Shown in pieces: positions 1-64,000 of a stretch of 64,000 nucleotides of DNA. How positions within the stretch are numbered: position 1 is the first letter of the stretch; each line of letters opens with the position of its first letter. This DNA is from an uncultured bacterium (GTDB lineage: Bacteria > Verrucomicrobiota > Verrucomicrobiia > Limisphaerales > UBA8199). Under the pieces are notes generated by a model, which saw nothing but the letters and a program-made list of their open reading frames with translations, had not been told where the DNA came from and searched no databases. The position numbers and the translations under genes were made by a program. The stretch is from contig CAVVMW010000005.1 of assembly GCA_963749495.1 (NCBI GenBank), forward strand, positions 288,001-352,000, read 5' to 3'.

Positions 1-249
1 CCTCCAGCATTGAGCTTAAGGTGAGCGGGGCGCTTTTCAGAACGTTCCACCGTGTGGATTGTCGGTGCATTTCGTATCTCCGTTCCTGCAGGAAGTTGCC
101 GGCGCCATGCCCACGCTTGCGCGTCTCGAACCACAAGATGCGCTGGCAACCCCGCGCGGTGGAAAGGTTGCAGCCCTTCGCCAGCATCTCCGCCTGCTGG
201 GTATCGCGCTTAGGCTCAGCCTTGATGGGGGCCGAGGATCCCGGCCGCC

Positions 250-590
250 TCATCCATTAGTGACCGGCTTCATCCAGATCAGTTGCTGGTCGAAACTGCG
301 CGCCATTTTGTAAGGCTTGATGTAGTCCTTGAGCGGCGGACCGACGATGTCGATTTTGGTCAGGTCGCCCTGGCCCAGCCCAGCCTGGGCGCAATAATTC
401 AGGTAACCGACCTTGGCGAAATCGATCCCCATCAACTCCAGGGCGACACGGTCGGCGGCCAGCCAGTCCGGGCTGACCACGCAGACGCGAGAATTGACCG
501 GCGTGCCGCCAGCCGGGCCCTCGCCTTCCATCCCCTCGTAGCCGTCGATCACTGCCAGGTGCGGGTGGAGCCGCGCGGCCAGAGTGAACA
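250..590 (-). pseudogene. DUF362 (Fe-S) family protein, C-terminal fragment
   Basis: VIDGYEGMEGEGPAGGTP...AADRVALELMG motif; no N-terminal part upstream. Confidence 0.6.
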
Positions 591-677
591 GGCTTATGGT
601 TCATGGTGGAATGGTTCCTTTCTTTCTCGGTATCAAGGGGATAGTGTGTGTTTCTTAATCGGCGTCTGGCGCGCGGG

Positions 678-1775
678 TTACTTCTGTGGGCCCCGGGTCT
701 GGAAGGCCTTCTGGTGGCCTTTTGCCGGGATGCTCACGACGTAGCTTTGGCCGTCAGGCGCCACCGAGAGTTTGATGTAGTTGGCGGCGCAGTTTCTTTC
801 GAGGTTCGCGATGCAGTCGTCCGTAGTGTTGTTCTGGCTGTCACGCCGCAGGTTTTTGTGGAGCTGGTACATGGCTTGGATGGAAGGTGTGGCCTTGAGG
901 GTCGCGAAGGTTTCGGGTTCGCAGCCCTTGGTCGGGCCGTTGACCATGACGCTCACGGTGGGCGCGAGGCTGCGCACGAGGAATGGGTGGTTGCTGCGGT
1001 CCAGCCCGTGGTGGGTTACCTGAAACACGTCCACTTCGCCGACCAGATTGATGGGACAGACCAGTTGTTTCTCGAAGTCCCACAGCAAATCCGCGGCGTC
1101 GAAGAAGCGGAACGGACCGAAGGCGAGGAGCAACACGACGCTGTTGGGATTGTCGTCGCCCACACGCGACTTCTCGGGCGCGTTGCCGCAGATGGGATTC
1201 GTCCGGGTGTTGCCGTCCACGGCCGCTTTGATGAACTGCTGCTTGGCGGCCAGGCAGCGGAGGGTGACGCGGGCGGTGGCGGGGCTGTCGGATTGCCTGA
1301 GCGGCAGGACATCGCCAGGGGCGATGATGTGGCGTTTGCCGACGTTCATCTCGCGGTAGGGCTTCATTCGTTCAGGAAACCGTGCGTCATCGCGGCCACT
1401 CGGGTCTTTGGTCGGGATGCCGTTGTCCCAGAGGTTGCGGATGGGCAGGAGCCGGGCGAGGTCGGGCGCGCCGCCGTAATGGTCAACATCGAAGTGGGTC
1501 GTGACGAGATGATCGATGTGGTCCAAACCCGCCACCTCGGTCACCACGCGATGGATGCGACCGGCGTCCCGATCACCGGGCACGCCGCTGTCCACCTCAA
1601 TGGCTTCTCCGGCCGGGGTGACAATCAGCGTGCCGCCACCGCCTTCCACGTCCACCCAGTAGATGTCCAGCGTTTGATCCTTGAGCCCCGCGACGGCGGT
1701 AGCGATCAGCGCCATCAGCAGGCCAAGGGGGTATATCCATCTGTGCGAAGTTGCGTTCATGCGTCGGTTTCTCAT
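678..1775 (-). CDS. Secreted MBL-fold metallo-hydrolase (ComEC/Rec2-like)
   Basis: Signal peptide, DVEGG, THFDVDHYGG and HHG motifs. Confidence 0.85.
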   Translation of the reverse strand: MRNRRMNATSHRWIYPLGLLMALIATAVAGLKDQTLDIYWVDVEGGGGTLIVTPAGEAIEVDSGVPGDRDAGRIHRVVTEVAGLDHIDHLVTTHFDVDHYGGAPDLARLLPIRNLWDNGIPTKDPSGRDDARFPERMKPYREMNVGKRHIIAPGDVLPLRQSDSPATARVTLRCLAAKQQFIKAAVDGNTRTNPICGNAPEKSRVGDDNPNSVVLLLAFGPFRFFDAADLLWDFEKQLVCPINLVGEVDVFQVTHHGLDRSNHPFLVRSLAPTVSVMVNGPTKGCEPETFATLKATPSIQAMYQLHKNLRRDSQNNTTDDCIANLERNCAANYIKLSVAPDGQSYVVSIPAKGHQKAFQTRGPQK

Positions 1776-1793
1776 AGGTTTTGATGGCGGTGG

Positions 1794-1895
1794 TCAGCAG
1801 GCAATGGAATCCGTCTGGCCCAGGGCCCGGACTTTTTCATGGCCAGCATCCCGCAAATAGAGCCGAACAAGATAGCTGGTATCGAAGTAGAGCAT
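1794..1895 (-). pseudogene. PIN-domain (VapC) toxin, N-terminal fragment
   Basis: Reads [25 protein letters not shown]... then stops after 33 aa; start overlaps the antitoxin stop. Confidence 0.7.
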
Positions 1896-2158
1896 TAGAC
1901 GCGGTCCTCCCGGTCTTCGGAAATGGCTTGCGTGATGTCAGTGCCTCCGCCCGTATTGCCGCTCTCTATGAGCCGGCGCACTGATTCACTAACGAACTTG
2001 CGATGGGCGAAGTACGGGACTTCCGCCGGTTCGGCTTCCGGCAGAATTTTGGCGATCACCCGGCCGTTGTGAGTGACGCGGATTTCGCCATGCCGGGAGG
2101 CTTGCCGGACAAGTTCACCCGTCCGGCTGTGGAGTTCTCTAATCGTTATTGTTTTCAC
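1895..2158 (-). CDS. Phd/YefM-family antitoxin
   Basis: [10 protein letters not shown]...[17 protein letters not shown] pattern; directly upstream of the PIN fragment. Confidence 0.8.
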
Positions 2159-2370
2159 GTGCCACAATGTGACACACCCAGGGCAAGGGCGTCAATTCCA
2201 CAACCCCACGGCTGGCGGTCGTCCGTTACAGCACCGATGCCCCATCGCGCATCGCATTCTCGCCGGAGAGCACAAGACCTTCATCACCACCACAGCGCTG
2301 AGTACAGGCGGGCGCGCGAAAAGCAATTTCCTATCAGTGGCGCCACCCGCGAGTTGGTGCCATGTTGGCG

Positions 2371-5118
2371 CTACTTCAGTTCGATCTGGGTGGAGGCGGT
2401 GGTCAGGCCCTCGGACTTGGCCGTCACGGTGATAATCCCGGCCTGTCCGCGCTTCGCCTTCAGGATGGCCAGGGCCAAGCCGTTGAAGGCCTTGCGTTCC
2501 TTCGAGGAAAAGGCCACGAGGTCGGTGGCGTCGCCGTTGTCGGTGGCGACGATCTCGCCGGGACCGGAAATCTCGAAGGTGATCGGGTTCTTGGAACGCG
2601 GGACCATCAGGCCGTCCTTGTCGGCAACGGTGAGCGTGACGAAGGAAAGGTCGTGGCCGTCGCCGGCGATGGCGGCACGGTCAGGCTTGAGGAACAACTG
2701 CGTGGCGGCCCCGGTGGTCTTGACGGTGTCGGTGGCCCATTCCTTGCCGGCCTTGTAGGCGACGACCTTGAGTTCGCCGGGAGTGCAGGCTGCGTCATCC
2801 CAGCGGATGCGGTACGCCGGCTGGCCATTGATCTGTTGGTTGACGGAGCCTTCGAAGATCTTCTTCTTGCGGCCCAGCGACTTGCCGTTGAGGAAGAGCT
2901 CGGCCTCGTCGCCGGAGGTGTAAACATGGACGGGCGTGACCTGACCGGCGCGATCCGGCCAGTTCCAGTGCGGCAGAATGTGGGCCATTGGGAAATCGGG
3001 ACGCCACTGGGCCTGGTAGCAGTAGAAGCGATCTTTGGGGAAGCCCGCCAGGTCAATGATGCCGAAGTAGGAGGAGCGCGAGGGGTCGCCGCCGCCGCCC
3101 CAGGGGGTGGGTTCTCCGATGTAGTCAAAGCCGGTCCAGACAAACTCGCCGGCGACGGCGGCGGAGTGGTCCTGGCCGTAGAATTCGTGGTCGGGGGAGG
3201 TGGCCCAGCTTGGATAGTACAGGTCGTAGGAACTCATCTGGTGGCTCGCGTTATCCTGGCTGACCGGCGGGGTTGTGCCGGTGGTGCCGCCGCGTCCGCC
3301 GCGTCCAGTGATCGAACCGAAGCCCGGTCCAACCACCGGGAAGAAATACTCGCCCCGGGAGGAGATGGTGGAGGCCGATTCAGTGCTGAAGAAGAACTGG
3401 GCGGGGTAACTCTGGTGGAAACTGATGTAGTTGTCGGGCTTGTAGTTGAAGCCCATGGCGTCGAGCAGAGTGCTGAAACCATTCCGCGCGGCCTCGGCGC
3501 CGTTGCACGCGGCGGTGACGGGGCGTGTGGGGTCTTCAGAATGCACAATCGCGGCGAGTTCCTTGGCGATGGCAGAGTTGGCGCCCTGGCTCTGTTCGGC
3601 GATCTCATTGCCGATGCTCCAGGCGAAAACGCTGGGGTGGTTGCGATCCCGGCGGACGAGCGCGCGTTGATCCTGTTCATGCCACATGTTGAAGAGGTTG
3701 GCGCCGCCGTAGTCATTGGCGCGCTTGGTGCTGCCCCACGTGTCGAAGGATTCATCCAGGACCATCATGCCGTAGCGGTCGGCCAGGTCGAGGAGTTCCG
3801 GCGTGGGGGGATTGTGGCTGGTGCGGATGGCGTTGCAGCCCATGTCCTTGAGCATCTCGACTTGGCGCTGCAGGGCGCGGAAGTTGATTGCGGTGCCCAG
3901 GGCGCCCAGATCGTGGTGATCGCAGACGCCGTTGAGTTTGACGTGCTCGCCGTTGACGAACAGGCCCGCGTTGGGGTCGTATTTGAAGGTGCGGATGCCG
4001 AAGGGAGTCTCGTAGGAATCAACCACCGCGCCATTCTGGGTCACGGTGGTGACGGCCACGTAGCGGTTGGGGGTCTTGGGGCTCCAGAGCTTGGGATTGG
4101 CCAAGGATGTTTTGGTGTCAACCGAAGCGCTCTTCCCCGCGGCCACCGGGGTGTTGATGGCCGCGATGGAAGCCACAGCCGCACCGGTGCGCTGCCCGTT
4201 GGCATCCAGGGCGAAGATCTGCGTGGCCACGCTGACGTTCACGTCCGCCTTGGCTTTATTGTCAACCGTGACCTTCAGCGTCACGGCAGCGTTGCTGGCC
4301 GTGACCTCCGGCGTGGTGACGAACGTCCCCCACTGCGCGATGTGAACCGGCGCGGTCTTGGTCAGCCAGACGTTGCGGTAGATGCCGCCGCCGGGATACC
4401 ACCGTGACGACCTGGATGGATTGTCCAGGCGGATGGCCAGGACGTTGTCCGCGCCGGTTTTGACGCAGGGCGTCAGGTCCACGCGCCAGGAGGTGTAGCC
4501 ATAGGGCCAGCCGCCCACGATCTGGCCGTTGCACCAGACGGTCGTGTACGACATCGAGCCGTCGAGATCGAGGAATATCTGTTTGCCGGCGTCGCCGGCG
4601 GGGATGGACAGATGCTTGCGATACCAGGCGACGCCGAAGAACGGCAAACGCCCCATAGCGCCGTCCGAGCCGGCCTGGCCGGGCGGAATGAAGGCGCCGT
4701 TGACGCCGAAGTCGTGGGGCAGATCTAGTTGACGCCAGTCGGCGTCGCTGAATGTGGGGGCGACGTAAGTGATGGCGCCGCCGAAGTTGCCGTCGGGTTT
4801 GACGTAGCGCTTGGCGGGATCGGCGATGAAATCGTTGCCCGTCGGCAGGATGTAAGCGGCAATCCCGCTGGTGGGGACCGCGCCCCTTCCGCGGGGATAG
4901 GCGAGAATATCGGCGATGCCGGCGGGGTCGTCCTTCGTGAACCGCCAGTCATCGTTGATCGAAATGCGTTCGCGCGGCGAAGTGGGGGCAACGGCGGCCA
5001 TAACGACTCCCGTTTGCAGCACGACCACTGCGACGCTGGCTGCCAGCAGCAGCGAGGTGCGGCCAAAGGTTGACAGGCTGAGGTTTGTGGGCTTCATGAA
5101 TTCGTTTTTCGTTCTCAT
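2371..5118 (-). CDS. GH2 beta-galactosidase-like glycoside hydrolase
   Basis: RWYPGGGIYR, CDHHDLGALG, IRTSHNPP, WSIGNE, WTGFDYIGEPTP motifs. Confidence 0.92.
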   Translation of the reverse strand: MRTKNEFMKPTNLSLSTFGRTSLLLAASVAVVVLQTGVVMAAVAPTSPRERISINDDWRFTKDDPAGIADILAYPRGRGAVPTSGIAAYILPTGNDFIADPAKRYVKPDGNFGGAITYVAPTFSDADWRQLDLPHDFGVNGAFIPPGQAGSDGAMGRLPFFGVAWYRKHLSIPAGDAGKQIFLDLDGSMSYTTVWCNGQIVGGWPYGYTSWRVDLTPCVKTGADNVLAIRLDNPSRSSRWYPGGGIYRNVWLTKTAPVHIAQWGTFVTTPEVTASNAAVTLKVTVDNKAKADVNVSVATQIFALDANGQRTGAAVASIAAINTPVAAGKSASVDTKTSLANPKLWSPKTPNRYVAVTTVTQNGAVVDSYETPFGIRTFKYDPNAGLFVNGEHVKLNGVCDHHDLGALGTAINFRALQRQVEMLKDMGCNAIRTSHNPPTPELLDLADRYGMMVLDESFDTWGSTKRANDYGGANLFNMWHEQDQRALVRRDRNHPSVFAWSIGNEIAEQSQGANSAIAKELAAIVHSEDPTRPVTAACNGAEAARNGFSTLLDAMGFNYKPDNYISFHQSYPAQFFFSTESASTISSRGEYFFPVVGPGFGSITGRGGRGGTTGTTPPVSQDNASHQMSSYDLYYPSWATSPDHEFYGQDHSAAVAGEFVWTGFDYIGEPTPWGGGGDPSRSSYFGIIDLAGFPKDRFYCYQAQWRPDFPMAHILPHWNWPDRAGQVTPVHVYTSGDEAELFLNGKSLGRKKKIFEGSVNQQINGQPAYRIRWDDAACTPGELKVVAYKAGKEWATDTVKTTGAATQLFLKPDRAAIAGDGHDLSFVTLTVADKDGLMVPRSKNPITFEISGPGEIVATDNGDATDLVAFSSKERKAFNGLALAILKAKRGQAGIITVTAKSEGLTTASTQIELK

Positions 5119-5189
5119 CTATCACTGGCACATCGTATCAAGACCGTCCGGTTCGTCAACTGTCCGAAAACTCGAACGACGTTGAACGA

Positions 5190-5420
5190 CCTGGAACGCT
5201 TGTGACGCGTCGAGCGGTGGTTTCAACCGCCTGTTCCGGTTTATCACCGGCGGAAACGAGGCGAAGCAGAAGATTGCCATGACGACGCCGGTGTTGATGT
5301 CCGGGTTCGCTGACCGGGTGCGCTGTCACTGGCTTTGGGCCAGTCCGTTACCGGCGGCCCTCGATTCGGTCAAGTCTGGCCCGCTGTTCTGCGGCGGCAT
5401 CACGGCATTCAAACCGGCAG
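5190..5420 (+). pseudogene. Fused fragments: SOUL haem-binding protein piece plus Zn-dependent alcohol/aldehyde dehydrogenase piece
   Basis: GGFNRLFRFITGGNEAKQKIAMTTPV (SOUL-like) runs directly into GFADRVRCHWLWA...PLFCGGITAFKP (Ahr-like). Confidence 0.55.
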
Positions 5421-5563
5421 CTTTCGCCGCTCGACATCCACCTGCCCGCCTGGCAGCATGGGGCCAGTATGAGCGCGACCGAAAACCAACTCTCCCTCAC
5501 CCGTGCAGCGTCAATGAAAGAGCGGAGCGAAAAAAGGAAATTCTTGTGAATAATCTGCGTCCG

Positions 5564-6583
5564 ATGAGACTGGCGGCTTTTCTGTGGACTCTGGCTTTGA
5601 CCGCATTCGGGCAGCACTCGGCTCGTCAGCAGGGGGACGTTGTTCGCCTCGAGGACGCCAAGAGCCAAACGGTGGTTTCCGTGATGCCCTCACATGGCAA
5701 CAACGCCTTCGAGATGAAGGTAAAGGGGAAGAATGTGCTGCAATTCCCCTTCGCCTCGGCCGCTGAATTCAAGCGCCGGGGAGGCTTGAGCGGCATTCCC
5801 TTCCTGGCCCCGTGGGCCAACCGGCTCGACGAAATGGCGTTCTACGCGAATGGGAAGAAGTATCTGCTCAACGCGGGATTGGGCAATGTCCGGGGTCCCA
5901 TCCCCATCCATGGGTTCCTCACGACGGCCCCGTGGGAGGTGGTGGAGGTCAAAGCCGACCAGGAGGCCGCATGGGTGACCAGCCGGATCGAGGTTTACCG
6001 GCAGCCCGACTGGATGGCGCAATTTCCGTTCGCCCACACCATCGAAATGACCTGCCGATTGACGGACGGCACCCTCGAGGTGGCGGTAAAGCTCAACAAC
6101 CTGAGCGCCGCGCCCATGCCGGTGGCCATTGGATTTCATCCCTACTTTCAGGTCAACGACGCTCCGCGCGACGATTGGACGTTTTCGGTCGGAGCGAAAA
6201 CGCATTGGATCGCCACGCGAAACATCCCGACGGGAGAGACGCAGCCGATCGAGAAGGTGATTCCCAATCCCAAGGGCGGGTCGCTAAAGGGCATGAAGCT
6301 CGACGACGTGTTCGGGGACTTGATCCGGGACCCGTCCGGCAAGGCGACCATGTGGGTCCAAGGCAAATCCGAGAGGGTGGAAGTCGCGTTCGGCCCGAAA
6401 TACCACGCGGCTGTGGTGTGGTTTCCGGCTGGATCCAGGCAAGACTTCATCTGTTTTGAGCCGATGGCCGGAATCACCGACTCGATGAACCTGGCGCAGA
6501 AGGGCCTCTATAAGGATCTGCAATACATCCCGCCGGGCCAGAGCTGGCAGGAGAGCTTCTGGATCAAGCCCAGCGGTTTCTGA
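5564..6583 (+). CDS. Aldose 1-epimerase family protein
   Basis: PFLAPWANR, IHG, GFHPYF, FICFEPM motifs; signal peptide. Confidence 0.88.
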   Translation: MRLAAFLWTLALTAFGQHSARQQGDVVRLEDAKSQTVVSVMPSHGNNAFEMKVKGKNVLQFPFASAAEFKRRGGLSGIPFLAPWANRLDEMAFYANGKKYLLNAGLGNVRGPIPIHGFLTTAPWEVVEVKADQEAAWVTSRIEVYRQPDWMAQFPFAHTIEMTCRLTDGTLEVAVKLNNLSAAPMPVAIGFHPYFQVNDAPRDDWTFSVGAKTHWIATRNIPTGETQPIEKVIPNPKGGSLKGMKLDDVFGDLIRDPSGKATMWVQGKSERVEVAFGPKYHAAVVWFPAGSRQDFICFEPMAGITDSMNLAQKGLYKDLQYIPPGQSWQESFWIKPSGF

Positions 6584-6619
6584 GACGCGCGACTCCGTGA
6601 CCCGACGCCGGAACCGGAA

Positions 6620-7080
6620 TTGCTTAAGCTCGCATCAGCACTTATGGGGACCTCACCTCCTAAACAAATCACTGTTCGCCTGGCTGCCGTGGCCTTGCTT
6701 GGTGGCCTGCTCGCCGGCGCCAGAACGGGCAGGGCCGCCGAACCGGCCAGCACCGCCAAACTGCAACAGGCTTTCGTCCAGCCGGCAGCGACGCGGCACT
6801 GATAACACGGCATGAAAGTTTGGATTGAGGGTGACTGCGGTTATCCCGACGGCTTCGCCGGCGGGCTGATCAGCAAGGACTATCCACAGTTGGGCATGCA
6901 AGGCATCCTCGCCGACGCGCGCTGCACAGTCGCCGCCGGCCAGACGCTCGATATTCCGCTGCCCGTTGATACACTGGGCATCCTGGCCTATCCGCGCCCC
7001 GAGGCAGCGGCGCCGGCTGCGGACACGCCTGCGCGGACGGTCAAGCAGTTCCCTCTGCCGGCCGACGGAAACTTGTCGTC
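6620..7080 (+). pseudogene. Glycoside hydrolase (GH106-like) N-terminal fragments
   Basis: Signal peptide then, after a frame break, MKVWIEGDCGYPDGFAGGLI; truncated. Confidence 0.45.
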
Positions 7081-7192
7081 CGGATCAATGGCCAGACGCT
7101 CTCCGACACCCCGCCCATTTTCATGCTCAGGTCATTTCGTGCTGCGTTCTTGGTGATCATTTCGACACTGTTGCGTTTCCTGGGTTCCAGCG

Positions 7193-7314
7193 TCTCATTA
7201 GCACCCCGCTTCAGCGGGGTGTCAGACGCTCCTGGCGCCAGGGGAGCCGTTTCAACGGCTTCTAGGGCTCCCGCTCGACCTGAACACCGGGCTGGAAGCC
7301 CGGTGCTAATGAGA
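7193..7314. repeat. REP/REPIN-like composite palindrome
   Basis: 13-bp inverted ends TCTCATTAGCACC...GGTGCTAATGAGA with internal hairpins (CCCCGCTTCAGCGGGG, GCCGTTTCAACGGC). Confidence 0.75.
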
Positions 7315-7346
7315 GGAGATTTGCGAGGGAATTCAGCATTGTGGAG

Positions 7347-9285
7347 TTACTCAGCGGCAAAAACGCGAAACGAATGAGCTGGAACGGGCACCTCGAATGA
7401 GGTGCCCGCGCCGGCGCCGCCAAATCCGCCGCGCCCGCCACGGCCAGCGCGGTTCTCGGACCCGGCGAGGGTCTCGCCGGACAGCAGGTCGTGCAGCCGG
7501 GTGGCGCGGAGAACCGAGACGCGCGCACTCACCGGCTGTGGCCGGAAGTTCTGGACGATAAGCGTGTGGTTGTCGTAGGCGAAGAGGCTGACGTGATCGG
7601 GCGCGTCGAGGCTGACGAACACATCGCGGCCAAGCAGGGTTCGAATCTGATTCAGGATGCTCTGAGGCAGGCGATAGAGATCGGCGAAATCGTCAGGGAT
7701 GGCCAATACGGAGAACGTGCCTTGGCCGTAGGTGGCCGAGACGGCCATGGGATAGCCGGAGAGGGCGGTGTTGAAGTTAATGGCAAGCCGGTTGTCGTTC
7801 TCGAAGCGGCGGATTTGAGGAAGGAGGATGTTCAAGTCGGGTTCGGAAGCTGTGGCTGCTCCGCCGCCACGGCCACTGCTGAAGCGCGTGGCAATGACGC
7901 GGCGGCCGGCGACCTGGATCTCGGCGATGTCCTGAAAACCTCTGTCACCGAGCGCCTCGATTAAACCCGTGGTGGCGATGACATGACCGCCGGCTTGCAC
8001 GAATTTCTTGACCTTCGGGACGAGGTCTTTGTCGTAACTCGATGCCGCCGTGAGGAAGATGGCGGGGGCGTTGGCAGGGAATTCAGGAACCAGGTCAATG
8101 GGAACGCCGATCATGCCCAGGTAGTTGGGAAGATACGGTTCACCGACCGAGTTGCAGGGCTTGTAGGTGGCGACGCCGATGGGCTTGGCGAGCTTGCCGA
8201 GGAAGCGGTCGAGCAACTCGGCAGAGTAGCCGGCGATTCGAGCGACCATGTTGGGCGAGTAGCTCGAGCCGTCGGGCTGTGGGATGGGCGCCCTGAGTTT
8301 GGCGATGTTCAGGCTGGCGTTGGCATCCGGCTCGCCTCCCCGGTTGCCGGCGTTCAGGCCGGCCATGATTTGCATCGAATTGAAGAGGGTGATTTCGGGA
8401 ACTTTTGCAAAGAACGTGTCCCACATTTGCTCGGCGTAACGTTCCACATCCCGGCCACCGTCAATCCAGCCGCCCTGGTTGCCGCTGGGCTTGATGTTGT
8501 TGAAGTACCGGGTCTGAAGGTAGCTCTGGTAGGATTGAAGGCGCTGGCCGGAATTGGCGTCGCGCGTCTCTGTGCCGGTGTAGATGGCATCGTACAGCTT
8601 CGGCTCGACCGCGAGGTCGTAGCCCAGGCCCTGGAAGCTCTCGTACCAGTTCGGGTACTTGATGATGATCCTCACCTTGGGGTTAATCGCCTTGGCCGGG
8701 CCGATGATGAGGTCCCTCGATACGTCGTCCAATTGTTCGGTCCGGAACCGGGTCCAGCTCTTGTCGCCCTTGGCGGCGATGCACCGGTCGCATTTGCAGT
8801 TCGAGAAAAAGAAGTCGTCCAGAATGATCTCGTCGAAGTGCCGGGCGGTGAATTCGGTCATTGCCTTGACCTTCTCGCGGTCGGCCGTGGTGCTGTAGCA
8901 GTAGGACTGGAACCCGTTGGGTTCATTGGCGGTCAGGCCCAGGCCGGCGGAGGTTTTGATTCCCCTGTCGCCGAAAAACTTCTTCATCGTGGTCACATCG
9001 GACTCGGTGGCCAGTTGGGCATTGCGCGTAGTCTCGAGATAGAACCTTGTCCACCCGGACCTGCTTTTCCACGTTCGCCCATTGGTTGGAAAAACGGTCG
9101 AGGTTGGCCGGAATGGAGTGCACCTCCTGGTAGCGGAAATAGACGGCGATGCTGAGGTTAGTGTAGCCGCCGGCCTGGGCTGCAGCCATGGACAGGATCA
9201 GCGCCAGGAGAACAAACCGGCAAGCCGTGTTCGAGTGCCCAGCTAATTTTGAACCGAACTCTAGTTCAGTAGGCATGCTTTTCAT
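7347..9285 (-). pseudogene. Secreted hypothetical glycoside-hydrolase-like protein, frameshifted near 9040
   Basis: ORFs 8923-9285 (signal peptide) and 7347-8996 (FDEIILDDFFF, KYPNWYE) join by one frameshift. Confidence 0.6.
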
Positions 9286-9625
9286 GGGTTGGTCTTCAAG
9301 TTGGTTTTATTGATGAAACAGGGTGAGTAGGCGCCGAGCATGAGGCACAGGACCCGGGGGGCTGAGCCGAAATTGAGACCCCAGTCGGTTTCGTGGTCTT
9401 TAGTCTTTCGATGCCACATCTTAATAACCTCTATCCCGCACGACCGTTCAAAAGCTGACAGGAATTGTTGACATGTCGATACTTGATTCTGCGGTTGAGA
9501 ACCCCCGGCGAGCGCCCAGCACCGAGGCCCCCGGCCCGTCCGGGGGCACTTTCTGTGGGACAACGGCGGCCCAACCGCGTAAATTATGCTTTGATTTCAG
9601 CAGCCGTTTGACTACTCTGCAAGCC

Positions 9626-12502
9626 ATGCCACGTCAGCGAAAGACCAACGCGGCGCCCAAAGACGCCCAGTCCTATCGATACCCGGAGGCGGATCTGGCC
9701 GCCAGGCCGGAGATCGGCGCGCAGGCCCATTTCAAGAAGGCCAAAGCCCCCGCCGCTTACCGCTTCGATTCCTCGCTCGCGCCGGCACTCGAGTGGGACG
9801 GGCAGAACCCCTCCCGCGAGCAGGGCGAGGCGCTAATACGCGAACTGACGGATTGCGGGATGAAGCTCGCTGAGCTCGCCAAACAGCCCGCTGCGCCCGA
9901 ACGGGACCGCCAAATTGCCGAATTGCGCGCCCGGGTCCGCGCCGCCGAGTCGTCCCTGCGCAAAATCAGCGGCCCCTTCCTCAACTGGTCCGGCAAGGCC
10001 GAGCGCCTCAGCTTCGACGTGCCCACCCTCCCGCTCTTTGTCCACGAGCGCCTCTCCACCAAGGCCATCCTCGAAACGCTCAAAGGCCACAAGCGGGACA
10101 AGCAGGACGATTTCCTCGACGCCCTGTACGGGTTTCAGGAGCGTCCGCTCGCCGACCAACTCCTGCGCGCCTACGAATACCGCGACAATTGGGTCAACCG
10201 CCTCATCCTCGGCGATTCGCTCGTGGTGATGAACTCGCTCCTCCGCTACGAATCTCTCGGCGGCCAGGTGCAGATGATCTATATGGACCCGCCCTACGGC
10301 GTGAAGTTCGGCTCCAACTTTCAGCCCTTCGTCCGCAAACGCGACGTCTCCCACAACGACGACGCCGACCTGACCCGCGAGCCGGAGATGGTCCAGGCCT
10401 ACCGCGACACCTGGGAACTGGGCCTCCACTCCTATCTCACCTACCTGCGCGACCGCCTCCTGCTCGCACGCGAACTCCTCGCCCCCAGCGGCAGCATCTT
10501 CGTCCAAATCTCCGACGAAAACCTCCACCACGTCCGGGAAGTTATGGATGAGGTGTTCGGGGCGGAAAACTTCATCGTCACCATTCTGTTGAAAAAGAAG
10601 GGTGGACAGAAAGGTGGAACGCTTGACCCGATCAACGACTACATACTTTGGTTCGCCAAGGATCGCGAGAAGGCCAGGTCTCGAATCAAAAAGCTCTTCG
10701 TGCAGATTCCGGAGGAGGAACTAGCCAATTCATTTCGGTACGTCGAGTTGCCTGGTGGCGAAGAAGTCACGCTCACTGACCTGGGTAAGCGTGACGAACA
10801 GAGCTACCGTTCGCATCTGGGCCGCCTCTTTGAAAAACATCCAGACGCGAGGCTCTTCGCCTCTGAAAACCTGACTAGCGGTGGGTTCCGCCGGACGCAG
10901 AGCGTGGTTTACAGGTATCGCGGCGTTGCGTTCGACCCAGGCATCGAGAAGGGAAACTGCTGGAAGCATAGTGCTGTCACCGACGACGGCTCTGATTCAG
11001 GCATGGATCGCCTGGCAAAGGCGAAACGTCTCTTTATCGGTGAGAAGCAACTTCGTTACAAGCGATACGCGAGCGACTTTGGTTACTCGGAGGTAACAAA
11101 CTGGTGGGATGAATTCGGTGGAGCTTCCGACCCGCTTTATGTCGTGCAGACCAACCACGAAGTCATCAAGCGTTGTTTACTGATGACCACAGACCCGGGA
11201 GATTTGGTTCTCGATCCAACTTGCGGCAGCGGGACGACCGCGTTTGTGTCCGAGCAATGGGGTCGCCGTTGGATAACCTGTGACGCTAGCCGCGTGCCGC
11301 TCGCCCTCGCCCGCCAACGCCTCCTCACCGCCACATTTGATTACTACCAATTAAAGGACGATTCGAGAGGCCCGGCCGGCGGCTTCGTCTATGAACGCCG
11401 GCAGAATCAGAAGGGCGAGGAAGCCGGGGGCGTTGTTCCACACATCACCTCCAGTACCGTTGCCAACAACGAACCTACCACCCAGGAGGTGCTGGTGGAT
11501 CGTCCCGAGATCGCCAAGGGTGTCGTCCGCGTGAGCGGCCCGTTTTCGTTCGAGGCCACCATTCCGACCGCCGAGGGGTTGGACACCGAACCGGAGACCC
11601 CCGGCGTCCAGGGCGAACAATACGAGAGCTACGTGCAGCGGATGCTGGAAGTCCTGCGGCGCGCGCCAGTGCTGCGTCTTCCCGGCAACCAGACCGTGAC
11701 GTTGAAGAAGATCCGCCCGCCCGCCAAGACACTGGCCTTGAGCGCGGAGGCGGTCGTGGACAAGCCCAGCCTGGCCAACCTCGCTGACGATGCGTCCAAA
11801 CAGCCCGCCCTCACCCGCGACACCGACGCCGTGGCGATACTGTTCGGCCCGGAAAACGGCCCGTTGAGCGAGCGCCTGGTGCGCGAAGCATGGGACGAAG
11901 CGGGCTTGAAACACTACATGCACCTTTACGTCATCGGGTTCGCCATTGACCCGAAGGCGCGGCAGTTCATTGACAGCGCCGCGAAGATCGGCCTTCCCTG
12001 CACCTACCTGCAAGCGACGATGGACCTGCAAATGGGCGACCTGCTCAAGCACATGCGCAGCAGCCAGATCTTCAGCGTCTGCGGTTTGCCGGATGTCCAA
12101 GTGTCCAAAGTCCAAAGTCCAGAGCCCAAAGCCACCGCCAAGGAGCAGGCGTCACATTACGCGGAGCAACAATGGCAGGTCGAGTTGCTGGGGCTCGACA
12201 CCTTCGACCCGGTGACGATGGAAGCCGACCACCTGAAAGCAGCCGACGTGCCCGCGTGGTTCCTGGACACGGATTATAACGGCATGGTTTTCCGGGTGCG
12301 GCAGGCGTTTTTCCCCCGCACCGGCGCCTGGGAAAACCTCAAGAAGGCCTTGCGGGTAGAATTCGAGGACACGGTCTGGGACCACCTTGCCGGGACGACC
12401 AGCGCCCCATTTGCCGCCGGCGAGCACGGCCAGATCGCGGTGAAGGTGATTGACCCGCGCGGCAACGAGCTGCTGGTGGTGAAGAAGCTGGAGAACGTAT
12501 GA
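9626..12502 (+). CDS. mod: Type III R-M DNA methyltransferase (Mod)
   Basis: DPPY catalytic motif and DPTCGSGTT SAM-binding motif; upstream of Res. Confidence 0.92.
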   Translation: MPRQRKTNAAPKDAQSYRYPEADLAARPEIGAQAHFKKAKAPAAYRFDSSLAPALEWDGQNPSREQGEALIRELTDCGMKLAELAKQPAAPERDRQIAELRARVRAAESSLRKISGPFLNWSGKAERLSFDVPTLPLFVHERLSTKAILETLKGHKRDKQDDFLDALYGFQERPLADQLLRAYEYRDNWVNRLILGDSLVVMNSLLRYESLGGQVQMIYMDPPYGVKFGSNFQPFVRKRDVSHNDDADLTREPEMVQAYRDTWELGLHSYLTYLRDRLLLARELLAPSGSIFVQISDENLHHVREVMDEVFGAENFIVTILLKKKGGQKGGTLDPINDYILWFAKDREKARSRIKKLFVQIPEEELANSFRYVELPGGEEVTLTDLGKRDEQSYRSHLGRLFEKHPDARLFASENLTSGGFRRTQSVVYRYRGVAFDPGIEKGNCWKHSAVTDDGSDSGMDRLAKAKRLFIGEKQLRYKRYASDFGYSEVTNWWDEFGGASDPLYVVQTNHEVIKRCLLMTTDPGDLVLDPTCGSGTTAFVSEQWGRRWITCDASRVPLALARQRLLTATFDYYQLKDDSRGPAGGFVYERRQNQKGEEAGGVVPHITSSTVANNEPTTQEVLVDRPEIAKGVVRVSGPFSFEATIPTAEGLDTEPETPGVQGEQYESYVQRMLEVLRRAPVLRLPGNQTVTLKKIRPPAKTLALSAEAVVDKPSLANLADDASKQPALTRDTDAVAILFGPENGPLSERLVREAWDEAGLKHYMHLYVIGFAIDPKARQFIDSAAKIGLPCTYLQATMDLQMGDLLKHMRSSQIFSVCGLPDVQVSKVQSPEPKATAKEQASHYAEQQWQVELLGLDTFDPVTMEADHLKAADVPAWFLDTDYNGMVFRVRQAFFPRTGAWENLKKALRVEFEDTVWDHLAGTTSAPFAAGEHGQIAVKVIDPRGNELLVVKKLENV

Positions 12503-13521
12503 TAACCGAACTGAGGATCGAGAACTTCCGAGGCTTCGCCTCGTTGGACTTGAAAAACCTAAAGCGTGTCAACCTTGTCGTTGGCGAAAACAATGCGGGA
12601 AAGACTTCGCTTCTGGAGGCGATTTTCCTCTTATGCGAACCGTCCCGCATTGGCGAGCTTCCCAACCTGTTCCGCGCACAGCAGGGGAAACCGGACATGT
12701 TTTTCCGCTGGCTGCTGCGGGATGGCGCCAAGGGCGAGGAGGGTCTGCTTTCTGCCAAAGCGGACGATGCTGAGTCGGTCCTTCGCCTGAGCCCGCCCCG
12801 CCATCAGGCCGGGGTCATAACTGACCAGGACTTCATACAGAACCCGGCGAACCCGGGCTCGTCTGGCGCTACGGGCGAAGTAATCACCAGCCGTGCTCGC
12901 GGCCGCCTGTTTTACCAGGGTGCGGCGTTCTGGCTGTGGGGCGATCCGAGCTTTAAGGGCAGGTGTCGAGTCATCCCCGTCCAGAACCGCGACCCGAGCG
13001 CTTTGGTGACGCTGGTGGGGAAAGCTCTCCGCAAAGGAGATGGCGAAGAGACGCTCCAACAGCTGCTGGCGAAGGTTGACCCGCGCATCAAGAAGGTGCG
13101 CGTGGATCCGGGCGAGGAGGGCAACCAGGTGATCGTGGACATTGGCCTCAGCGAACTTCTGCCGGTCTCCCAGGTGGGGCAGGGTGTTTACCGGTTGCTG
13201 GCGATTCTGGCCGATATCATCGGAGAGAACCCCGACGTGGTACTCATTGATGAAGTGGAGAACGGCCTTCACCATTCCATTCACGAACAAATTTGGACTG
13301 GGCTGGCGGAGACGGCCAAGAAACTGGATGTGCAGATCATCGCGACAACCCATAGCGAGGAGTGCCTCCACGCCGCTCACAACGCGTTCCTGGGCCGAGA
13401 GGATTACGATCTTAGCGTGATCCAGTTGTTTCGGATCGAGTCTGGCGTGCAGGGGCGCGTGCTGAGTCGAGAATTTATCGAGGCCGGAATTGACGGAAAC
13501 ATCGACCTGCGCGGATTATGA
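12499..13521 (+). CDS. ABC-type AAA ATPase (AAA_15/AAA_21-like)
   Basis: IENFRGF, GENNAGKT Walker A, LIDEVENGLH Walker B, TTHS. Confidence 0.88.
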   Translation: MITELRIENFRGFASLDLKNLKRVNLVVGENNAGKTSLLEAIFLLCEPSRIGELPNLFRAQQGKPDMFFRWLLRDGAKGEEGLLSAKADDAESVLRLSPPRHQAGVITDQDFIQNPANPGSSGATGEVITSRARGRLFYQGAAFWLWGDPSFKGRCRVIPVQNRDPSALVTLVGKALRKGDGEETLQQLLAKVDPRIKKVRVDPGEEGNQVIVDIGLSELLPVSQVGQGVYRLLAILADIIGENPDVVLIDEVENGLHHSIHEQIWTGLAETAKKLDVQIIATTHSEECLHAAHNAFLGREDYDLSVIQLFRIESGVQGRVLSREFIEAGIDGNIDLRGL

Positions 13522-14210
13522 GTGCAGCGAAACCAGATACGGACAGGAGGCGGAAGTGGAAGAACGAGCCACTGGTTCTTTTTGTCGAGGGTTACAGCGA
13601 CCTGACGTTCTACGCGGAGATGATGGAGCACATCGGCCTTTTCGAACAGTGCTTCATCCAAGATCTTGGTGGCAAGGGGCGCGGGAAACTCCGCAAGGAG
13701 GCCTCCCTGCTTCTCACGCCAACCAACCTGGCGCGGATTTCTGCCGCAGGCGTGTTGCTTGATGCAGATGACAATGCCGCTGCGGCCTTCTCATTGGCCC
13801 GCAACGCGCTAAAGGACGCTGTTGGTGTGGACGTCCAGAGGATGGGCGAGTGGGTCCAGGCAAGCAACAGCAACGCGCGCTTTGGTGTTTTCATCGTCGG
13901 CACAGGACAGCAGGTTGAAGTCGAATCACTCGCCTGGGCCGCGTGGAGCGGTAAGCCGGAGAATGGTGCCTTTCGGGGCTGCGTTGACGATTTCATAAAG
14001 TGCGCCGCGGATTGGGGCAAAAACCTTAAGAGCATCAACAAGGTGCGAATCGGGGCGGTTCTGTCCGTCCTCAACGAGGATGACCCAAGACTCGGCCCCG
14101 GGGCACGCGCAAAGCTGTTCGACTTCGCAGCCGCCGAGTTCTGCGCCCTTCGAGAGTTTCTGAAAGCGATGGCGACCGAAGCCCGAGGCGGTGGCGCTTC
14201 GGGGCGGTGA
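13518..14210 (+). CDS. DUF3226-like TOPRIM-fold protein
   Basis: LFVEGYSD and LLDADD acidic motifs; ATGA-coupled to the ATPase. Confidence 0.7.
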   Translation: MSAAKPDTDRRRKWKNEPLVLFVEGYSDLTFYAEMMEHIGLFEQCFIQDLGGKGRGKLRKEASLLLTPTNLARISAAGVLLDADDNAAAAFSLARNALKDAVGVDVQRMGEWVQASNSNARFGVFIVGTGQQVEVESLAWAAWSGKPENGAFRGCVDDFIKCAADWGKNLKSINKVRIGAVLSVLNEDDPRLGPGARAKLFDFAAAEFCALREFLKAMATEARGGGASGR

Positions 14211-14234
14211 AATTCAAGGAATCACACTCCGAAG

Positions 14235-17200
14235 ATGAGCAATTTCGAAGTCCCCAACCCCATCCTCAGTTCTCCCTTCGAGGAACCCAAGGAGCACTGG
14301 TGGATTCTGGAAGGCGAACCCGCCGAGCGGCGGCAGGGACGCCGGCCAGCCCTCTATTTCTACCGCGATCCGAAGCGGGCGACCGACGAGCGCGGCGGTC
14401 TGGCCATCGAAATGAAGCTGGTCAATCGCATCCGCGAGCGCGTGAAGGCCTGGCGCGAGCGCGGGCATGCGGGCGTCACCCGCACGACCCTGGAACTGCT
14501 CCACCACTGGCGGCGCGACGGCCGGGATCGCCGGCTGTTCTTCGCCCAGATTGAGGCGGTCGAGACGATCATCTTTCTTGTCGAAGCGCGGGCTGATTTC
14601 CGCCAGGGGCTGGACATTCCGCGGGACGAGCCTAGCGACGACCGCAAGGAGGAAGGGCTTGCCGGGTTTGTCCGTTATGCTTGCAAGATGGCCACCGGCT
14701 CGGGCAAGACCACCGTCATGGGGATGCTCGCGGCCTGGAGCATCCTCAATAAGGTGAACGACCGCGCCGACGGCCGTTTTTCCGACGCGGTGCTGGTGGT
14801 CGTGCCAAACGTGACCATCCGCGACCGCTGCCGGGAGCTGGATCCCGAACTGGGCGAGGCCAGCCTCTACCGCACGCGCGACCTGGTGCCCGGCCATCTC
14901 ATGGAACGGTTGCGACAGAGCAAAGTCATCGTCACCAACTGGCATGTCTTTGAGCCGCAATCGGTGACCAACGGCGACGCGGCTAAAGTGGTGAAACGGG
15001 GGCGCGAAGTTCTGACGACCGAAACGGTCCGCATCGCCGAAAAGAACGACACCAAACGCGGCACGCGGTTTCTCACCCGCGAATCATTGCGTCAGCAAAT
15101 CGCCCAGGGAATGTTGGAGGTCCTCGAAGGGAATCCTGATGAGGACGTGGCGGTCAAGATCCGGAGCCGGCGTTACGTTGAAAGCGACACGGCCTTAGTC
15201 AACCGCATTCTCGGTCGTGAGACGGGAGGCAAGCAGAACCTCCTGGTGATGAATGACGAGGCCCACCATGCTTACCGCATCAGACGCGAGGAGCCGGATG
15301 AAGCCGAGGCGGAAGATTTTGGGGAAGAGGAGGAAGCCGAGGAATTCTTCAAGGAAGCGACCGTCTGGGTTGACGGCCTGGATCGCATCAACAAGGTGCT
15401 GGGCCGCAATGGACGGGGTGGCATCAACTTTTGCGTGGACCTTTCGGCCACGCCCTACTTCCTGGGCCGCGTTGGCCAGCAAACCAATCGCCCCTTCCCT
15501 TGGGTTGTCAGTGACTTTAGCCTCATGGACGCCATCGAGTCCGGGCTGGTCAAGATTCCACAACTGGCCATTCGTGACACGACTGGCGCGGAAATTCCCG
15601 GCTACTTCAACATCTGGCGCTGGATTCTGCAGCCAGGGCGTCTCACTCCCGCCGAGCGCGGCGGCAGGCACGCCAGTCCGAAGCCCGAGGCGGTCCTCAA
15701 ATGGGCCCATACGCCTATCGCCATGCTCGCGGGCTTGTGGGAGGCCGATTTCAAGGCGTGGAAGGAGAATGGGGAGCCACGCCCGCCGGTGTTCATCCTG
15801 GTTTGCACGAACACCGCGCTCGCAAACGTCGTCTTCGACTGGCTGGCGAATGGAAACTGTCCCAGCGGCATCCCGCCGGCGAAGCTTGAGGGGTTTCGAA
15901 ACACACAAACTGAGACCAACACGATCGTGGTTCACTCCAAGGTCGTTCACGAGACAGACTCCGATGCCGCCAAGTCCGACGAATCGCGTTGGATGCGTTT
16001 CACCCTCGACACCGTTGGCAAGTCAACATGGCCGATAGATTCCCAAGGCCGGGAGCTTTATCCCGAAGGCTTCGCAGAAGTTGCGGACAAACTCAAGCGG
16101 GACCGGCATCCGCCAGGTCGCGACGTTCGCTGCATCGTGAGCGTCGGAATGCTGACGGAAGGGTGGGATTGCAGCACCGTGACGCACATCGTTGGCTTGC
16201 GGCCCTTCATGTCGCAATTACTGTGCGAACAAGTGGTCGGCCGGGGCTCTCGCCGGGCCAGCTACGAGCCGGGCCCGGACGGCCTGATGCCTGAGGAGGT
16301 ATCCAAGGTATTCGGGGTGCCTTTCGAGGTTGTGCCCTTCAAGGCAAACCCCGGCGGCAAGCCCCCACCGCCCGTCAAGCGATTCCACGTTCACGCTTTG
16401 CCGGAACGGGCGCATCTCGAAATCCGTTTCCCGCGTGTGGAGGGCTACACGCAGGCGGTGCGCAACCGCGTGACGGTGGACTGGAAGAATGTCCCCGCGC
16501 TCATCATCAAGCCTGACCAGATTCCCCCCGAGGTGGAGGTCAAAGGACTCAATCTCAACAACCGTGGCCGCCCGTCCCTCCTTGGCCCAGGCCGACTGGA
16601 CCACGTCACGCTGAAGGAACGCCGCTCGCATCTGCGTTTGCAGGAACTGGTTTTCGATGTAGCGCGAGCCTTGACTCGCGACTTCATCCAACAGCGCGGC
16701 TCAGAAGTGCCCGCCCAAGTGTTGTTTCCACAACTCGCGGCGATTGTGGACCGCTATGTCCGGGACGAGGTGGTGGTGTCGCCGCCGGCCGACCTGCGCA
16801 ACCTCCTCTTCGCACCGTACTATGGCTGGCTGGTCGAGGTCCTCGTTGAATCAATTCGGCCGGACGCCGCCAATGGCGAATCGCCGGAGATTCCGCGCTT
16901 GGAGGCTTCGCGCGGCCCAGGTTCCACGGGCAACGTCAATTTCTGGACCACACGCGAGGTGCGAGAGATCCGCAAATCACATGTCAATTACATGGTCGCG
17001 GACACACGCCGGTGGGAGCAAACCGCCGCCTTCTATATCGATACTCATAAAGCCGTGCGCGCCTTCGCCAAGAACGCCGGTCTCGGCTTCGCCATTCCCT
17101 ACCTCCACAATGGGCAGATGCACGATTACCAGCCCGACTTTATCATCCACCTTGATTCCCCAACCGAGCGTTTCCTTGTCCTGGAGACAAAAGGTTACGA

Positions 17201-17345
17201 TCCTCTCGCAAACGTCAAGCAGGCGGCGGCCTGCCGGTGGTGCGCCGCGGTAAATGCACAGGGCGGGTTTGGTCATTGGTCCTATCAACTCGTCCGCCGA
17301 ACGGATCAGGTCAGGGGCGTTCTGGACGCCTCACAGGTGAGTTAA
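14235..17345 (+). CDS. res: Type III R-M restriction endonuclease/helicase (Res)
   Basis: MATGSGKT, NDEAHH, LSAT, MLTEGWD and C-terminal PDF...LETKG nuclease motif. Confidence 0.92.
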   Translation: MSNFEVPNPILSSPFEEPKEHWWILEGEPAERRQGRRPALYFYRDPKRATDERGGLAIEMKLVNRIRERVKAWRERGHAGVTRTTLELLHHWRRDGRDRRLFFAQIEAVETIIFLVEARADFRQGLDIPRDEPSDDRKEEGLAGFVRYACKMATGSGKTTVMGMLAAWSILNKVNDRADGRFSDAVLVVVPNVTIRDRCRELDPELGEASLYRTRDLVPGHLMERLRQSKVIVTNWHVFEPQSVTNGDAAKVVKRGREVLTTETVRIAEKNDTKRGTRFLTRESLRQQIAQGMLEVLEGNPDEDVAVKIRSRRYVESDTALVNRILGRETGGKQNLLVMNDEAHHAYRIRREEPDEAEAEDFGEEEEAEEFFKEATVWVDGLDRINKVLGRNGRGGINFCVDLSATPYFLGRVGQQTNRPFPWVVSDFSLMDAIESGLVKIPQLAIRDTTGAEIPGYFNIWRWILQPGRLTPAERGGRHASPKPEAVLKWAHTPIAMLAGLWEADFKAWKENGEPRPPVFILVCTNTALANVVFDWLANGNCPSGIPPAKLEGFRNTQTETNTIVVHSKVVHETDSDAAKSDESRWMRFTLDTVGKSTWPIDSQGRELYPEGFAEVADKLKRDRHPPGRDVRCIVSVGMLTEGWDCSTVTHIVGLRPFMSQLLCEQVVGRGSRRASYEPGPDGLMPEEVSKVFGVPFEVVPFKANPGGKPPPPVKRFHVHALPERAHLEIRFPRVEGYTQAVRNRVTVDWKNVPALIIKPDQIPPEVEVKGLNLNNRGRPSLLGPGRLDHVTLKERRSHLRLQELVFDVARALTRDFIQQRGSEVPAQVLFPQLAAIVDRYVRDEVVVSPPADLRNLLFAPYYGWLVEVLVESIRPDAANGESPEIPRLEASRGPGSTGNVNFWTTREVREIRKSHVNYMVADTRRWEQTAAFYIDTHKAVRAFAKNAGLGFAIPYLHNGQMHDYQPDFIIHLDSPTERFLVLETKGYDPLANVKQAAACRWCAAVNAQGGFGHWSYQLVRRTDQVRGVLDASQVS

Positions 17346-17544
17346 CTAGAGCTTGTCCCAAAACCACAAGAGGCCCGTAAATACAGGCGTTTCGTAGCAT
17401 CAGCACGTCAACATAAACAGTGCTGTTTCCGATTTTGTTGGTAACGAACCTGAGCCGCCGGTTCACAGCCAGGAGGCGTTTAGACGTAATAATCGCGATC
17501 ATCTCCGATTGTTGTCGAGCGGTAACGGCGCCAATGCGCTAGGG

Positions 17545-18861
17545 TCAATAGGTGCCCAGGGTAACACGCAGCGTTTGCGGAGTGTCGCGGAACGGCAAGG
17601 CATGGTCGGTCTCGTCCCCGTTTAGGATGCGCATCACACGGAAGGCGGATGCCGGCGAGTAGTCACGCCCATTGTGGGAAGCGTTGGGCTTCCTTTCCAG
17701 TTGCTCGGCTTCCTCGACCCGGAGCCAGTCACGATGCCCTCCGGACGCCACTTTGAACTCGATGGTGCAGGAGCTGCCGGTGATGAAAAATTGGTTCTCC
17801 TCGATTTGGGCAACCAGCGCACATCCCCTGGGCGGGGGCGGGGCGGCTTCTCCCGCGTCCGGGCCCGCGCCACGTTGGCCACGCGTCCCGCCGGTCGCGT
17901 TGTTGGTTGCGGTTGGGTTTGCCGCCGCCCCTGCACCGGGGCCTCCGCCAAAACCCCCTGGACGGCGTCCGGCTCCCCTGAAGTTGATGATTGCGCTCCA
18001 GGCTCCAAAATCGAGCGTTGCGCTCGTCTGGCCTGCTTCTTCTTCAACCGCCTTGACTTTGCCTTCGAAATTGAGCCGCGCCACTTCGCGCATGATAGGT
18101 TCGAGCATCCTGTAGTTCATCCCGACCGGGGCGATGGATTCGGGCGTTGCCCGCGTGTAGTCAAGGCCAAAGGGCGACCAACCGATGGCTCCGCGCCCCA
18201 GCGCGGCGAAGCACATCCGGCTGCCGTTGCCGGTTCCGCCGGTCTCCGGGACGAACAGGGCGTTGTCGGGCCGCGAGTAATGGTCCAGCACAGCCAGGTA
18301 TTTCGTGCTGTCACGCATGTAAATGTCGGGACAAAGAATATCAATGGCGGGAGCGGCCGCCTTCCAAATGCCCAGGACATTGTCGGTGGCGCCGCCGCTT
18401 TCGTAGGTGCCGGCGCGGGGATTGGTCAGGGGATCGCGCAACGCGGCGTTGACGTACATCGGCAACGGGTATTCGGCCTTGCCAGCCGCGGCCACTTGGC
18501 CAATGTAATGGGTCACACAGTAGGCGTGAACAACAATCGAGGGGTCGAATTTGCCCTGCTCCGGCTCGAATTGCTCCCAATAAACCGGGATCTCCAGCGT
18601 GTTGGCGTGCAGGTCGTCAATGGCCGCCCAGACCTTGGGGAGCGTCCCCGGCCACGCGCTGGAATTGTGGGACTGCGCACCCAGCATGAGGAAGGGCGCG
18701 CCATCCACGAACAGCGCGTGGTGTCCGTTGGAAGCGACAATCCGGGGCATCGGGTTTGCGGCCCCCGCCGCTGTTTGACCGCTGAACAGAACAAGGCCAA
18801 GGCCGGCCAGGGCTGCGGCGCAAAGCCGGCCGCACGAGCGTATGCTGATTTCGAGTTTCAT
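17545..18861 (-). pseudogene. DUF5597/GH35-like protein with internal deletion
   Basis: VDGAPFLMLGAQSHNSSAW, YESGG, NALFVPE; lacks the WFGTWKN...ENE segment present in paralog 26431-27504. Confidence 0.65.
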
Positions 18862-18890
18862 ATTGGTTTGACTCTGGTTTCACTGCTCAG

Positions 18891-20316
18891 TTAGCGATGT
18901 CGCCGTAGAGAACTCCACGGCCATTGGTGCCGACATACAGAACGTCCATAAACGCGCGGGTCGCCCGTGATGCACTCGAACCGGTTGCCCCATTGATGCT
19001 CCGCATCGTTGATGCGGACCCAGGTGGCGCCCGCGTCATCGGAACGGTAAAGTCCCGCCGCCGCGCCGCTGCCGCCGGCGGCCACAAAAATGGCGGGATA
19101 GTCTTTGCCCGGCGCGGCTTTGCCAAAGCTGAACTGGCCAATCGGCGGATGGTTGGGGATTTCCTTGAAGGTTCGACCTCCATCGCTCGAATGGCAGAGC
19201 GTTTGTCCAACAAACCAAAGGTCTCCCTCTCTGCCCCCAACGGCAACCAATCGGCTTCCGCCACGCCCGCCGCGTCCGCCGCCACCTCCCGTGGCAGGCA
19301 GGCCGGTGACTTCGTAGCCGTTCGTGAACGTCGCCCCGCCGTCGGTGCTCAGATACATTCGATGCGCAGCCGAATCCAGCCCGTAGAACTTCGCGGGGTT
19401 GGAGCGGTCGGCGATCGGGTTGAAGCCGGCAGGCAGGCAGGCCACGTCCTTCCACGTCGCGCCCCTGTCAGTGGAAATTCGCGGAGTCCCACCTGTGCTC
19501 ATGAAAACCGACCCATCCGCTGAGAGAATCAGCCGCCCGCCTCCGCCCCGCCTGCCACCTGCGGCAGCCTCTCCGCCGAACGTGAAGGGCTTCCAATTGT
19601 GTCCGCCGTCCAATGAATACGCCATCGTGCCCTCGTCGGGAGGGTGAAACGGCGGGCTTCCCGTCCGGACGACAACGTTGGGATTGTTCTCGGCGAAATC
19701 CAGCCATGAGTTGTTTGCGAACAGCGGGTGCCGATTCGGCCCTTGGGGAGGGCTTACATTCAGGTCATCGTGCGTGAAGCCGCTAATATCTCCAAAGCCG
19801 CTGATCAGGTGCGCGCCGCCCGTCGGGCTGATGAGGTTAAGAATGGCGGTTTCCTCGATGCCGTCCGCCCAAATCGTCCAATGAGTGTCGCCGCCGGAAT
19901 CGGCATTATTCATAAAAAGTCTTGCCTTGGTCCATGGACCGCAGGATGGCCGCCGGCTGGCCTTGCCCCATCCCCGCGGCGATATAGACGCGCTGTGGAT
20001 CCATGGGGTCGGTCGCGATGCTCTCCGAGCTGTGGAGATTGCCGACGCCGCACCAGTCGGTCAGAGGCATCCATCGTTTCGTCTGGCTGTCCCACTTGTA
20101 GGAACTGCCGATATCGGTGCGACAGTAGGCCAGGTCCTTTTGGGTGCTGTTGAAGACAATTCCACAGATGAAGCCCCCGCCCTTCACGGTGACATTTTTC
20201 CAGGTGTACGGCTGGGAAGGGATGCTGGCGGATTGACCGAGTGCAATCGCCGGGCCTAGCGCGAGGCAAAGGCCAACCCCAAAGATCTTCGATGAGGACA
20301 ATGCATTGATTCTCAT
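18891..20316 (-). pseudogene. GH74 xyloglucanase-like protein, deleted/frameshifted
   Basis: GGGFICGI, RTDIG, GIEET, SxDxGxTW Asp-boxes, YVGTNGRG; spread over three frames. Confidence 0.7.
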
Positions 20317-20631
20317 AAATGCCTTAGGATGAGGAACGGTTTGCCATCAACGATCAGTTGGCGCGGTCCTCGGGGTTCCTGAAGTCGCCCTCGCCGATGG
20401 GTTTCATGTCGACTGCCACGTTCCATACTATTGTTCCCGCATGAATCGCAAAAACCTGACACAAAAAGCACCGACTTTCGCATGCTTGACAGCATTTGCT
20501 CCCGCCGGGGTCAAAAACGGCTTGCTCGCCAGTGCATGAACAAGACAGGCGAGCAGGCGGGTTATCCAGTTGTCCAAGAGGGCCGGTTCGAGATTCAAGA
20601 ACCCGTCGCAGCGGGCGAATCGGCTCGAGCC

Positions 20632-21033
20632 TTAACGGCCCGCGGCGTAATCAGCCAGGCGGATGGCCAGGCTGGGATAGCACTTCAACACCTCCTGGTC
20701 CGTCGTAATTAGTTTGCAGTTGAGCCGCTGGGCCAGGGCCACATATTCCGCGTCGTAAGCCGAGAGCGAACTGGCCCCGAGGATGGAGAAGACCTCCGCA
20801 TCTGTCAGATGGTGGGCTTGGACGCTCAACGCCGCCAGCGCGCCAGCCGCCATCAGCGTGGCCAGCGCTTCTCCCTTGCGCAGATAGCCAGCCGCCACAC
20901 TACGGAATTCGGTGCGGGAGAGAAAAGGAGCGTGCCACTCCGGATCCCGGTCCCGGCAGGCCACCGCCCCGGCATGGTAGGCATCGGAAGAGATGACGAA
21001 GCCGCAGATGACGCTGTTATCCACGACGATCAT
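20632..21033 (-). CDS. PIN-domain (VapC) toxin
   Basis: IVVDNSV, LSAYDAEYVALA, LITTD motifs. Confidence 0.88.
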   Translation of the reverse strand: MIVVDNSVICGFVISSDAYHAGAVACRDRDPEWHAPFLSRTEFRSVAAGYLRKGEALATLMAAGALAALSVQAHHLTDAEVFSILGASSLSAYDAEYVALAQRLNCKLITTDQEVLKCYPSLAIRLADYAAGR

Positions 21034-21299
21034 TTTCGGCCTTTCCGGCGTAGTGTGGCCGATTCCTCCGGCGACAACCGGGTGCGGAACCGGAGCGCTT
21101 CAATGCGCCGGCGCAGTTCCTCCTCCGGGAGCCGGGGCATGGCGGTTCCGCCCACCAGCGCCGAAGTGATTTCAGGCACTCCGCGCAGCGAGCCCAGGCG
21201 CAAAATGTCGCTTTGACCGAGACCGGTCTTTTCCATGGCCTCAGCCACGACGAGGGCGAGCGTCGCATCCGCCCGGATCTTGAAATAGTTCGTCTTCAT
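21030..21299 (-). CDS. Putative antitoxin
   Basis: Small ORF with ATGA overlap to the PIN gene. Confidence 0.65.
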   Translation of the reverse strand: MKTNYFKIRADATLALVVAEAMEKTGLGQSDILRLGSLRGVPEITSALVGGTAMPRLPEEELRRRIEALRFRTRLSPEESATLRRKGRK

Positions 21300-21459
21300 G
21301 GGCCGATTATGGTCCGTTTGTGGCCCGAGGTCAAGGGGGGGGAACGCCCGGAGACGGGCAAGGGGTCACCGTTGCGGTTTTGGAGGGCGTTTGTGCGGCG
21401 AGAGCGGTGGGAACGGCGCTCTGATCGGCGGTTCCGCCGCACACGTGCTGATGAAGGGC

Positions 21460-23124
21460 TTACGGCTCGAATTTGGCGGGGACGGAGAGATCGAAACCGG
21501 TCCGCTCCAACTGTTCGGCATTCTCGATGACCGCTCCGTTGATCCTCACGTTCTTGAACAGGACCGGGGCGACGTGCTGCCCCATGATCAGGCCGGGCTT
21601 GCTCGGCTTATAGAAAACGCAGTTCTCGAAGGCAAAGTTTGTCAATGGCAAGTTGCCACCGTCGATATAGACCGCCCCGCCATCATTCTCGAACGAGCAG
21701 TCTATAAATCGGAAATCGTCCAAGGCCGCGCTTCTGCTGGGCCGGGAGCCTGCGGAATACCCCCGCCCGGTAAAATACGCAGGCGTCAGTTGGATCCAGA
21801 TGGCAAATTTGTTGTGGCTGGCAACGAAGTGCGCGTCTTCGAGGCGCAGGTGCTTTACGGCCGGGGCGGCGCCATACCCGATGGCCAGGGAGCACGTATA
21901 GCCATAATTGACAAATCCCTTCACGACAACATCCTCGATGCCCCTGCCCCCCCCGCCGTAAAGCGCCCAAGTATCGTCCATGGTCATGGCGAACCCGTCT
22001 TCGATCAGGATATGGCCGCTGCCAGCGGTGAAATCATAAGCATCGTCGTGGTACTGCTGCTTGCGGTTGGCGATCTTGATGTGGTGGGTGGAGAAATTCT
22101 GGCTGCCGCTGACGGTCACGGTCCAATAGGCGGAGCGGAGGAGCAACAGATCCTGGAAGGAAATGTTGCGGCTGTTGTTGACAACGTAGCCCCGGATGCC
22201 ATTTCGAGGATCGTTCACTTTTCCCCCTGGGTCTCTGGCGCGTCCGTCACCGGTGTCGGGTTGAAAGTCATGCCACAGCCACGGGTAGCCCTCCATGTCG
22301 ATGGCGCCCCGCCCCCTCAGGCCGGCATTCTCGACATTGTTAAAGATGAAAAAGGCCCTGGAGGGCCTTCCTCCAGCGCCCGAAGAAGCCGAGGTGTAAT
22401 CCGCAGCCTTGCGCGAGCCCCGAATCAGCGCGCCCGCGTCAACGTAGAGCGTGACTCCGCTCTTCATCAACACGGCGCCCGTCAGGTAAACGCCGGGGGG
22501 AAAGAAGAGCACGCCGCCCCCGGGCCGGCCGGAGACGTCGCTGATGGCCCGGTTAATGTTCGTGGTTTCGAGGGTCTTGCCCGTGCTGTCCACCTTGTAG
22601 TCCTGGATGTTGACCACATTCGCACCGCCGAGTTTGGGGGGATTATTTTCGGGCGGTTCGGCAAACAGCATCAACCCGGTGTTGTTGAAGGCCGGCTCGT
22701 CGTTGAAGAACAAGACCAGGTAGCGCGGCCGATCCAGGTCGAAACTGACCACATTGCCGCTGATCTTCGGCTCGATGCCGTAGGCGAGCGGCCTGATGTG
22801 GCACGTGAGCACTTTCCTCTCGCTGACGAGCAAGGTGACCTCAACGTGGACTTTTCCGGTCATGGCGAAACTGGCATAGTCCATCCAGTTGAACTGGTCG
22901 TAAGTGAAGAACTTATGCACAAACACAGGCTGACCGTTCACGGTCACCTTATAGGAGTCGCTCGGCATCGCTCCTGGGTAAGGGGGATAAGGGGTCACCT
23001 CGCCGAATATCGCCACTGGCAGGAGGAGCAGGAGCAAGGCTATCAGACGTGCCGACAATTCAAGCCCAGAGCCCGACTTATAACTGAAGTGTGGTCTAAT
23101 GAGGTCTTTCATGTTGAGTTTCAT
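21460..23124 (-). CDS. Pectin-lyase-fold glycoside hydrolase (GH28-like)
   Basis: GGGVLFFPPGVYLTG, GRGAID, DAYD, TMDD motifs; signal peptide. Confidence 0.8.
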   Translation of the reverse strand: MKLNMKDLIRPHFSYKSGSGLELSARLIALLLLLLPVAIFGEVTPYPPYPGAMPSDSYKVTVNGQPVFVHKFFTYDQFNWMDYASFAMTGKVHVEVTLLVSERKVLTCHIRPLAYGIEPKISGNVVSFDLDRPRYLVLFFNDEPAFNNTGLMLFAEPPENNPPKLGGANVVNIQDYKVDSTGKTLETTNINRAISDVSGRPGGGVLFFPPGVYLTGAVLMKSGVTLYVDAGALIRGSRKAADYTSASSGAGGRPSRAFFIFNNVENAGLRGRGAIDMEGYPWLWHDFQPDTGDGRARDPGGKVNDPRNGIRGYVVNNSRNISFQDLLLLRSAYWTVTVSGSQNFSTHHIKIANRKQQYHDDAYDFTAGSGHILIEDGFAMTMDDTWALYGGGGRGIEDVVVKGFVNYGYTCSLAIGYGAAPAVKHLRLEDAHFVASHNKFAIWIQLTPAYFTGRGYSAGSRPSRSAALDDFRFIDCSFENDGGAVYIDGGNLPLTNFAFENCVFYKPSKPGLIMGQHVAPVLFKNVRINGAVIENAEQLERTGFDLSVPAKFEP

Positions 23125-23426
23125 AACACGATTCTTGGTTTGTTGTGGCCTTGCGTTCTGGAAAAGCGGAAGAAACGGGTTCGGATTATCCGCGCTCAGG
23201 CCGGTTGGGACACCTTCGCGATGCGGGCAAAGTTGCCCTCGAACTCTGCGCGGCTTTCGCAGCCAACGGTGAAACAGTGGACCGCATCATGTCGTTTCCG
23301 TGGCGGGCCTCTGACGGCCACGCGCTCACAGGATAGGCTGCAACGGCGCCCAGGGCCAAAGACCGCTGCAAGAACTCACGTCGATTCATTCGGTGCATGT
23401 TTCCTTTCAGTTAGCTTCACGTTTAA

Positions 23427-23636
23427 TTATAAAGCAAGCTGATCCACGCGCGGTTGGGGTTCGAACTTGCGCATGAAACTGGCGTTCTTGTGACAGCGCC
23501 CGCAGTAGGCGGGCGTCGCCTGGCGTGTGACCCGGAGCTTGAATCCCCGCTTCGCGCTCATCGACAGGTTCTGGTCATCCTCCTTGGGGTCGCCGCCGTG
23601 GCAGTCGGCGCAACTAATCGCGCGGTGGTGATGCAC
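23427..23636 (-). pseudogene. Multihaem cytochrome c fragment
   Basis: Two CxxCH motifs (CADCH, CGRCH); no proper start or end. Confidence 0.6.
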
Positions 23637-24906
23637 ATATGTCGTAATCCATCATGGCCGGAATCTGCACCAGCGACTTGGGCCAGGTCTGACAAAGCCG
23701 CCCGGCCGGGTTGTAGTCACCGAACAGGACATCGGCCAGGCCATTGCCTTCCTCCTGGCTGCTGTGGGCGAGGTGGAGAATGGCCGGGACATTCTCCTGT
23801 GCCCAGTTGATGGCGTAGGGGAAACTCGAGACGAGGACAACCACCGTCTTGGGATTGGCCGCGAAGACCTGCTTGACCAGTTCCTCCTGCCCGCTGCCGA
23901 GGGTTATGTTCTGGCGATCTATGGCTTCGCGGCCCTCGCTATCATCATTGACTTTCATCCACTTGTTTTGGAAAATATAGCGGGCTTCATAACCCTCGGT
24001 GGCGCCGACCTGATGGAGGATGTCGGTGTCCCAAGTCTCGCCCAGGCCGATGGCCTGGGGGTAGGTGGTGGTGGAGCCGCCCCCCGCCCTGAGGCCGTGG
24101 AGGCCCTCGACCTGCATCATCGAGCGAATCCCCAGCCGGGGCACGCCCGGCCGTTGCGAGAGCAAGGCCACTTTTTTGTGGAACTTCACGAGCCGGTCGA
24201 ACATCATTTTGTACATGGCGGCGGTGCCGTATTCTCCGCGGCGCCCGCCCCACCAGAACCAGGTGCCGTTCATCTCGTGGAAGGGGCGCCAGAGCAGCGG
24301 CACGCGAGCCTCCTCGAGCTTCTTCAGATACGGCACGATGGCATCGACCTGGGCGCACCAGCGCTGGTGGAGTTCAGTGCCCGGGGTGAGGAGGTCTTTG
24401 TATTGTGCTTCGGTGAGCCGGCCTTGCACGGAATTCAGATTGGTCAGGTTGGTGTCCGCGCCGCCGCCGCGCCGTCTCATGAACGTAACCGGTTCGTCGG
24501 CCGTCGGCGGCACCTCGTGCCAGCACATCACGACGAGCGAGCCGTTTCTGTAGTGCTCCTTGAGCTCTTCGACGATGTCGTTGCGGACGTAAGCGGAATC
24601 CTTGTCGCCTTCCTTGGCGAAGCCCCAGTCCTTGCCGAAAATGGCCGGCGTCTTGCCCCAGGCCTTGGCCGCGGCCGCTGTGTGCCTGTCTTTGTCCGCC
24701 GGGAAATTGTGCTGGCCGCTCAAGGTTTGCTTGCCGGAAATGCGGTAGAAGAAGTTCAACAATTCCACCGCCTCCGGAGACGCACCCGGGGTGACCGGCC
24801 GAACGGCGCTCTCGGCGCCAGAAAGCGATGAGGCATTGATGCACAACAGTCCGATCAACGCACTGAAGCCGATCCGCACTTTTTTCATAGGTTTCCTCGG
24901 TCTCAT
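23614..24906 (-). pseudogene. Chimera: GH26 mannanase N-terminus fused to GH3 fragments
   Basis: WRPFHEMNGTWFWWG (GH26) then VEGLHG, YPQAIGLGETWD, GDYNPAGRL (GH3). Confidence 0.7.
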
Positions 24907-24943
24907 GAGTCAGGGGCTACTCGATGGTCCAAATGACTCCGAT

Positions 24944-26374
24944 CTAAATCGTCCACCCGGCCCGGTACGGCGGGTCCACGAATCGATTCGCCTCGTCATC
25001 GTTGGTGACGCGCATCGCCTTGGCGTCCCATTCGAGGGGTGAACCAGTGCGCAAAGCCAGCGCTCCCAGCAACGCCATCTCGGTCATCTGGCAGCCGAAG
25101 TCGAGAGGGCAAACGGTCTCCGCGCCGGTCTTGCACGCCGTCGTCCATTCGGTGTAATGGTTGCCCTGCTCGCACCGGCGCAAGGTCTTGGGCGGGGGCT
25201 GGAAGTCCTGGAACTTCTCCTTAGGGGCCAGCAGCAGCGGTCGGCTACTGCCGTAGTAGCCGCTCAACATCGTGCCGTTCTCACCTACGAAGATGAGTCC
25301 ATCGGGGCGGCTCAGGGCGTTGGGCGGGACTCCCTCGGGCGGCAGCGGTTTCATGCCGCCGTCGTACCAATGCGCCTTGAGCGGCGGCAACGTGCCGCGC
25401 GCCGGGAATTCCCAAGTGACGACGTTGGCATTGCCCTGGCATTCCGGGGTGTCCACGCGTTTCATGAACCCATCGCAACGCGTTGAGCCGTTTCCATAAA
25501 CGCGCACCGGCGCGCCCAATTGCAGTTCCTTGAAGAACATGTGGAGCGTGTGGCATGCCATGTCACCGACCGTGCCTCCCCCAAAGTCCCACCACGGCCG
25601 CCAGTTTTCAGGATGGTAGGCTGAGTGAAAGGGACGATAGGGCGCCGGCCCAATCCACAAGTCCCAATTCATGTCCCGAGGAGGCGTCTGGGTCTCCCTG
25701 GGCCGTGTCAGCGAGCAGGGGTAGATAGGATGGCTCGTCCAAATGTGAACTTCGCGCACGGGCCCGAGGACGCCGGACATCAGCACTTCGGTTGTGCTCC
25801 GTGCGGCATCGGTGCCGGAGGCTTGGGCGCTGGTTTTGGTGACGATTCCCTTGGCGGCCAGCACCCCCGCGCGCACGCGCCGCGCCTCGGCGATGGTATG
25901 GGTGGCCGGTTTGGCGCAGTAAATGTGCTTCTTGAGCTGGAGTGCGCCCATCAAGATAATCGTATGCGTGTGGTCCGGCGTGGCGACAATGAGGGCGTCG
26001 AAGTTCTTCGCCTCTTTGTCGAACATCTCCCGGAAATCGTGGTAGCGGACGGCTTTGGGGAACTTGTCCCACACACCGCGGCGGGCGACCAAATCGTGGT
26101 CGAGGTCGCACAGGGCGACGATGCGTTCGGCTTTGCAGCCGTCGAGGTAGTTGCGGCCCATGCCGCCGCAGCCGATGGCGGCGATACCCAGGGTGTTGCT
26201 CGGCGCGCCTTCGCCTCCAAGCACGTTCCGAGGCACGAGGAGCGGTGCCAGGCCACTCAGGGTGATGGACGCCATGCCGCCCGCCACGAAACGGCGCCGG
26301 GACATGGCGAAACTGCCGTCGCCGCACGACGCTGCGGTCCGGGCGAGTTGCTCAGCGTGTATTGGTTTGTTCAT
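24944..26374 (-). CDS. Tat-exported Gfo/Idh/MocA oxidoreductase
   Basis: SRRRF Tat motif, GCGGMG, ATPDHTH, WDLWIGPAP, GDMACH. Confidence 0.9.
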   Translation of the reverse strand: MNKPIHAEQLARTAASCGDGSFAMSRRRFVAGGMASITLSGLAPLLVPRNVLGGEGAPSNTLGIAAIGCGGMGRNYLDGCKAERIVALCDLDHDLVARRGVWDKFPKAVRYHDFREMFDKEAKNFDALIVATPDHTHTIILMGALQLKKHIYCAKPATHTIAEARRVRAGVLAAKGIVTKTSAQASGTDAARSTTEVLMSGVLGPVREVHIWTSHPIYPCSLTRPRETQTPPRDMNWDLWIGPAPYRPFHSAYHPENWRPWWDFGGGTVGDMACHTLHMFFKELQLGAPVRVYGNGSTRCDGFMKRVDTPECQGNANVVTWEFPARGTLPPLKAHWYDGGMKPLPPEGVPPNALSRPDGLIFVGENGTMLSGYYGSSRPLLLAPKEKFQDFQPPPKTLRRCEQGNHYTEWTTACKTGAETVCPLDFGCQMTEMALLGALALRTGSPLEWDAKAMRVTNDDEANRFVDPPYRAGWTI

Positions 26375-26430
26375 TTCGAATCACCCGTTCGTTCAGTGGT
26401 TTTGTGATCCATCAGGTTCGCGCCGCATGA

Positions 26431-27504
26431 TCATTCCCGCGTCAATATCTCATCAGGGTCACGCGCATCCTCGCTCCTCGCGCCGGAAGATTGACGGTGG
26501 CTATCCGAAGCGATCACGTTGATCTCCGGCGCGGTGGCTTTCCACAAGTCCAGCATGTGCGACACGGCCCCGCCGCTCGGATAGGTCTCGCCCGGCCGGT
26601 CAAAGCGATCAAAGTTGTCATTCGACCCGTAACCGCCGTTCCAGACATTGACCAGGGTCGGCAACGGGTAGATTTCCTTGCCGTCGCGGGCGACCTCGTT
26701 GATATAGGACGAAACGTAATAAGCGTCGAAGGCCTCTTCCGCGACGCGGCCAAACACCTCTTTCCACGTGCCCGGCCTTTTCTTGAGCGCCGTCACCAAG
26801 GAGGCGGGCACGGGGCCGTTGAACAGCGTGCCGGCCTCGGGAGAGTAGTCGCGCACGCTGCCCAGCGAGCCCGGTTCATTCTCCACCTGCGCCATGATGA
26901 CCGTGCGTTCGGCTTCATCCGTTTCCCTGAGATGCCTCATCATCGCCGAGTAGGCCCGCTTGTCCGCTTCGAGCGTGGCCTTGGAATGGGGCGAGAGAAC
27001 GCGGATCGGTTTCCCGCCATAATCCAGCACCCGGGGAAAGCGGGTGGGGTTGGACTTGACCCAATTCGGCGACCAATCCATTGCGCCGTTTTTCCAGGTG
27101 CCGAACCAAAGCAGCATTACGCGCAACCCTTGCGCTCGAGCGCCACGGAGGATGGCGTCGAATCCGGCGAAGTCGAACCGGCCTTCTTCCGGTTCGATGA
27201 CGTTCCAATAGACGGGGTACTCGACGGTGTTGGCGTTCATCGCCCGCAATTTGGGCCAGGCGCTCTCCATCTCATCCGGAAACGCGCTGAAGTTGCCCAC
27301 CTGGCCTCCCATCATAATGAACGGTTTGCCGTCCACATGAAGCGCGAACTTCTCGCCGTTCTTGACCAACTGCGCAATGGGCTTGCCCTGGGCGAGCGCG
27401 GAGGAAGCCGCAACGGCCAGCGCCAGCGCCAGCGATGCGGCGCGCGGCCGTCCAAAAAATGAGCAGCGAGCCTCTTCTCTGCTGGAATTGAATGGATTGT
27501 GCAT
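26431..27504 (-). pseudogene. DUF5597/GH35-like protein, C-terminally truncated
   Basis: VDGKPF, LWFGTWKNG, QVENEPG, YPSGG; ends abruptly. Confidence 0.7.
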
Positions 27505-27622
27505 AAGTCAGTTAGCGCTCCACGCGCTGGGTCATTTTGTCTAGTGCATCGCGGTCAATTTCGTATCCGAGGCCCGGTTGCCGGGGCGCATGCACATGAC
27601 CGTCCGGGGCGATGCAGCCATT

Positions 27623-28438
27623 TTAGGACTGAGGCAGTGGCCGCAATGGCCGCACGTAGATGTTGCGAAAGGCCACCGCGCCGTGATCGCCTTGCAACAT
27701 CACCACCGGATTGGTTGTCGCCTCGGGCATGTTCGGCGAGGCGACGGTCCGCCCGAGCCGCTCCTGGTTCTCGTGAATCAGTTGCCCGTTGAGCAGGGCC
27801 CGGAGGACCTTGGCGTTCTGGATCTTCTTGCCCGACTCGTCAAAGCGGGGGGCTTGGTACCAGACGTGGCAAGCATTCCACTGGCCGTGGTTTCGCTCCG
27901 CGCGGACCAGGGGAGTCTTGCCCCCGTCCACGCCGTTGATCGGGCCGCCCTGATAGTGATAGAGCGCGCCGGTCTGGTCGGTTGGGAGCCGGGGCACGAT
28001 GCCGTAGCTGTCCCGAATCTGCATCTCATACAGCCCGTGCAGATAGACGCCCGAGTTGGAATTGGCCGGGATCATGAACTCGATGTAGAGCTCGAAGTCG
28101 CTCATCTTTTCGGTTGACATGAGATTGGAGGCGGGGCGGTTGGTGAGCGCCGTGTTGACGATGCGGTCGCCGGGCTCGGCCCGCCCGATCAACACCTTCG
28201 GATTGTCGGTTCCTGCCCAAGCCACCCCCTTGGTGGCCATCCAAGTGCCTTCGCGACGAGTGTCAACGTAGCGCCACCCGTCGAGGTTCGTGCCATTGAG
28301 GAGCGGCTTCCAGCCGTCTTCCAGAAGGAAAGGCGGGGCGCCGTGGTCGTTGCCGTCATAGATGTTTGGCACATCAGCCGCCATTCCCCGGAGGAGGAAT
28401 GCCATGGCGGCCACAGAACAGGCGAGGCTTTTTTTCAT
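27623..28438 (-). CDS. DUF1080 (3-keto-disaccharide hydrolase) protein
   Basis: LLNGTNLDGW, NSGVYLHGLYEMQI, LQGDHGAVAFRNI. Confidence 0.9.
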   Translation of the reverse strand: MKKSLACSVAAMAFLLRGMAADVPNIYDGNDHGAPPFLLEDGWKPLLNGTNLDGWRYVDTRREGTWMATKGVAWAGTDNPKVLIGRAEPGDRIVNTALTNRPASNLMSTEKMSDFELYIEFMIPANSNSGVYLHGLYEMQIRDSYGIVPRLPTDQTGALYHYQGGPINGVDGGKTPLVRAERNHGQWNACHVWYQAPRFDESGKKIQNAKVLRALLNGQLIHENQERLGRTVASPNMPEATTNPVVMLQGDHGAVAFRNIYVRPLRPLPQS

Positions 28439-28680
28439 AATCTGATGACCAGGCATTTGATGAGCGGTTGTCAAATGTGCGCTTAACATGCTTACATACG
28501 TACTCCGGCACGAATCCCCAAAACCTGACAGAAAAAGTGAACGGCGGCCTGAACAACCAGGTTTGAGTTCAGTCCCCCGCATCCGGTTCGAACTAGGCCA
28601 CCCCTCCGCCTGCAGGGGCCAGAGGCAGCGTCAGTTCCTCACCGACGGTCACGATCCGTTCCTCCGTGTCCAGGGATGAT

Positions 28681-29005
28681 CTAGATGCCCAGCCAGGAAG
28701 AGAGCGCCGTGCGCACATCCTTGAGCACTCGGGCGTCAAACTGACCGACCTTGCGCTGGAACTCGGTCCAGGCAACAGGTTGGACCGTTTGGCCGTTGCA
28801 GTAGCTTTGCTCGCGCAGCCAGGGCACGCGGGGCAAGGTGACTTCGTAAGGCGTGTTGCCGTATTGGGTCGTAACCTGGACGACGCTGGAGATCGCTCAG
28901 CCGGCAGTTCGTGTCCGGGACCGACACCACCAGAGCATTGCGGACCTTGCCGTCGAAGCCAAAGTCCACCGTCCAAACTTCACCTGGCAGAGGGTTTGCC
29001 TTCAT
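28681..29005 (-). pseudogene. PemK/MazF-family toxin, frameshifted
   Basis: GEVWTVDFGFDGKVRNALVVS, then a second frame VVQVTTQYGNTPYEV...ALSSWLGI*. Confidence 0.75.
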
Positions 29006-29234
29006 TCATCGCGTCCCATAGCTCCGTGCGGCGCTTCGCTGGGCCGAGGACCTCATCCTCGGGACCATCCGCCAGAAGCGGAAACGGAATGGCCCTCCGC
29101 TTGACCATCTGCGCAAACAGCATCCGGACGATCTCGCCCGGGCTGGTTCCGATTTCCTTAGCGACCCGTCTTGCCTGCCGGGCCAGGTTGCGGTCGATCC
29201 TGACCCGGAACTCTTCGGTGGCCTGCGCATTCAT
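28980..29234 (-). CDS. RelB/DinJ-family antitoxin
   Basis: RVRIDRNL...IGTSPGEIVRMLFAQMVKRRAIPF. Confidence 0.8.
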   Translation of the reverse strand: MNAQATEEFRVRIDRNLARQARRVAKEIGTSPGEIVRMLFAQMVKRRAIPFPLLADGPEDEVLGPAKRRTELWDAMNEGKPSAR

Positions 29235-29634
29235 GTATCAAGTATGCATCATCCCTGGACCGCTTCAAGCCTTTTCAACCCGATGACAAGCTGAGGAGGA
29301 TCGGCCCGGAGCCTCTTCCGCGCCGGTGGGGCTTTGTCTGGCGCAGGCTCTTCCTGGAGAGTTGGGGCAGGCCTGGCCCATTCCGTGGGCATTCTCCAGG
29401 CTGGGCTCTCGGCTGCCCTCCCGTTCCGGGGCAAAACCGTCGGAAAAACCGCCAAAACTTGCGGTTTGACGCCACGGTTCCCGTTCCGCAGCATTGGGGC
29501 ATGATGGGTGAGACCGAACAGTGGTTGTCACAGCCCCGCGCAACTTCAATGAATCGGCGGGGCTCAACGAGCAAATTCGTTCTAACAAAGCCCCCCTACG
29601 CTATGCCCGAGTCCCGATACCCGGCACAATGCCC

Positions 29635-30039
29635 ATGAACGACAAACTCGACCGGCTCTCCCAGCACGTCTGCTCCAAAGTGCGCACATTAGGCTTCTCC
29701 TCACCCCGCGCCCCCGTTATGCGCGCCCTCCTGAAGACGGCGTTTCTCGCAAGCCTCAAGACCGAGGAAAGCCGCTTCCCGCGCGGCAGCTTGACCTTCT
29801 CCGACCCAAGCAAACCAGACACCGATCCGCCACCACTCCGCCGAGGGGATTATCCTTCCTTCACGCGGCTAGGCCACCGAACGCCACTCCAAACGGCGGC
29901 ACTGGTAAAACTGTTCCGCGCGGTCGACAGGTGGTCCGGTTCCCTCGCAGTTTACGGGACACACAGCTCCAGAATTGATAAGGAATCGCCTTGTGAGAAG
30001 CCGAGGGCGAGTTGTCGCTTGCCGTTTTACATAATCTAG
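29635..30039 (+). pseudogene. N-terminal fragment resembling the DACNV sensor domain of diadenylate-cyclase-like proteins
   Basis: LLKTAFLASLKTEESR...ALVKL...LAV pattern; truncated. Confidence 0.45.
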
Positions 30040-30127
30040 TCATTCCCCCGTGCATCCCCAAAACCTAACAGAAAATGTGGCGAATCTTCCATTCCCAGCA
30101 GGTTGTGCTGCCATCCAGGGCAAAAGC

Positions 30128-31624
30128 CTATTCAATCAGCACGACATACATTTCGGTGAAAGTGCAGGCGCAATGACGCGTGCCGAACTCGAGCAACGGC
30201 TGAACGGGCGGTGCGTTGCGGATCGCCTCCAACTGCCAAACGGCCGGTTCGGGCTTGCCCCGGGGCCAGACTCGGGCCTGAAGTTGAACCTGGCCGTCGG
30301 TCAGACGCGCAAGGCGAATCTTGAACTGGAAGGTCTGGCCGGTTTGAAACAACAAGGGAATACTGACCCGTCGGTCGGTTTCGCCGCCCTCCAGCCGCGG
30401 AGAGCCCTCGATTACAAAAGAATACAGCTTGGCCACCCCTTCTCCGGCCGGGTTCCGCTCGCACATGAAGTTGAAATGCTTGCGATCCAGAATCAAAGTC
30501 AAGCCGAAATGGGAATTTCCGAGCGGCCCCGGGTCCTCGACCACGGCGTCCAGCCGCGCCTGGAGGGAGAGTTCGATATTGCCGACTACCGGGATCTGGC
30601 GGCTGAACCAGGAAAAGGGGTTCGGGTCACGCGGTCCGGATCGCTTCTGGTCCGGCAATACCGAAACCTTGCCTTGCCGCACGGTGTTCTCATCGACCTC
30701 CCAGTTGCCATCACCGCCCGTGCTCACCACGCGCGGGTCCACCGGAACGGGAACCCTCAGGCCGCTTTGACCGATGGGGCGGGCCTTCAATTCCAGGTTC
30801 TTTGCCGCCACCGCGAACTGCCCGGCAACCACGGGCTGGAAGAGGTCCGCCGATCTGCTCCGCATCTCCACTTCACCCTTCATCACCTTCAGCCAGGTGG
30901 CCTCCCATTGGCTGGCCAAGCTGAATTTGGTGCCTTTGACGCTGGCTTCGGCTTGCGGCGTTGCCACGGCCAACGGTTCGCCGGCCGGTTGGTGGGCGAC
31001 CACCGCTTCCAACCTGCCGCGCTGGAGCACGAAGTGTTTGCCTTTCTCAAAGTCCGACAGCCCTAACCGCGTCTGCTCTTTCAATTCCAGGCAGGTGCCC
31101 TCGCGCGCGAATTCGACCACCGCGGATTGGCCTGGGCCGGTTTCAACAATGTCCCCGGGTTGCAGGTGCAATTTGCGCGTGGCCGGCAGTCGTTCCTCAC
31201 CCCGTTGCACCTCGACACCGGCGCTGCTCCGGCGCAACCGTGGCAGGTTGTCCTTCTCAGGCCAAAACCAATAGCCTGCAACCAGAGCAAGCGCCGCCGC
31301 CAACCCTGTCACCCAAAGCGGGGTGCTCCTCCAGGAGTGCCGTCGGGACGCCGGCAAAGCGGTTGGCCGGGGCAGGGCGATCAGAGGGCCCGTCCCCGCC
31401 GGAACCGAACTGCCAGACTCTGTTAATTGGCTATCCTGGCCCATCGCCCCAGCAAGTTCCCGGAGTAGGAGGTCGATTTCCATTTGCCCGAGCAAGGCCT
31501 CGCCCAGAGACGGTTGCGCCTTGAGACGCGCCAACAGCCGGGTCGCTTCCTCGGGCGTGAGTTCGCCGGAAACGTATTTCTGAATCAGCACCTCGGCTTC
31601 CCGAGGTTCAATCGGCTCAAGCAT
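30128..31624 (-). CDS. FecR-domain anti-sigma factor
   Basis: TM helix, LQPGDIVET, GRLEAVVAHQP, TPQAEASVKGTKF; follows ECF sigma. Confidence 0.85.
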   Translation of the reverse strand: MLEPIEPREAEVLIQKYVSGELTPEEATRLLARLKAQPSLGEALLGQMEIDLLLRELAGAMGQDSQLTESGSSVPAGTGPLIALPRPTALPASRRHSWRSTPLWVTGLAAALALVAGYWFWPEKDNLPRLRRSSAGVEVQRGEERLPATRKLHLQPGDIVETGPGQSAVVEFAREGTCLELKEQTRLGLSDFEKGKHFVLQRGRLEAVVAHQPAGEPLAVATPQAEASVKGTKFSLASQWEATWLKVMKGEVEMRSRSADLFQPVVAGQFAVAAKNLELKARPIGQSGLRVPVPVDPRVVSTGGDGNWEVDENTVRQGKVSVLPDQKRSGPRDPNPFSWFSRQIPVVGNIELSLQARLDAVVEDPGPLGNSHFGLTLILDRKHFNFMCERNPAGEGVAKLYSFVIEGSPRLEGGETDRRVSIPLLFQTGQTFQFKIRLARLTDGQVQLQARVWPRGKPEPAVWQLEAIRNAPPVQPLLEFGTRHCACTFTEMYVVLIE

Positions 31625-32147
31625 GGATGCCTCCGTGGGAAAGCGTCCGGTGGATGCACTGGCGCAACTTGCCGCGCAAACGGCAGAGCGCCTGGCAGAC
31701 GGCGTCGGGGTGCGTTTCCATTTGCGCAGCGATGTCCACCGTGGAAATGCCCGTGTCGTAGTAAAGCTCCAGCAAGGCGCGGCCCTTTTCAGGCAGCTTT
31801 TGCATGCAAATCCGCAACGCGGCCACTTTCTCATCCGCGTACGCCGGGGCTTCGCGCTCTTCGGCCAGTTACCGGACATAATCCGCCAACTCACGCATCA
31901 CCTCAGGCATGGCCCGCTTCCGTTCCCGCCAATGGCGGGCGGCCACGTGGCGGGTCATCGTGGCCAGCAGCGGGCGGAGGTCTTGCTCGAGATTCCACTT
32001 CTCCTGCTTGGCCAGAAACTCGAGGAAAACCTGCTGGCTGATGTCATCGACCAAGCCGGGCCAAGGCGCCAGTTTGAAGGCCAGCGCCCTTACGAAGGCG
32101 TGATGTGCCAGCACGAGCTGGGCGACCTTTATCTCGTTCGACAACAT
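31617..32147 (-). pseudogene. ECF sigma-70 factor, frameshifted near 31875
   Basis: Region 2 (VDDISQQVFL) and region 4 (ALRICMQKLP...QALCRLRGKLRQC) in different frames. Confidence 0.8.
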
Positions 32148-32277
32148 AACGTTCTCACCATTATCCCGCACCGACCTTCAAAACCTGACATGAAATGTCA
32201 ATAATCCATCCTTCGCATCGCGGTATTCCGGTCCTGTTGGCTTCGGGTTCCGGGACGTCCTCCTTCGGGCTGGCGCC

Positions 32278-33837
32278 TCATTGACGCCGCGTGCCTGCCC
32301 CACCAAGTGGTGCGGTATTGGAACCGCCTTGCAGATCGCGATCCAGGGCCGCCCCGTCGAACGGAACAACGATGATCTTACTGCCGTGGGTATCATTGCC
32401 CCGTTCCTGTTCCTTGGGAACATCAATGACCGCGAAAGTAAAATGGGTAACATGGCCATTTTGGAGGAGCACGCCGGGACGTTCCATTTTCTCCCAATGA
32501 TTGACGGTCCCATCGGTGTACCGCACGAAGTCCTTCGTCGGATCGTAAGCCAGTCCTCTGAACGTCCAGTTCTTGATGCCGTCGGGTGAGGTCAGGTGGT
32601 AGGCCTTGCGGCCGCTCCAGCTATTGACCACGATGTGGCACAGGTTCCCGCTATACCACACCACCGGATCTTCCAGATTGCGCAGTGGAAGGCCGGGAAT
32701 CTGCGGATAAATGCTCGGTCCCTGGACCGTGTACGGCCCCAGGATGCCGGCCTTGCTGAGCAAGATGGCGCCGGACCGCGGCACGATCATAAAGTCGCCA
32801 TCCGGACGAACCATCATGCTCACGTTCGACATTCGCCCCAGGCGGCTGAACTCGTTTGTGGCGACCTTGATCGAACCGAGAAACTCCCAAGGGCCATCCA
32901 GCGACTCAGAGACAAAAGGGCTCTGGATGGGCATTGGCAGGAAATAGTCGATCAATGTCTTCTCGGCGGCGGGAGCAGGCCGCTGGCCTGGCAGGCCCGG
33001 CGCGCGGGCGATCACCTGGAGTTCCGGCTTGCGCACGCCGAACTGGTCCATCGGGAAGTTCACGAAGCCCAGGGCGAGGGCGGGGGAACCGTCCCTCACC
33101 CGGTAATCGCCCTTGGCGGGGTCCGCGAATTGCGCGTCGGCCACGAGGGAATGTTCGTCCCGGCCGCTCTGGCGTTGCAGGTTGATGGCAGGGGCGTTGG
33201 TCGCGCCGGTCCGGTGCAGAAGGTTGAAGTCCATTTCCTTGCCGGTGATCCGCCAGGTAAAGTCGCCCCAGAGCGCGGGGTGCATGGCGTGATAATAGCC
33301 GCCGGTCGGATCGGCCCAACGCGCGGCGCGATTCGTCGAGATCGCATCCGCAGCGAAGCCGTCGAAATACTGCGCCTTCGGATCGAAGTTCGGATAGCGC
33401 GCCAGGATTTGCCGCTCGCCGTTGACGAAGACCTCCTCGGTCCGCAAGTCCCCCGGCACCTTCGCCTGTAAAATGCCGCCTTGGTAAGGACGCCAGTCGA
33501 GCTTGTCCAGCCTAACGCCGCCGCTGATGATGGGCCGCTCGTTTTTGTAGGCTTGGAAAATGACCGGGGCCTTCTCCGTGCCGGAATCCTGGGCGGTGAA
33601 CACGAGTGGTGCGGACAAATAGTAAATGCCGCCCCGCAGGAACACCGTTCCCGGTTGTTGCCGCACGGCCTGCTGAGCCCGTTGGGGGCTGGCGAAGGGT
33701 CTTTCCAGCGTGCCGGGGTTCGCGTCGTCGCCAGTGGGTGCCACGAAGTATGGCCGCCCGAACGCTGTAAAGGCCATCAGGCCAAGCGACCCGCTCAGCC
33801 AGAGCAACCGGCGGAGGATCGCGATCTTTGGTTTCAT
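32278..33837 (-). pseudogene. Chimera: beta-helix protein fragments plus beta-propeller glycosidase C-terminus
   Basis: YFVAPTGDDANPGT, ARYPN, ADAQFADP then LEDPVVW, MERPGV. Confidence 0.6.
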
Positions 33838-34039
33838 GTGGAAGGCTATTTCCGCTGAAAAACTGAGTAGCCATAGATCCCAAAGGCTCTCATGTAAACT
33901 CCGTCCCGCAAGCTCCGGCGCCAGGTCTGCCACTCGTGTGCGGTGCCCGGCGATTCGTAGAACACGGTCTTGATTCCCGCCTTCTCCAGCGCATCGCGGT
34001 AGTTCTTGACACTGTCGCACATCCGCTTTTGCTCCGCTG

Positions 34040-34336
34040 AACGGTAGGCAGGCGGATCTGGCCGCGAACGGTCCGCACCGCTTCGTCCTGGTCACGAATC
34101 GGCAGCGTGATCCACTCCTCCCAGGTCACCGGGCGGACCTTGGAAGTGCGGAGTGCAGAGTGCGGAGTGCGGAATGAATCGAACTCCAGATCGGGTAGAT
34201 CTTCGCGCTCGATTTCCAGGCCGGTGGCCACGTTGGTGGCCATCATGCAGAACGCCTCTTGAGGCGTGCGCACGTTGATGGCCTGCCAGTTGCGGTTCAG
34301 CACCAGCACGGTCGCTTTTGTCAATGTACTGCTCAT
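34040..34336 (-). pseudogene. HNH endonuclease (McrA-like), N-terminal half, last gene of the tRNA operon
   Basis: VLVLNRNWQAINV...WEEWITLP...IRLPTV; HNH core absent; heptamer insertion in frame. Confidence 0.7.
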
Positions 34337-34415
34337 AAAAAGGGGTCGAGGGTCGAGTGACGAGGACCGGAAGCGCGCTGCGGCCGAGCTTCCCTCGTGG
34401 CCCTTCATCTGCCCA

Positions 34416-34433
34416 AGGTGTTTGTTCTTTGTT
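34416..34433. repeat. 18-bp inverted repeat, trailer arm
   Basis: AGGTGTTTGTTCTTTGTT, exact reverse complement of 41150-41167. Confidence 0.9.
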
Positions 34434-34483
34434 GAGGGCCTTAGCCTTTAGCCTTCAGCCTTCAGCCTTTGGCCTTTGAAGCA

Positions 34484-34558
34484 TGGCTGCCTCGCCTGGA
34501 ATTGCACCAGGTCCTTCGGTTTCAGAGACCGACGCGCTCCTGATTACACCACGAGGCC
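34484..34558 (-). tRNA. tRNA-Gln(CTG)
   Basis: TCGGT-CTCTGAA-ACCGA arm, encoded CCA. Confidence 0.85.
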
Positions 34559-34627
34559 CGCCGTCGCGCTTTGCGCTAAGGCGCGGCAAGCGATTGGCCC
34601 GCCGAGCCGTAGCCGGCAGGCGAAGGC

Positions 34628-34701
34628 TGGTCGCTCGGGAAGGTCCTGCCCCTCCGATTTCTGGGTGTAGGCCAGACGTGATGCTATTTCACCACCGAGC
34701 C
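34628..34701 (-). tRNA. tRNA-Val(TAC)
   Basis: TCTGG-CCTACAC-CCAGA; C33; CCA. Confidence 0.75.
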
Positions 34702-34811
34702 TTTCGAATGCGGAACTCGGAATGCGGAGTGCGGAGTGCCAAACGAGAACGAAGGCTGCTTGTGCGCGCGCCCCCATTCCGCACTCTGCATTCCCCACTC
34801 CGCACTGGGAA

Positions 34812-34885
34812 TGGCTGCCTCGCTTGGATTCGCACCAAGATCATCGGGGTCAAAGCCCGGCATGCTGCCGTTACACCACGAGGCA
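34812..34885 (-). tRNA. tRNA-Gln(TTG)
   Basis: TGCCTCG acceptor, CTTTGAC loop, CCA. Confidence 0.85.
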
Positions 34886-34993
34886 AGGAATCGGCCTGCC
34901 AAGCCGTAGCCCGGCACGTCACAAATGCTCGCCTCCGCACTAGCGTGCTTCGGCGCAGCAGCCCTCGCCACCCGTCGCGCGTGTGGCGAAGGC

Positions 34994-35070
34994 TGGTGGA
35001 GCCGGAGGTAGTTGCAACCTCACCAAACCCGATTAAAAGTCGGGTGCCGGTCTGCTGTGGCTTCGGATCC
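34994..35070 (-). tRNA. tRNA-Lys(TTT)
   Basis: CCCGA-CTTTTAA-TCGGG; CCA. Confidence 0.8.
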
Positions 35071-35077
35071 AGGAAAA

Positions 35078-35162
35078 TGGTGGGCGAGAGAGGATTTGCA
35101 CCTCCAAGGCTCACAGACTCTCGATCTGTGGGGTCTGCTAATTCCCTCTGAACCACTCGCCC
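35078..35162 (-). tRNA. tRNA-Leu(GAG), atypical fold
   Basis: ACAGA-TCGAGAG-TCTGT; short variable region; C33; CCA. Confidence 0.75.
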
Positions 35163-35171
35163 AAAGAAAAG

Positions 35172-35247
35172 TGGTGCTCCCGGCCGGAATCTCACCGGCA
35201 ACCTCAGCCTTCGGAGGGCCGCGCTCTGGTAATTGAGCTACAGGAGC
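35172..35247 (-). tRNA. tRNA-Arg(CCG)
   Basis: CGGCC-CTCCGAA-GGCTG; CCA. Confidence 0.85.
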
Positions 35248-35343
35248 AGTCCTAATGTGGAATTCGGAATGCGGAGTGCGGAATAAGAATGTGCACAGGG
35301 CTCTGCACACTCCGCATTCCGCACTCTACACTCACCACTTGAA

Positions 35344-35414
35344 GGGGTCTCCTGCCGGTGCTGCCCCGGCCTGGCTTGTTTACAAAACGAGCCTGCAGGC
35401 TGCCGCAAGGAGAC
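35344..35414 (-). tRNA. tRNA-Thr(TGT)-like, small D arm, no CCA
   Basis: GTCTCCT/AGGAGAC acceptor, TTTGTAA loop. Confidence 0.6.
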
Positions 35415-35452
35415 GAGATGGCCTGCCGAGCCGTAGCGCTCGGCGCGAAGGT

Positions 35453-35618
35453 TGGTCGCAATCCCCAGTGCTGCCCTGGGCACGGCTGGCTTATGAAACC
35501 GGCCTGAGCGCTAGCCCTTTCAAGTGCAAAGTGGAGAATGCAAAGTGCGGAATGCACCGGGCGCGGGCGTAGCGATGATAATTCTGCACTCCGAATTCCG
35601 CATTCTGCACTGATGGCG
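35453..35618 (-). tRNA. tRNA-Met/Ile2(CAT), interrupted by a heptamer hairpin
   Basis: TTCATAA loop, CCA; candidate 5' acceptor strand CGCCATC (35612-35618) lies beyond a roughly 90-nt hairpin. Confidence 0.55.
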
Positions 35619-35652
35619 GGTGGGTCTGCTCTTCCCCGTGAACCACGCGCCG
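35619..35652 (-). pseudogene. 5' half of a fifth atypical tRNA-Leu
   Basis: CGGCGCG-TGGTTCAC-GGG-GAAGAGCAGA-CCC matches the other Leu genes. Confidence 0.65.
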
Positions 35653-35658
35653 AGAAGA

Positions 35659-35769
35659 TGGCGTCCCTGACCGGCTTCGCTCCCGCCTTCGCTGGAAAGC
35701 TACGGCGGGGCAGGCCGGTGATCTCCTGCATGAGAGGCAGGCATTTTGTCTGGACTACACCACAGGGAC
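35659..35769 (-). tRNA. tRNA-Glu(CTC) with 33-nt insertion in the T arm
   Basis: CCTGC-CTCTCAT-GCAGG; insert 35682-35714; CCA. Confidence 0.8.
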
Positions 35770-35775
35770 TGAAAA

Positions 35776-35852
35776 TGGTGAGGGCAGGAGGCTTCGCACC
35801 CCCAACCTGATGCATGTGACGCATCCGCTCTGGCTGGCTGAGCTATGCCCTC
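35776..35852 (-). tRNA. tRNA-Val(CAC)
   Basis: GATGC-GTCACAT-GCATC; CCA. Confidence 0.85.
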
Positions 35853-35888
35853 AAAATGGCTCGCCGAGACGTAGCTCCGAGCGAAGGC

Positions 35889-35964
35889 TGGTGGGGGACG
35901 AAGAGTGCTGCCCTCTTTGCCTCTCGGATGTCAGACGAGCGCTCTCCTGGTGAGCTACGTCCCC
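35889..35964 (-). tRNA. tRNA-Val(GAC)
   Basis: CTGACAT loop, GCTC/GAGC D stem; CCA. Confidence 0.75.
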
Positions 35965-35970
35965 AACAAA

Positions 35971-36020
35971 TGGAGCGGGTGGACGGAGTCGCACCGTCGA
36001 CTCGGCCTTGGCACGGCCCT
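35971..36020 (-). pseudogene. tRNA-Gly(GCC), 3' two-thirds only
   Basis: GGCC-GTGCCAA-GGCC, T arm, CACCCGC-T-CCA; 5' part missing next to the GIY-YIG stop. Confidence 0.7.
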
Positions 36021-36030
36021 TGGAGATAAA

Positions 36031-36297
36031 CTAGCTCCCCAGGCTCTCCGCTCCGCCCCAGAAGTGTCGTTTTGCGAAGGCATGGCCGGACCCGCTCTTC
36101 AGGTATTTCTCGAAGTGCTGGGCCTGTTCAAGGGACTCGAACGCAACGTACACCTTGAGCGTCCAAGGTATGAACTTGGACGTGTGCGGACATTTACCGG
36201 CGTTATGGTCTGCCACTCGTTGACGGAGGTCTGCCGTATGACCGATGTACCTCTGGTCGCGGTGGCTCAAGCTCTGGATGACGTATGTGTAAAACAT
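36031..36297 (-). CDS. Stand-alone GIY-YIG nuclease
   Basis: YTYVIQS...YIGHT.DL..RV..HNAG...FEKYLKSGSG. Confidence 0.9.
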   Translation of the reverse strand: MFYTYVIQSLSHRDQRYIGHTADLRQRVADHNAGKCPHTSKFIPWTLKVYVAFESLEQAQHFEKYLKSGSGHAFAKRHFWGGAESLGS

Positions 36298-36680
36298 ATT
36301 GCGGCCTGCCATCCATAGCTTGGAACCCGTTCCGTGGAAAGTCCTCCTTCGCCGAGCCTACGGAGGACATCCTCCGTTTGGCCCCCTCGCCTGGCTCGGG
36401 TTCCGAGCGGAGGATGGTGTCCCCAGCCGATTAAATCCAGAACGAAGAATGCAAAGTGCAGAACGCCCCACTCCCTCGCCATTGTCGAAAACCCAAATCC
36501 ATTTTGCATTCTTCATTCTGAATTCTTCATTTCAAAGGGCGGCCTGGATTGCGGGTCCGGTTCCGCTCGCTGGGAAAGGAGGCCGTTTCCTGCTGCTTGT
36601 GCCGCCAGCGCAGGAACTTCTGAAACCGGGCAAAATTCGTTCGGAGCGAATTTTGATAGGTTTTGTCCTCGAAGAACAAA

Positions 36681-36768
36681 TGGCGGAATGCCGTGGACTT
36701 GCACCACTTGCCTGGAGGCACGCACTCGTTAGCACCGAGGCCCGGTTCGCTTGCCCGGTTGGCATTCC
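36681..36768 (-). tRNA. tRNA-Ser(GCT), 8/4 fold
   Basis: 8-bp acceptor GGAATGCC/GGCATTCC, 4-bp T stem, long variable arm, G73-CCA. Confidence 0.8.
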
Positions 36769-36808
36769 AGAAATGGCCTGCCGAGCCGAAGCTCGACAGA
36801 GCGAAGGC

Positions 36809-36892
36809 TGGTCGGCGTGGGGAGACTTGCGCTCCCAAGGCTGTTCGGGTTTGAGCCGAACCGGTCTGCTATTCCCGGTAAACCACACGCCG
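36809..36892 (-). tRNA. tRNA-Leu(CAA), atypical fold
   Basis: TTCGG-CTCAAAC-CCGAA; A73-CCA. Confidence 0.8.
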
Positions 36893-36924
36893 GCCCGCCG
36901 AGCCGTGGCCCGGGGAGCGAAGGT

Positions 36925-37010
36925 TGGTCGGCGCCCCGGGACTTGCACCCGGAAGGCTCAGCGATTTTAAGTCGCTGGGGTCTGCTGATTCCCGCTGAAG
37001 CCAGGCGCCG
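36925..37010 (-). tRNA. tRNA-Leu(TAA), atypical fold
   Basis: AGCGA-CTTAAAA-TCGCT; A73-CCA. Confidence 0.8.
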
Positions 37011-37123
37011 AGAAAATGGCCTGCCGGGTCGGAGTTCGGAGCGAGGGTCGGATGCCCGCCTACGCCTCAAAGGCAGGCTTCGGCGAGACAGTCTTCGTTC
37101 TCCGCTGCGCTCCGAACGAAGAC

Positions 37124-37207
37124 TGGTGGGCATGGAGGGACTTGCACCCCCAAGGCTGCCAGATTCTGAATCTGGACCCTCTGCTATTCGGGTTGAACCA
37201 CATGCCC
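37124..37207 (-). tRNA. tRNA-Leu(CAG), atypical fold
   Basis: CCAGA-TTCAGAA-TCTGG; A73-CCA. Confidence 0.8.
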
Positions 37208-37216
37208 AGTTGAAAT

Positions 37217-37292
37217 TGGTGCTCCCGGCAGGACTCTCACCTGCAACCGGCGGTTCGAAGCCGCCCGCTCTGATATTTTGAGCTACGGGAGC
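37217..37292 (-). tRNA. tRNA-Arg(TCG)
   Basis: GGCGG-CTTCGAA-CCGCC; CCA. Confidence 0.85.
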
Positions 37293-37378
37293 CCTCCAAA
37301 TGCAGAGTGCGGGATGCAGAGTGCAGAATGACGCCCTTCCGTTCTGCGTCCCCCATTTTGGATTATTCAGTTGAAAAT

Positions 37379-37825
37379 TGGGGCCGGTGGGGAGACTCGC
37401 ACTCCCGTGGTAACTGTTCAGGTGTTGGACCAGTGCTGGCTTCGACGCCAGCGCCGGGCCCAGCCAAGCCGTTGTCCCGGAGGGACAACCCGAGAATAGC
37501 CCGGCGCTTCAGCGCCGGGTCCGACGCCCTAAAAACCCCGCGTCCCGACAGGGACGCCTGAGGCTCAGCACCGCAAGAGGCCAGCCGATTCAGCCGTCCC
37601 TCCGGGACGGGCGGGAGATTAGACCGCTTTCCCCGGCGCTGAAGCGCCGGGCTATTTTCGGGCTGTCCCTTCGGGACAACGACGGCCCTCGAACCAGAGC
37701 GCGTCCCGAGAGGCCCCGGCGGCGATGTGGCAACCCATGTGCCGAGACCTGAACAGTTACCTCCCGTGGGACGAATTGCCCGGCAGTTTACGAAACTGCT
37801 GCTGTCGCTGCTGAGCCACGCCGGC
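37379..37825 (-). tRNA. tRNA-Thr(CGT) with long variable arm, split by a MITE
   Basis: GCAGT-TTCGTAA-ACTGC; removing 37410-37768 restores the gene. Confidence 0.75.
37410..37760. mobile_element. 351-bp MITE-like element carrying a REP-type long palindrome
   Basis: TIRs GTAACTGTTCAGGT/ACCTGAACAGTTAC; direct repeat CTCCCGTG at 37402-37409 and 37761-37768. Confidence 0.9.
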
Positions 37826-37933
37826 CTCCGAAATGCGGAATGCAGAGTGCGGAGTGCGGGATTGCACAGAGCCGTCACAACAACGCTTGTGCTCCTCATT
37901 CCGCACTCAGCACTCCGAACTCCGCACTGAAAA

Positions 37934-38007
37934 TGGTGGGTCGCCACGGTGCTGCCCCGTGCTCTGCGGTTTAAGAGACCGCTGCATCGCTGCAATGCTT
38001 GCAACCC
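37934..38007 (-). tRNA. tRNA-Lys(CTT)
   Basis: GCGGT-CTCTTAA-ACCGC; CCA. Confidence 0.85.
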
Positions 38008-38010
38008 AAC

Positions 38011-38085
38011 CGCGACACGAAGGCGGAGTTGAACCGCCGCAGCCAGATCTGTGAAGTCCTGGCCGGCACCGGTGTTCGCGTCGCG
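38011..38085 (-). ncRNA. tRNA-like RNA (11-bp closing stem, canonical T arm, no CCA)
   Basis: CGCGACGCGAA/TTCGTGTCGCG; GGCGG-TTCAACT-CCGCC. Confidence 0.55.
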
Positions 38086-38090
38086 TGAAA

Positions 38091-38165
38091 TGGAATCCCG
38101 TGTGAGAGTCGCACTCACCTGCGCGGTTTTGCAGACCGCTGCCTGGGCTGCTCGGCCAACGGGAC
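38091..38165 (-). tRNA. tRNA-Cys(GCA)
   Basis: GCGGT-CTGCAAA-ACCGC; U73-CCA. Confidence 0.85.
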
Positions 38166-38273
38166 ATCTGAATGCGGAGTGCGGAGTGCGGAGTGCAGAG
38201 TGCAGAGTGCGCAATGTCTGCGGTGCTGCCCCTCAGGCATTCCGCATTCTGCACTCCGCACTCAGCATTTGGT

Positions 38274-38700
38274 TCACGCTGCCCGCACAAAGTCCGAGAT
38301 GACGGCTGGAACGCTGGTGTCGAAACCAACCACGTCCAGCATCCCGCGGTCGTTCGGGTCGGCCAGGGTGAAGCCACTTAAATGAAGAGTTAAGAATGCA
38401 GAATGAAGAACGGAGGACGCCCTCAGCCGCCGTTGGTCTTGATTCCTCATTGTGCATTCTTCATTCTGCATTCATGTGGGCCCAGACCATCGGCAGCGAG
38501 CAATCCGTGCCGCCCATCGGGATCGCACGGACCTTCTCGATGACGCTTTCCAGGCGCATTCGGGGCGAGAGGGCGACCCGGGTAATGCCTGACTCACCGC
38601 CACCCCGCTGGCCGCCGTGACCGCTGGCGGCTGCGCTGAAGGCGATGATCTCGCACTCGGGGTCGGTTGCCGCCGTCACCAGGGCCATGGCGATGGACAA
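38274..38700 (-). pseudogene. rsr: Ro60/TROVE protein, C-terminal vWA remnant
   Basis: AMALVTAAT...MGGTDCSLPMVWA and GFTLADPNDRGMLDVVGFD; split by a heptamer hairpin, N-terminus absent. Confidence 0.8.
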
Positions 38701-38701
38701 G

Positions 38702-38821
38702 TGGCGCCGTAGGGTGGGGATCTCCTTACGGGAATCGAACCCGTCCGGAACTTGAATCCGGGCGCTCTCCCATGGCGAGCGTCCTCCCCGTGCTGGAGGA
38801 TGACCTGCGGACTTCGGCCCA
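38702..38821 (-). ncRNA. tRNA-like RNA on a long stalk (Y-RNA candidate)
   Basis: D-like GCTC..GAGC, hairpin CCGGA/TCCGG, ACGGG-TTCGATT-CCCGT; ends pair; abuts the Ro60 remnant. Confidence 0.55.
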
Positions 38822-38828
38822 TGCGAAT

Positions 38829-38936
38829 TGGTCAGGAAGCCGGGATTCGCACCCGGACCGTCCGCTTCACAGGCGGAGATGCTGTCCACCCTCCGCAGTG
38901 CTGCTACGGAGGACGGGCTGTTACACCACAATCCTG
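38829..38936 (-). tRNA. tRNA-His(GTG) with 33-nt insertion in the D loop
   Basis: TCCGC-CTGTGAA-GCGGA; insert 38884-38916; A73. Confidence 0.75.
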
Positions 38937-38941
38937 GAAAA

Positions 38942-39019
38942 TGGTGCCCCCAGGTGGACTCGCACCACGATCCTCCTGCTTCGCGGGCAGGCGTGCACAT
39001 TCTCTTACACCTTGGGGGC
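38942..39019 (-). tRNA. tRNA-Arg(GCG)
   Basis: CCTGC-CCGCGAA-GCAGG; C33; CCA. Confidence 0.8.
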
Positions 39020-39112
39020 CTTGGAAGTGCGGATTTCGGAGTGCGGAGTGCGAAATGGCTGACGATTCCGGTGCGCCTCATTCCGCATTCCGCATTCTGC
39101 ACTCTGCACTTG

Positions 39113-39191
39113 GAGCGTCCGTGGCCGGACTTGCACCGGCTATGCCCGGCTTGAAGGGCCGGCTGCTCGAGCCTGCTTTGCATTCACGGAC
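39113..39191 (-). tRNA. tRNA-Glu(TTC)
   Basis: CCGGC-CCTTCAA-GCCGG; C33; G73. Confidence 0.75.
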
Positions 39192-39323
39192 AAATTGTTC
39201 ACCGTGGAAGGCTGGAACCACGGGGATTTCTGAACTCAGAATGGAGAATGAAGAGTGCAGAATGTCGAACCCTGCTGGCTCATTCTGCACTTTGCATTCC
39301 CCACTCTGCATTTGAGAGGCGCG

Positions 39324-40467
39324 CTAACGCCGGAGCGCGCGCGTCTTGTAGGTGAGGAGCGGCCGGAAGGTGGCGATAACCGAGATGAGTCCGGCGTCCG
39401 CCAGGTCCTGGACCACGTCCTCGATGCTCTTGTAGGCGGCTGGGGCCTCTTCGTAGAGCAACTCGCGCGGCTCGCAGATGACTTGGCCCCCCAGCGGCGT
39501 TTGGGTCAACTGCTGCCGGCCAAACCGTTCGCGCATGCGCAGGCGGCTCTCACTCCGGGCCCGACCTGCGGCCGGCACCGTGGGCCAAAGACCAGGCGTG
39601 GCTGACGCCATCTCCAATGGGCTTCACGAGGTAACTGAGCGACCCGCGGGAGCCAGGGATCATCACCGGCTCCCGTTCGGCTGCCACGGCACCCTTCCGA
39701 TGCACCCAGACCGCTTCGCCAGGGCTGCCCCTCACCCCGTCCCTCTCCCCATCGGATGGGGAGAGGGTGGCCGCAAGGCCGGGTGAGGGGACGCGAGCGA
39801 TGCTGTTGTGGCAGCCGTCCCAGAGGCACTCGGCCTCCGCTCCCAGCGCCTCGACGAATCGTCGAGCGATGAGCGCCCGGTTTGTCTTGGCCCACCTCAG
39901 GGCCAAGTCATGGTCGCGGAGATAGCCCGCCGCAGCAAACGACTCGGGATCGGAGCCTTCGGCCTGATGCTCTTCCGCGTACGCCCGCAGGACCGATTCG
40001 CCCAGACCGCGCGAGCCGCTGTGGACCAGAACCACCAGTTGCTGTTTGCCCAGGCCCAACCGCCTGAATGCTGCTGCGTCCAAGACGGCCTCGACCTTCT
40101 GCAGTTCGGCGAAGTGATTGGCGCCGCCGATGGTCCCCAGCGCTTCATCGAACTCCGTGGATTCAAGCTCCGCTACGGCGAGAACCTCGCCCACATCGCC
40201 TTCCCACGGATGCTCCAGGTCAAAGCGAAGGTCGGCCCACCCGCCTACGCGCTCCGCGCTCCGGCGCGGCAGGTCTGTCTTGAACAGGGCCGTGCCGCAA
40301 CCGATGTCGCCGCCGATGAGGTGGGGATAAATGACGCCCTTGGTGACGAGGGCGGCGCCCACCGGGCTGCCCTTGCCCGGGTGCAGGTCCGGGAAACCGA
40401 CCGCCAGGCGTACACTTTCGAGTCGTGCCGCCGCATAAAGCTGGCGAACCGCTTCGCCTTCGATCAT
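39324..40467 (-). pseudogene. rtcB: RtcB-family RNA ligase (PrfH-coupled RtcB2-like), frameshifted near 39560
   Basis: PDLHPGKG, GDIGCG, NHFAE, HSGSRG, HN, HRKGA, HGAGR, EEAPAAYK, RPLLTYK. Confidence 0.85.
39729..39790. repeat. CCCTCACCCC..CCCTCTCCC palindromic element inserted in frame in rtcB
   Basis: Nested hairpin encoding PSPGLAATLSPSDGERDGVRG between the HN and HRKG motifs. Confidence 0.75.
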
Positions 40468-40585
40468 CTGCCTGCCCTCCGCAAAATGTAGAATGAAGAA
40501 TGCAGAATGAAGAATGCCCCGGATCACGCACCGCAGGGCGCGGACGGAGATTCTGCATTCTCCATTCTGCACTCTGCATTTGAAC

Positions 40586-40692
40586 TGGCTGCCAGGGTTG
40601 GACTCGCACCCGCCGTCGCTCGGAGCTATGGCGGGGCAGGCCAACACCTAACGGCTTAACAGGCCGCCGTGCTGCTTTGACACAACCTGGCA
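40586..40692 (-). tRNA. tRNA-Asn(GTT) with 32-nt insertion in the T arm
   Basis: GCGGC-CTGTTAA-GCCGT; insert 40609-40640; G73-CCA. Confidence 0.8.
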
Positions 40693-40694
40693 AT

Positions 40695-40750
40695 TGGCGC
40701 TGCCGGCAGGAGTTGCACCCGCATGAGTTCGTTTAGAAGACGAATGCCCC
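40695..40750 (-). pseudogene. tRNA-Arg(TCT), 5' end replaced by a heptamer hairpin
   Basis: TTCGT-CTTCTAA-ACGAA, T arm, CCA. Confidence 0.7.
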
Positions 40751-40859
40751 TTCCAAGTGCAGAGTGAAGAGTGCAGAGTGCGGAATGCCGCGGTCGGGAG
40801 CGAGTGGCTCCAGCCTCTGGCCATTCTGCATTCCGCACTCCGCACTCCGCATTCAAGAA

Positions 40860-40948
40860 TGGTGGGAGGTGCTGGTAACGCTCCAGTCGTCGCTTCCGAC
40901 AGTTGTTTTTGACGCCGGTTTTACGGACCGGCAGTCGGAACACCTCCC
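40860..40948 (-). tRNA. tRNA-Tyr(GTA)-like, D-armless 8/4 fold
   Basis: GGGAGGTG/CACCTCCC, GCCGGT-CCGTAAA-ACCGGC, A73-CCA. Confidence 0.7.
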
Positions 40949-41065
40949 GAGATTGGCTTGCCGCGCCGTAGCTCGAAGCCGCGCGAATGCACGCGGGCGG
41001 TACGGCCCGCCTTCGCTTCGCTACGGCGCGGCAGCCTCGCTCTCAGACTGGCTTCGAGCGGAGGC

Positions 41066-41138
41066 TGGTAGCGGGGGTGGGAGTCGCGCCCACGAAGGCT
41101 GAGGTTATGGGCCTCGCCTGAATCTCATTCTCCCCGCA
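41066..41138 (-). tRNA. tRNA-Met(CAT), initiator-like, minimal D arm
   Basis: 1:72 mismatch, GCGGGG/CCCCGC, CCCATAA loop, CCA. Confidence 0.7.
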
Positions 41139-41149
41139 GTGAAATGGCG

Positions 41150-41167
41150 AACAAAGAACAAACACCT
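41150..41167. repeat. 18-bp inverted repeat, leader arm (boxA-like on the minus strand)
   Basis: AACAAAGAACAAACACCT; complementary to 34416-34433. Confidence 0.9.
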
Positions 41168-41448
41168 CTTGCTACCTTGCGGTACCAACCCACGGTTTCA
41201 CGGTGGTTCTTTCGGTGTTTGGGGGCACACCTCCTGCGAAGCCCATTTGAATGTAGAATGAAGAGTGTAGAGTGAAGAATGCCGCACGAGCGGCTCCGGC
41301 TCTTTCGACGGGGCGCCCATTCTGCGCTCTGCATTCTGCGCTCTGCATTCGATTATGGTGACATCATCAAGACGTCGGTTTCTTTTCGTTCACAGTGCTT
41401 TGCCTTTCGTTGTCGAGTTTTGCTTCTTTCAGTGCTGCACGGGTAAAC

Positions 41449-41481
41449 AAAAAACCCTGCTTCCATTCCGGTAAGCAGGGT
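41449..41481 (-). terminator. Intrinsic terminator in the tRNA-operon leader
   Basis: ACCCTGCTT-loop-AAGCAGGGT followed by TTTTTG. Confidence 0.85.
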
Positions 41482-41502
41482 GCAAAAAGTCTTTTGGTTC
41501 GG

Positions 41503-41673
41503 TTACCTGCTTACCTTCAATCTATCCAGATTGGCTTCGGGGTTTTGTCCACGATACGCCCTGGATAGGCCGAGGCTGAACCAATAGCCTCGGCTGGACC
41601 AGCTATGACGTGTCGCCTGCGCGACCGACGTCATCGGCCAAATCGAGACTAATATGTTCATGCAAGTTTTCAT
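41503..41673 (-). CDS. Putative leader peptide (56 aa, or 52 aa from the ATG at 41661)
   Basis: MKTCMNILVSIW...LDRLKVSR*; last codons overlap the antiterminator strand 41506-41515. Confidence 0.6.
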   Translation of the reverse strand: MKTCMNILVSIWPMTSVAQATRHSWSSRGYWFSLGLSRAYRGQNPEANLDRLKVSR

Positions 41674-41787
41674 CGAACTTGGTTCATACTTATCACATGT
41701 CCCTAATCTTGTCCACTTATATCTTTAGGGTATCCTATATCTTAAATTCAAATATCTGGATAGGTTGATACATCGCTCCCCTCCGGT

Positions 41788-43154
41788 TCACCGGAGTTTA
41801 AGCAATCGCACCTCAAGCGGCGCAAGGGTGAGCGGAGCGTCCACCGGCCTGCCGGTCAGGACATCCTGCACCGCCATTGGCCGGCCGTCGCGCATCAGGA
41901 CTGCCGTCACCGGCTCCTTTCGGTAGTTGCAGAGATTCACCACGGTCCCTTGGGCTGTTTCGGTGCTCCGCCATTCCACGCCCCAAGCGGGCTGCCGCTC
42001 GGCCTCGCGCAGCTCCAGCGTGGGACGCAGGTCCCATGCGGGAAGCTTCGCCAGGATTTGTTCGTGCAGCTTCCGGGACGAAGTGGAACCGTGCCGGAAC
42101 GGGAGCTTGTCGGTGGCTGAGAGCTCGGGCCGTCTTTCGTGCCCATACTCATCCCGGCCCAGCACGTCGTCGTCGCCGACCAGCACCACACGCCCCTTGA
42201 ACTGCCGCAGTCCCGCCAAGGCTGCACCAGCGAGATGGACAACGCCGGGCACAAAAACCAATGGCGCCTGCGGGACGGAACCTGTCTCTGGATGATGTTC
42301 ACACCGTAGTCCGGCCACTTCTCCATGTCCGAGACGACCTGGCTGAAGTGCCCATAGCCGGTGAAGAAAACCGGACGCTCCTGCGGGACGCCACCCGGCA
42401 GGCAGGCCGGAGCCACAAAAGAACTGCGCCTGATGACAGGGCGCTGGTCGCCGGTCCAACGTGGCACGGCAGGGAACTGCCGCTGCCCGGCCAGGGCCTC
42501 TTTGAGTTCGCCACCCAAGCGCGATGCCATTCGTTCCAGGTCGCCGACCTGCTCGAGGGAACGGCGGACTTCTCCGTGGCGGGCGTCTTCCTCCGCATAG
42601 CCGATGAAGTTCTCCAGCACGGTGGCCGTGACTGCGGGATACGAGGGGTCCTGTCCGCGCGATTTGACCGCCTGCAAGTCCGCTTTCAGCGCGGGCAGGC
42701 TCGCCTTCAGGGCGCCTAACCGCTGGAGCGCGTTGGCGGCGGAGAAGAACCCTACGGGCGCGCTGGCGGCAGTGCTTTCCTGGTTCGCCTCCTCCAGGCG
42801 CAGCGTCAGCGCGCATCGCGCATCGCTGGCGGCTGCGCTTTCCCCTTTGACCAGCACCCGCCACACGCCCGCGGCGAGGCTAATGGTCTGGCGGACCGGT
42901 TCCCAGGAGCCCCATCCCGCAGAAAAAGCCCCGGTCACCGCGCGCGGGTTGCTCAACGTGAAAGCGACGCTAAACGGCCCATCGCCCTGGACCACGGTTT
43001 GCGCCTCTTCGGCTTCCAGAAACACCTTGTGACCGGTCGCGCACGCAGCGTCAGTATTGCGCCGGTCCCATCGCCAACCGGCCGGGAGGCCGGCGGAAGC
43101 GACTCGCTCGAAGCCCGAATTGGGAAGCAGGTTAGGCCGGCACTCGTGCTTCAA
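41788..43154 (-). pseudogene. Fragments of a secreted glycoside-hydrolase-like protein
   Basis: NLLPNSGFE, PVFFTGYGHF, and C-terminal LTLAPLEVRLL in another frame. Confidence 0.5.
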
Positions 43155-43195
43155 TACTCGCTTGGCGCCGCCTCACCGGACAAAGCTCACTGAGT

Positions 43196-45640
43196 TCATC
43201 GGGCCTTCGGTTGCCTCGCGCTCTCCACGCCAATCGCGTTAGCCGAGCCGAGCGTGCGCAGTTCGATTTTCAGACTGGAACCGCTTTGCGGACGGCATCT
43301 GATCGCGACCTGCTGCGTGCCGACGCCGGCTTGCGCCGCCGCGACAGCCACCGGCACGCGGGAGAGTTCTTTCCAGGTTGGGTCATATATGCGGGCTTCT
43401 GCTCCTCCGGTGTATTTGAGGCTGCCGCCGGGCGGCACCGCGTACCCATCGATCCCGAGGAGCGGCTTGCCGTTGATTTCGATTGCCACTCCAGTTACCG
43501 GCTGTTTGCCCTCGCAGCGCACCATCCATTGCAATGGCTGGGCCGCGTGCGGGTTCTGAAAGGTCCATTGGGTTGCCTCGCCCCGAGCGGCGTCATGGGT
43601 GAAGCGCTCCGTGTGCGCCGCATACAAGGTCCAGCGCCCCTCGCTCACGGGTTCGAGGTGAAACTCAAGGGCGTTATCCCGCAGATCCGCTTTGACCTCC
43701 GGCGAGAAGGCAGGGGCCATCCGCGCCGTCTCCCACTGCTTCACGGCTTCGAGAATCGCCACCGTGGCGCCGAACCGCCCCGCGGCATCGGCGGAATTCG
43801 AGTCGGCGGCCAGTTGGGCTGAACTGGCCAGACTCGTAGCGAGGGCAAAGCCGGCGTCAAATCCGGCCGCGCGGGCCAGCAGCCACTCGGCGTCTTCGAT
43901 GCTGGTGTCGGAACGTAGCGCGAACCAGCCCAACATGTGGGGCATGAGGTTGCGCTCGAAATGCAACTGGTTCTTGAAGCGGTAGAGAGTCTGGCTCTCT
44001 CGAAAACCGGCGTACCACGGCTCACCCCAGTTCATGCGGGTATAGACGTGCCAGTTGAAGTGGCCCGGGTTGCTCGCGTCGTTGATCTCGCCGCGCAACT
44101 CCGGCAAGAGCGCGTCATACCAGGCCTGGGTGAAGAGCGTCCGCCCATATTGTCCCATGCCGGTGGACCAGTTGCCTTCCAAGCCGTCGAGCGAAATCTG
44201 GAGCGTGCCGGCGTGATTGCAGAGCTTGGCGATGTTCCGCGCGACTTCCTGCGTGAGGTCGGCATCGGTGAGGAAGACCTTGTACCCGTGATCCATCAGC
44301 TTGGCCACCGCCTCGCCCGCGGCGTGGGCCGAGGCGTGCGTGCCCCACGCGCCGCGCTGACAATCGAGCAAGCGCCACGGGGCGTTCGTAGAGACCGAGC
44401 CGTAGCGGATCAGTTCGTCGCCGATGACGACGGTATTCATGTCGGTCTGCTTGCGGAAATAATCCGGGGAGGAGACTGGAACCTCCTTCTGCGCGTCATC
44501 AACGTTCGTCGTCAACGCGCTCGCACCGATCCGAGCCAGACGAGGGTCCGGCCTGGGCGTGACGTAAGGATCGTTGGGCGTAATGAAGTTGGAGAGGGTG
44601 TGAAAGCCGATGCGCACGCCGGCCTTGCGGGCTTTTTCGACGCAGGCGCGCAAGCCGTCCCAGCCGTTTGGAAAGAGGTCCGGCTTGAGCTTGAAATGGC
44701 CCCAGGTCTCGAACGGTGAACTGTGGTAGAGATATTTCAAGCCCGCGCGGCGCGTCATCTCGATGGCGCGGTCCACTGTCTGCTCGCTGAAATCGACGAT
44801 GAGATAGGAACAGTTGGCATTGGTGGCCATCTTGGCCCAGGCGCCGTCGAGCATCGGATGGGGCAGCCCCTCGGCCACTTCGATGGCGCCGATGGTCTCC
44901 AGTGCTTGCGCCGCCGGGCAGGCGAAGAGCGCGATCCGGCTGCCGATGACGCCGCCATCGCTGTAGGCCGGCGCCAGGTATTGCTCATGGCCCCAGTTGG
45001 CGATAATCCGGCTGCGGCTGCGATCCCGGCAGTAGGCTTGCAAAACGCTGCCGAACTCTGTGCGCCGCGCCGTGTCGCCGCGAAAATACTGGCCTTTGTT
45101 CAGCTCGGCCGGGAGGTTCGTGTAGCGACCGGGATCATCTGCCCCGTAATCGGCCTCCACGTCATTCTCCCTTGCCGGGTAGCCGCCGAGGGTCTTGGCA
45201 TTGAGCGCCTGGATGCCGATGGCGAAATCGGCGTCGCGCACGACGCCGACCACCTCACCGATGATGTCGCCAATCGTCGTCGGGTACGGTCCCCAAAGGA
45301 CCAACTCGACCCGGTTCGTCGGCTGAATACCCAGCACCTCGAAAGTGATGTGGGTGCGTCTGGCTTCGGCCGCCAGGATTGCGCTTACACCGGCATTTGT
45401 GAATTGCAAGGTCAGCCGCCTGGTCTGAGGGGCCCAGGCCGCGCCATTCGGCGGGTAGAGCTTGCCGCCGACCCGCACACTCAGCAACGGCGCGGGCTGA
45501 TCGGATGCCAGATAGCTGCGGCCGTCCGTGTCGCGAGAAAGCGCGCAGAGGGTTCCGGCGCCATCAACGCAAAAGGTGGCGGCTCGTGTTCGCAGCGTTA
45601 CCATGGGAGGCTCGGCTCCCCCGAGCGCATTTCCAGACAT
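43196..45640 (-). CDS. Large secreted hypothetical protein (possible TIM-barrel glycosidase); start uncertain
   Basis: About 800 codons; FPNGWDGLRACV, GFHTLSNF, SLDGLEG, MNWGEPW. Confidence 0.7.
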   Translation of the reverse strand: MSGNALGGAEPPMVTLRTRAATFCVDGAGTLCALSRDTDGRSYLASDQPAPLLSVRVGGKLYPPNGAAWAPQTRRLTLQFTNAGVSAILAAEARRTHITFEVLGIQPTNRVELVLWGPYPTTIGDIIGEVVGVVRDADFAIGIQALNAKTLGGYPARENDVEADYGADDPGRYTNLPAELNKGQYFRGDTARRTEFGSVLQAYCRDRSRSRIIANWGHEQYLAPAYSDGGVIGSRIALFACPAAQALETIGAIEVAEGLPHPMLDGAWAKMATNANCSYLIVDFSEQTVDRAIEMTRRAGLKYLYHSSPFETWGHFKLKPDLFPNGWDGLRACVEKARKAGVRIGFHTLSNFITPNDPYVTPRPDPRLARIGASALTTNVDDAQKEVPVSSPDYFRKQTDMNTVVIGDELIRYGSVSTNAPWRLLDCQRGAWGTHASAHAAGEAVAKLMDHGYKVFLTDADLTQEVARNIAKLCNHAGTLQISLDGLEGNWSTGMGQYGRTLFTQAWYDALLPELRGEINDASNPGHFNWHVYTRMNWGEPWYAGFRESQTLYRFKNQLHFERNLMPHMLGWFALRSDTSIEDAEWLLARAAGFDAGFALATSLASSAQLAADSNSADAAGRFGATVAILEAVKQWETARMAPAFSPEVKADLRDNALEFHLEPVSEGRWTLYAAHTERFTHDAARGEATQWTFQNPHAAQPLQWMVRCEGKQPVTGVAIEINGKPLLGIDGYAVPPGGSLKYTGGAEARIYDPTWKELSRVPVAVAAAQAGVGTQQVAIRCRPQSGSSLKIELRTLGSANAIGVESARQPKAR

Positions 45641-45694
45641 CGCCACGCAGGCGCACGCCGCCGCGAGCGCGCGAAGGCACCGAAGATCGACTTG

Positions 45695-45858
45695 AACAGG
45701 AGACAACGAAGAAAACGAAGAAAACAATTTCCGAATGGAGGAACAGATGGCGGGTCGAAAGCCCCTCGTAGTCCGGCCGCGATTGCGAGAGCGCGCCCGT
45801 GGTGCCATCGAAGCGCTTTGACGCCAACTTCCTTCGTTTTCTTCGTTTCCTTCTGTTG
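45695..45858. repeat. 9-mer-repeat hairpin (AACGAAGAA)n...(TTCTTCGTT)n
   Basis: Inverted 9-nt periodic arms; similar element at 61541-61617. Confidence 0.65.
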
Positions 45859-46449
45859 AGATTCGAATGGTCGTGCTCATAGGTGCAGATCCGGCAACAG
45901 CGCGCTTTCCAGCCCACCCAACCTGACTTCGCGGCTTTGCGCACCGCAGCGAACGAGGAAAGTTGCGGGTTCCGAGCCCACATTCCACAGCAACGCGGCT
46001 CGTGCCGATGGATACCACGCCAGTACGGCGGGTTCGTCCCTTTCGTCGATCGGCCAGGGCCAATGCCCATAAAAGAAGCCCGCCAGCCACACACAAGATA
46101 CTCCTGCCCGGGCCACTAGCGCTGGAAAATCGGGGTCCTGCAGAACGGCCTGGGGGTTGAGGCACAAATGGTATTCGCGGGCTCTGGCCGCCCGCCCGGC
46201 CCAGGCGTGCCAGGGCCAGAAGGCGCCGGTCAGCGAGGCCAACGCTGTGAGTCCGAGGCAGCGGCGGCGCGTCATGCCACCCAATCCGGAGCGGTCCGTG
46301 GGCCGCCGTTGGAGGGTGGCGAGGATCCGTTCTTTGGGTTTCATGAGCACGGCTTACAACGATTAAATGCCGTCTTCACAATGGCAGTAACATCCTGGTG
46401 CATGGGCGCAGAGCCTAACGAGTCATTTCGGGACAGGCAAGCAGCCGGT

Positions 46450-48186
46450 TCACCATCTGGGCTTTTGGTTCCGAGCGAACCAATCGCATAAGAGCCTCTG
46501 CCGTTCCGTGGGCGAGGCGGCCGGCCGAGTGTCCTGCCGATCCGGGCCGTGCTCGACGCTCCAGCCGCTCCATTCCCGGAAGGCGTGATAGCTCCAGTCC
46601 CACCCATGGGCCTCAAAGATGTCAATCAGGTCGCCCAGATAACGGCAGGCGCTGTTGTCGGGCGCCCAGCGAATGGCGCTGAACTCGCCGATATAGAGGT
46701 GAACATGGTAGCGCTCCTGAAAGGCAATCGCCGGTCGAAGCGCCCGCTCAAGCTGGGCCTTGTCCCACTGTTTGCCCTCGATCAGGCCGGGATAGCGATA
46801 GGCTGGCCCAGAAGCGTACACTCCCTGGTGGGTGAAGGCGTGCGGCAGGTACATGTGGACGCTATAGACCACGTTCGAGACCGCGATGGGGACCAGCTCG
46901 TTCAGGCCCTCTGGGCTGCCCCATTGCGCGGGCTCGACGATGAGGGCCCGCTCGGGATCGATGGCGCGGATGGCGCGGGCAGCCCGTTCTGCCAGCGCCT
47001 GCCAGTCATCACAGAAGCGAATGAGATTGGCCTTCCAGTCCTGGCCGAGCACACGGAGGCTCTCGGGGTCGATGCCCGGGCTGACCATCGCGCCTCGCAG
47101 CCGAGGCAGAGAGTGGCCTTTGAAAACCGGACCTGCCACAGGTTCTGGCTGCACCACGAGCGGCGCCTTGGCCACGGTGAGTTTGAGGTCGTCAAACCAG
47201 ACCTTGCCGGTGACTTGCTCCAGGCCCAGCACGAGCATGAGGTTCGTGGCGTCGGCTGGGACGTAGGCCGCGAACGCGGCTCGCCGCCAGTCGAGGGTGC
47301 CCGTTTCCACGGTGGCTTGCGGATAGGATTTTCCGGCCGGGCTCTCGGCGATGAGCATGAACTTGATGCCGTTCCAGGGGTTCGGCTTGGGGCTGACCTG
47401 CTCCGCACGCACCATCACCGAGCCGCGAACCCGGCAGCCGCGCAGGGCTTCGGCCGGCAGGTGCCTGGAGAGGATAGCGCCGGACGCCTTGGCCTTGACC
47501 TCCAAAGCCACCGCTTGAGGACTGGCATAACCCGGTTCCAACACCGCCGCGCCGGACCACCCGCTGAGCGCGTTGGAACCTTCAAAATCGGCCTGATAAA
47601 CCACGTCACCCTTCCTCAACGTCTCCGAATCATCGACCGGTGGAATCAGCGGCAGGTCCAGCCAGGCCAGGCCAACGTCGCGACCCATGTGGCTCTTCAC
47701 TCCACCCGGCATTTTCGCCGAACCGTTCCCGTCGTAGAAAACCGCCAGGCGACTCCCGGCTTTCACGACCGAGGGGAGGCCGATGATGTGCTTTGACCAT
47801 TTGCAGTTCTTCCGGTCGAGCACCACCGCCTTGTGGTCGCGGTTCCAGCGGGTGAGGTCCCGGCTCCAATAAACCCAGATGGCGTCCGTGTACTCCAAAC
47901 TCCCGCCATGTTGCCACACCCAGACATCTCTTCCTCCCAGGGCATCGCAATTCCCCGGACCCCCACCATGGCGGAGCACGATGCCCTCGTCCTGGGCCTC
48001 CAGGCGCCACTTCGCTGCGGGTCGTCCATCCGGGTATATTGCCGCTTGGGCAGCTCGCTCCACGCGCGACCCGGCGCTCGCGGCATTCCCCAGGGTGAGA
48101 CTGGCCAGCAGCGCGCAAAGCCAGCCGGGGCGGATCATGGTCTTCGAGACGGCAAAGAATCGCCGCTTGAGCGGGAGCCTGTTCAT
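46450..48186 (-). pseudogene. Mosaic protein: propeller fragments, CBM-like domain and internally deleted GH5 domain
   Basis: VYSVHMYLP, YIGEFS, WSYHAF present; the GH5 NEP segment is missing. Confidence 0.6.
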
Positions 48187-48396
48187 AGGGAGTCTCGTCT
48201 AACCAGGAAAGGTCGGCGCTCGCCGCTTTCTGGTGGTTCGGGCCGTTGGCAGTTAGCTTCGTGGCCCAACCAGCCCCTCCAGGTTGGTCCTTCATCCATT
48301 CTTCCAGTTCGTTACGTGCATCGGCGTTGGGGAAGAGCACCCCCACCGCGTCGGTCGACTGGAGTGGAAGGATTGTTTCCTTGGGGTCCGAGTTGG

Positions 48397-48723
48397 TTAG
48401 CTTCCATAAACGCAAACAGCGGTGGCTAGAATGTCCTCCCGTGCGAAACGGTTGGGCGATCTTTCCAGGGACCCGCGGAGCACAAAGTCCACGCGAGCAC
48501 CGACCAACTCCTCCGCTTCCCCGGCCATTTCGAGCAGGTCCGAAGTCGGGCGGCGGTTGGACTCGTCCAGGGTGACCAACAGATCGACATCACTCTCGGC
48601 GGTGGCCAGGCCTTTTGCTGCCGACCCGAACACCTCCAAGCGGCGGACACGGTGCTTCTCGCAGAAGGGCCGGAGCACAGTCCGCAGTTCCGCGAGCGTG
48701 AGTGGGGCCTGACGTCGTTGCAT
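48397..48723 (-). CDS. Minimal nucleotidyltransferase (MNT antitoxin)
   Basis: VFGS...SDVDLLV...VDFV. Confidence 0.85.
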   Translation of the reverse strand: MQRRQAPLTLAELRTVLRPFCEKHRVRRLEVFGSAAKGLATAESDVDLLVTLDESNRRPTSDLLEMAGEAEELVGARVDFVLRGSLERSPNRFAREDILATAVCVYGS

Positions 48724-48839
48724 GCAGCCAAGCTACCAAGAGAATCCGTTGGCATCAAGCAGGCCGATGCCGTAGGTGCGCTCCACAGGGCAGCCAACTG
48801 AGAGGGGACGAGCAGGTAAGGGCTGCCGCCTATGGCTTG

Positions 48840-49936
48840 GTTTCAATTTCGACCGCGGCCTCATTCAGGCCCTTCGCGCGCGCGGTCACCCGGACCTTGC
48901 CCGGTTCACGGGTGGATTGCAGGATGGCCACGCCGCGTCCGTGATAGGCGTTGCGAACGCCATCCTTCCCCGTCGCTGGGCTGTCCGTTGAGAAAGAAGC
49001 CCTGGTCGGGATCGAAACGGAGCGTGCGGATTCCGAACGGGGTTACGGTTTCGTCCACCAGCTCGCTCTTCCGACTTAACCGGCTCTTCACGCTGTAGAG
49101 CACGGGGGAACCGGAGGACCACAATTGCGGGCCGGGGAGTTTGATTTGCTGAACGACGGTTTGGTTGGTGCCGTGCGGGAGCGTGCCGGTGGCCGTAACG
49201 GAGGCGACGGCGCGACCGTCAGGCGTGAATAGCTCTGTTTCCAGGGAGAAGGACTGGGTCTGGCCGGTGCCATTTTCCACAGCCGTCTCGATGCGAACGG
49301 TGGCGGAACCCGCCGTGACCTCGGGCGCGGTGACATACGTGCCCCAGTGCGCGATGCGCAGCCTGTCCGTAAGCTGGAGCCGGACATGCCGGTAAATGCC
49401 CGAGCCGGTGTACCAGCGCGAATCGGCAAACCGGGAATGGTCCACGCGCACGGCCAGCAGGTTCTCGGCCCCGAAGCGCACCAGCGGCGTGAGCACACAC
49501 TCAAAGCTGGAGTACCCATACGGCCGGCCGCCCACAAAGTGGCCGTTGATCCAGACCCCGAGTAATCATAGATGCCGTCGAACTCGACCGCGACGAGCTT
49601 GTTGGTATCGGCGGCGTCCGGCTTGAACCGCTTGCGATACCAGCCGACTCCGCCCGGAGCGTAGCCGTTGCCGCTGGCGTACTCGGCGCTGAACGGCCCT
49701 TCGCTGCTCCAATCGTGGGGTAGATTCACCGCTCGCCAGGCGGCATCATCAAAGGCCGGCAGCATCGCCGTGGCGAAGTCCCCCTTGCTGAAACGCCAGT
49801 CGCCGTCAAAATCGAGCACTTTCCTTATAGGAGGGGCGGTGGCCGCGCTCACACCGGCGAAGCCGATAGCTGTAGAGACCATGATGAGAAAAAGGACCGG
49901 GCGGATTCCGAAGGGGCGCGGCTTCATGGGGTTCAA
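48840..49936 (-). pseudogene. GH2 glycoside hydrolase, frameshifted and internally deleted
   Basis: LPHDWS, FDGIY, SRWYTGSGIYR, FGIRTLRFD, then jumps to the C-terminal strand. Confidence 0.75.
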
Positions 49937-50577
49937 TGGTTCATTCCAGGCAGAAGCGAAGCATTCATGGCCGGAGCATGACCCGCAGCCGAAAACCGCA
50001 CAACCGCTTTTTATCAGGCCACATCATTTGGCCCGAGTCGCCTGCAGGGCTCTGATGGCAGGCGCCGCGGGAGAAATCGTTCACGGGCACCAGCGGGATG
50101 ATTCTGTGGCGGGCGTAAAACTCATCCGGGTGCATTGCGTGGTGCAGGCCCATGGGCGGGCGGTCGAACGTGAAGGCGAGGCCCGAGAAACCGGTCACCT
50201 CCAGCGGCGCGTCCGAGTGATGGTTCTCGACCCGCGCGCTGATGGTCGCGTCCTCACCCACGAACGTGTAGTCAAAGACGCAAACCAGAATTTGAGGCGC
50301 GGCTGCGCTACTTCCGGCTCCAATCGATCTGGTTGAAGGCCGAAGCTGGGTCTCGAGTCAATTCGAAGGCCGGGCTGGGCTGGGGGCGTCCCGGGGGAGA
50401 ATAGAACCGCGCCGCCTGCACCGCTCCTGCCAAATCCGCTCCGCGCAGTTCGAGCACGTGGTGACCGGGTGGAAGGCCTTGCGCGACGGTGATGCAGGCT
50501 TCCAGGCCGGGTGGGGTGGGCTGAGGCACGACCATGTCGGTGCCACGGAGGATAGCTCGCCAGGTTACGGAATCAGT

Positions 50578-53433
50578 TCAATTAGCGGTTTGGCCGTTAA
50601 GGTGAAGACGGGGCCGTCCGCGGTCGAGCACCACCGCGACGTGCTGCCAAACACCGGGTTTCAATACCTTTTGAGCATGCACCTGCTGATTCCCAGCAAT
50701 GAGTCGCAGGCTCAAGCCCGGCCAAGTGTCCAGGAGAAAACCGTCGTTCTTGCCCACTGTGATCTTGTCCAGCACGCGGCCGGATTCCTTCTCGCCGGGA
50801 CAAATCCAGGCTTCGAATGAGATCGCGCCGGCAAAATCCTCCGCGCTCGCAGGCAACGTATCACCCGGTTTCGGATCCAGCCACGAGCGGACGGCTTGTG
50901 GAGCGGTGACCGGCTTGGTTCGGTCGCCCAAGGCCAGTTCTCGAATTGCCTGGGCCGAAAGTTTGCCGCGAAACAGGGTGACGCGGCCAATCTGACCCGA
51001 GAACCGGTTGCCACCGTTCTGGTCCATGCCCGCGCGCAGGGCATAGGCGTTGGGCGGGACAGGCGGCGCCAGCGGTTTGGCTGGCTGCACTTGACAGACC
51101 GTTACGTCCTCCTTCCGCGATGCTGGAACAATGTCCCAGGCGGCCAGCCTGCCCTCCTTAACGGTTCCGCTGAGCATGGCGCCATGCGTCAAGTGCAGTT
51201 TGAAATCGACATCCCAGTCGGCAGGCCAGGCCGGCAAGAGCAAAATCTTGCTGCCGGCCTCCTGAATGAGCATTCGCTCCAAGGCCACCGAGCCGGCGCC
51301 GAAATGGTCGAAGTCCGGGCAGGAGTCCGGGCCTTCTTTGCCATAGAGCGGGAAGCGGCACATGGTGGAGGCGGTGCGGAACCGGCGCACCAGGCCGTCG
51401 GCCGCCTCGGCGGCATTTCCGGCGCAGGCCCAGTGGATTTGATCCTGGGTCCAACAGGCGCACCCGAACATGTCCGGGCAGGAACGGTGTTTCATCGTCC
51501 AGTTCGCGACATCGGCGCTCCCGAGCGCGAGGCCAAAACAGCGGAAGGGGAAGACCGGGTAAAGTTCGCCGTTCTCAGCGTTGCTTTGTTTTTCCCACGT
51601 CTCGGCCGGGGCAATCGCTTGCCTGCCTTCGATAGTCCGCAGAGGAACCTCCGGGACCGCGGCACGGAGTCTCTGCCAGCGGCTCTGGTCTTCTGCTGTC
51701 CCGGCGTTCATCCTCAGCAATTCATCCAGGCAGAACCGCAGGCCAGCGACATCGGGCGCCGGGTTGACGGCGACCCACCAGGTTTCGAGCACCTGGGCGG
51801 GCTCGAGGCGGAGCTTGCCGTCCGCGCCGCGAGCGTAGTGCCGGTCGAAAAAGAGGAGGACTTCCCGCGCAAAGGGCACCAGCACGCCCTCGCGAAAGCT
51901 ATGATCCTCCGTGTAATCGGCATAGTCGAGCATCATCGCCAGGATTTCCAGGCCGCTGGTAAAATAGTAGTCATGATACCAGCCCTCATACTTTTCGCCC
52001 GGCTTGGTTCTGGGCGGCTGGCCGCCGTGATCGCAGTCGCGCTCGGCTCCTGTCGGCTCGATGTTCTCGCGGTAGTAGGCGCCTTCGTGCCCGAACCAGG
52101 CCTTGGTGATCGCCTTTCGCATCGGCAGCAGATTCCAGTAGTAATCGAAAAACGGCTTCATCAGATCGAAGTCGCCGCTGGCCAGCATCTGCCAATAGAG
52201 CAACCGCTGGTTCTGAAAGGTGAATCGCCGGCCCCAGAGCCGGTCGTCCTCGTGAGTGAGCCAGGTGCCGTCAGGCTGCTTCACCGCGCCCGGCCGGCCT
52301 TGTTCACCGCGGAGACGCAACTGCTGCGTGAACAGCCCGCCGTTGAACTTGGTTTGGATGCGTCCTCGGCTCTGGCAGGCCATCAGGAACCGGAAGACGT
52401 TATAGCTCTGTGCCGCTAAAGCCACGCCGTCCTCCTCGTCGCGGTCTCCGCCCGAAGAAGGTTCACCGCTGAGCTTCCCTCGTTCATCCGGCGGTAAATT
52501 CCGGTCGGAAGCGTCGATCCAGCTCCGCTCCCAGAAGTTCGCCCACCACGCGCAGTGTTTTTCCCAATCGTGCGCCGCATCCACCGGTTGCGCCGCCTGC
52601 TGTTCGATAGTCTCGATCCACGCCTCTGGCTTGGGCGTCTGCATCGCCAGCCCATGAATGCGAATATCGAAACTCCGGCCCGTGCCGCAAAGCGCCCCCT
52701 CTTTGAGCGTCATCGTTGGGCATTCGAGCAGGTTGCCGAAGGTATTGAACCGAAACGGGTCCGGGAAACGCGTCGCCATCTGCTCGACTTGGTAAAACTT
52801 GAGGTCATCGGCATAGACGCTGTGGTCGCCGACCGCGAAATACCAGAGCAGTCTCCCGTTTCGTTCCAGACGCACATCCTGGGGAGGCCCCCCGGTCCCA
52901 ATCACCCCGCGGGAATAGGTGCTGACGCAGTTGAAATCGCAGTGGTCCAAACGCTTCCAGAATTCCGGTCGCGTCGTGACCGCCACTCCGCGGGGCGAAT
53001 GGATTTCGATGTGATAGACGGGCCGATTCGCATCCACCCAAATCCGAATCTCCGTCCCGTCCGCCTGGATGCGAACCGAGCCGGTGGGCAAATCGAGCGT
53101 CTGACGGAACGGCTTTCCGCCGACGAAGGGATTGGGGTCGAGCGAGACCCGCACCCGCCCGGTCTTGTAGAGGTCGCCCATGTAATTGAAGGCATCGTTC
53201 TTGGAGAGCAGCAGAAACAAGTCGCCGTTTTCGATGGCGTACACGCCGGCGGCAATATCCCCGTTGCCAATGGGCATCACGCCAGTGGCGTCCTTCGAGG
53301 GCGTGCTCCAGATCACGTTGTAGCGGCCCATGCGCTTCGCGGCAGCCTCTGCGGATGGCTTGGGCCCGGCAGCCTGAATCGGCACGAGCGAGAGCAGCAG
53401 CAGGCCGGTTTGTACAAGTTGAATAGGGCTCAT
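50578..53433 (-). CDS. DUF5703/GH95-like glycoside hydrolase with LamG-like C-terminus
   Basis: MPIGNGD, FQNQRLLYW, NAENGELYPVFP, LLPAWP..WDVDFKLH. Confidence 0.8.
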   Translation of the reverse strand: MSPIQLVQTGLLLLSLVPIQAAGPKPSAEAAAKRMGRYNVIWSTPSKDATGVMPIGNGDIAAGVYAIENGDLFLLLSKNDAFNYMGDLYKTGRVRVSLDPNPFVGGKPFRQTLDLPTGSVRIQADGTEIRIWVDANRPVYHIEIHSPRGVAVTTRPEFWKRLDHCDFNCVSTYSRGVIGTGGPPQDVRLERNGRLLWYFAVGDHSVYADDLKFYQVEQMATRFPDPFRFNTFGNLLECPTMTLKEGALCGTGRSFDIRIHGLAMQTPKPEAWIETIEQQAAQPVDAAHDWEKHCAWWANFWERSWIDASDRNLPPDERGKLSGEPSSGGDRDEEDGVALAAQSYNVFRFLMACQSRGRIQTKFNGGLFTQQLRLRGEQGRPGAVKQPDGTWLTHEDDRLWGRRFTFQNQRLLYWQMLASGDFDLMKPFFDYYWNLLPMRKAITKAWFGHEGAYYRENIEPTGAERDCDHGGQPPRTKPGEKYEGWYHDYYFTSGLEILAMMLDYADYTEDHSFREGVLVPFAREVLLFFDRHYARGADGKLRLEPAQVLETWWVAVNPAPDVAGLRFCLDELLRMNAGTAEDQSRWQRLRAAVPEVPLRTIEGRQAIAPAETWEKQSNAENGELYPVFPFRCFGLALGSADVANWTMKHRSCPDMFGCACWTQDQIHWACAGNAAEAADGLVRRFRTASTMCRFPLYGKEGPDSCPDFDHFGAGSVALERMLIQEAGSKILLLPAWPADWDVDFKLHLTHGAMLSGTVKEGRLAAWDIVPASRKEDVTVCQVQPAKPLAPPVPPNAYALRAGMDQNGGNRFSGQIGRVTLFRGKLSAQAIRELALGDRTKPVTAPQAVRSWLDPKPGDTLPASAEDFAGAISFEAWICPGEKESGRVLDKITVGKNDGFLLDTWPGLSLRLIAGNQQVHAQKVLKPGVWQHVAVVLDRGRPRLHLNGQTAN

Positions 53434-53504
53434 GATCCTGATCTTTCTATTGAGCCAGGACACCTTCTGATGACGGATGCCTTGAGGCGCCGGAGCGCTG
53501 CGCG

Positions 53505-54836
53505 TCAGACCGACCAGGGCGCGCGGTAGTCGCGTGTCAGCCATGTGGGATCACCCGTGCCGCCGGCGAATTCCAGCTTGAACGGGTCCCACTTCAGATG
53601 CGCGTGGTGGTAATAGCTCTGGTTCACCAGATGACAGCAGATGGCGGAGCGCGCACCGACCTGTTCGCTGGTGATCGGCTTCTTGCGGGCCTTCACACAA
53701 CCCAGGAAATCGGTGAGGTGATCGCTGCTGGCATAGAGCCGCACTTTGGCGTCTTTGAGGAAATTGCGCTCGGCCAGTTGGACCTGCGCCGCACAGTTTG
53801 TGTCGGTGTCCTGCCTGCCGCGGTAAGATGCCACCGGCTTGCCGTCAAGGAGGACTACGAACTGGCCGCGGTTGACCAGCACCTCGCCATTCGCGCCAAA
53901 GAACTGCACCCCAAAGCCATTGACGTGTTCCACCGTGATGCCATTGGCATAAACCAGCTTGGCGCCGCGCTTGGCTTGCGGCGCGCCGGCGGGAAGGACT
54001 TCCACCGGGCCGCTGTCATCCATGCCAAGCCCCCACTGGGCGATGTCCAGGTGATGCGCGCCCCAGTCGCCCACGCCGCCGCTGCCGTATTCCATGTAGT
54101 CGCGCCACGCCGGAAAACCCCTGTGAACGCCGCGCGGGCTGAGCACCGAACTGTAGCCGCGCAGCGGTGCCGGGCCGCACCAGAAGTTCCAATCCAGTCC
54201 CGGCTCCGGTGATTCTTCCTTCAGATCGCATGGCCGGCCCGGGTCGCCGAAGCTGCAGTCGACCTTCTGGATCTTGCCGATCACGCCATTGCGCACCAGT
54301 TCGCACGCCACTCGGAATTCCTTCATCGAGCGCTGCATGGAGCCGGTCTGCAGGACGCGTTGGTTCGCGTCCACGGCCTTCATGACCTCGATCGCCTCGT
54401 GGATATTGTGCGTCAGCGGCTTCTCGCAATAGACGTCCTTGCCAGAGCGCAGCACGGCCAGCATCGGGATGGCGTGCCAGTGATCGGGCGTGGCGATGCA
54501 GACGGCATCAATATCGTTGCGGGCGATGACCTCGCGGAAATCGTTGTAGGCGGCGCAATCGCTGTTCCCATAGGCCTTGTCCACGATCTGTTTCGCGTCG
54601 GTCCGGCGGGTGGTGTCCACGTCGCAGACCGCCAGCACCCGCGTCTGCCGGCCGAGAAACCCCCTCATCAAGCCGCGCCCTTGCGTGCCCAGGCCGATGA
54701 ACCCCATCGTGAGACGCCCGCTGGGTGGCGTTGCCGCGCTCCACAGGCGAGCGGGCAAGAGCAGCGGCGCGGTGGCGGTGACGGTGGCGGCGGCCTTCAG
54801 GAAGTGCCGGCGACTGAACTGGGCGGTTGATTTCAT
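53505..54836 (-). CDS. Tat-exported Gfo/Idh/MocA oxidoreductase
   Basis: SRRHFLK, ATPDHWH, YCEKP, DWGAHHLD. Confidence 0.92.
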   Translation of the reverse strand: MKSTAQFSRRHFLKAAATVTATAPLLLPARLWSAATPPSGRLTMGFIGLGTQGRGLMRGFLGRQTRVLAVCDVDTTRRTDAKQIVDKAYGNSDCAAYNDFREVIARNDIDAVCIATPDHWHAIPMLAVLRSGKDVYCEKPLTHNIHEAIEVMKAVDANQRVLQTGSMQRSMKEFRVACELVRNGVIGKIQKVDCSFGDPGRPCDLKEESPEPGLDWNFWCGPAPLRGYSSVLSPRGVHRGFPAWRDYMEYGSGGVGDWGAHHLDIAQWGLGMDDSGPVEVLPAGAPQAKRGAKLVYANGITVEHVNGFGVQFFGANGEVLVNRGQFVVLLDGKPVASYRGRQDTDTNCAAQVQLAERNFLKDAKVRLYASSDHLTDFLGCVKARKKPITSEQVGARSAICCHLVNQSYYHHAHLKWDPFKLEFAGGTGDPTWLTRDYRAPWSV

Positions 54837-54991
54837 AACTGCATCGAGGATGACGGTCGTCCAACCGCAGATCAACACTCATTTTGGCGCCCCCGACGTT
54901 GCGGTGCTTCCACGCAGCAGGTTCGCTCGGTGGCTTTTCACTTTTTGGTCGCTATTGGCGCACCAGCCTGGCTTGCGCAAGCTTGGCGTGG

Positions 54992-56299
54992 TCACTGCTG
55001 CTCGCCTGATCGCTGCGCAACGTCCATCGCGATGGTGGCCCATTCCCACAGCCGCTGCGGTTGGTAGCGCACCGTGGAGATGTCTTTCATGATGAACTCG
55101 ACATGGCCGCCGCGGGCTGCCGCCAGGAAATCGCCGAGATCCTGCCGCGCCTGACCGGGATTCCAATGGTCTTGGGCGAAAATCGCCGGGTTGGGTTTGC
55201 GACTCATGACCCAGTGCGGACCGATGGTCTCGACCGCCCGTTCCGTCTTGCACCAGGGCGTGACGGAAACCTTGCGCAAGTTGGGGATTTTCCTCAGGAG
55301 CTCGACTTTGCCATCCAGGGGTTCGCAGCAGCCGTAGTAAGCGAGGCCCCAGCGGGAAAGCCAGCGGAGATCATGTTGCAGGGCGAATTCCCAGTGCATG
55401 CGGGGCGAGACTTCGGAGAAGATTTGCGCGTTGGAGCACCCCCACATATTGTGCGGTCGCACCCGGCCCGGATCGTAGTTCCCGCCCGGCAACGAGCGGG
55501 TGTAGCCGTAGCCGCCGGAACCGATCCGCGTGTTATTGGCGTCGAGCGAGAAAAGGTTGAGAGCCTCGAACTGATCGAGTTCGGTCATCCAGGCGTCCAC
55601 CATCCGCTCAACGGCGGCGTGGACCAGATCAGGCCGTTCAACCAGGTCCAGCATGGCCTCCTCGATGCCCCACCAGCGAATGAGGTAATCCCACGGGGTG
55701 TACCAGATGTGGGTCTGCCCCACTTTGCGGACCGGCATGAGGCCGGCGCAAATCTCGGAGATCACGCGAAAACGCTCCTCCGTGGCTGCCGCGACATGGG
55801 TAACCCTGGGCATCTGGATCTTCTCCAGGTCCGGCCAGCCGCGAATCTGAATATGAAAGTGGCGTGAGACGATGGGGTTGGCTTCGTCGGTCTTGGCCAG
55901 GTCCACGTCCTCGACGATGCCGAAGTCGGTGCTGTGGATAGCCAGGGGGCACTCGATGAAATCACTCACGATCATGTCCGCGGGCAGGTGCCGCCACTGG
56001 TAGAGCGTTTGCCGCAACGTCGTCTCCCACTCGCGCGCCCACGGGTGCCGCGTGCGGAGCGTCAGTTCGTCATTGACGTTCATCTCGTGCCACGGGATTT
56101 CGTTGATCCAGACCATCGGGCGCGCGGATTCGAGATCGTTGAGTCGGCGCCACAGCTCGGCTTTCTCACGGTGGACCGGGAGCGCGGCAATCTCCGCCAG
56201 TTCGGCGACGAGGCGGCGGAGGACTTCCTTCTCGTCCTGCTGGAGCTTGATTTCCTCCGTGGTGATGGGCTGTGGGCGATGACTGGGGTCGTGGAGCAT
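54992..56299 (-). CDS. URO-D/methyltransferase-like TIM-barrel protein
   Basis: VSPRMHWEF, YYGCCEPL, LRKVSVTPW, MKDISTV. Confidence 0.7.
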   Translation of the reverse strand: MLHDPSHRPQPITTEEIKLQQDEKEVLRRLVAELAEIAALPVHREKAELWRRLNDLESARPMVWINEIPWHEMNVNDELTLRTRHPWAREWETTLRQTLYQWRHLPADMIVSDFIECPLAIHSTDFGIVEDVDLAKTDEANPIVSRHFHIQIRGWPDLEKIQMPRVTHVAAATEERFRVISEICAGLMPVRKVGQTHIWYTPWDYLIRWWGIEEAMLDLVERPDLVHAAVERMVDAWMTELDQFEALNLFSLDANNTRIGSGGYGYTRSLPGGNYDPGRVRPHNMWGCSNAQIFSEVSPRMHWEFALQHDLRWLSRWGLAYYGCCEPLDGKVELLRKIPNLRKVSVTPWCKTERAVETIGPHWVMSRKPNPAIFAQDHWNPGQARQDLGDFLAAARGGHVEFIMKDISTVRYQPQRLWEWATIAMDVAQRSGEQQ

Positions 56300-56518
56300 G
56301 GGATGAAACTGGTTTAGGGGGTGGCGGCGTACAACTGAAACTCGCAGATCGTCGGCACTTCGACGGCATTGAGGATGTTCAGACGGAAAAGGCGGGCCGT
56401 GGTCGGTGGAAAGGAGATTTCCTTCGCTGGCCCGATGGTCGTGCCGGCGGCGATGGTTTTCCAAGCGCCGTCTTGCTGATGAATCGTGTCATGTGTTCGT
56501 GTTTTTCAAGGTTTCCAC

Positions 56519-57907
56519 TCATTCCGCGGGTTCCATCTCCTGCCTGTAGAGTCTTCGCCAGCCGAACCCGTAAGCCATGATGCAGACGAAGCAGACCATC
56601 GGCATCAGGAATCCAACGCGCATCGAGTAATGATCCGCCAGCCAGCCCATAAGCATCGGCATGATGGCCCCGCCGACAATGGCAGTCACCATCCATGAGG
56701 ACGCGAGCTTGGTCCGTTCTCCCAGCCCGCGAATCGCCAGCGCGAAGTGCGTCGGATACATGATGGACATGAAGAAAAAGCTGAGCATCAGCGCCACCAC
56801 GGAAACCCAGCCCAGGCTGAGGAACACCAAACCCATGAACACGACGTTGGCGAGCGCATAGAGGCCCAGCACCCGATGCGCCGGCGCAAACCGCAGGATG
56901 GCGCTCCCGGAAAAACGTCCGACTGTGAATAAGATGAACGCCAGCGACAGCATCGTCCCGGCGCAGTAATCGGTGATGTGCCACACGTCGTCGCGCAGAT
57001 ACTTCATGTTTCCTGGGAGCAACTCCGCCAGCCACGCCGGCAGCGGGGGCATGCAGCGGGGGTCCTTCAGGTAATTAATGAAGAAGCTGAAGATGCCGGT
57101 CTGCGCCGCGCAGTAGAGGAATTGCGACGCGATGGCCAGGACGAAATGCCACTCACGGACCAGCGGACGCTCATGCACCCGCCCATTGGCCGCGGCGCGC
57201 GCCTCCTGAGCGGCATGGAGATCGGGCACCGAAGCCAGTGCGAACGCCGCGATCAGCACCGTGACGATCCCGGCCACGATCAGGTAAGGCAGGCAGAGCG
57301 CCGTGTTGCTGGTGTTGACCTGCTCGGTCTTCGACAAAATAAACGAGCCGCCGAGCAGCGGGCCGAAAATCCACCCCACGGCATTGCAGCTTTGCGCCAG
57401 GTTGATCCGCGCCACGCCGGACTCCGGCGCCCCGAGCACCGTCGCATAGGGATTGGCGATAGTTTCGATGAACGTGAATCCGCACGCCACCAATCCGAGC
57501 GCGAGCAGGAAGAAACTGAACACAACCGTCTGGCTCGCGACGATCTTCGTCACCGGCACAAAGCAAATGCACCCGACCGCGATCACCGACAGCCCGAGCA
57601 AAATCCCGCCGCGATAGCCATAGCGCCGCGCGAACATCCCCGCCGGCAACGCCAGCAGGAAATACCCGGCGTACCAGAAGCCCTGCACGAATGCGGACTG
57701 CGCCTTGGAGACTTGGAGTGAATTCTGAAAGTGCTTGTTGAGCACATCAATCATCCCGTTGCACAACCCCGAAAGACAGAACAGGCAACAAACCAACAGG
57801 AACGTGGCCAGATGACTCACGCCATCCGGAGTGCGGAAGAGGCGGCCGGAGGCCTTTCGTCCGAAAAGCGTGGCCGGTCTTTTGGAAGCGGGTTGTTCTG
57901 TGATCAT
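56519..57907 (-). CDS. fucP: FucP-family MFS sugar:H+ symporter
   Basis: GYRGGILLGL, ETIANPY, RINLAQS, SIMYPT, AIVGGA. Confidence 0.88.
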   Translation of the reverse strand: MITEQPASKRPATLFGRKASGRLFRTPDGVSHLATFLLVCCLFCLSGLCNGMIDVLNKHFQNSLQVSKAQSAFVQGFWYAGYFLLALPAGMFARRYGYRGGILLGLSVIAVGCICFVPVTKIVASQTVVFSFFLLALGLVACGFTFIETIANPYATVLGAPESGVARINLAQSCNAVGWIFGPLLGGSFILSKTEQVNTSNTALCLPYLIVAGIVTVLIAAFALASVPDLHAAQEARAAANGRVHERPLVREWHFVLAIASQFLYCAAQTGIFSFFINYLKDPRCMPPLPAWLAELLPGNMKYLRDDVWHITDYCAGTMLSLAFILFTVGRFSGSAILRFAPAHRVLGLYALANVVFMGLVFLSLGWVSVVALMLSFFFMSIMYPTHFALAIRGLGERTKLASSWMVTAIVGGAIMPMLMGWLADHYSMRVGFLMPMVCFVCIMAYGFGWRRLYRQEMEPAE

Positions 57908-57910
57908 GTT

Positions 57911-59248
57911 CTAACGGGCGGACATTCCCTCAACATAAAACACCGCGAGGCTGCGGATGATCGGCTCAGCGGCAGACTTGGTGACGCGCAGTCGCACGCG
58001 GCTGACCTTCGCCGCGTGGAAGCGATCAATCTTCTTGCGACCAACGGAACCGCCTTGCTTCAACTCTTGCCACCGCCCGTCGCTGAAGCCCTCCACTACA
58101 TACTCGCGGATACGTTCGCCTTCGCGGTAGTCCTCCATAATGACGGCATGATTAATGAGCGCTGGCTGGGGCAGAACCAGTTCCGTGCTGCTGCCTGGCC
58201 GGTCCTTGACCTCGGCGACAGGGCGGCGGAACCGACGCTCAATCTCCTGACCAAAGGCTTCGTAGAGCTTGAGGTCAGCGTCGGGGATCAAGCCGTTCGT
58301 GTTCGGTGTCGAGTTCAGCAGCAGCACGCCGCCGTGACCGGCGGACTTGTAGTAAACGTCCATCAGTTCCTCGAGGCTCTTGCGTTTCTTCTCGTTGTCC
58401 GCAGACCAAAACCAGTTGTGGTTGTAGAGCGTGGTGTCCGCTTCCAGCGGCGCCCAAGCATCCCCATCGGGATTGCCCTGCGCGGCAGTGGCCACGCCGG
58501 TTTTTAGGTCCTTGCTCAGGAGCGAATTCCACGCCGCGTCCGGCAGTCTCCCGCTTTCGGTGCCGGCCCAGCGGATGGTCGCCTGCGGTCCTTGGAAAAT
58601 CACGGCGTCCGCCGCGTACTTCTTGAGGATGTCGCTCACGTCAATGGCGCAACTGCCATCAAACCACACTTCGGTGATCTTCCCGTAACGCGTGAGTACT
58701 TCGGTCAACTGCTGGCGAAACACCTTGTTGTAGGCTTCCTGCTTGGCGGGGTCTTTGGTGCGTCCGCCACCCACCGCGCCCCAGGTGTCGTCCCCGGGAT
58801 AAATGTAGATGCCGAGCGCGAGTGCGTGATTGCGGCAGGATTGGGACAAGTCCGCCAGCACGTCGCCTTTGCCGTCTTTCCAAGCGGCCTCCTTGATTCC
58901 GTACTTCGTCGTCTCGGTCCGCCACCAGCAGAAGCCGCCGGTGTGCTTCGCCACGAACAGGATTTCCCTGGCGCCCCACAATTTCGCTGCGCGGCACCAT
59001 TGGTCGGTGCCGAGTTGCGTGGGATTGATGGCGCTGAGCGGCGTGGAATGGTTGTCATATTCGCGCCCCTGCCAAGTGCAGGGATCGAGGCAAACGAACT
59101 GAATCCGCTCCTGCTCGTGCCAGGCGTATTGCGCCGGACTGGGCCGAGCAAGCGGGGCACCAGGAACAGCAGCCCTGGCTCCCAGTGCCAGCAGAAACAG
59201 GAATCCAGGCAGAGCGGCGATGAGCAGTGTGGCTGGTGCGGGTTTCAT
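57911..59248 (-). CDS. GH29 alpha-L-fucosidase
   Basis: AKHTGGFCWW, EVWFDG, YYKSAG..LLLN, C-terminal SVGRKKI domain. Confidence 0.9.
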   Translation of the reverse strand: MKPAPATLLIAALPGFLFLLALGARAAVPGAPLARPSPAQYAWHEQERIQFVCLDPCTWQGREYDNHSTPLSAINPTQLGTDQWCRAAKLWGAREILFVAKHTGGFCWWRTETTKYGIKEAAWKDGKGDVLADLSQSCRNHALALGIYIYPGDDTWGAVGGGRTKDPAKQEAYNKVFRQQLTEVLTRYGKITEVWFDGSCAIDVSDILKKYAADAVIFQGPQATIRWAGTESGRLPDAAWNSLLSKDLKTGVATAAQGNPDGDAWAPLEADTTLYNHNWFWSADNEKKRKSLEELMDVYYKSAGHGGVLLLNSTPNTNGLIPDADLKLYEAFGQEIERRFRRPVAEVKDRPGSSTELVLPQPALINHAVIMEDYREGERIREYVVEGFSDGRWQELKQGGSVGRKKIDRFHAAKVSRVRLRVTKSAAEPIIRSLAVFYVEGMSAR

Positions 59249-59489
59249 GGCTCAGGTTCGTCGGCCGTGCATCGGTTCGGGTCTTTGCGCCGCCAACCAT
59301 ATCCCGAGGATGGCAGTTGGCCAAGCGCTATAGATAACCGAAAGCAAGGACAATGCCCTGTTGACACCCAGGAGTCCTGATTTAGCATCGTGCCCTGCAT
59401 GAGCGATGCCAAGAAACTGAATTCTGTCCATCATTCGCCGACGCTATCCGGCATTGTTCCAGGGCTAAGTATGAACCGGGCGGCGGATT

Positions 59490-60443
59490 TCACCAGACAA
59501 CTACAGTCTGATTGATTGCCGGGGCCGTCGTGGGCCACAAGATCCTCTGCCCATCCTCAAGCGACGCCTCCAGGTAATACTCCAGAGTGTCCTGGGACTG
59601 GGCTGGCAGGACCGCCCGATAAGCCCGCCGAGCCCGCAAAACCGATGCCGATTTTTTGAAGTCCCCTTGGCCGAGAGAGCGCCAGCACAGATTGACCCCG
59701 GTGCACTTGGCGTGCGAAAGGACAATAGCACGGATTTCCTGCTGCTCGCCGGCATTCACCTGGGTGGGGTTTGCGAGAACAAAAATCCGCGGCATTCCCC
59801 GGTAAGCCGCACTGATCGAAGACTCGGCCGGCAAGGGTTCTCCCAGCATTTGCGCCATTGCTTGGTCATGAGCGCAGACCAGCCGGCTGCGGGAACCGCT
59901 CTCGATGCCGGAGATGGTTCCAAGCTCGCCGGGCAACCTGGCGCAGTCAACGAAAGCGGCAATAAGGTCCTCGTAGCTGCGGGCGAGTCCCAGTCGCAGG
60001 GGGAGGACTTCTTTGCGGGCGAAACTCGTCTTATTGGCAGCTTCTTGAATGGCATTGGCCTCATTCATTTTCGCAGCAAGGCGAGCAGCGAGTGCCCAGG
60101 TCCGCACGCGGAGTTGGGAAGCGCGCACCAGATTCAGCCAGTAATCGAAGCGCTCAACATTGCCTTGTGCGTCCACGTCTTCGGGCAACCCGATCCATAC
60201 GTTGGCCTCAGGCCCGGCGGCAGGGTTCCAGCTCGGGTAGGTGTGGAAGCCGATGAAGTTCATCCTTAGCTTCGCCATCTGCGACAGGACGCTCTGGTAA
60301 TCCTGAAGGTTCCACCAGTCCGGTCCGACGGAAAAATCATGGAACGGCTGCAGCCCGCGCAGGGCGAAACGGGGCTTGCCAATCTCGTTCGGCTCAGGCC
60401 AGTCACCGTTCAACGGCGCATCGGGCACAATGTCTCCATCCAA
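59490..60443 (-). pseudogene. Internally deleted glycoside-hydrolase-like protein
   Basis: RGLQPFHDF...KLRMNFIGFHTY joined directly to a C-terminal domain. Confidence 0.5.
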
Positions 60444-60467
60444 GGCGAACCTGACGCACGAGGGCCC

Positions 60468-61199
60468 TCACCCCGCAGGTGCGCGCCGTTTGTCGCGTCT
60501 GCCCTTTGAATCCGTGGTTGTCTGTGTTCGCTTGAAAATCACCAACCCGGTGAAACGGCGGCGCTGGTCGAACTGCAGCATGACCGGAAAGTGCTTCAAC
60601 AGCTTGCGCGGCAGTTCCCAGACAAAATGGCTGTAGGGCGGCATCTCGCCGCGTTTGTGCTTGCGCAGCTCCACCGTGACCAAGTGCGTGTCGAAGCGAA
60701 CTTCAACCCCGCTTTCCTCCAGCCGCACCAGCCGATCCGCCGCTATGGTCCAATCGTGCTTCCTGAACCAGCGCGACTGGCTTCGATGCGGGTTCAACAC
60801 CTCGACGTTGAGCTTCGCGCCATGGAAATCAATCGTGTCGTTGACCACGGTCGCCGCTTTTCGAGTGGGAAAGGTGCGCTCGGAATTCGGCACGGCCCGG
60901 CGGCCAATCGTTTTCTTTCCATGAAACGGGAGCAACAGCCATTGCTCCCTTGCGCCGCGAATGAGGCCGCAGACCTTGCAAACAAACTTCCCCTCGCGAT
61001 TCTTCCTCCAGCCGCTGCGATGACGGCATTGCATCGCCAAAAACTCCCATACCAGCCCAAGCTGTTGGTAGATCTCCGCGAACCGCTCCGCGTCCGCTCC
61101 CTCCCGCTTGAGCGCCGGATGCCGCGACACAAAGTCCATGCTGCGGAACAGCCGGCGGAGATCACGTTTCAGGCTCGCTTCTGTGGAACTGCTGTTCAT
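60468..61199 (-). CDS. Hypothetical protein with possible Zn finger
   Basis: 243-aa ORF, CxH...CKVC. Confidence 0.5.
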   Translation of the reverse strand: MNSSSTEASLKRDLRRLFRSMDFVSRHPALKREGADAERFAEIYQQLGLVWEFLAMQCRHRSGWRKNREGKFVCKVCGLIRGAREQWLLLPFHGKKTIGRRAVPNSERTFPTRKAATVVNDTIDFHGAKLNVEVLNPHRSQSRWFRKHDWTIAADRLVRLEESGVEVRFDTHLVTVELRKHKRGEMPPYSHFVWELPRKLLKHFPVMLQFDQRRRFTGLVIFKRTQTTTDSKGRRDKRRAPAG

Positions 61200-61949
61200 G
61201 GGACGAATACTATGCGCTGGTGGGGCAGGTCTGCCAGCCAGTTCCGACAGAGTTTTCGCTCCGGTTCAATCAGGTGCTGTCCGGGTTGCGCAAAAAAGGC
61301 GCCGGCTTGACCGACGAGGAGATGGACGCCCTGCGGCACCTCCTGACCGACGCGGCAATCAGCCCGGCTTTTGTCCGGCGGTTGGCGGCCGAACACGGGG
61401 CCGAATCCTTGGCGGACGCCCCAGGAGGCGTTCTGCACGATGGCCACCACCGTCGCCACCGCCCTGGAGATCGAGCCAAACAAAACTCACCCTCCTTCAT
61501 TGAGTGGTTTACATCAAGATTGAGAGCTGGTCGCAAAATTAACCGCAGAGAACACAAAGAACACAAAGACCTAACAGGATAAGGCAGTTCTTTGCGATCT
61601 CTGCGTTCTTCGCGGTTAATCCGTAATTCTGCAATCGGCTGTTAGGCCTTCTCCTCTCGCGGGTACTTGAAGATCAGGCCGGCCTTCATGGCCTTGGCCT
61701 TCAGCATCTCCGCTTCCACCGAGGTCAACGGTGTGAATTGTGGCGCCAGTTTCAACGCCAGGCGCAGGCACGGCTCGTGCGCCGGAGTGACGGCGGGGGT
61801 CACCGGATGGGAGAAGGTGAAGCGCAGCGCCAGCAGAGCCTCGGCGGGATTGAGCAGGGCTCGTACCAGCAGTTCGAGGCGAAGCGCGCCGCCTCTTTGG
61901 GCCAAGGCCCTTTGGCCATGGCCTTGAGGGCGAGAATGCCCATCTTCTT

Positions 61950-62090
61950 CTCCTGCGCCAGCCAGCTCTCGGGGTCGCCCACACGCTCGGGCTCAAACCA
62001 GACGATGAACCTCTTGCCCTGTTGATGCAGCCAATCGCTGAAGGGGCGGAAGCCCTTCGGGCAGCGTTCTGGATTCCAAACCGGTAAAAT
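61950..62090 (-). pseudogene. GH36 alpha-galactosidase fragment
   Basis: PERCPKGFRPFSDWLHQQGKRFIVWFEPE. Confidence 0.6.
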
Positions 62091-62224
62091 CTTGCCTCTG
62101 TGAGCTCGTTGATTACTATGTGAAGCGTTACCACAGTGGGAGGCGAATTGTTCCCTGAGAACCGCCCCGTTCGGATCCCCAGGGATTCTCATTTTTTATT
62201 TCCACCGCCTAAGATGGCAGGTTT

Positions 62225-62905
62225 TCATGGCGAATGCTGCCGGATGTCCACAGGCCGGTTCGCCTTCATTCTGGTTGCCAGCCCCGCCACGCGCTCGCCG
62301 AGCCGCCGGGCGCCATCAAGCGCTCCCTCGCCCACCCCCGGCCCCAGCGGCCCGGTAACGGCCGCGGCGCCCATTTCCCCCCAGATGCTGCCGGTTTTCT
62401 CGTTCTGATAAAGCGGCCCGGCCACCACCATCCGGTTATTCAGCATGAACAAGAGCAGAGAAACCACCACATGCTCCTGCCCGCCCACCTCGCCCCCGGC
62501 CGTGGCGAAAGCGCCTCCAACCTTGTCCGTGAAGTCCACCTTTAGTTTCCAATTCCAATCATCGATTGCCGATTTCATCTCCCCTGGGATGTTCGCAAAG
62601 TAGGTCGGACAACCCAGGATGATTCCATCGGCTCCTTCGAGGTCCGCCTTGGAAATATCGGCGACCCGCTTGAGCACGGCGACCGTGCCGGGCACGCGTT
62701 TGACTCCCTCGACAACCCCGCGAGCCATCTGCTCGGTGTTGCCTGTGCGCGAGTAATAGGCGACCAGAACGTGGGTTGCGCGCCCTGGAGAAGCGTTGCT
62801 TGCCGGGAAGATGCCCTCGGGAGTCCCGGAGAGCCCGGCTGTCGCAAACCCACAGATCAACGATACCAGCAGCCGTGGGCGGTTTCGATTAGATTGGTGG
62901 TTCAT
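62225..62905 (-). CDS. Flavodoxin/WrbA-like NAD(P)H oxidoreductase
   Basis: YYSRTGNT, GCPTYF, KVGGAFAT. Confidence 0.85.
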   Translation of the reverse strand: MNHQSNRNRPRLLVSLICGFATAGLSGTPEGIFPASNASPGRATHVLVAYYSRTGNTEQMARGVVEGVKRVPGTVAVLKRVADISKADLEGADGIILGCPTYFANIPGEMKSAIDDWNWKLKVDFTDKVGGAFATAGGEVGGQEHVVVSLLLFMLNNRMVVAGPLYQNEKTGSIWGEMGAAAVTGPLGPGVGEGALDGARRLGERVAGLATRMKANRPVDIRQHSP

Positions 62906-63034
62906 TGTCTTTTTGATGAATGAGAATCTGATGTTCCGGTCAGCACGCACAGACCAGGCTAGCCTGGTCGAGCCATATCTTGCCAGGATATTCCTTCGCA
63001 GCGTCATCTGAAGGGCGCACGACAGAATTCTTCG

Positions 63035-63090
63035 CTGCCGCCTAAAGGCGGCGTTCCGCAGCCAACCGGAACGCCGCCTTCAGGCGGCAG
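63035..63090. repeat. REP-like inverted pair
   Basis: CTGCCGCCTAAAGGCGGCGTTCCG...CGGAACGCCGCCTTCAGGCGGCAG. Confidence 0.75.
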
Positions 63091-63299
63091 GATGGCCGGT
63101 CGAAGAAATCCGTCGTGCGCCCTCATCTGAATCGCGCCGCGGCTCAAAACGACGCGAACCCACTTTCCTCTTGTCCCAATAGGCCCGGCGGCCTACGGTT
63201 CGCACCAACACGAAGAATCAGCCGCCAATCAACAGATGCCAGTGGCCGCGATGCCAGGGCGGCATGGTCCCTCTTTTTTCCGTGCGATTATGGTGTCCG

Positions 63300-64000
63300 G
63301 TGAAACTCGTTCTCCCCGCAGTCGGTCTGGCCTTTCTGCTTGCTGCTCCGCTGGCGGCTGAAATCTCACCACCTGGCCGCTTTGAATCGCTCGGCATCCC
63401 TGTGCGCGTCGGCGGGTTGATGGGGTGCGTGGCCGGCTCGAATGGCCGCGGGGGCCAGGCGCTGTATTTCAACTTCAATCAGATCAGTGGCAAGTTGTTC
63501 CTCGTCCAAGTGGATCCCGACACTGGCGAGGCGCGTCAGTTCAACGCGCCGGAAGGCCCCGGAGCCTGGGCGCTCATCGCCGGGCCGGATGAGAAGATTT
63601 ACCTGGGGACCTGGGACGGCGGGTTGATTCTGCGTTTCGACCCGAAGCAGCCGGACAAGGGCATCGAGGTCGTCGGCAAACCGTCTTGGACCGAGGAGTA
63701 TCTCTGGCAATACGACATCGGCAAGGACGGCAAACTTTACGCCTGCACTTATCCGCAGGCCAAGCTCGTCAGCTTCGATCCGAAGACCGGCGCAATGGAG
63801 GATCTGGGCCGCATGCACCCGAGCGAGATGTATGCGCGGAGCGTCGCGGTTGGACCGAACGGCAAGGTGTATGTGGGCATCGGCACTGAGAAGGGCGATC
63901 TGGTCGTGTTCGATCCCGCGACGAAGCAACATCACAGTCTCATTCCGCCCGGACTGCGCGGCTCGGCGGGCTGGAGGACGGTCGGCGTCTCGCGACGAGG
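63300..64000 (+). CDS. Secreted beta-propeller protein, runs off the window
   Basis: GTG start, signal peptide, repeated (D/N)GK(L/V/I)Y..T..FDP blades. Confidence 0.75.
   Translation, partial: MKLVLPAVGLAFLLAAPLAAEISPPGRFESLGIPVRVGGLMGCVAGSNGRGGQALYFNFNQISGKLFLVQVDPDTGEARQFNAPEGPGAWALIAGPDEKIYLGTWDGGLILRFDPKQPDKGIEVVGKPSWTEEYLWQYDIGKDGKLYACTYPQAKLVSFDPKTGAMEDLGRMHPSEMYARSVAVGPNGKVYVGIGTEKGDLVVFDPATKQHHSLIPPGLRGSAGWRTVGVSRR

Follow-up and report, generated by a model that had tools for sequence, protein, structure and literature searches.

A putatively functional, phage-linked family of supernumerary tRNA-Leu genes with a rewired core

A group of leucine tRNA-like genes that lack the long variable arm of their class raises the question of whether such molecules can be tRNAs at all and, if so, how their core is held together. 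These genes lie in the window, i.e., the whole 64,000-nt stretch of DNA analysed here, which comes from an uncultured bacterium. An earlier note on this DNA had read them as an alternative tRNA architecture in which the nucleotides between the acceptor and D stems (the connector) pair with the variable region. As judged by comparison of their sequences, they appear to be supernumerary, phage-derived and putatively functional tRNA-Leu with a rewired core, predicted to be charged by the single LeuRS of the host, a reading to which we assign a probability of roughly two in three.

The family itself is an observed fact, and its coordinates and anatomy were given correctly in the earlier note. The window contains four complete tRNA-Leu-like genes of 84–86 nt with the anticodons GAG, CAA, TAA and CAG, and one 32-nt 5' fragment, all on the minus strand (Table 1). 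Each full copy consists of a 7-bp acceptor stem, U8, GGUU (GGCU in TAA) followed by 3–5 more nucleotides, a 3-bp D stem (GGG/CCC, CGG/CCG or CCC/GGG) with the loop (G)AAU(U/C)AGCAGA, a 5-bp/7-nt anticodon arm, a 7-nt variable region of the form N+AGCCUU, a 5-bp T stem, a T loop resembling UGCAAGU, A73 and an encoded CCA. The geometry of a functional tRNA, i.e., acceptor, T and anticodon arms of these sizes with a discriminator and CCA, is thus present in all four copies, and a four-way cloverleaf with a 2-nt connector at positions 8–9 is replaced by a connector of 8–10 nt and a covarying 4-bp helix. The proposed loss of the long variable arm holds for every full copy. So does the long connector, although its length is not 8–9 nt as first described but 8–10 nt, varying with the D-stem register; similarly, AGCCTT is invariant within the window but not across the family, in which the 3' strand differs in 14 of the 135 unique members. 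The fragment runs through the acceptor strand, U8, GGUUCAC, GGG, GAAGAGCAGA, CCC and A, where the similarity stops, and the GAG copy has the anticodon loop UCGAGAG, with C33.

Table 1. Position of the tRNA-Leu-like genes, their new helices and neighbouring features in the window.
Feature	Position	Strand	Details
tRNA gene array around the family	34487..39019	(-)	~20 tRNA-like genes; ARAGORN, Rfam
tRNA-Leu(GAG), rewired type	35078..35162	(-)	85 nt including CCA; sequence; R1 model 91.3 bits
New helix, Leu(GAG)	5' strand GGUU 35151..35154 : AGCC 35108-35111	(-)	Covariation
5' fragment of a family member	35621..35652	(-)	32 nt; read from sequence
tRNA-Leu(CAA), rewired type	36809..36892	(-)	84 nt; sequence; R1 model 103.9 bits
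New helix, Leu(CAA)	GGUU 36881-36884 : AGCC 36839-36842	(-)	
tRNA-Leu(UAA), rewired type	36925..37010	(-)	86 nt; sequence; R1 model 92.5 bits
New helix, Leu(UAA)	GGCU 36999-37002 : AGCC 36955-36958	(-)	
tRNA-Leu(CAG), rewired type	37124..37207	(-)	84 nt; sequence; R1 model 99.8 bits
New helix, Leu(CAG)	GGUU 37196-37199 : AGCC 37154-37157	(-)	
RtcB RNA ligase gene	39550..40647	(-)	Pfam PF01139, E 2.8e-48

Standard tRNA finders overlook most of these genes. ARAGORN run on the window detected none of the four full copies, and with the Rfam tRNA model (RF00005) only the CAG copy passed the gathering score of 29 (32.9 bits), the GAG copy falling under it (28.5 bits) and the CAA and TAA copies being absent from the matches up to E=10. 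When the window copies were scored with a covariance model that leaves out the new helix (R1), they reached 91–104 bits. These scores, together with the presence of the same architecture in hundreds of sequences elsewhere, indicate that the copies are not chance resemblances. If the rewired tRNA-Leu are charged and used, they reveal a blind spot of the tRNA finders, and the failure of ARAGORN here would imply that Leu decoding capacity is undercounted in annotations of phages and arrays.

The wider family comprises 135 unique relatives parsed from 12 copies in the source genome, genomes of the same order, IMG/VR virus records and more than 120 metagenome contigs, a harvest that is a lower bound (the scans gave at least 120–125 loci each). 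In a loose pattern scan of genome contigs (AGCAGA…GTGCAAGT), one true member (L163) was present among the at least 120 matches listed, the others being chance. The searches placed no constraint on the anticodon, and all 135 members have a Leu anticodon (CAA 37, CAG 32, GAG 27, UAG 20, UAA 19). Since the pattern used to find metagenome and viral matches already required A73, this base is counted in the genome-derived copies, where 55 of 56 unique sequences have it. U8 and the terminal UU of the variable region each occur in 134 of the 135 members and the T loop UGCAAGU in 125, and the variable region is 7 nt long in 132 and 6 nt in 3, short of the hairpin of more than 10 nt that marks the class II long arm. 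The canonical elbow (G18G19 with U55C56) is missing as well, with a single G at that place in the D loop GAAUAGCAGA and G55 in the T loop. U33 is near-universal in tRNAs, and all 27 GAG members carry C33. Their reading as CGA or 4-nt anticodons was rejected because a 7-nt loop results from A31-U39 closure only, and because UUGAGAG and UCGAGAG anticodon loops occur in alternation among class I-like relatives.

The Leu identity of the family is predicted from the anticodons and from A73, which support it indirectly. Like the canonical class II tRNA-Leu of the source genome (references C4:90170, C10:171473, C15:430872, C21:222030 and C22:467067), family members combine A73 and Leu anticodons with a 3-bp D stem, a D loop of the GAAU…GCAGA type, 7/5 acceptor/T stems, an encoded CCA and a similar length (84–88 nt), and their D loop recalls the host's own (GAAUUGGCAGA). 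However, in the host genes the connector is 2 nt long (U8, N9), the variable arm is a hairpin of 13–16 nt, the D loop contains a GG doublet and the T loop reads UUCAAGU, whereas the family has 8–10 nt, a paired region of 6–7 nt, one G fewer and UGCAAGU. In E. coli, Leu identity is described as residing in A73 and the hinge (A15-U48, D loop) and not in the long arm or the anticodon, with G18:U55 and G19:C56 also important for LeuRS (PMC9976931). Because the elbow of the family is non-canonical, charging by a standard LeuRS is thus not assured. A dedicated LeuRS for the rewired tRNAs was considered and rejected, since the source genome has one LeuRS locus only (C18:173.5–177.1 kb) and none was found in five viral records. 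As to origin, some array and phage Leu genes (L330, L329 and G000 C7:33703) retain a 2-nt connector and a 13-nt variable arm together with the same D loop, and the last of these has its acceptor stem in common with the CAG copy of the window, which favours descent of the family from class II tRNA-Leu.

The T loops of the array in which the genes are embedded are of the type UGCRA, UGAGA or GGCAGCA, with G at position 55, rather than UUCRA. The RtcB gene lies directly upstream on the same strand, and a GIY-YIG nuclease gene is found in or beside the array. Most amino acids are covered by the arrays taken as a whole, and in the source genome each of the five Leu anticodons is also represented by a canonical long-arm gene. 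Two near-complete IMG/VR records with family members measure 202.7 kb (with terminal repeats; CheckV 100%) and 207.8 kb (94%); their large arrays have the same T-loop style, and nearby genes match PHROG families. RtcB and Terminase_6N gave no match in the five viral records, three of which are fragments, and a BLAST search with one member gave none in GenBank phages (INPHARED) or PLSDB plasmids. Metatranscriptome contigs from four studies contain family members in polycistronic order, but contigs of RNA libraries cannot show ends, strand or level and may derive from DNA carry-over, so that transcription is not proven by them. The bacterial order that carries the family probably belongs to the PVC group (Verrucomicrobiota); the source genome has 41 DUF1559 matches, and expansions of this domain are characteristic of that group. 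Matches to Rfam Acido-Lenti-1 had suggested Acidobacteria, an assignment that was rejected.

Whether the connector pairs with the variable region was addressed by counting pairs in a model-based alignment (A6; 92 distinct rows, model without the helix) and in our own parse; a MAFFT alignment (A4) was excluded because it displaces rows with 9–10 nt connectors by one column. In A6, 96.2% of the cells of the new 4-bp helix are paired and 9 cells are changed on both strands, compared with 0.6±0.7 in shuffles (0/500), and slid registers of the helix are 27–73% paired. A wider set with further viral members (141 unique sequences) contains 21 strand combinations, of which 10 are fully paired: GGUU:AGCC, GGCU:AGCC, GAAC:GUUC, GGAC:GUCC, GACC:GGUU, GGGU:ACCU, GGUC:GACU, GAUU:AAUU, GAGU:ACUU and GCCU:AAGC, the last with its second pair switched from G-C to C-G. 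When distinct combinations were permuted, 68 of 84 cells were paired versus 53.8±2.5 in shuffles (0/20000), and for the 15 combinations with a 3' strand other than AGCC the figures were 49 of 60 versus 36.7±2.3 (0/20000). The five helices taken together have 96.6% of 2207 cells paired across the family (acceptor 99.1%, T 99.6%, anticodon 96.1%), and double-sided changes occur in 22 of 24 pairs, among them all three of the D-like stem, whose covariation had been noticed before. The connector:variable helix is thus supported by covariation, the test that the earlier note had set for its alternative architecture and that came out in its favour. A reading of the connector as an intron or an RtcB-type spliced segment was rejected in view of the conservation and covariation of the two helix strands.

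Thermodynamic folding, taken by itself, speaks neither clearly for nor clearly against this helix. It is found in 3 of 8 single-sequence minimum-free-energy folds; that of Leu(GAG) shows it together with the acceptor, D, anticodon and T stems, that of Leu(CAA) includes it, Leu(UAA) has it in minimum-free-energy and centroid folds alike, and it is absent from that of Leu(CAG). RNAalifold on A6 predicts the four classical stems and not the new helix, as would be expected if the extra nucleotides formed an unpaired, E-loop-like 'extra loop' between the acceptor and D stems, with complementarity that is coincidental or inherited. Such a loop would also fit the single mismatches tolerated in 11 of the 21 combinations (for example GAUU:AGCC and GGUC:AGCC, and a fourth pair that is C·A or C·C in five unique sequences of the UAA type), while L315 (GGAC:UCAU) pairs only with a 1-nt slip. 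Moreover, one strand combination is common to 108 of the 141 sequences, so that most of the pairing is uninformative, and the compensated variants are few (~12 unique sequences) and, as several stem from one UAA lineage, not all independent. Nevertheless, at least nine distinct combinations are fully paired, changes are seen on either strand, the variants come from the source genome, metagenomes and several unrelated viral contigs, and the permutation, shuffle and slide controls all favour a helix, which makes an unpaired loop highly improbable.

A different doubt accepts the fold, new helix included, and concerns what it is for: the RNAs may be decoys, regulators or substrates that never act as adaptors, e.g., a sponge for tRNA-targeting nucleases or toxins, or RNAs in the service of a mobile element. 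The G55 elbow found throughout the array, C33 in every GAG member, the RtcB and GIY-YIG nuclease genes nearby and the rejection of most copies by standard tRNA finders could all be taken in this sense, and some irregular acidobacterial tRNAs encoded in polycistrons are reported to be uncharged by E. coli enzymes, or charged but unused (Mukai et al., PMC5389517). A decoy, however, does not need an exact five-anticodon Leu set without exception in 135 members; besides, A73 is conserved, CCA is encoded, the 7/5 acceptor/T and 5/7 anticodon geometry is maintained by compensatory changes and the arrays cover most amino acids as decoding sets do, and we regard a non-adaptor role as unlikely. Least credible is that the genes are tRNA pseudogenes decaying in junk arrays, without selected function. 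Clear degenerates do exist, namely the 5' fragment of the window, C15:359170 (connector UCGCC, T loop UGCUAGU) and L042:349 (several stem mismatches), and some copies have T-arm insertions (C4:602415-602529), but decay is hard to reconcile with the family-wide pairing and widespread compensatory change, with near-identical copies in different families of the order and in phages, and with a complete set of Leu anticodons.

According to the favoured reading of a functional tRNA-Leu, these array-borne supernumerary genes would represent a lineage common to giant phages and one bacterial order, with translation-facing parts that stay canonical (7-bp acceptor and 5-bp T stems, 5-bp/7-nt anticodon arm, A73 and CCA) and a core that has been rewired. 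The class II long variable arm would have been lost, and at least six extra nucleotides would follow U8 and make a 4-bp helix with the variable region, in which nucleotides 1–4 of the final six provide the partner strand. Since this helix would enclose the D hairpin and the anticodon arm, the four-way junction would become two nested three-way junctions. Its 5' strand would descend from U8 and end at the foot of the D stem, and N44 to U47-U48 would make up the ascending 3' strand, placing the helix beside the 3-bp D stem at equal height (four layers). There it may take over the role of the long arm and of the 9/45/46 base triples, with U8:A14 and A15:U48 still possible and the dimensions of the L-shape preserved. 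The genes would be transcribed polycistronically and then processed, and their products probably charged by the single host LeuRS via A73, the Leu-type D loop and the hinge. The family could thereby decode all six Leu codons as a member of a complete phage-type tRNA set that aids translation when host tRNAs are limiting or damaged. A bolder version, which we put at somewhat below even odds, sees here a translationally active natural tRNA without a four-way cloverleaf, in which the connector:variable duplex replaces both the long arm and the base-triple layer and the elbow is built with G55; this would be a phage innovation by which a full Leu set works with host LeuRS and ribosome and evades host enzymes or defence nucleases that recognise standard cores.

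Natural tRNAs rarely depart from the standard cloverleaf as this family does, in which a short new helix has taken the place of the long side arm. If its members are charged and used, they would be a natural case of a tRNA core rebuilt on another junction topology with both functional ends kept, and they would allow the requirements of LeuRS to be tested on natural molecules (A73 and the hinge, not the long arm or the G18:U55 elbow). For orthogonal tRNA engineering they may serve as a compact scaffold, and the link to giant phages, the G55 elbow and the adjacent RtcB gene point to a phage-host contest over tRNA pools.

No published description of a rewired tRNA-Leu family was found in the PMC/bioRxiv literature searched, and the closest described relatives are the 'E-loop' irregular tRNAs of Mukai et al. 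In E-loop tRNA1 of acidobacterial irregular-tRNA polycistrons (Mukai et al., 2017, PMC5389517; PMC7609411), extra nucleotides also lie between the acceptor and D stems. This type is defined by the extra loop together with an 8/4 branch and U73, and has GGU/GCU/AGC anticodons and the T loop UUCGA, whereas the present family shares the extra nucleotides but has 7/5, A73 and Leu anticodons; the available text of these two papers describes no variable-region pairing. The motifs AGCAGA, AGCCTT and AGCCUU occur in the supplementary sequence table of Mukai et al. in unrelated rows only, none of them a family member. Allo-tRNAs (Mukai et al., 2017) are likewise non-canonical, of bacterial or phage origin and mined from metagenomes, some with Leu anticodons, but they are described with an 8/4 or 9/3 branch, a long variable arm, a tRNA-Sec-like D arm, G73 or U73 and Ser identity (PMC5389517), in contrast to the 7/5 branch, short variable region and A73 found here. 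Long tRNA gene arrays of bacteria and phages also hold supernumerary sets, with rewired cores or G55 T loops not among the features reported in the available text (Santamaría-Gómez et al., 2021, PMC8421152); in the present case, an RtcB gene adjoins the array. Animal mitochondrial tRNA-Leu, finally, also does without the long variable arm and is recognised via A73 and A14 (PMC9976931), but unlike the family it has kept the ordinary four-way cloverleaf, in which the connector measures 2 nt and a connector:variable helix is absent.

Four complete tRNA-Leu genes of the window share a rewired layout in which a short variable region is placed to pair with an unusually long connector, i.e., the nucleotides between the acceptor and D stems. 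In each copy an acceptor stem of 7 bp is followed by U8 and by a connector that opens with GGUU, or with GGCU in the case of UAA, and runs on for another 3-5 nt. A D stem of 3 bp (GGG/CCC, CGG/CCG or CCC/GGG) closes the loop (G)AAU(U/C)AGCAGA, and after a single nucleotide come an anticodon stem of 5 bp with a 7-nt loop, a variable region of the form N + AGCC + UU, a T stem of 5 bp with the loop UGCAAGU, UGCAAAU or CGCAAGU, and A73 with an encoded CCA. The earlier note's description of the genes is borne out by reading the minus strand, opposite to the direction of its coordinates. Standard tools largely pass over them: the five tRNAs that ARAGORN called in the window are all other genes than the four rewired ones, and the Rfam tRNA model placed the CAG copy alone above threshold (32.9 bits versus 29), with the GAG copy at 28.5 bits in E-value mode and the CAA and UAA copies absent from the window's listing up to E=10.

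Features of the window, of contigs of its own genome (G000; contig names beginning with C) and of outside records (names beginning with L)
Feature	Position	Strand	Remark
Leu(GAG), rewired, complete	35078-35162	minus	sequence reading
Leu(CAA), rewired, complete	36809-36892	minus	sequence reading
Leu(UAA), rewired, complete	36925-37010	minus	sequence reading
Leu(CAG), rewired, complete	37124-37207	minus	sequence reading
5' fragment of rewired Leu gene, 32 nt	35621-35652	minus	sequence reading
RtcB RNA-ligase gene	39550-40647	minus	directly upstream of array, same strand
GIY-YIG nuclease-domain gene, 93 aa	36031-36312	minus	inside array
Array tRNAs with T loop GGCAGCA	35893-35964, 37934-38007, ~35340-35420, ~35430-35510	minus	
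Acido-Lenti-1 RNA motif	37632-37678	plus	44.7 bits
Acido-Lenti-1 RNA motif	37473-37519	minus	38.3 bits
Inverted repeats	about 34700-34810, 35265-35335, 35530-35610, 37300-37345, 37855-37935, 38175-38290		7-nt units
Hairpin trailers	36770-36808, 36893-36924, 37011-37123, 34886-34995, 35853-35892		directly after ACCA
T-arm insertion, window	35662-35769	minus	GC-rich hairpin
T-arm insertion, elsewhere	C4:602415-602529; L038:491-581		GC-rich hairpin
Canonical Leu(CAG)	C4:90170, C4:92062		
Canonical Leu(UAA)	C10:171473		
Canonical Leu(CAA)	C15:430872		
Canonical Leu(UAG)	C21:222030		
Canonical Leu(GAG)	C22:467067		
Class I-like Leu genes	C4:602038-603514, C15:359489-359564, C21:703643-706783		
Long-arm Leu genes with 2-nt connector	L330, L329; C7:33703-33787		

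The evidence for the extra helix is its covariation. An alignment of 98 matches (92 distinct rows) was built on a helix-free model, and its columns 9-12 pair with columns 56-53 in 96.2% of cells, against 27-73% in slid registers. Both sides have changed in three of the four pairs (shuffles give 0.5, and 3 of 500 reach three), with nine doubly changed cells (shuffles give 0.6±0.7, and none of 500 reaches nine). Alternative pairings include GACC:GGUU in the own genome (contig C7) and a complete 202.7 kb phage, GAAC:GUUC in a 207.8 kb phage, GGAC:GUCC and GGGU:ACCU in metagenome contigs, GCCU:AAGC with one C·A in another such contig, GGUC:GACU in a virus record, and GAUU:AAUU and GAGU:ACUU in further virus contigs. 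When each distinct strand combination (at least 21, from at least 141 unique sequences) is counted once and the 3' strands are shuffled, the 21 combinations among the matches listed pair in 68 of 84 cells versus 53.8±2.5 (0/20000), and the 15 with a 3' strand other than AGCC, again among the matches listed, in 49 of 60 versus 36.7±2.3 (0/20000). Mismatches occur in 11 of the 21 combinations among the matches listed. Most involve C·A or A·C or affect the fourth pair in the UAA subtype, two of the mismatched combinations are parse artefacts caused by 1-nt deletions, and one sequence pairs only with a 1-nt slip. Thermodynamic folding is less favourable: RNAalifold did not predict the helix on the same alignment, and minimum-free-energy folds contain it in three of eight sequences (window GAG, CAA and UAA), the window CAG copy and four divergent members folding without it. 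Support for the four classical stems is strong (96.6% of 2207 cells paired; 22 of 24 pairs changed on both sides). Among them the D stem covaries as the earlier note had stated, with double changes in all three pairs; in 32 of the 92 rows the first D-stem pair is open, owing to a one-position offset of the GAG and UAA subtypes. Both the shuffle and slide comparisons and the combination test favour the connector:variable helix, for which the note had named covariation as a check, and support its interpretation as an alternative tRNA architecture.

The 5' helix strand begins right after U8 and stops 3-5 nt ahead of the first D-stem base, and the 3' strand begins one nucleotide past the anticodon stem and stops two U ahead of the T stem. 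The new helix would be nested around the D hairpin and anticodon arm, and therefore two three-way junctions are expected (acceptor/helix/T and helix/D/anticodon). Its strands would follow the paths taken in a normal tRNA by nucleotide 9 and nucleotides 45-46 along the D stem. A 4-bp duplex placed alongside the D stem, whose 3 bp plus a G·A layer give it the same height, would probably keep U8:A14, A15:U48 and the anticodon-to-elbow distance. Watson-Crick pairing joins positions 26 and 44 in 70 of the 135 unique members among the matches listed (C:G 43, G:C 27), and therefore the D stem and the new helix are both possible stacking partners of the anticodon stem.

Leucine identity of the family is indirectly well supported by its sequence. 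Of 143 unique sequences parsed, eight were dropped because their acceptor register was misplaced, and none of the searches behind the 135 kept constrained the anticodon. Among the matches listed, all 135 carry Leu anticodons (CAA 37, CAG 32, GAG 27, UAG 20, UAA 19), and U8 and a variable region ending in UU are each found in 134. A73 is present in 55 of the 56 unique copies found by covariance model in genomes; pattern-derived members were not counted here because the search pattern imposed A73. For Leu identity in E. coli, A73 is crucial and the anticodon and long variable arm are not; A15-U48, G18G19, A20a and D/T-loop contacts also matter, and the tRNA-Leu of human mitochondria is recognised although it has no long arm (available text of PMC9976931). 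Most of the elements named there can be placed in the rewired family, but the G18:U55 contact cannot. The family D loop, GAAUAGCAGA, differs from the own genome's canonical Leu D loop, GAAUUGGCAGA, mainly by one nucleotide fewer in the GG region. Position 33 is C in all 27 unique GAG members among the matches listed (loop UCGAGAR; the window copy included) and U in 107 of the 108 listed members with other anticodons.

A covariance model was built from eight own-genome copies with the four classical stems and without the proposed helix. It found 12 copies in the own genome (10 at ≥85 bits, one with a T-arm insertion and one divergent), and the family in 17 of 101 relatives (≥77 bits), in 16 of 151 genomes sampled evenly across the order (≥76 bits) and in none of 150 other genomes of the phylum (E ≤ 1e-13). 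Near-identical members (~100 bits) occur in different families of the order, and this near-identity together with the patchy distribution points to horizontal spread. Pattern scans, which fixed only parts of the D and T loops and ACCA, gave true members at 7 of 14 IMG/VR loci and at least 125 loci (at least 89 distinct strings) in metagenome contigs, almost all of them members among the matches listed. Among the virus records, two represent nearly complete genomes of giant phages, of 202.7 kb (terminal repeats, CheckV 100%) and 207.8 kb (94%), both with large tRNA arrays of G55-type T loops, and genes beside the phage arrays match PHROG families (e.g., phrog_2475 at 4e-66). GenBank phages and PLSDB plasmids gave no match. 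In metatranscriptome contigs from four studies, members stand in the order CAA-UAA-CAG-Arg and the spacers of the window are absent; this is presence in RNA libraries and not proof of transcription.

Arrays and phages that carry the rewired family also include tRNA-Leu genes in which the connector is 2 nt long and the variable arm is a hairpin of 13 nt, while the D and T loops are those of the family. The one on contig C7 has an acceptor stem identical to that of the window CAG copy and a length of 85 nt versus 84. On these sequences, the simplest reading is descent of the rewired family from a class II Leu tRNA, which would have lost about six nucleotides from the variable arm and gained about six after position 9. 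The closest published case in the sources available to us comes from irregular tRNA polycistrons, whose 'E-loop' tRNA1 group combines an 8/4 branch and U73 with an extra loop separating the acceptor stem from the D stem and was not charged by E. coli GlyRS or ThrRS (Mukai et al., 2017; available text of PMC5389517). Its sequences, compared by term search of the supplementary table only, appear unrelated to the rewired family, and allo-tRNAs differ in their 8/4 or 9/3 branches and long arms (same text). No Leu tRNA with a connector:variable helix is described in the PMC and bioRxiv literature searched. The rewired tRNA-Leu is best placed among the non-canonical tRNAs, with a predicted function in translation.

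The own genome (11.4 Mb, 31 contigs, 126 ARAGORN tRNAs) has several G55-type arrays (C4, C5, C7, C15, C21, C25). Each of the five Leu anticodons is also served by canonical long-arm genes, whose T loops are of the UUCAAGU type, so the array Leu copies are supernumerary. The genome has 41 DUF1559 matches; DUF1559 expansions are linked with the PVC group, and the host would belong to that group, probably to Verrucomicrobiota. At the single LeuRS locus (C18:173503-177085), the enzyme's family model matches two distinct open frames (468 and 987 aa), for which a frameshift, a misassembly or a split gene could be the cause. Other own-genome arrays hold class I-like tRNA-Leu genes of 75-77 nt with a 2-nt connector, a 3-bp D stem, a 5-nt variable loop and A73, a second way of dispensing with the long variable arm; one of them (C21:703643-703719) has an 8-nt anticodon loop, UUCGAGAG, and ARAGORN calls its anticodon 'cgag'.

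The window array comprises ~20 tRNA-like genes on the minus strand (roughly 34487-39019), flanked by ordinary chromosomal content (glycoside hydrolases, an oxidoreductase, a FecR-like protein). Nearly all array tRNAs, here, in five other own-genome arrays and in two giant-phage records (L341, L342), have G at T-loop position 55 (loops UGCGAAU, UGAGAUU, UGCAAGU, CGCGAUA, GGCAGCA, AGCGUUA), and their D loops are without the usual GG doublet. The dispersed canonical tRNAs have the T loop UUCRA. The elbow of array tRNAs is systematically non-canonical. The array may represent a complete decoding set of phage type that some host chromosomes retain beside an RNA-repair ligase and that would sustain translation when host tRNAs are limiting or attacked. 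Array tRNAs and RtcB have been discussed together in translational stress (available text of PMC8421152); RtcB had no match in five virus records carrying the rewired family.

Several further features accompany the array. The GGCAGCA loop of one tRNA subgroup is unlike any T loop, and ARAGORN misses these genes in the window. Two copies of the Acido-Lenti-1 motif (Rfam gathering score 37) lie within the array in opposite orientation. Long inverted repeats of 7-nt units (TGCGGAA, TGCAGAG, TGCGGAG and complements) separate groups of tRNA genes; Rfam in E-value mode lists them as microRNA precursors, a spurious match. A conserved hairpin trailer (…GCCUUCGC…GGCAGGCC) follows several tRNA genes, and these spacers are missing from related arrays in RNA-library contigs, whose joints skip 34, 41 and 136-137 nt. 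Some array tRNAs carry a GC-rich hairpin of 16-33 nt inside the T arm. Examples are the window's tRNA-Glu(CUC) and, on contig C4, a rewired Leu(CAG); a C4 copy of the Glu gene (C4:602536-602613) is free of the hairpin. In RNA-library contigs from three studies, 35681 is joined directly to 35715 and the 33 nt between them are missing; the hairpin may be a mobile insertion or an intervening sequence.

Follow-up and report, generated by a model that had tools for sequence, protein, structure and literature searches.

The DNA analysed here, referred to as the window, is 64,000 nucleotides long. It carries a short leader, and all parts of this leader, namely an ORF, a 10-nt arm and an intrinsic terminator, lie on the minus strand. 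A run of RNA-related genes follows on the same strand. The leader and the elements around it are listed below.

41725..41769, minus strand: conserved upstream block, defined from alignments of 20 and 75 copies
41687..41721, minus strand: predicted promoter, with TATAAG at 41721-41716, a -35 element TGGACA at 41715-41710 and a 17-nt spacer
41687..41695, minus strand: predicted extended -10 element, TGaTAAGTA
41503..41673, minus strand: leader ORF, 56 codons long or 52 when counted from the second ATG, encoding MKTCMNILVSIWPMTSVAQATRHSWSSRGYWFSLGLSRAYRGQNPEANLDRLKVSR followed by the stop
41506..41515, minus strand: antiterminator 5' arm A, GGTAAGCAGG, which forms the last codons of the ORF
41449..41480, minus strand: intrinsic terminator, with 5' arm B CCCTGCTT, a loop, 3' arm C AAGCAGGG at 41462-41455 and T6 at 41454-41449
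41260..41448, minus strand: variable linker with partly conserved blocks and GC-rich repeat hairpins
41150..41259, minus strand: module 2, about 110 nt, very conserved and located 3' of the leader in most copies
41066..41147, minus strand: tRNA-like gene with a cloverleaf, CAU in the anticodon loop, an odd D arm and T loop, and an encoded ACCA end
34487..40647, minus strand: presumed regulated unit, with an RtcB-like ORF (40647-39550), a Ro60-vWA-like piece (within 39183-38461) and at least 11 tRNA genes (39019-34487)

The ORF (41673-41503), the arm (41515-41506) and the terminator (41480-41449) had been described in an earlier note made from the sequence, and all of them were confirmed. Arm A is the exact reverse complement of CCTGCTTACC (41479-41470), and the stop codon TAA (41505-41503) lies directly 3' of the arm in the window. 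A perfect complement of at least 10 nt to the 5' arm and loop of the terminator, within 220 nt upstream, occurred in only 6 of 5000 dinucleotide-preserving shuffles.

The leader belongs to a large family, and its anatomy recurs from copy to copy. A unit of about 620 nt was present in 20 of 41 related genomes, and the genome of origin contained four further full-length leader copies (C15, C25, C21 and C4) and one isolated copy of module 2 (C7). A pattern scan returned at least 116 loci, mostly labelled Verrucomicrobiota, and 112 of these matched the leader HMM. Altogether 148 unique leader copies were collected, again mostly from records labelled Verrucomicrobiota, and module 2 was detected in 84 out of 301 genomes from the order. 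Same-strand tRNAs were located downstream of the leader in 15 of 20 loci. In a larger set they were located downstream in 47 of 64 loci and upstream in only 4 of 72, and in three other loci all 37 Rfam hits were same-strand tRNAs downstream of the leader. The leader thus lies at the 5' edge of same-strand tRNA arrays, in soil Verrucomicrobia. The genome of origin encodes 126 tRNAs and has 5 arrays of 5 or more, and the array in the window has the features of an L-array: a same-strand run of supernumerary tRNAs, a patchy distribution and an RtcB-like ORF. The earlier note had the leader control the tRNA array; one point to correct is that the tRNA genes called by ARAGORN and Rfam begin only about 2.4 kb downstream (39019 and below). 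Between the terminator and these canonical tRNAs lie, on the same strand, the conserved 110-nt element, tRNA-like genes and the RtcB-like ORF. The 2.4 kb, with other conserved elements, that part the terminator from the first canonical tRNA were counted against the attenuator reading, and internal promoters may lie there.

The reading frame of the leader was conserved throughout the family. The ORF was open in 20 of 20 first copies, and an intact ORF was absent from 11 of 148 unique copies. The distance from the ATG to arm A was divisible by 3 in 110 of 117 unique copies, spread over 12 in-frame lengths; four of the seven out-of-frame copies came from one MAG series, which we take to be long-read assemblies. 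The ATG was invariant (75 of 75 copies). No point nonsense mutation was seen among 292 observed single-step variant types, stops being 20 of the 504 single-step neighbours of the consensus codons. The spelling of the stop turned over (TAA 69, TAG 20 and TGA 17; n = 106) while its position was kept at the end of arm A or one codon beyond, so that the overlap of stop and antiterminator, whose conservation the earlier note had named as a check, is retained. In a set anchored on module 2, which was blind to both ORF and terminator, 56 of 59 leaders had an ORF of at least 40 codons ending 21-30 nt before arm B. These comparisons point to clear selection on the frame, the ATG and the stop of the leader ORF. 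Selection at the peptide level was weak, with entropies of 0.92, 0.97 and 1.06 at the three codon positions and a synonymous share of 0.295 observed against 0.233 possible, as expected of a regulatory ORF.

The composition of the peptide was unusual. All 20 amino acids were present in 112 of 137 intact peptides (89 of 106 in a smaller set), compared with 2.3% of random windows of the genome's own proteins and 8.1% of nucleotide-shuffled ORFs. The 56-codon ORF of the window contains all 20, as do both diverged 48-residue peptides of the C7 type. D, Y, W, F and H were mostly present once per peptide, and the single W shifted its position between copies (79 early only, 36 late only, 18 both and 4 none). 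This all-20 content, missed by the earlier note, is the strongest signal in the sequences for what would be a general sensor. The earlier note had described the attenuator as a rare-codon one. The ORF does include ATA, TTA, CTA, CGA, AGA, GTA and two AGG codons, and a crude sample of 770 long ORFs from the genome had TTA, CTA and AGA as its three rarest codons (1.1, 1.6 and 2.3 per 1000), with ATA at 3.3. The rare-codon load of the ORF was 12.7% (CAI 0.48), which is above the 5.4% of the same peptide encoded like a normal gene (P about 0.02) but not beyond base composition, the load of nucleotide-shuffled versions being 16.9%. Rare codons were therefore rejected as the sensing principle. Several conserved rare codons belong to conserved helices, CTA and AGA to hairpin H3 and GTA/AGG to the arm.

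Frame, start and stop would be conserved just as well if the leader encoded a small basic protein of about 56 residues that acts with the arrays and whose gene has a terminator of its own; the complementarity of A and B would then be incidental. A degree of synonymous variation at the conserved residues T3, C4, I7, R40, G48 and F51 and the terminator 21-30 nt after the stop fit such a gene. We consider it quite improbable, since selection on the peptide is weak, many of the replacements between copies are radical, no Pfam family matches the leader peptide and the all-20 composition is odd for a protein of 48-56 residues. It also gives no reason why the last codons are held complementary to the terminator arm and co-vary with it in the diverged leader.

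The pairing of the arms was followed through the family, with arm A sequences extracted by HMM columns. The terminator stem consists of 8-10 GC-rich base pairs followed by T6. In 75 copies, the B:C pairs of the terminator were 100% paired and the 10 bp of A:B were paired in 97% of cells, so the complementarity noted earlier for the window extends to the family. At A3:B8, a compensated C-G pair was present in 3 of 4 copies with G at B8, compared with C at A3 in 10 of 144 copies with A at B8 (Fisher P = 0.002, uncorrected for relatedness). Compensatory changes in A:B were few, with some double and one triple. A, B and C had changed together in L172, while in L173, L152 and L168 a change in B was compensated in C or not at all, and never in A. 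Because arm B is nearly invariant, the A:B covariation rests on few events and related sequences. The diverged C7 leader and its one relative have different terminators, CCCCTACC/GGTAGGGG and CCCCTGCC/GGCAGGGG; the C7-type A arm GGTAGG matches its own terminator, and TAA again follows immediately 3'. This type was present in 2 of 45 family genomes, the genome of origin counted, which is too few for statistics. On viral contigs there were 0 exact matches to the terminator pattern, a strict pattern that makes this count little informative.

The computed energies of the two structures are balanced, with means of -17.6 +/- 2.3 kcal/mol for the antiterminator and -16.1 +/- 0.8 kcal/mol for the terminator (n = 117). 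For nascent RNA ending at B, the minimum free energy (MFE) structure contained A:B in 143 of 148 copies, and for the full leader it contained the terminator in 138 of 148 copies. As the full, ribosome-free leader prefers the terminator at equilibrium, a switch that is on by default would depend on folding kinetics.

The ORF contains further structures in addition to arm A, all taken from MFE predictions.

41595..41640, minus strand: hairpin H1, inside the ORF, a composite stem with the apical stem GTCGC/GCGAC
41569..41594, minus strand: hairpin H2, inside the ORF, GCCGAGGCT / AGCCTCGGC
41522..41568, minus strand: hairpin H3, inside the ORF, CTATCCAG ... CTGGATAG
41575..41663, minus strand: alternative long-range helix between ORF codons of about 4-10 (41663-41643) and the apical part of H2 (41593-41575), from the MFE of the nascent leader

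The apical stem of H1 was 93% paired with changes on both sides, and one copy had an unrelated 8-bp stem. H2 showed covariation, for example at pair 252/297 (AU 20, GC 15 and CG 14). The outer stem of H3 was 79% paired, and 8 of its 8 pairs had changed on both sides. The long-range helix excludes H2. Its main part of 14 pairs was 75.5% paired in 75 copies, and the whole structure of 17 pairs was 70% paired compared with 22-48% when slid. RNAalifold on the gappy 75-row alignment returned only the terminator; the helices tested afterwards came from the MFE of the window, a choice that favours them over slid versions. A simple attenuator does not need H1-H3 and the long-range helix, which hint at further functions.

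These structures could also be the sensor of a structured non-coding RNA or of a riboswitch for a ligand, a protein or a tRNA, with A, B and C as its expression platform and the open frame as a by-product. Covariation in H1-H3 and in the long-range helix, conservation mostly at the nucleotide level and strong folding (the fold of 41440-41700 had z = -4.98, and 0 of 200 shuffles equalled it) agree with such an RNA. We nevertheless think it quite unlikely. It would leave unexplained the frame kept through 12 length classes, the invariant ATG, the stop held in place as its spelling switched, and the all-20 content kept despite residue turnover and in the diverged leader. Searches against Rfam 15 (T-box, riboswitches, leaders and Y RNA included) gave no match in 39100-42000 at E up to 1, noise apart. 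At Rfam gathering thresholds no family matched the leader or module 2, and the leader was unmatched in three other loci too.

At the predicted promoter, T/G/A/C of the -35 and TA of the -10 were invariant or almost so in 75 copies, and the diverged C7 leader carries TTGACA-16-TAAGAT, with a TG in the corresponding position. Transcription is predicted to start at about 41680-41678, 5-7 nt 5' of the ATG. The predicted 5' untranslated region of about 5-7 nt is very short, which was counted against the attenuator reading. Shine-Dalgarno-like words were present in 5 of 117 leaders; since the genome as a whole shows no Shine-Dalgarno enrichment (0.207 vs 0.213), their lack at the leader is uninformative. 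The earlier note had also pointed to a mini-ORF, MNQVR, overlapping the main ATG. It is present (41687-41670), but its start codon was found in only 4 of 20 aligned copies (the window, L009, L014 and L015), and it lies inside the predicted -10 box and is therefore probably not transcribed.

RNA-library contigs, which come from relatives, may include DNA and give no ends, strand or level, were compared with the leader; the RNA runs contained just 0.05-0.06 of the sampled words. Contigs from two studies ended at 41677/41678, which lends weak support to the predicted start. Low contig cover over 41255-41330 was also seen and carries no evidential weight. Two contigs, from two studies, cover only about 41678-41427, as would be seen for a stand-alone small RNA or for the terminator of an upstream operon, with the array driven by its own downstream promoter, perhaps through a palindrome-binding regulator. 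The conserved upstream block is a possible regulator site or UP element. It holds an AT-rich stretch and ATCCAGAT (41761-41754), for which the family consensus is the palindrome ATCCGGAT, and this palindrome suggests control at the promoter; cyanobacterial arrays are under repressor control according to the available text of the paper describing it (PMC10272220). We give this explanation very little credence. The leader lies at the 5' edge of the array, on the same strand, in many genomes, an antiterminator would have no purpose in a plain small-RNA terminator, and other contigs run through the terminator, some of them crossing both the predicted start and the terminator. Similarity between copies begins at 41769 and the flanks farther upstream are unrelated, which argues against the terminator of an upstream operon. 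The tandem direct repeats of the TrcR type over the -10 box and start site, TGTWNWWNWNNWGTANYNWA, had 0 matches in the window at up to 1 mismatch.

We consider it probable that this stretch is a ribosome-mediated transcription attenuator, the regulatory leader of a supernumerary tRNA array with an RtcB-like RNA ligase gene. The core of the earlier note, in which a leader ORF, taken to be translated, overlaps an antiterminator at its end and would act as a general sensor before a tRNA array, passed every comparative test that was run, and it is supported by the conservation of frame and stop, the A:B and B:C pairing, the balanced energies and the place of the leader at the 5' edge of arrays. 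What we infer from this anatomy is that the ORF is translated and transcription terminated, in which direction the switch works, that the array is co-transcribed and that its tRNAs may feed back. The conserved sigma-70-like promoter would start the RNA a few bases before the AUG, with no Shine-Dalgarno sequence. A ribosome would then sample all 20 amino acids along an ORF of 46-69 codons that ends directly after arm A. On ribosome-free nascent RNA, the antiterminator would form first, by pairing of A with B, the 5' arm of the terminator. A ribosome that keeps pace with RNA polymerase and is at or near the stop would cover A, so that B pairs with C and transcription stops at the T-run (off); known footprint sizes suggest that a ribosome at the stop would mask A and not B. 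A ribosome lagging or stalled within roughly the first 48 codons would allow A:B to form, with read-through into the tRNA and RtcB genes (on). The ribosome could be held up by the lack of any one charged tRNA, by damage to tRNA or by drugs acting against elongation. The more extensive proposal of a mobile, self-contained charged-tRNA meter, combining an all-20 ORF under selection, a race between ribosome and polymerase, a reserve operon for tRNA and RNA repair and a feedback loop through its products, has in our judgement an even chance of being right.

Leader-peptide attenuators of amino-acid operons include trpL, hisL, leuL, thrL, pheL and the ilv leaders. The leader described here shares with them a short leader ORF, a terminator and an antiterminator that uses the 5' arm of the terminator, and the proposed logic, in which the position of the ribosome would pick the structure, is the same. 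However, the tandem run of codons for one amino acid that marks a classic attenuator is absent from this ORF, in which each of the 20 is present, many of them once. The ORF is also longer than their leaders of about 14-30 codons, no obvious 1:2-type pause hairpin was seen that could force termination when the leader is not translated, the targets are tRNA and RNA-repair genes instead of biosynthetic enzymes, and the host, unlike theirs, does not use Shine-Dalgarno sequences. The all-20 composition would thus be a different sensing design within the mechanism of leader-peptide attenuation. T-box riboswitches recognise a single uncharged tRNA by direct binding, work without an ORF and regulate genes for synthetases or amino-acid metabolism. 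As proposed here, the leader would resemble them in reporting tRNA charging through a terminator and an antiterminator, whereas it has an ORF and gave no Rfam T-box match.

Other parallels are found among sensors of translation stress. According to the available text on bmrB-bmrCD of Bacillus subtilis (PMC4191407), a 162-nt leader ORF is combined with alternative stem-loops, read-through is induced by ribosome-hitting drugs and needs translation of the leader, and basal read-through is raised by rare codons. The long leader ORF and the alternative stem-loops are alike, while the terminator inside the ORF, the drug-exporter target and the lack of sequence relationship are not, and an all-20 composition is not reported in that text (PMC4191407). 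For the mycobacterial whiB7 uORF, stalling is believed to cause antitermination, and the response to many amino-acid, tRNA and synthetase defects makes it a broad translation-stress sensor, as far as the available text goes (PMC10274678); it differs in its alanine-enriched uORF, its transcription-factor target and the lack of sequence relationship. The Anabaena trn L-array is likewise long, supernumerary and linked to rtcB. It is described in the accessible text as silent and induced together with rtcB by translational stress, and the main text of that paper contains neither 'attenuat-' nor 'leader' nor 'terminator' (PMC8421152). L-arrays are reported for Verrucomicrobia too. In contrast to what is proposed for the leader described here, the Anabaena array is controlled at the promoter, where direct repeats are bound by the repressor TrcR, according to the available part of the report (PMC10272220).

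The literature searched did not describe control of this kind for tRNA genes. To our knowledge, the switching-on of long tRNA arrays is understood for one cyanobacterium only, where it involves a promoter repressor. In a large array family the switch would then be of another kind, acting purely in cis and recognisable from the sequence. If this is correct, leader-peptide attenuation would be extended from one amino acid to all 20, and it would act on the pool of tRNAs and no longer on enzyme genes alone, giving a simple and testable model of how tRNA depletion or damage may be detected in bacteria and perhaps in phages. It would also mean that the problem for which cyanobacteria use TrcR has a second solution, based on RNA. 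The all-20 rule could serve as a sequence signature in finding further sensors.

Some minor observations concern the surroundings of the leader. A Y RNA beside Ro60 and RtcB was considered and dropped, there being no Y RNA match in the region searched. Hits to Acido-Lenti-1 had first pointed to Acidobacteria, an idea that was given up because the related loci are labelled Verrucomicrobiota. Comparison of the ORFs upstream of the leader with PHROGs gave a single weak match, to a tail protein (E = 2.6e-5). The tRNA-like gene at 41066..41147 was not called by ARAGORN or Rfam; absent from the remaining loci, it is 92-99% identical in 10 further loci.

The tRNA array of the window is preceded on the minus strand by a leader with the following elements.

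41754–41761, minus strand: palindrome from the family alignment, family consensus ATCCGGAT, window ATCCAGAT
41715–41710, minus strand: predicted −35 element TKGACW, from conserved positions
41695–41687, minus strand: predicted extended −10 element TGnTAnnnn, 17-nt spacer to the −35 element, from conserved positions
41687–41670, minus strand: mini-ORF MNQVR*, from the sequence
41673–41503, minus strand: leader ORF, 56 codons (52 from the second ATG), from the sequence
41515–41506, minus strand: arm A (antiterminator arm), GGTAAGCAGG, exact complement of CCTGCTTACC at 41479–41470
41480–41449, minus strand: intrinsic terminator of textbook form, CCCTGCTT / 10-nt loop / AAGCAGGG / T6

The ORF with its ATA, TTA, CTA, CGA, AGA, GTA and two AGG codons, the 10-nt complement and MNQVR, all pointed out in the earlier note, are all present on the minus strand. 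In the same genome, which has 11.4 Mb and 63% G+C, a crude sample of 770 long ORFs uses TTA, CTA and AGA least of all codons. The target of arm A, CCTGCTTACC, consists of the terminator 5′ arm (arm B) and two loop bases, and the TAA stop of the ORF lies directly 3′ of arm A. Shuffling the 220 nt upstream with dinucleotides preserved gave an equally long complement 6 times in 5000, and the leader region showed a folding z of −4.98.

BLAST of 41100–41800 detected four more full-length leader copies in the same genome (contigs C15, C25, C21 and C4), one isolated copy of a downstream element (module 2) on contig C7, and hits in 20 of 41 related genomes. When 20 copies were aligned, they became similar abruptly at 41769, and the flanks upstream were unrelated. 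The conserved unit of ~620 nt comprises a promoter-like block, the ORF with three hairpins, arms A, B and C (arm C being the terminator 3′ arm), a variable linker and module 2. Among one-genome-per-species contigs, the terminator pattern marked at least 116 loci, 112 of which also matched the leader HMM; it had no match in viral contigs. Nearly all loci, among the matches listed, were labelled Verrucomicrobiota (Verrucomicrobiia, Limisphaerales, Pedosphaera); this putative control device is widespread in one bacterial order. Of 20 oriented loci, 15 had same-strand tRNA genes after the unit, and four of the five tRNA-less loci ended (contig or locus) within 1.4 kb. Among loci with at least 1.2 kb of downstream sequence, 47 of 64 had same-strand tRNAs downstream, and only 4 of 72 loci had tRNAs on the upstream side of the leader. 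At three other loci, all 37 Rfam matches were same-strand tRNAs downstream of the leader. ARAGORN found 126 tRNAs in the window's genome, with five arrays of at least five tRNAs. Four of these share contigs with, and adjoin, leader copies (C15, C25, C4 and the window's contig C5), the fifth (C7) comes after a diverged leader, and the C21 copy is followed by six tRNAs in a less compact run.

The ATG of the leader ORF was invariant (75/75 copies). Read from this ATG, all of the first 20 copies were open for 55–59 codons and stopped 3–6 nt past arm A. Counted from the ATG, arm A ended after a multiple of three nucleotides in 110 of 117 unique copies, with 12 different in-frame lengths between 138 and 207 nt. 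Four of the seven out-of-frame copies came from one series of MAG records, which we take to be long-read assemblies. The stop at this site was TAA in 69, TAG in 20 and TGA in 17 of the 106 intact-ORF copies, among which one subgroup had it exactly one codon further downstream. No point nonsense mutation was seen in the leader ORF copies; since 20 of the 504 codons one step away from the consensus codons are stops, and 292 single-step variant types were observed, neutral stops should have given roughly a dozen nonsense variants. A second set of loci was gathered via module 2 from 301 genomes in the order, without regard to ORF or terminator. The leader was present at 59 of the 60 fetched loci, and 56 of these 59 leaders carried an ORF of at least 40 codons ending 21–30 nt before arm B. 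Selection at the peptide level is weak: entropy at codon positions 1, 2 and 3 was 0.92, 0.97 and 1.06, and synonymous changes made up 0.295 of the variant types versus 0.233 possible. There was no Shine–Dalgarno (SD) sequence upstream of the leader ORF (SD-like in 5/117), nor was SD enriched at 1339 well-bounded ATG starts of the same genome (0.207 versus 0.213 inside genes); the organism apparently starts translation without SD pairing.

The helices were examined in a 75-row alignment. Those of the minimum-energy fold of the window, one of the aligned sequences and thus somewhat favoured, were paired in 77% of cells, versus 31–41% when slid; their covariation score was 0.164 versus 0.03–0.08 when slid, and was reached by none of 500 shuffles. 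Terminator pairing was found in 100% of cells and arm A:arm B pairing in 97%. Covariation between A and B was sparse because arm B is almost invariant, CCCTGCTT[AG]C being present at 55 of 60 loci of the set not selected for arm B. Among 148 unique leaders, the A3:B8 pair was U-A in 131, C-A in 10, G-A in 3, C-G in 3 and A-G in 1 (Fisher P = 0.002, uncorrected for relatedness). Arms A, B and C were altered together in copy L172; however, changes in arm B of copies L173, L152 and L168 were unmatched in arm A, which runs counter to the switch model. The calculated mean energies of antiterminator (−17.6 ± 2.3 kcal/mol) and terminator (−16.1 ± 0.8 kcal/mol) are balanced. Ribosome-free nascent RNA ending at arm B adopted the A:B fold in 143 of 148 copies, whereas the finished leader preferred the terminator in 138 of 148, so the outcome would be set kinetically. 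Furthermore, codons 4–10 are predicted to form a long-range helix with the tip of H2, a hairpin inside the ORF (41569..41594, minus strand), the main helix being 75.5% paired. The ORF hairpins and this helix may pause the polymerase, limit re-initiation or have a further function.

The diverged leader (L013 6008–6265, contig C7) has a like design and heads another array. It carries the promoter TTGACA-16-TAAGAT, a start context similar to that of the main family, an ORF of 48 codons with all 20 amino acids, and arm A GGTAGGCGG followed at once by TAA. Its terminator, CCCCTACC/GGTAGGGG, differs from that of the main family, and its sole relative, the only one in 45 family genomes, carries CCCCTGCC/GGCAGGGG. 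This leader is the best independent support for an RNA switch.

All 20 amino acids were present in 89 of 106 leader peptides and, in an enlarged set, in 112 of 137 intact unique leaders, with 19 in twenty more; these counts are inflated by relatedness of the copies. By comparison, 2.3% of random same-length windows of long ORFs of the genome and 8.1% of nucleotide-shuffled stop-free leader versions held all 20. Asp, Tyr, Trp, Phe and His mostly occurred once each. The lone Trp moved between subgroups (early only 79, late only 36, both 18, none 4), and the subgroup lacking the first ATG, and hence Cys-4, had Cys at another place. Retention of the full set despite this turnover is hard to explain unless selection keeps each amino acid in the peptide. 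The rare codons are real, with a share of 12.7% (CAI 0.48) compared with 5.4% (CAI 0.67) in a normal gene for the same peptide (P about 0.02). However, nucleotide shuffles of the ORF gave 16.9% and CAI 0.44, no different from the leader, so locally low G+C and conserved helices account for them, and rare codons were dropped as the sensing principle.

The best-supported reading, which we hold to be likely, is a ribosome-mediated attenuator that senses through all 20 amino acids and not through rare codons. The attenuator and the general translation sensor put forward in the earlier note are thus retained, the latter with the all-20 peptide (112/137) in place of the rare codons. From the observed anatomy and conservation, we infer the following steps. 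A ribosome keeping up with the polymerase would reach the stop and cover arm A but not arm B; the stop lies 21–30 nt before B. Arm B would then pair with arm C and transcription would stop. If the ribosome were late, or stalled in roughly the first 48 codons, arm A would be free to pair with B once B emerges, and the polymerase would continue into the array. As every amino acid is sampled, the array would open whenever any tRNA species ran short or was damaged, or elongation slowed in general. This response would match the measured induction of the long supernumerary tRNA array (L-array) of Anabaena, which is silent and is reported to be induced together with rtcB by translational stress (PMC8421152), although control there is described as a promoter repressor (PMC10272220). 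The proposed mechanism belongs to the class of leader-peptide attenuators; among characterised systems, bmrB-bmrCD and the whiB7 uORF (PMC10274678) come closest in architecture. The bmrB leader is described as a 162-nt ORF with alternative stem-loops, induced by ribosome-targeting drugs, in which rare codons tune basal read-through (PMC4191407). Compared with what is reported for these two, the all-20 design, the stop-on-arm geometry and tRNA genes as the target set this leader apart. A full-text literature search found no account of tRNA arrays that are preceded by a leader ORF or by attenuation; the only paper found pairing 'tRNA array' with Acidobacteria or Verrucomicrobia was PMC8421152, whose main text lacks attenuat-, leader and terminator. 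The all-20 leader would be a new and directly testable variation on leader-peptide attenuation.

Transcription is predicted to start near 41680–41678, 5–7 nt 5′ of the ATG. The start codon of MNQVR overlaps the predicted −10 box and was present in only 4 of 20 aligned copies (the window, L009, L014 and L015). The palindrome lies ~75–80 nt upstream of the predicted start and may be a regulator site, making a second, promoter-level control possible. Metatranscriptome contigs of relatives covered the leader: X2 (whole, 251 nt) and X8 (260 nt), from two studies, spanned ~41678–41427, and others extended past either end, which hints only weakly at a separate leader RNA together with read-through.

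Downstream of the leader, the following elements lie in this order, all on the same strand.

41259–41150, minus strand: module 2, ~110 nt, very conserved in the alignment
41147–41066, minus strand: tRNA-like gene, cloverleaf with CAU in the anticodon loop
40953–40858, minus strand: second tRNA-like fold, three arms, ACCA end (z = −3.1)
39550–40647, minus strand: RtcB-like ORF (Pfam E = 2.8e-48; PHROG 'tRNA splicing ligase')
38461–39183, minus strand: short Ro60 vWA-like piece, its ORF overlapping the tRNA match 38945–39019

Module 2 had no Rfam match; it was 80–97% identical across families and turned up in 84 of the 301 genomes from the order. Its CAAACACC can pair with GGTGTTTG, enclosing two covarying hairpins, and metatranscriptome contigs of 98–110 nt from three runs covered module 2 alone. 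The tRNA-like gene, undetected by ARAGORN and Rfam, has a 4-bp D stem with a 3-nt loop, the T loop CGCGACU and an encoded ACCA end; it was 92–99% identical in other genomes, at varying distance from the leader. The second fold has an 8-bp acceptor-like stem (GGGAGGTG/CACCTCCC) and was covered by RNA-library contigs X1, X5 and X8, in three of four runs. The RtcB-like ORF is possibly truncated or frameshifted, because its best stretch matched only profile positions 139–354 of 426. Together with the Ro60-vWA-like piece, it looks like an RNA-repair module within the array, which had at least 11 tRNA matches reaching down to 34487. Two matches to Acido-Lenti-1 RNA, both exceeding the gathering score, also lay inside the array (37632–37678, plus strand; 37473–37519, minus strand). 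GC-rich repeat hairpins with GAATGC/GAGTGC-like units (e.g., AATGCAGAGCGCAGAATGCAGAGCGCAGAATG) were found in the linker and between array genes (41318–41345 and 40760–40850, minus strand) and recurred in other copies. Outside the arrays, ARAGORN reported two tRNA-SeC, one 'Stop(tta)' suppressor-like tRNA and two tRNAs with odd anticodon loops in the same genome.
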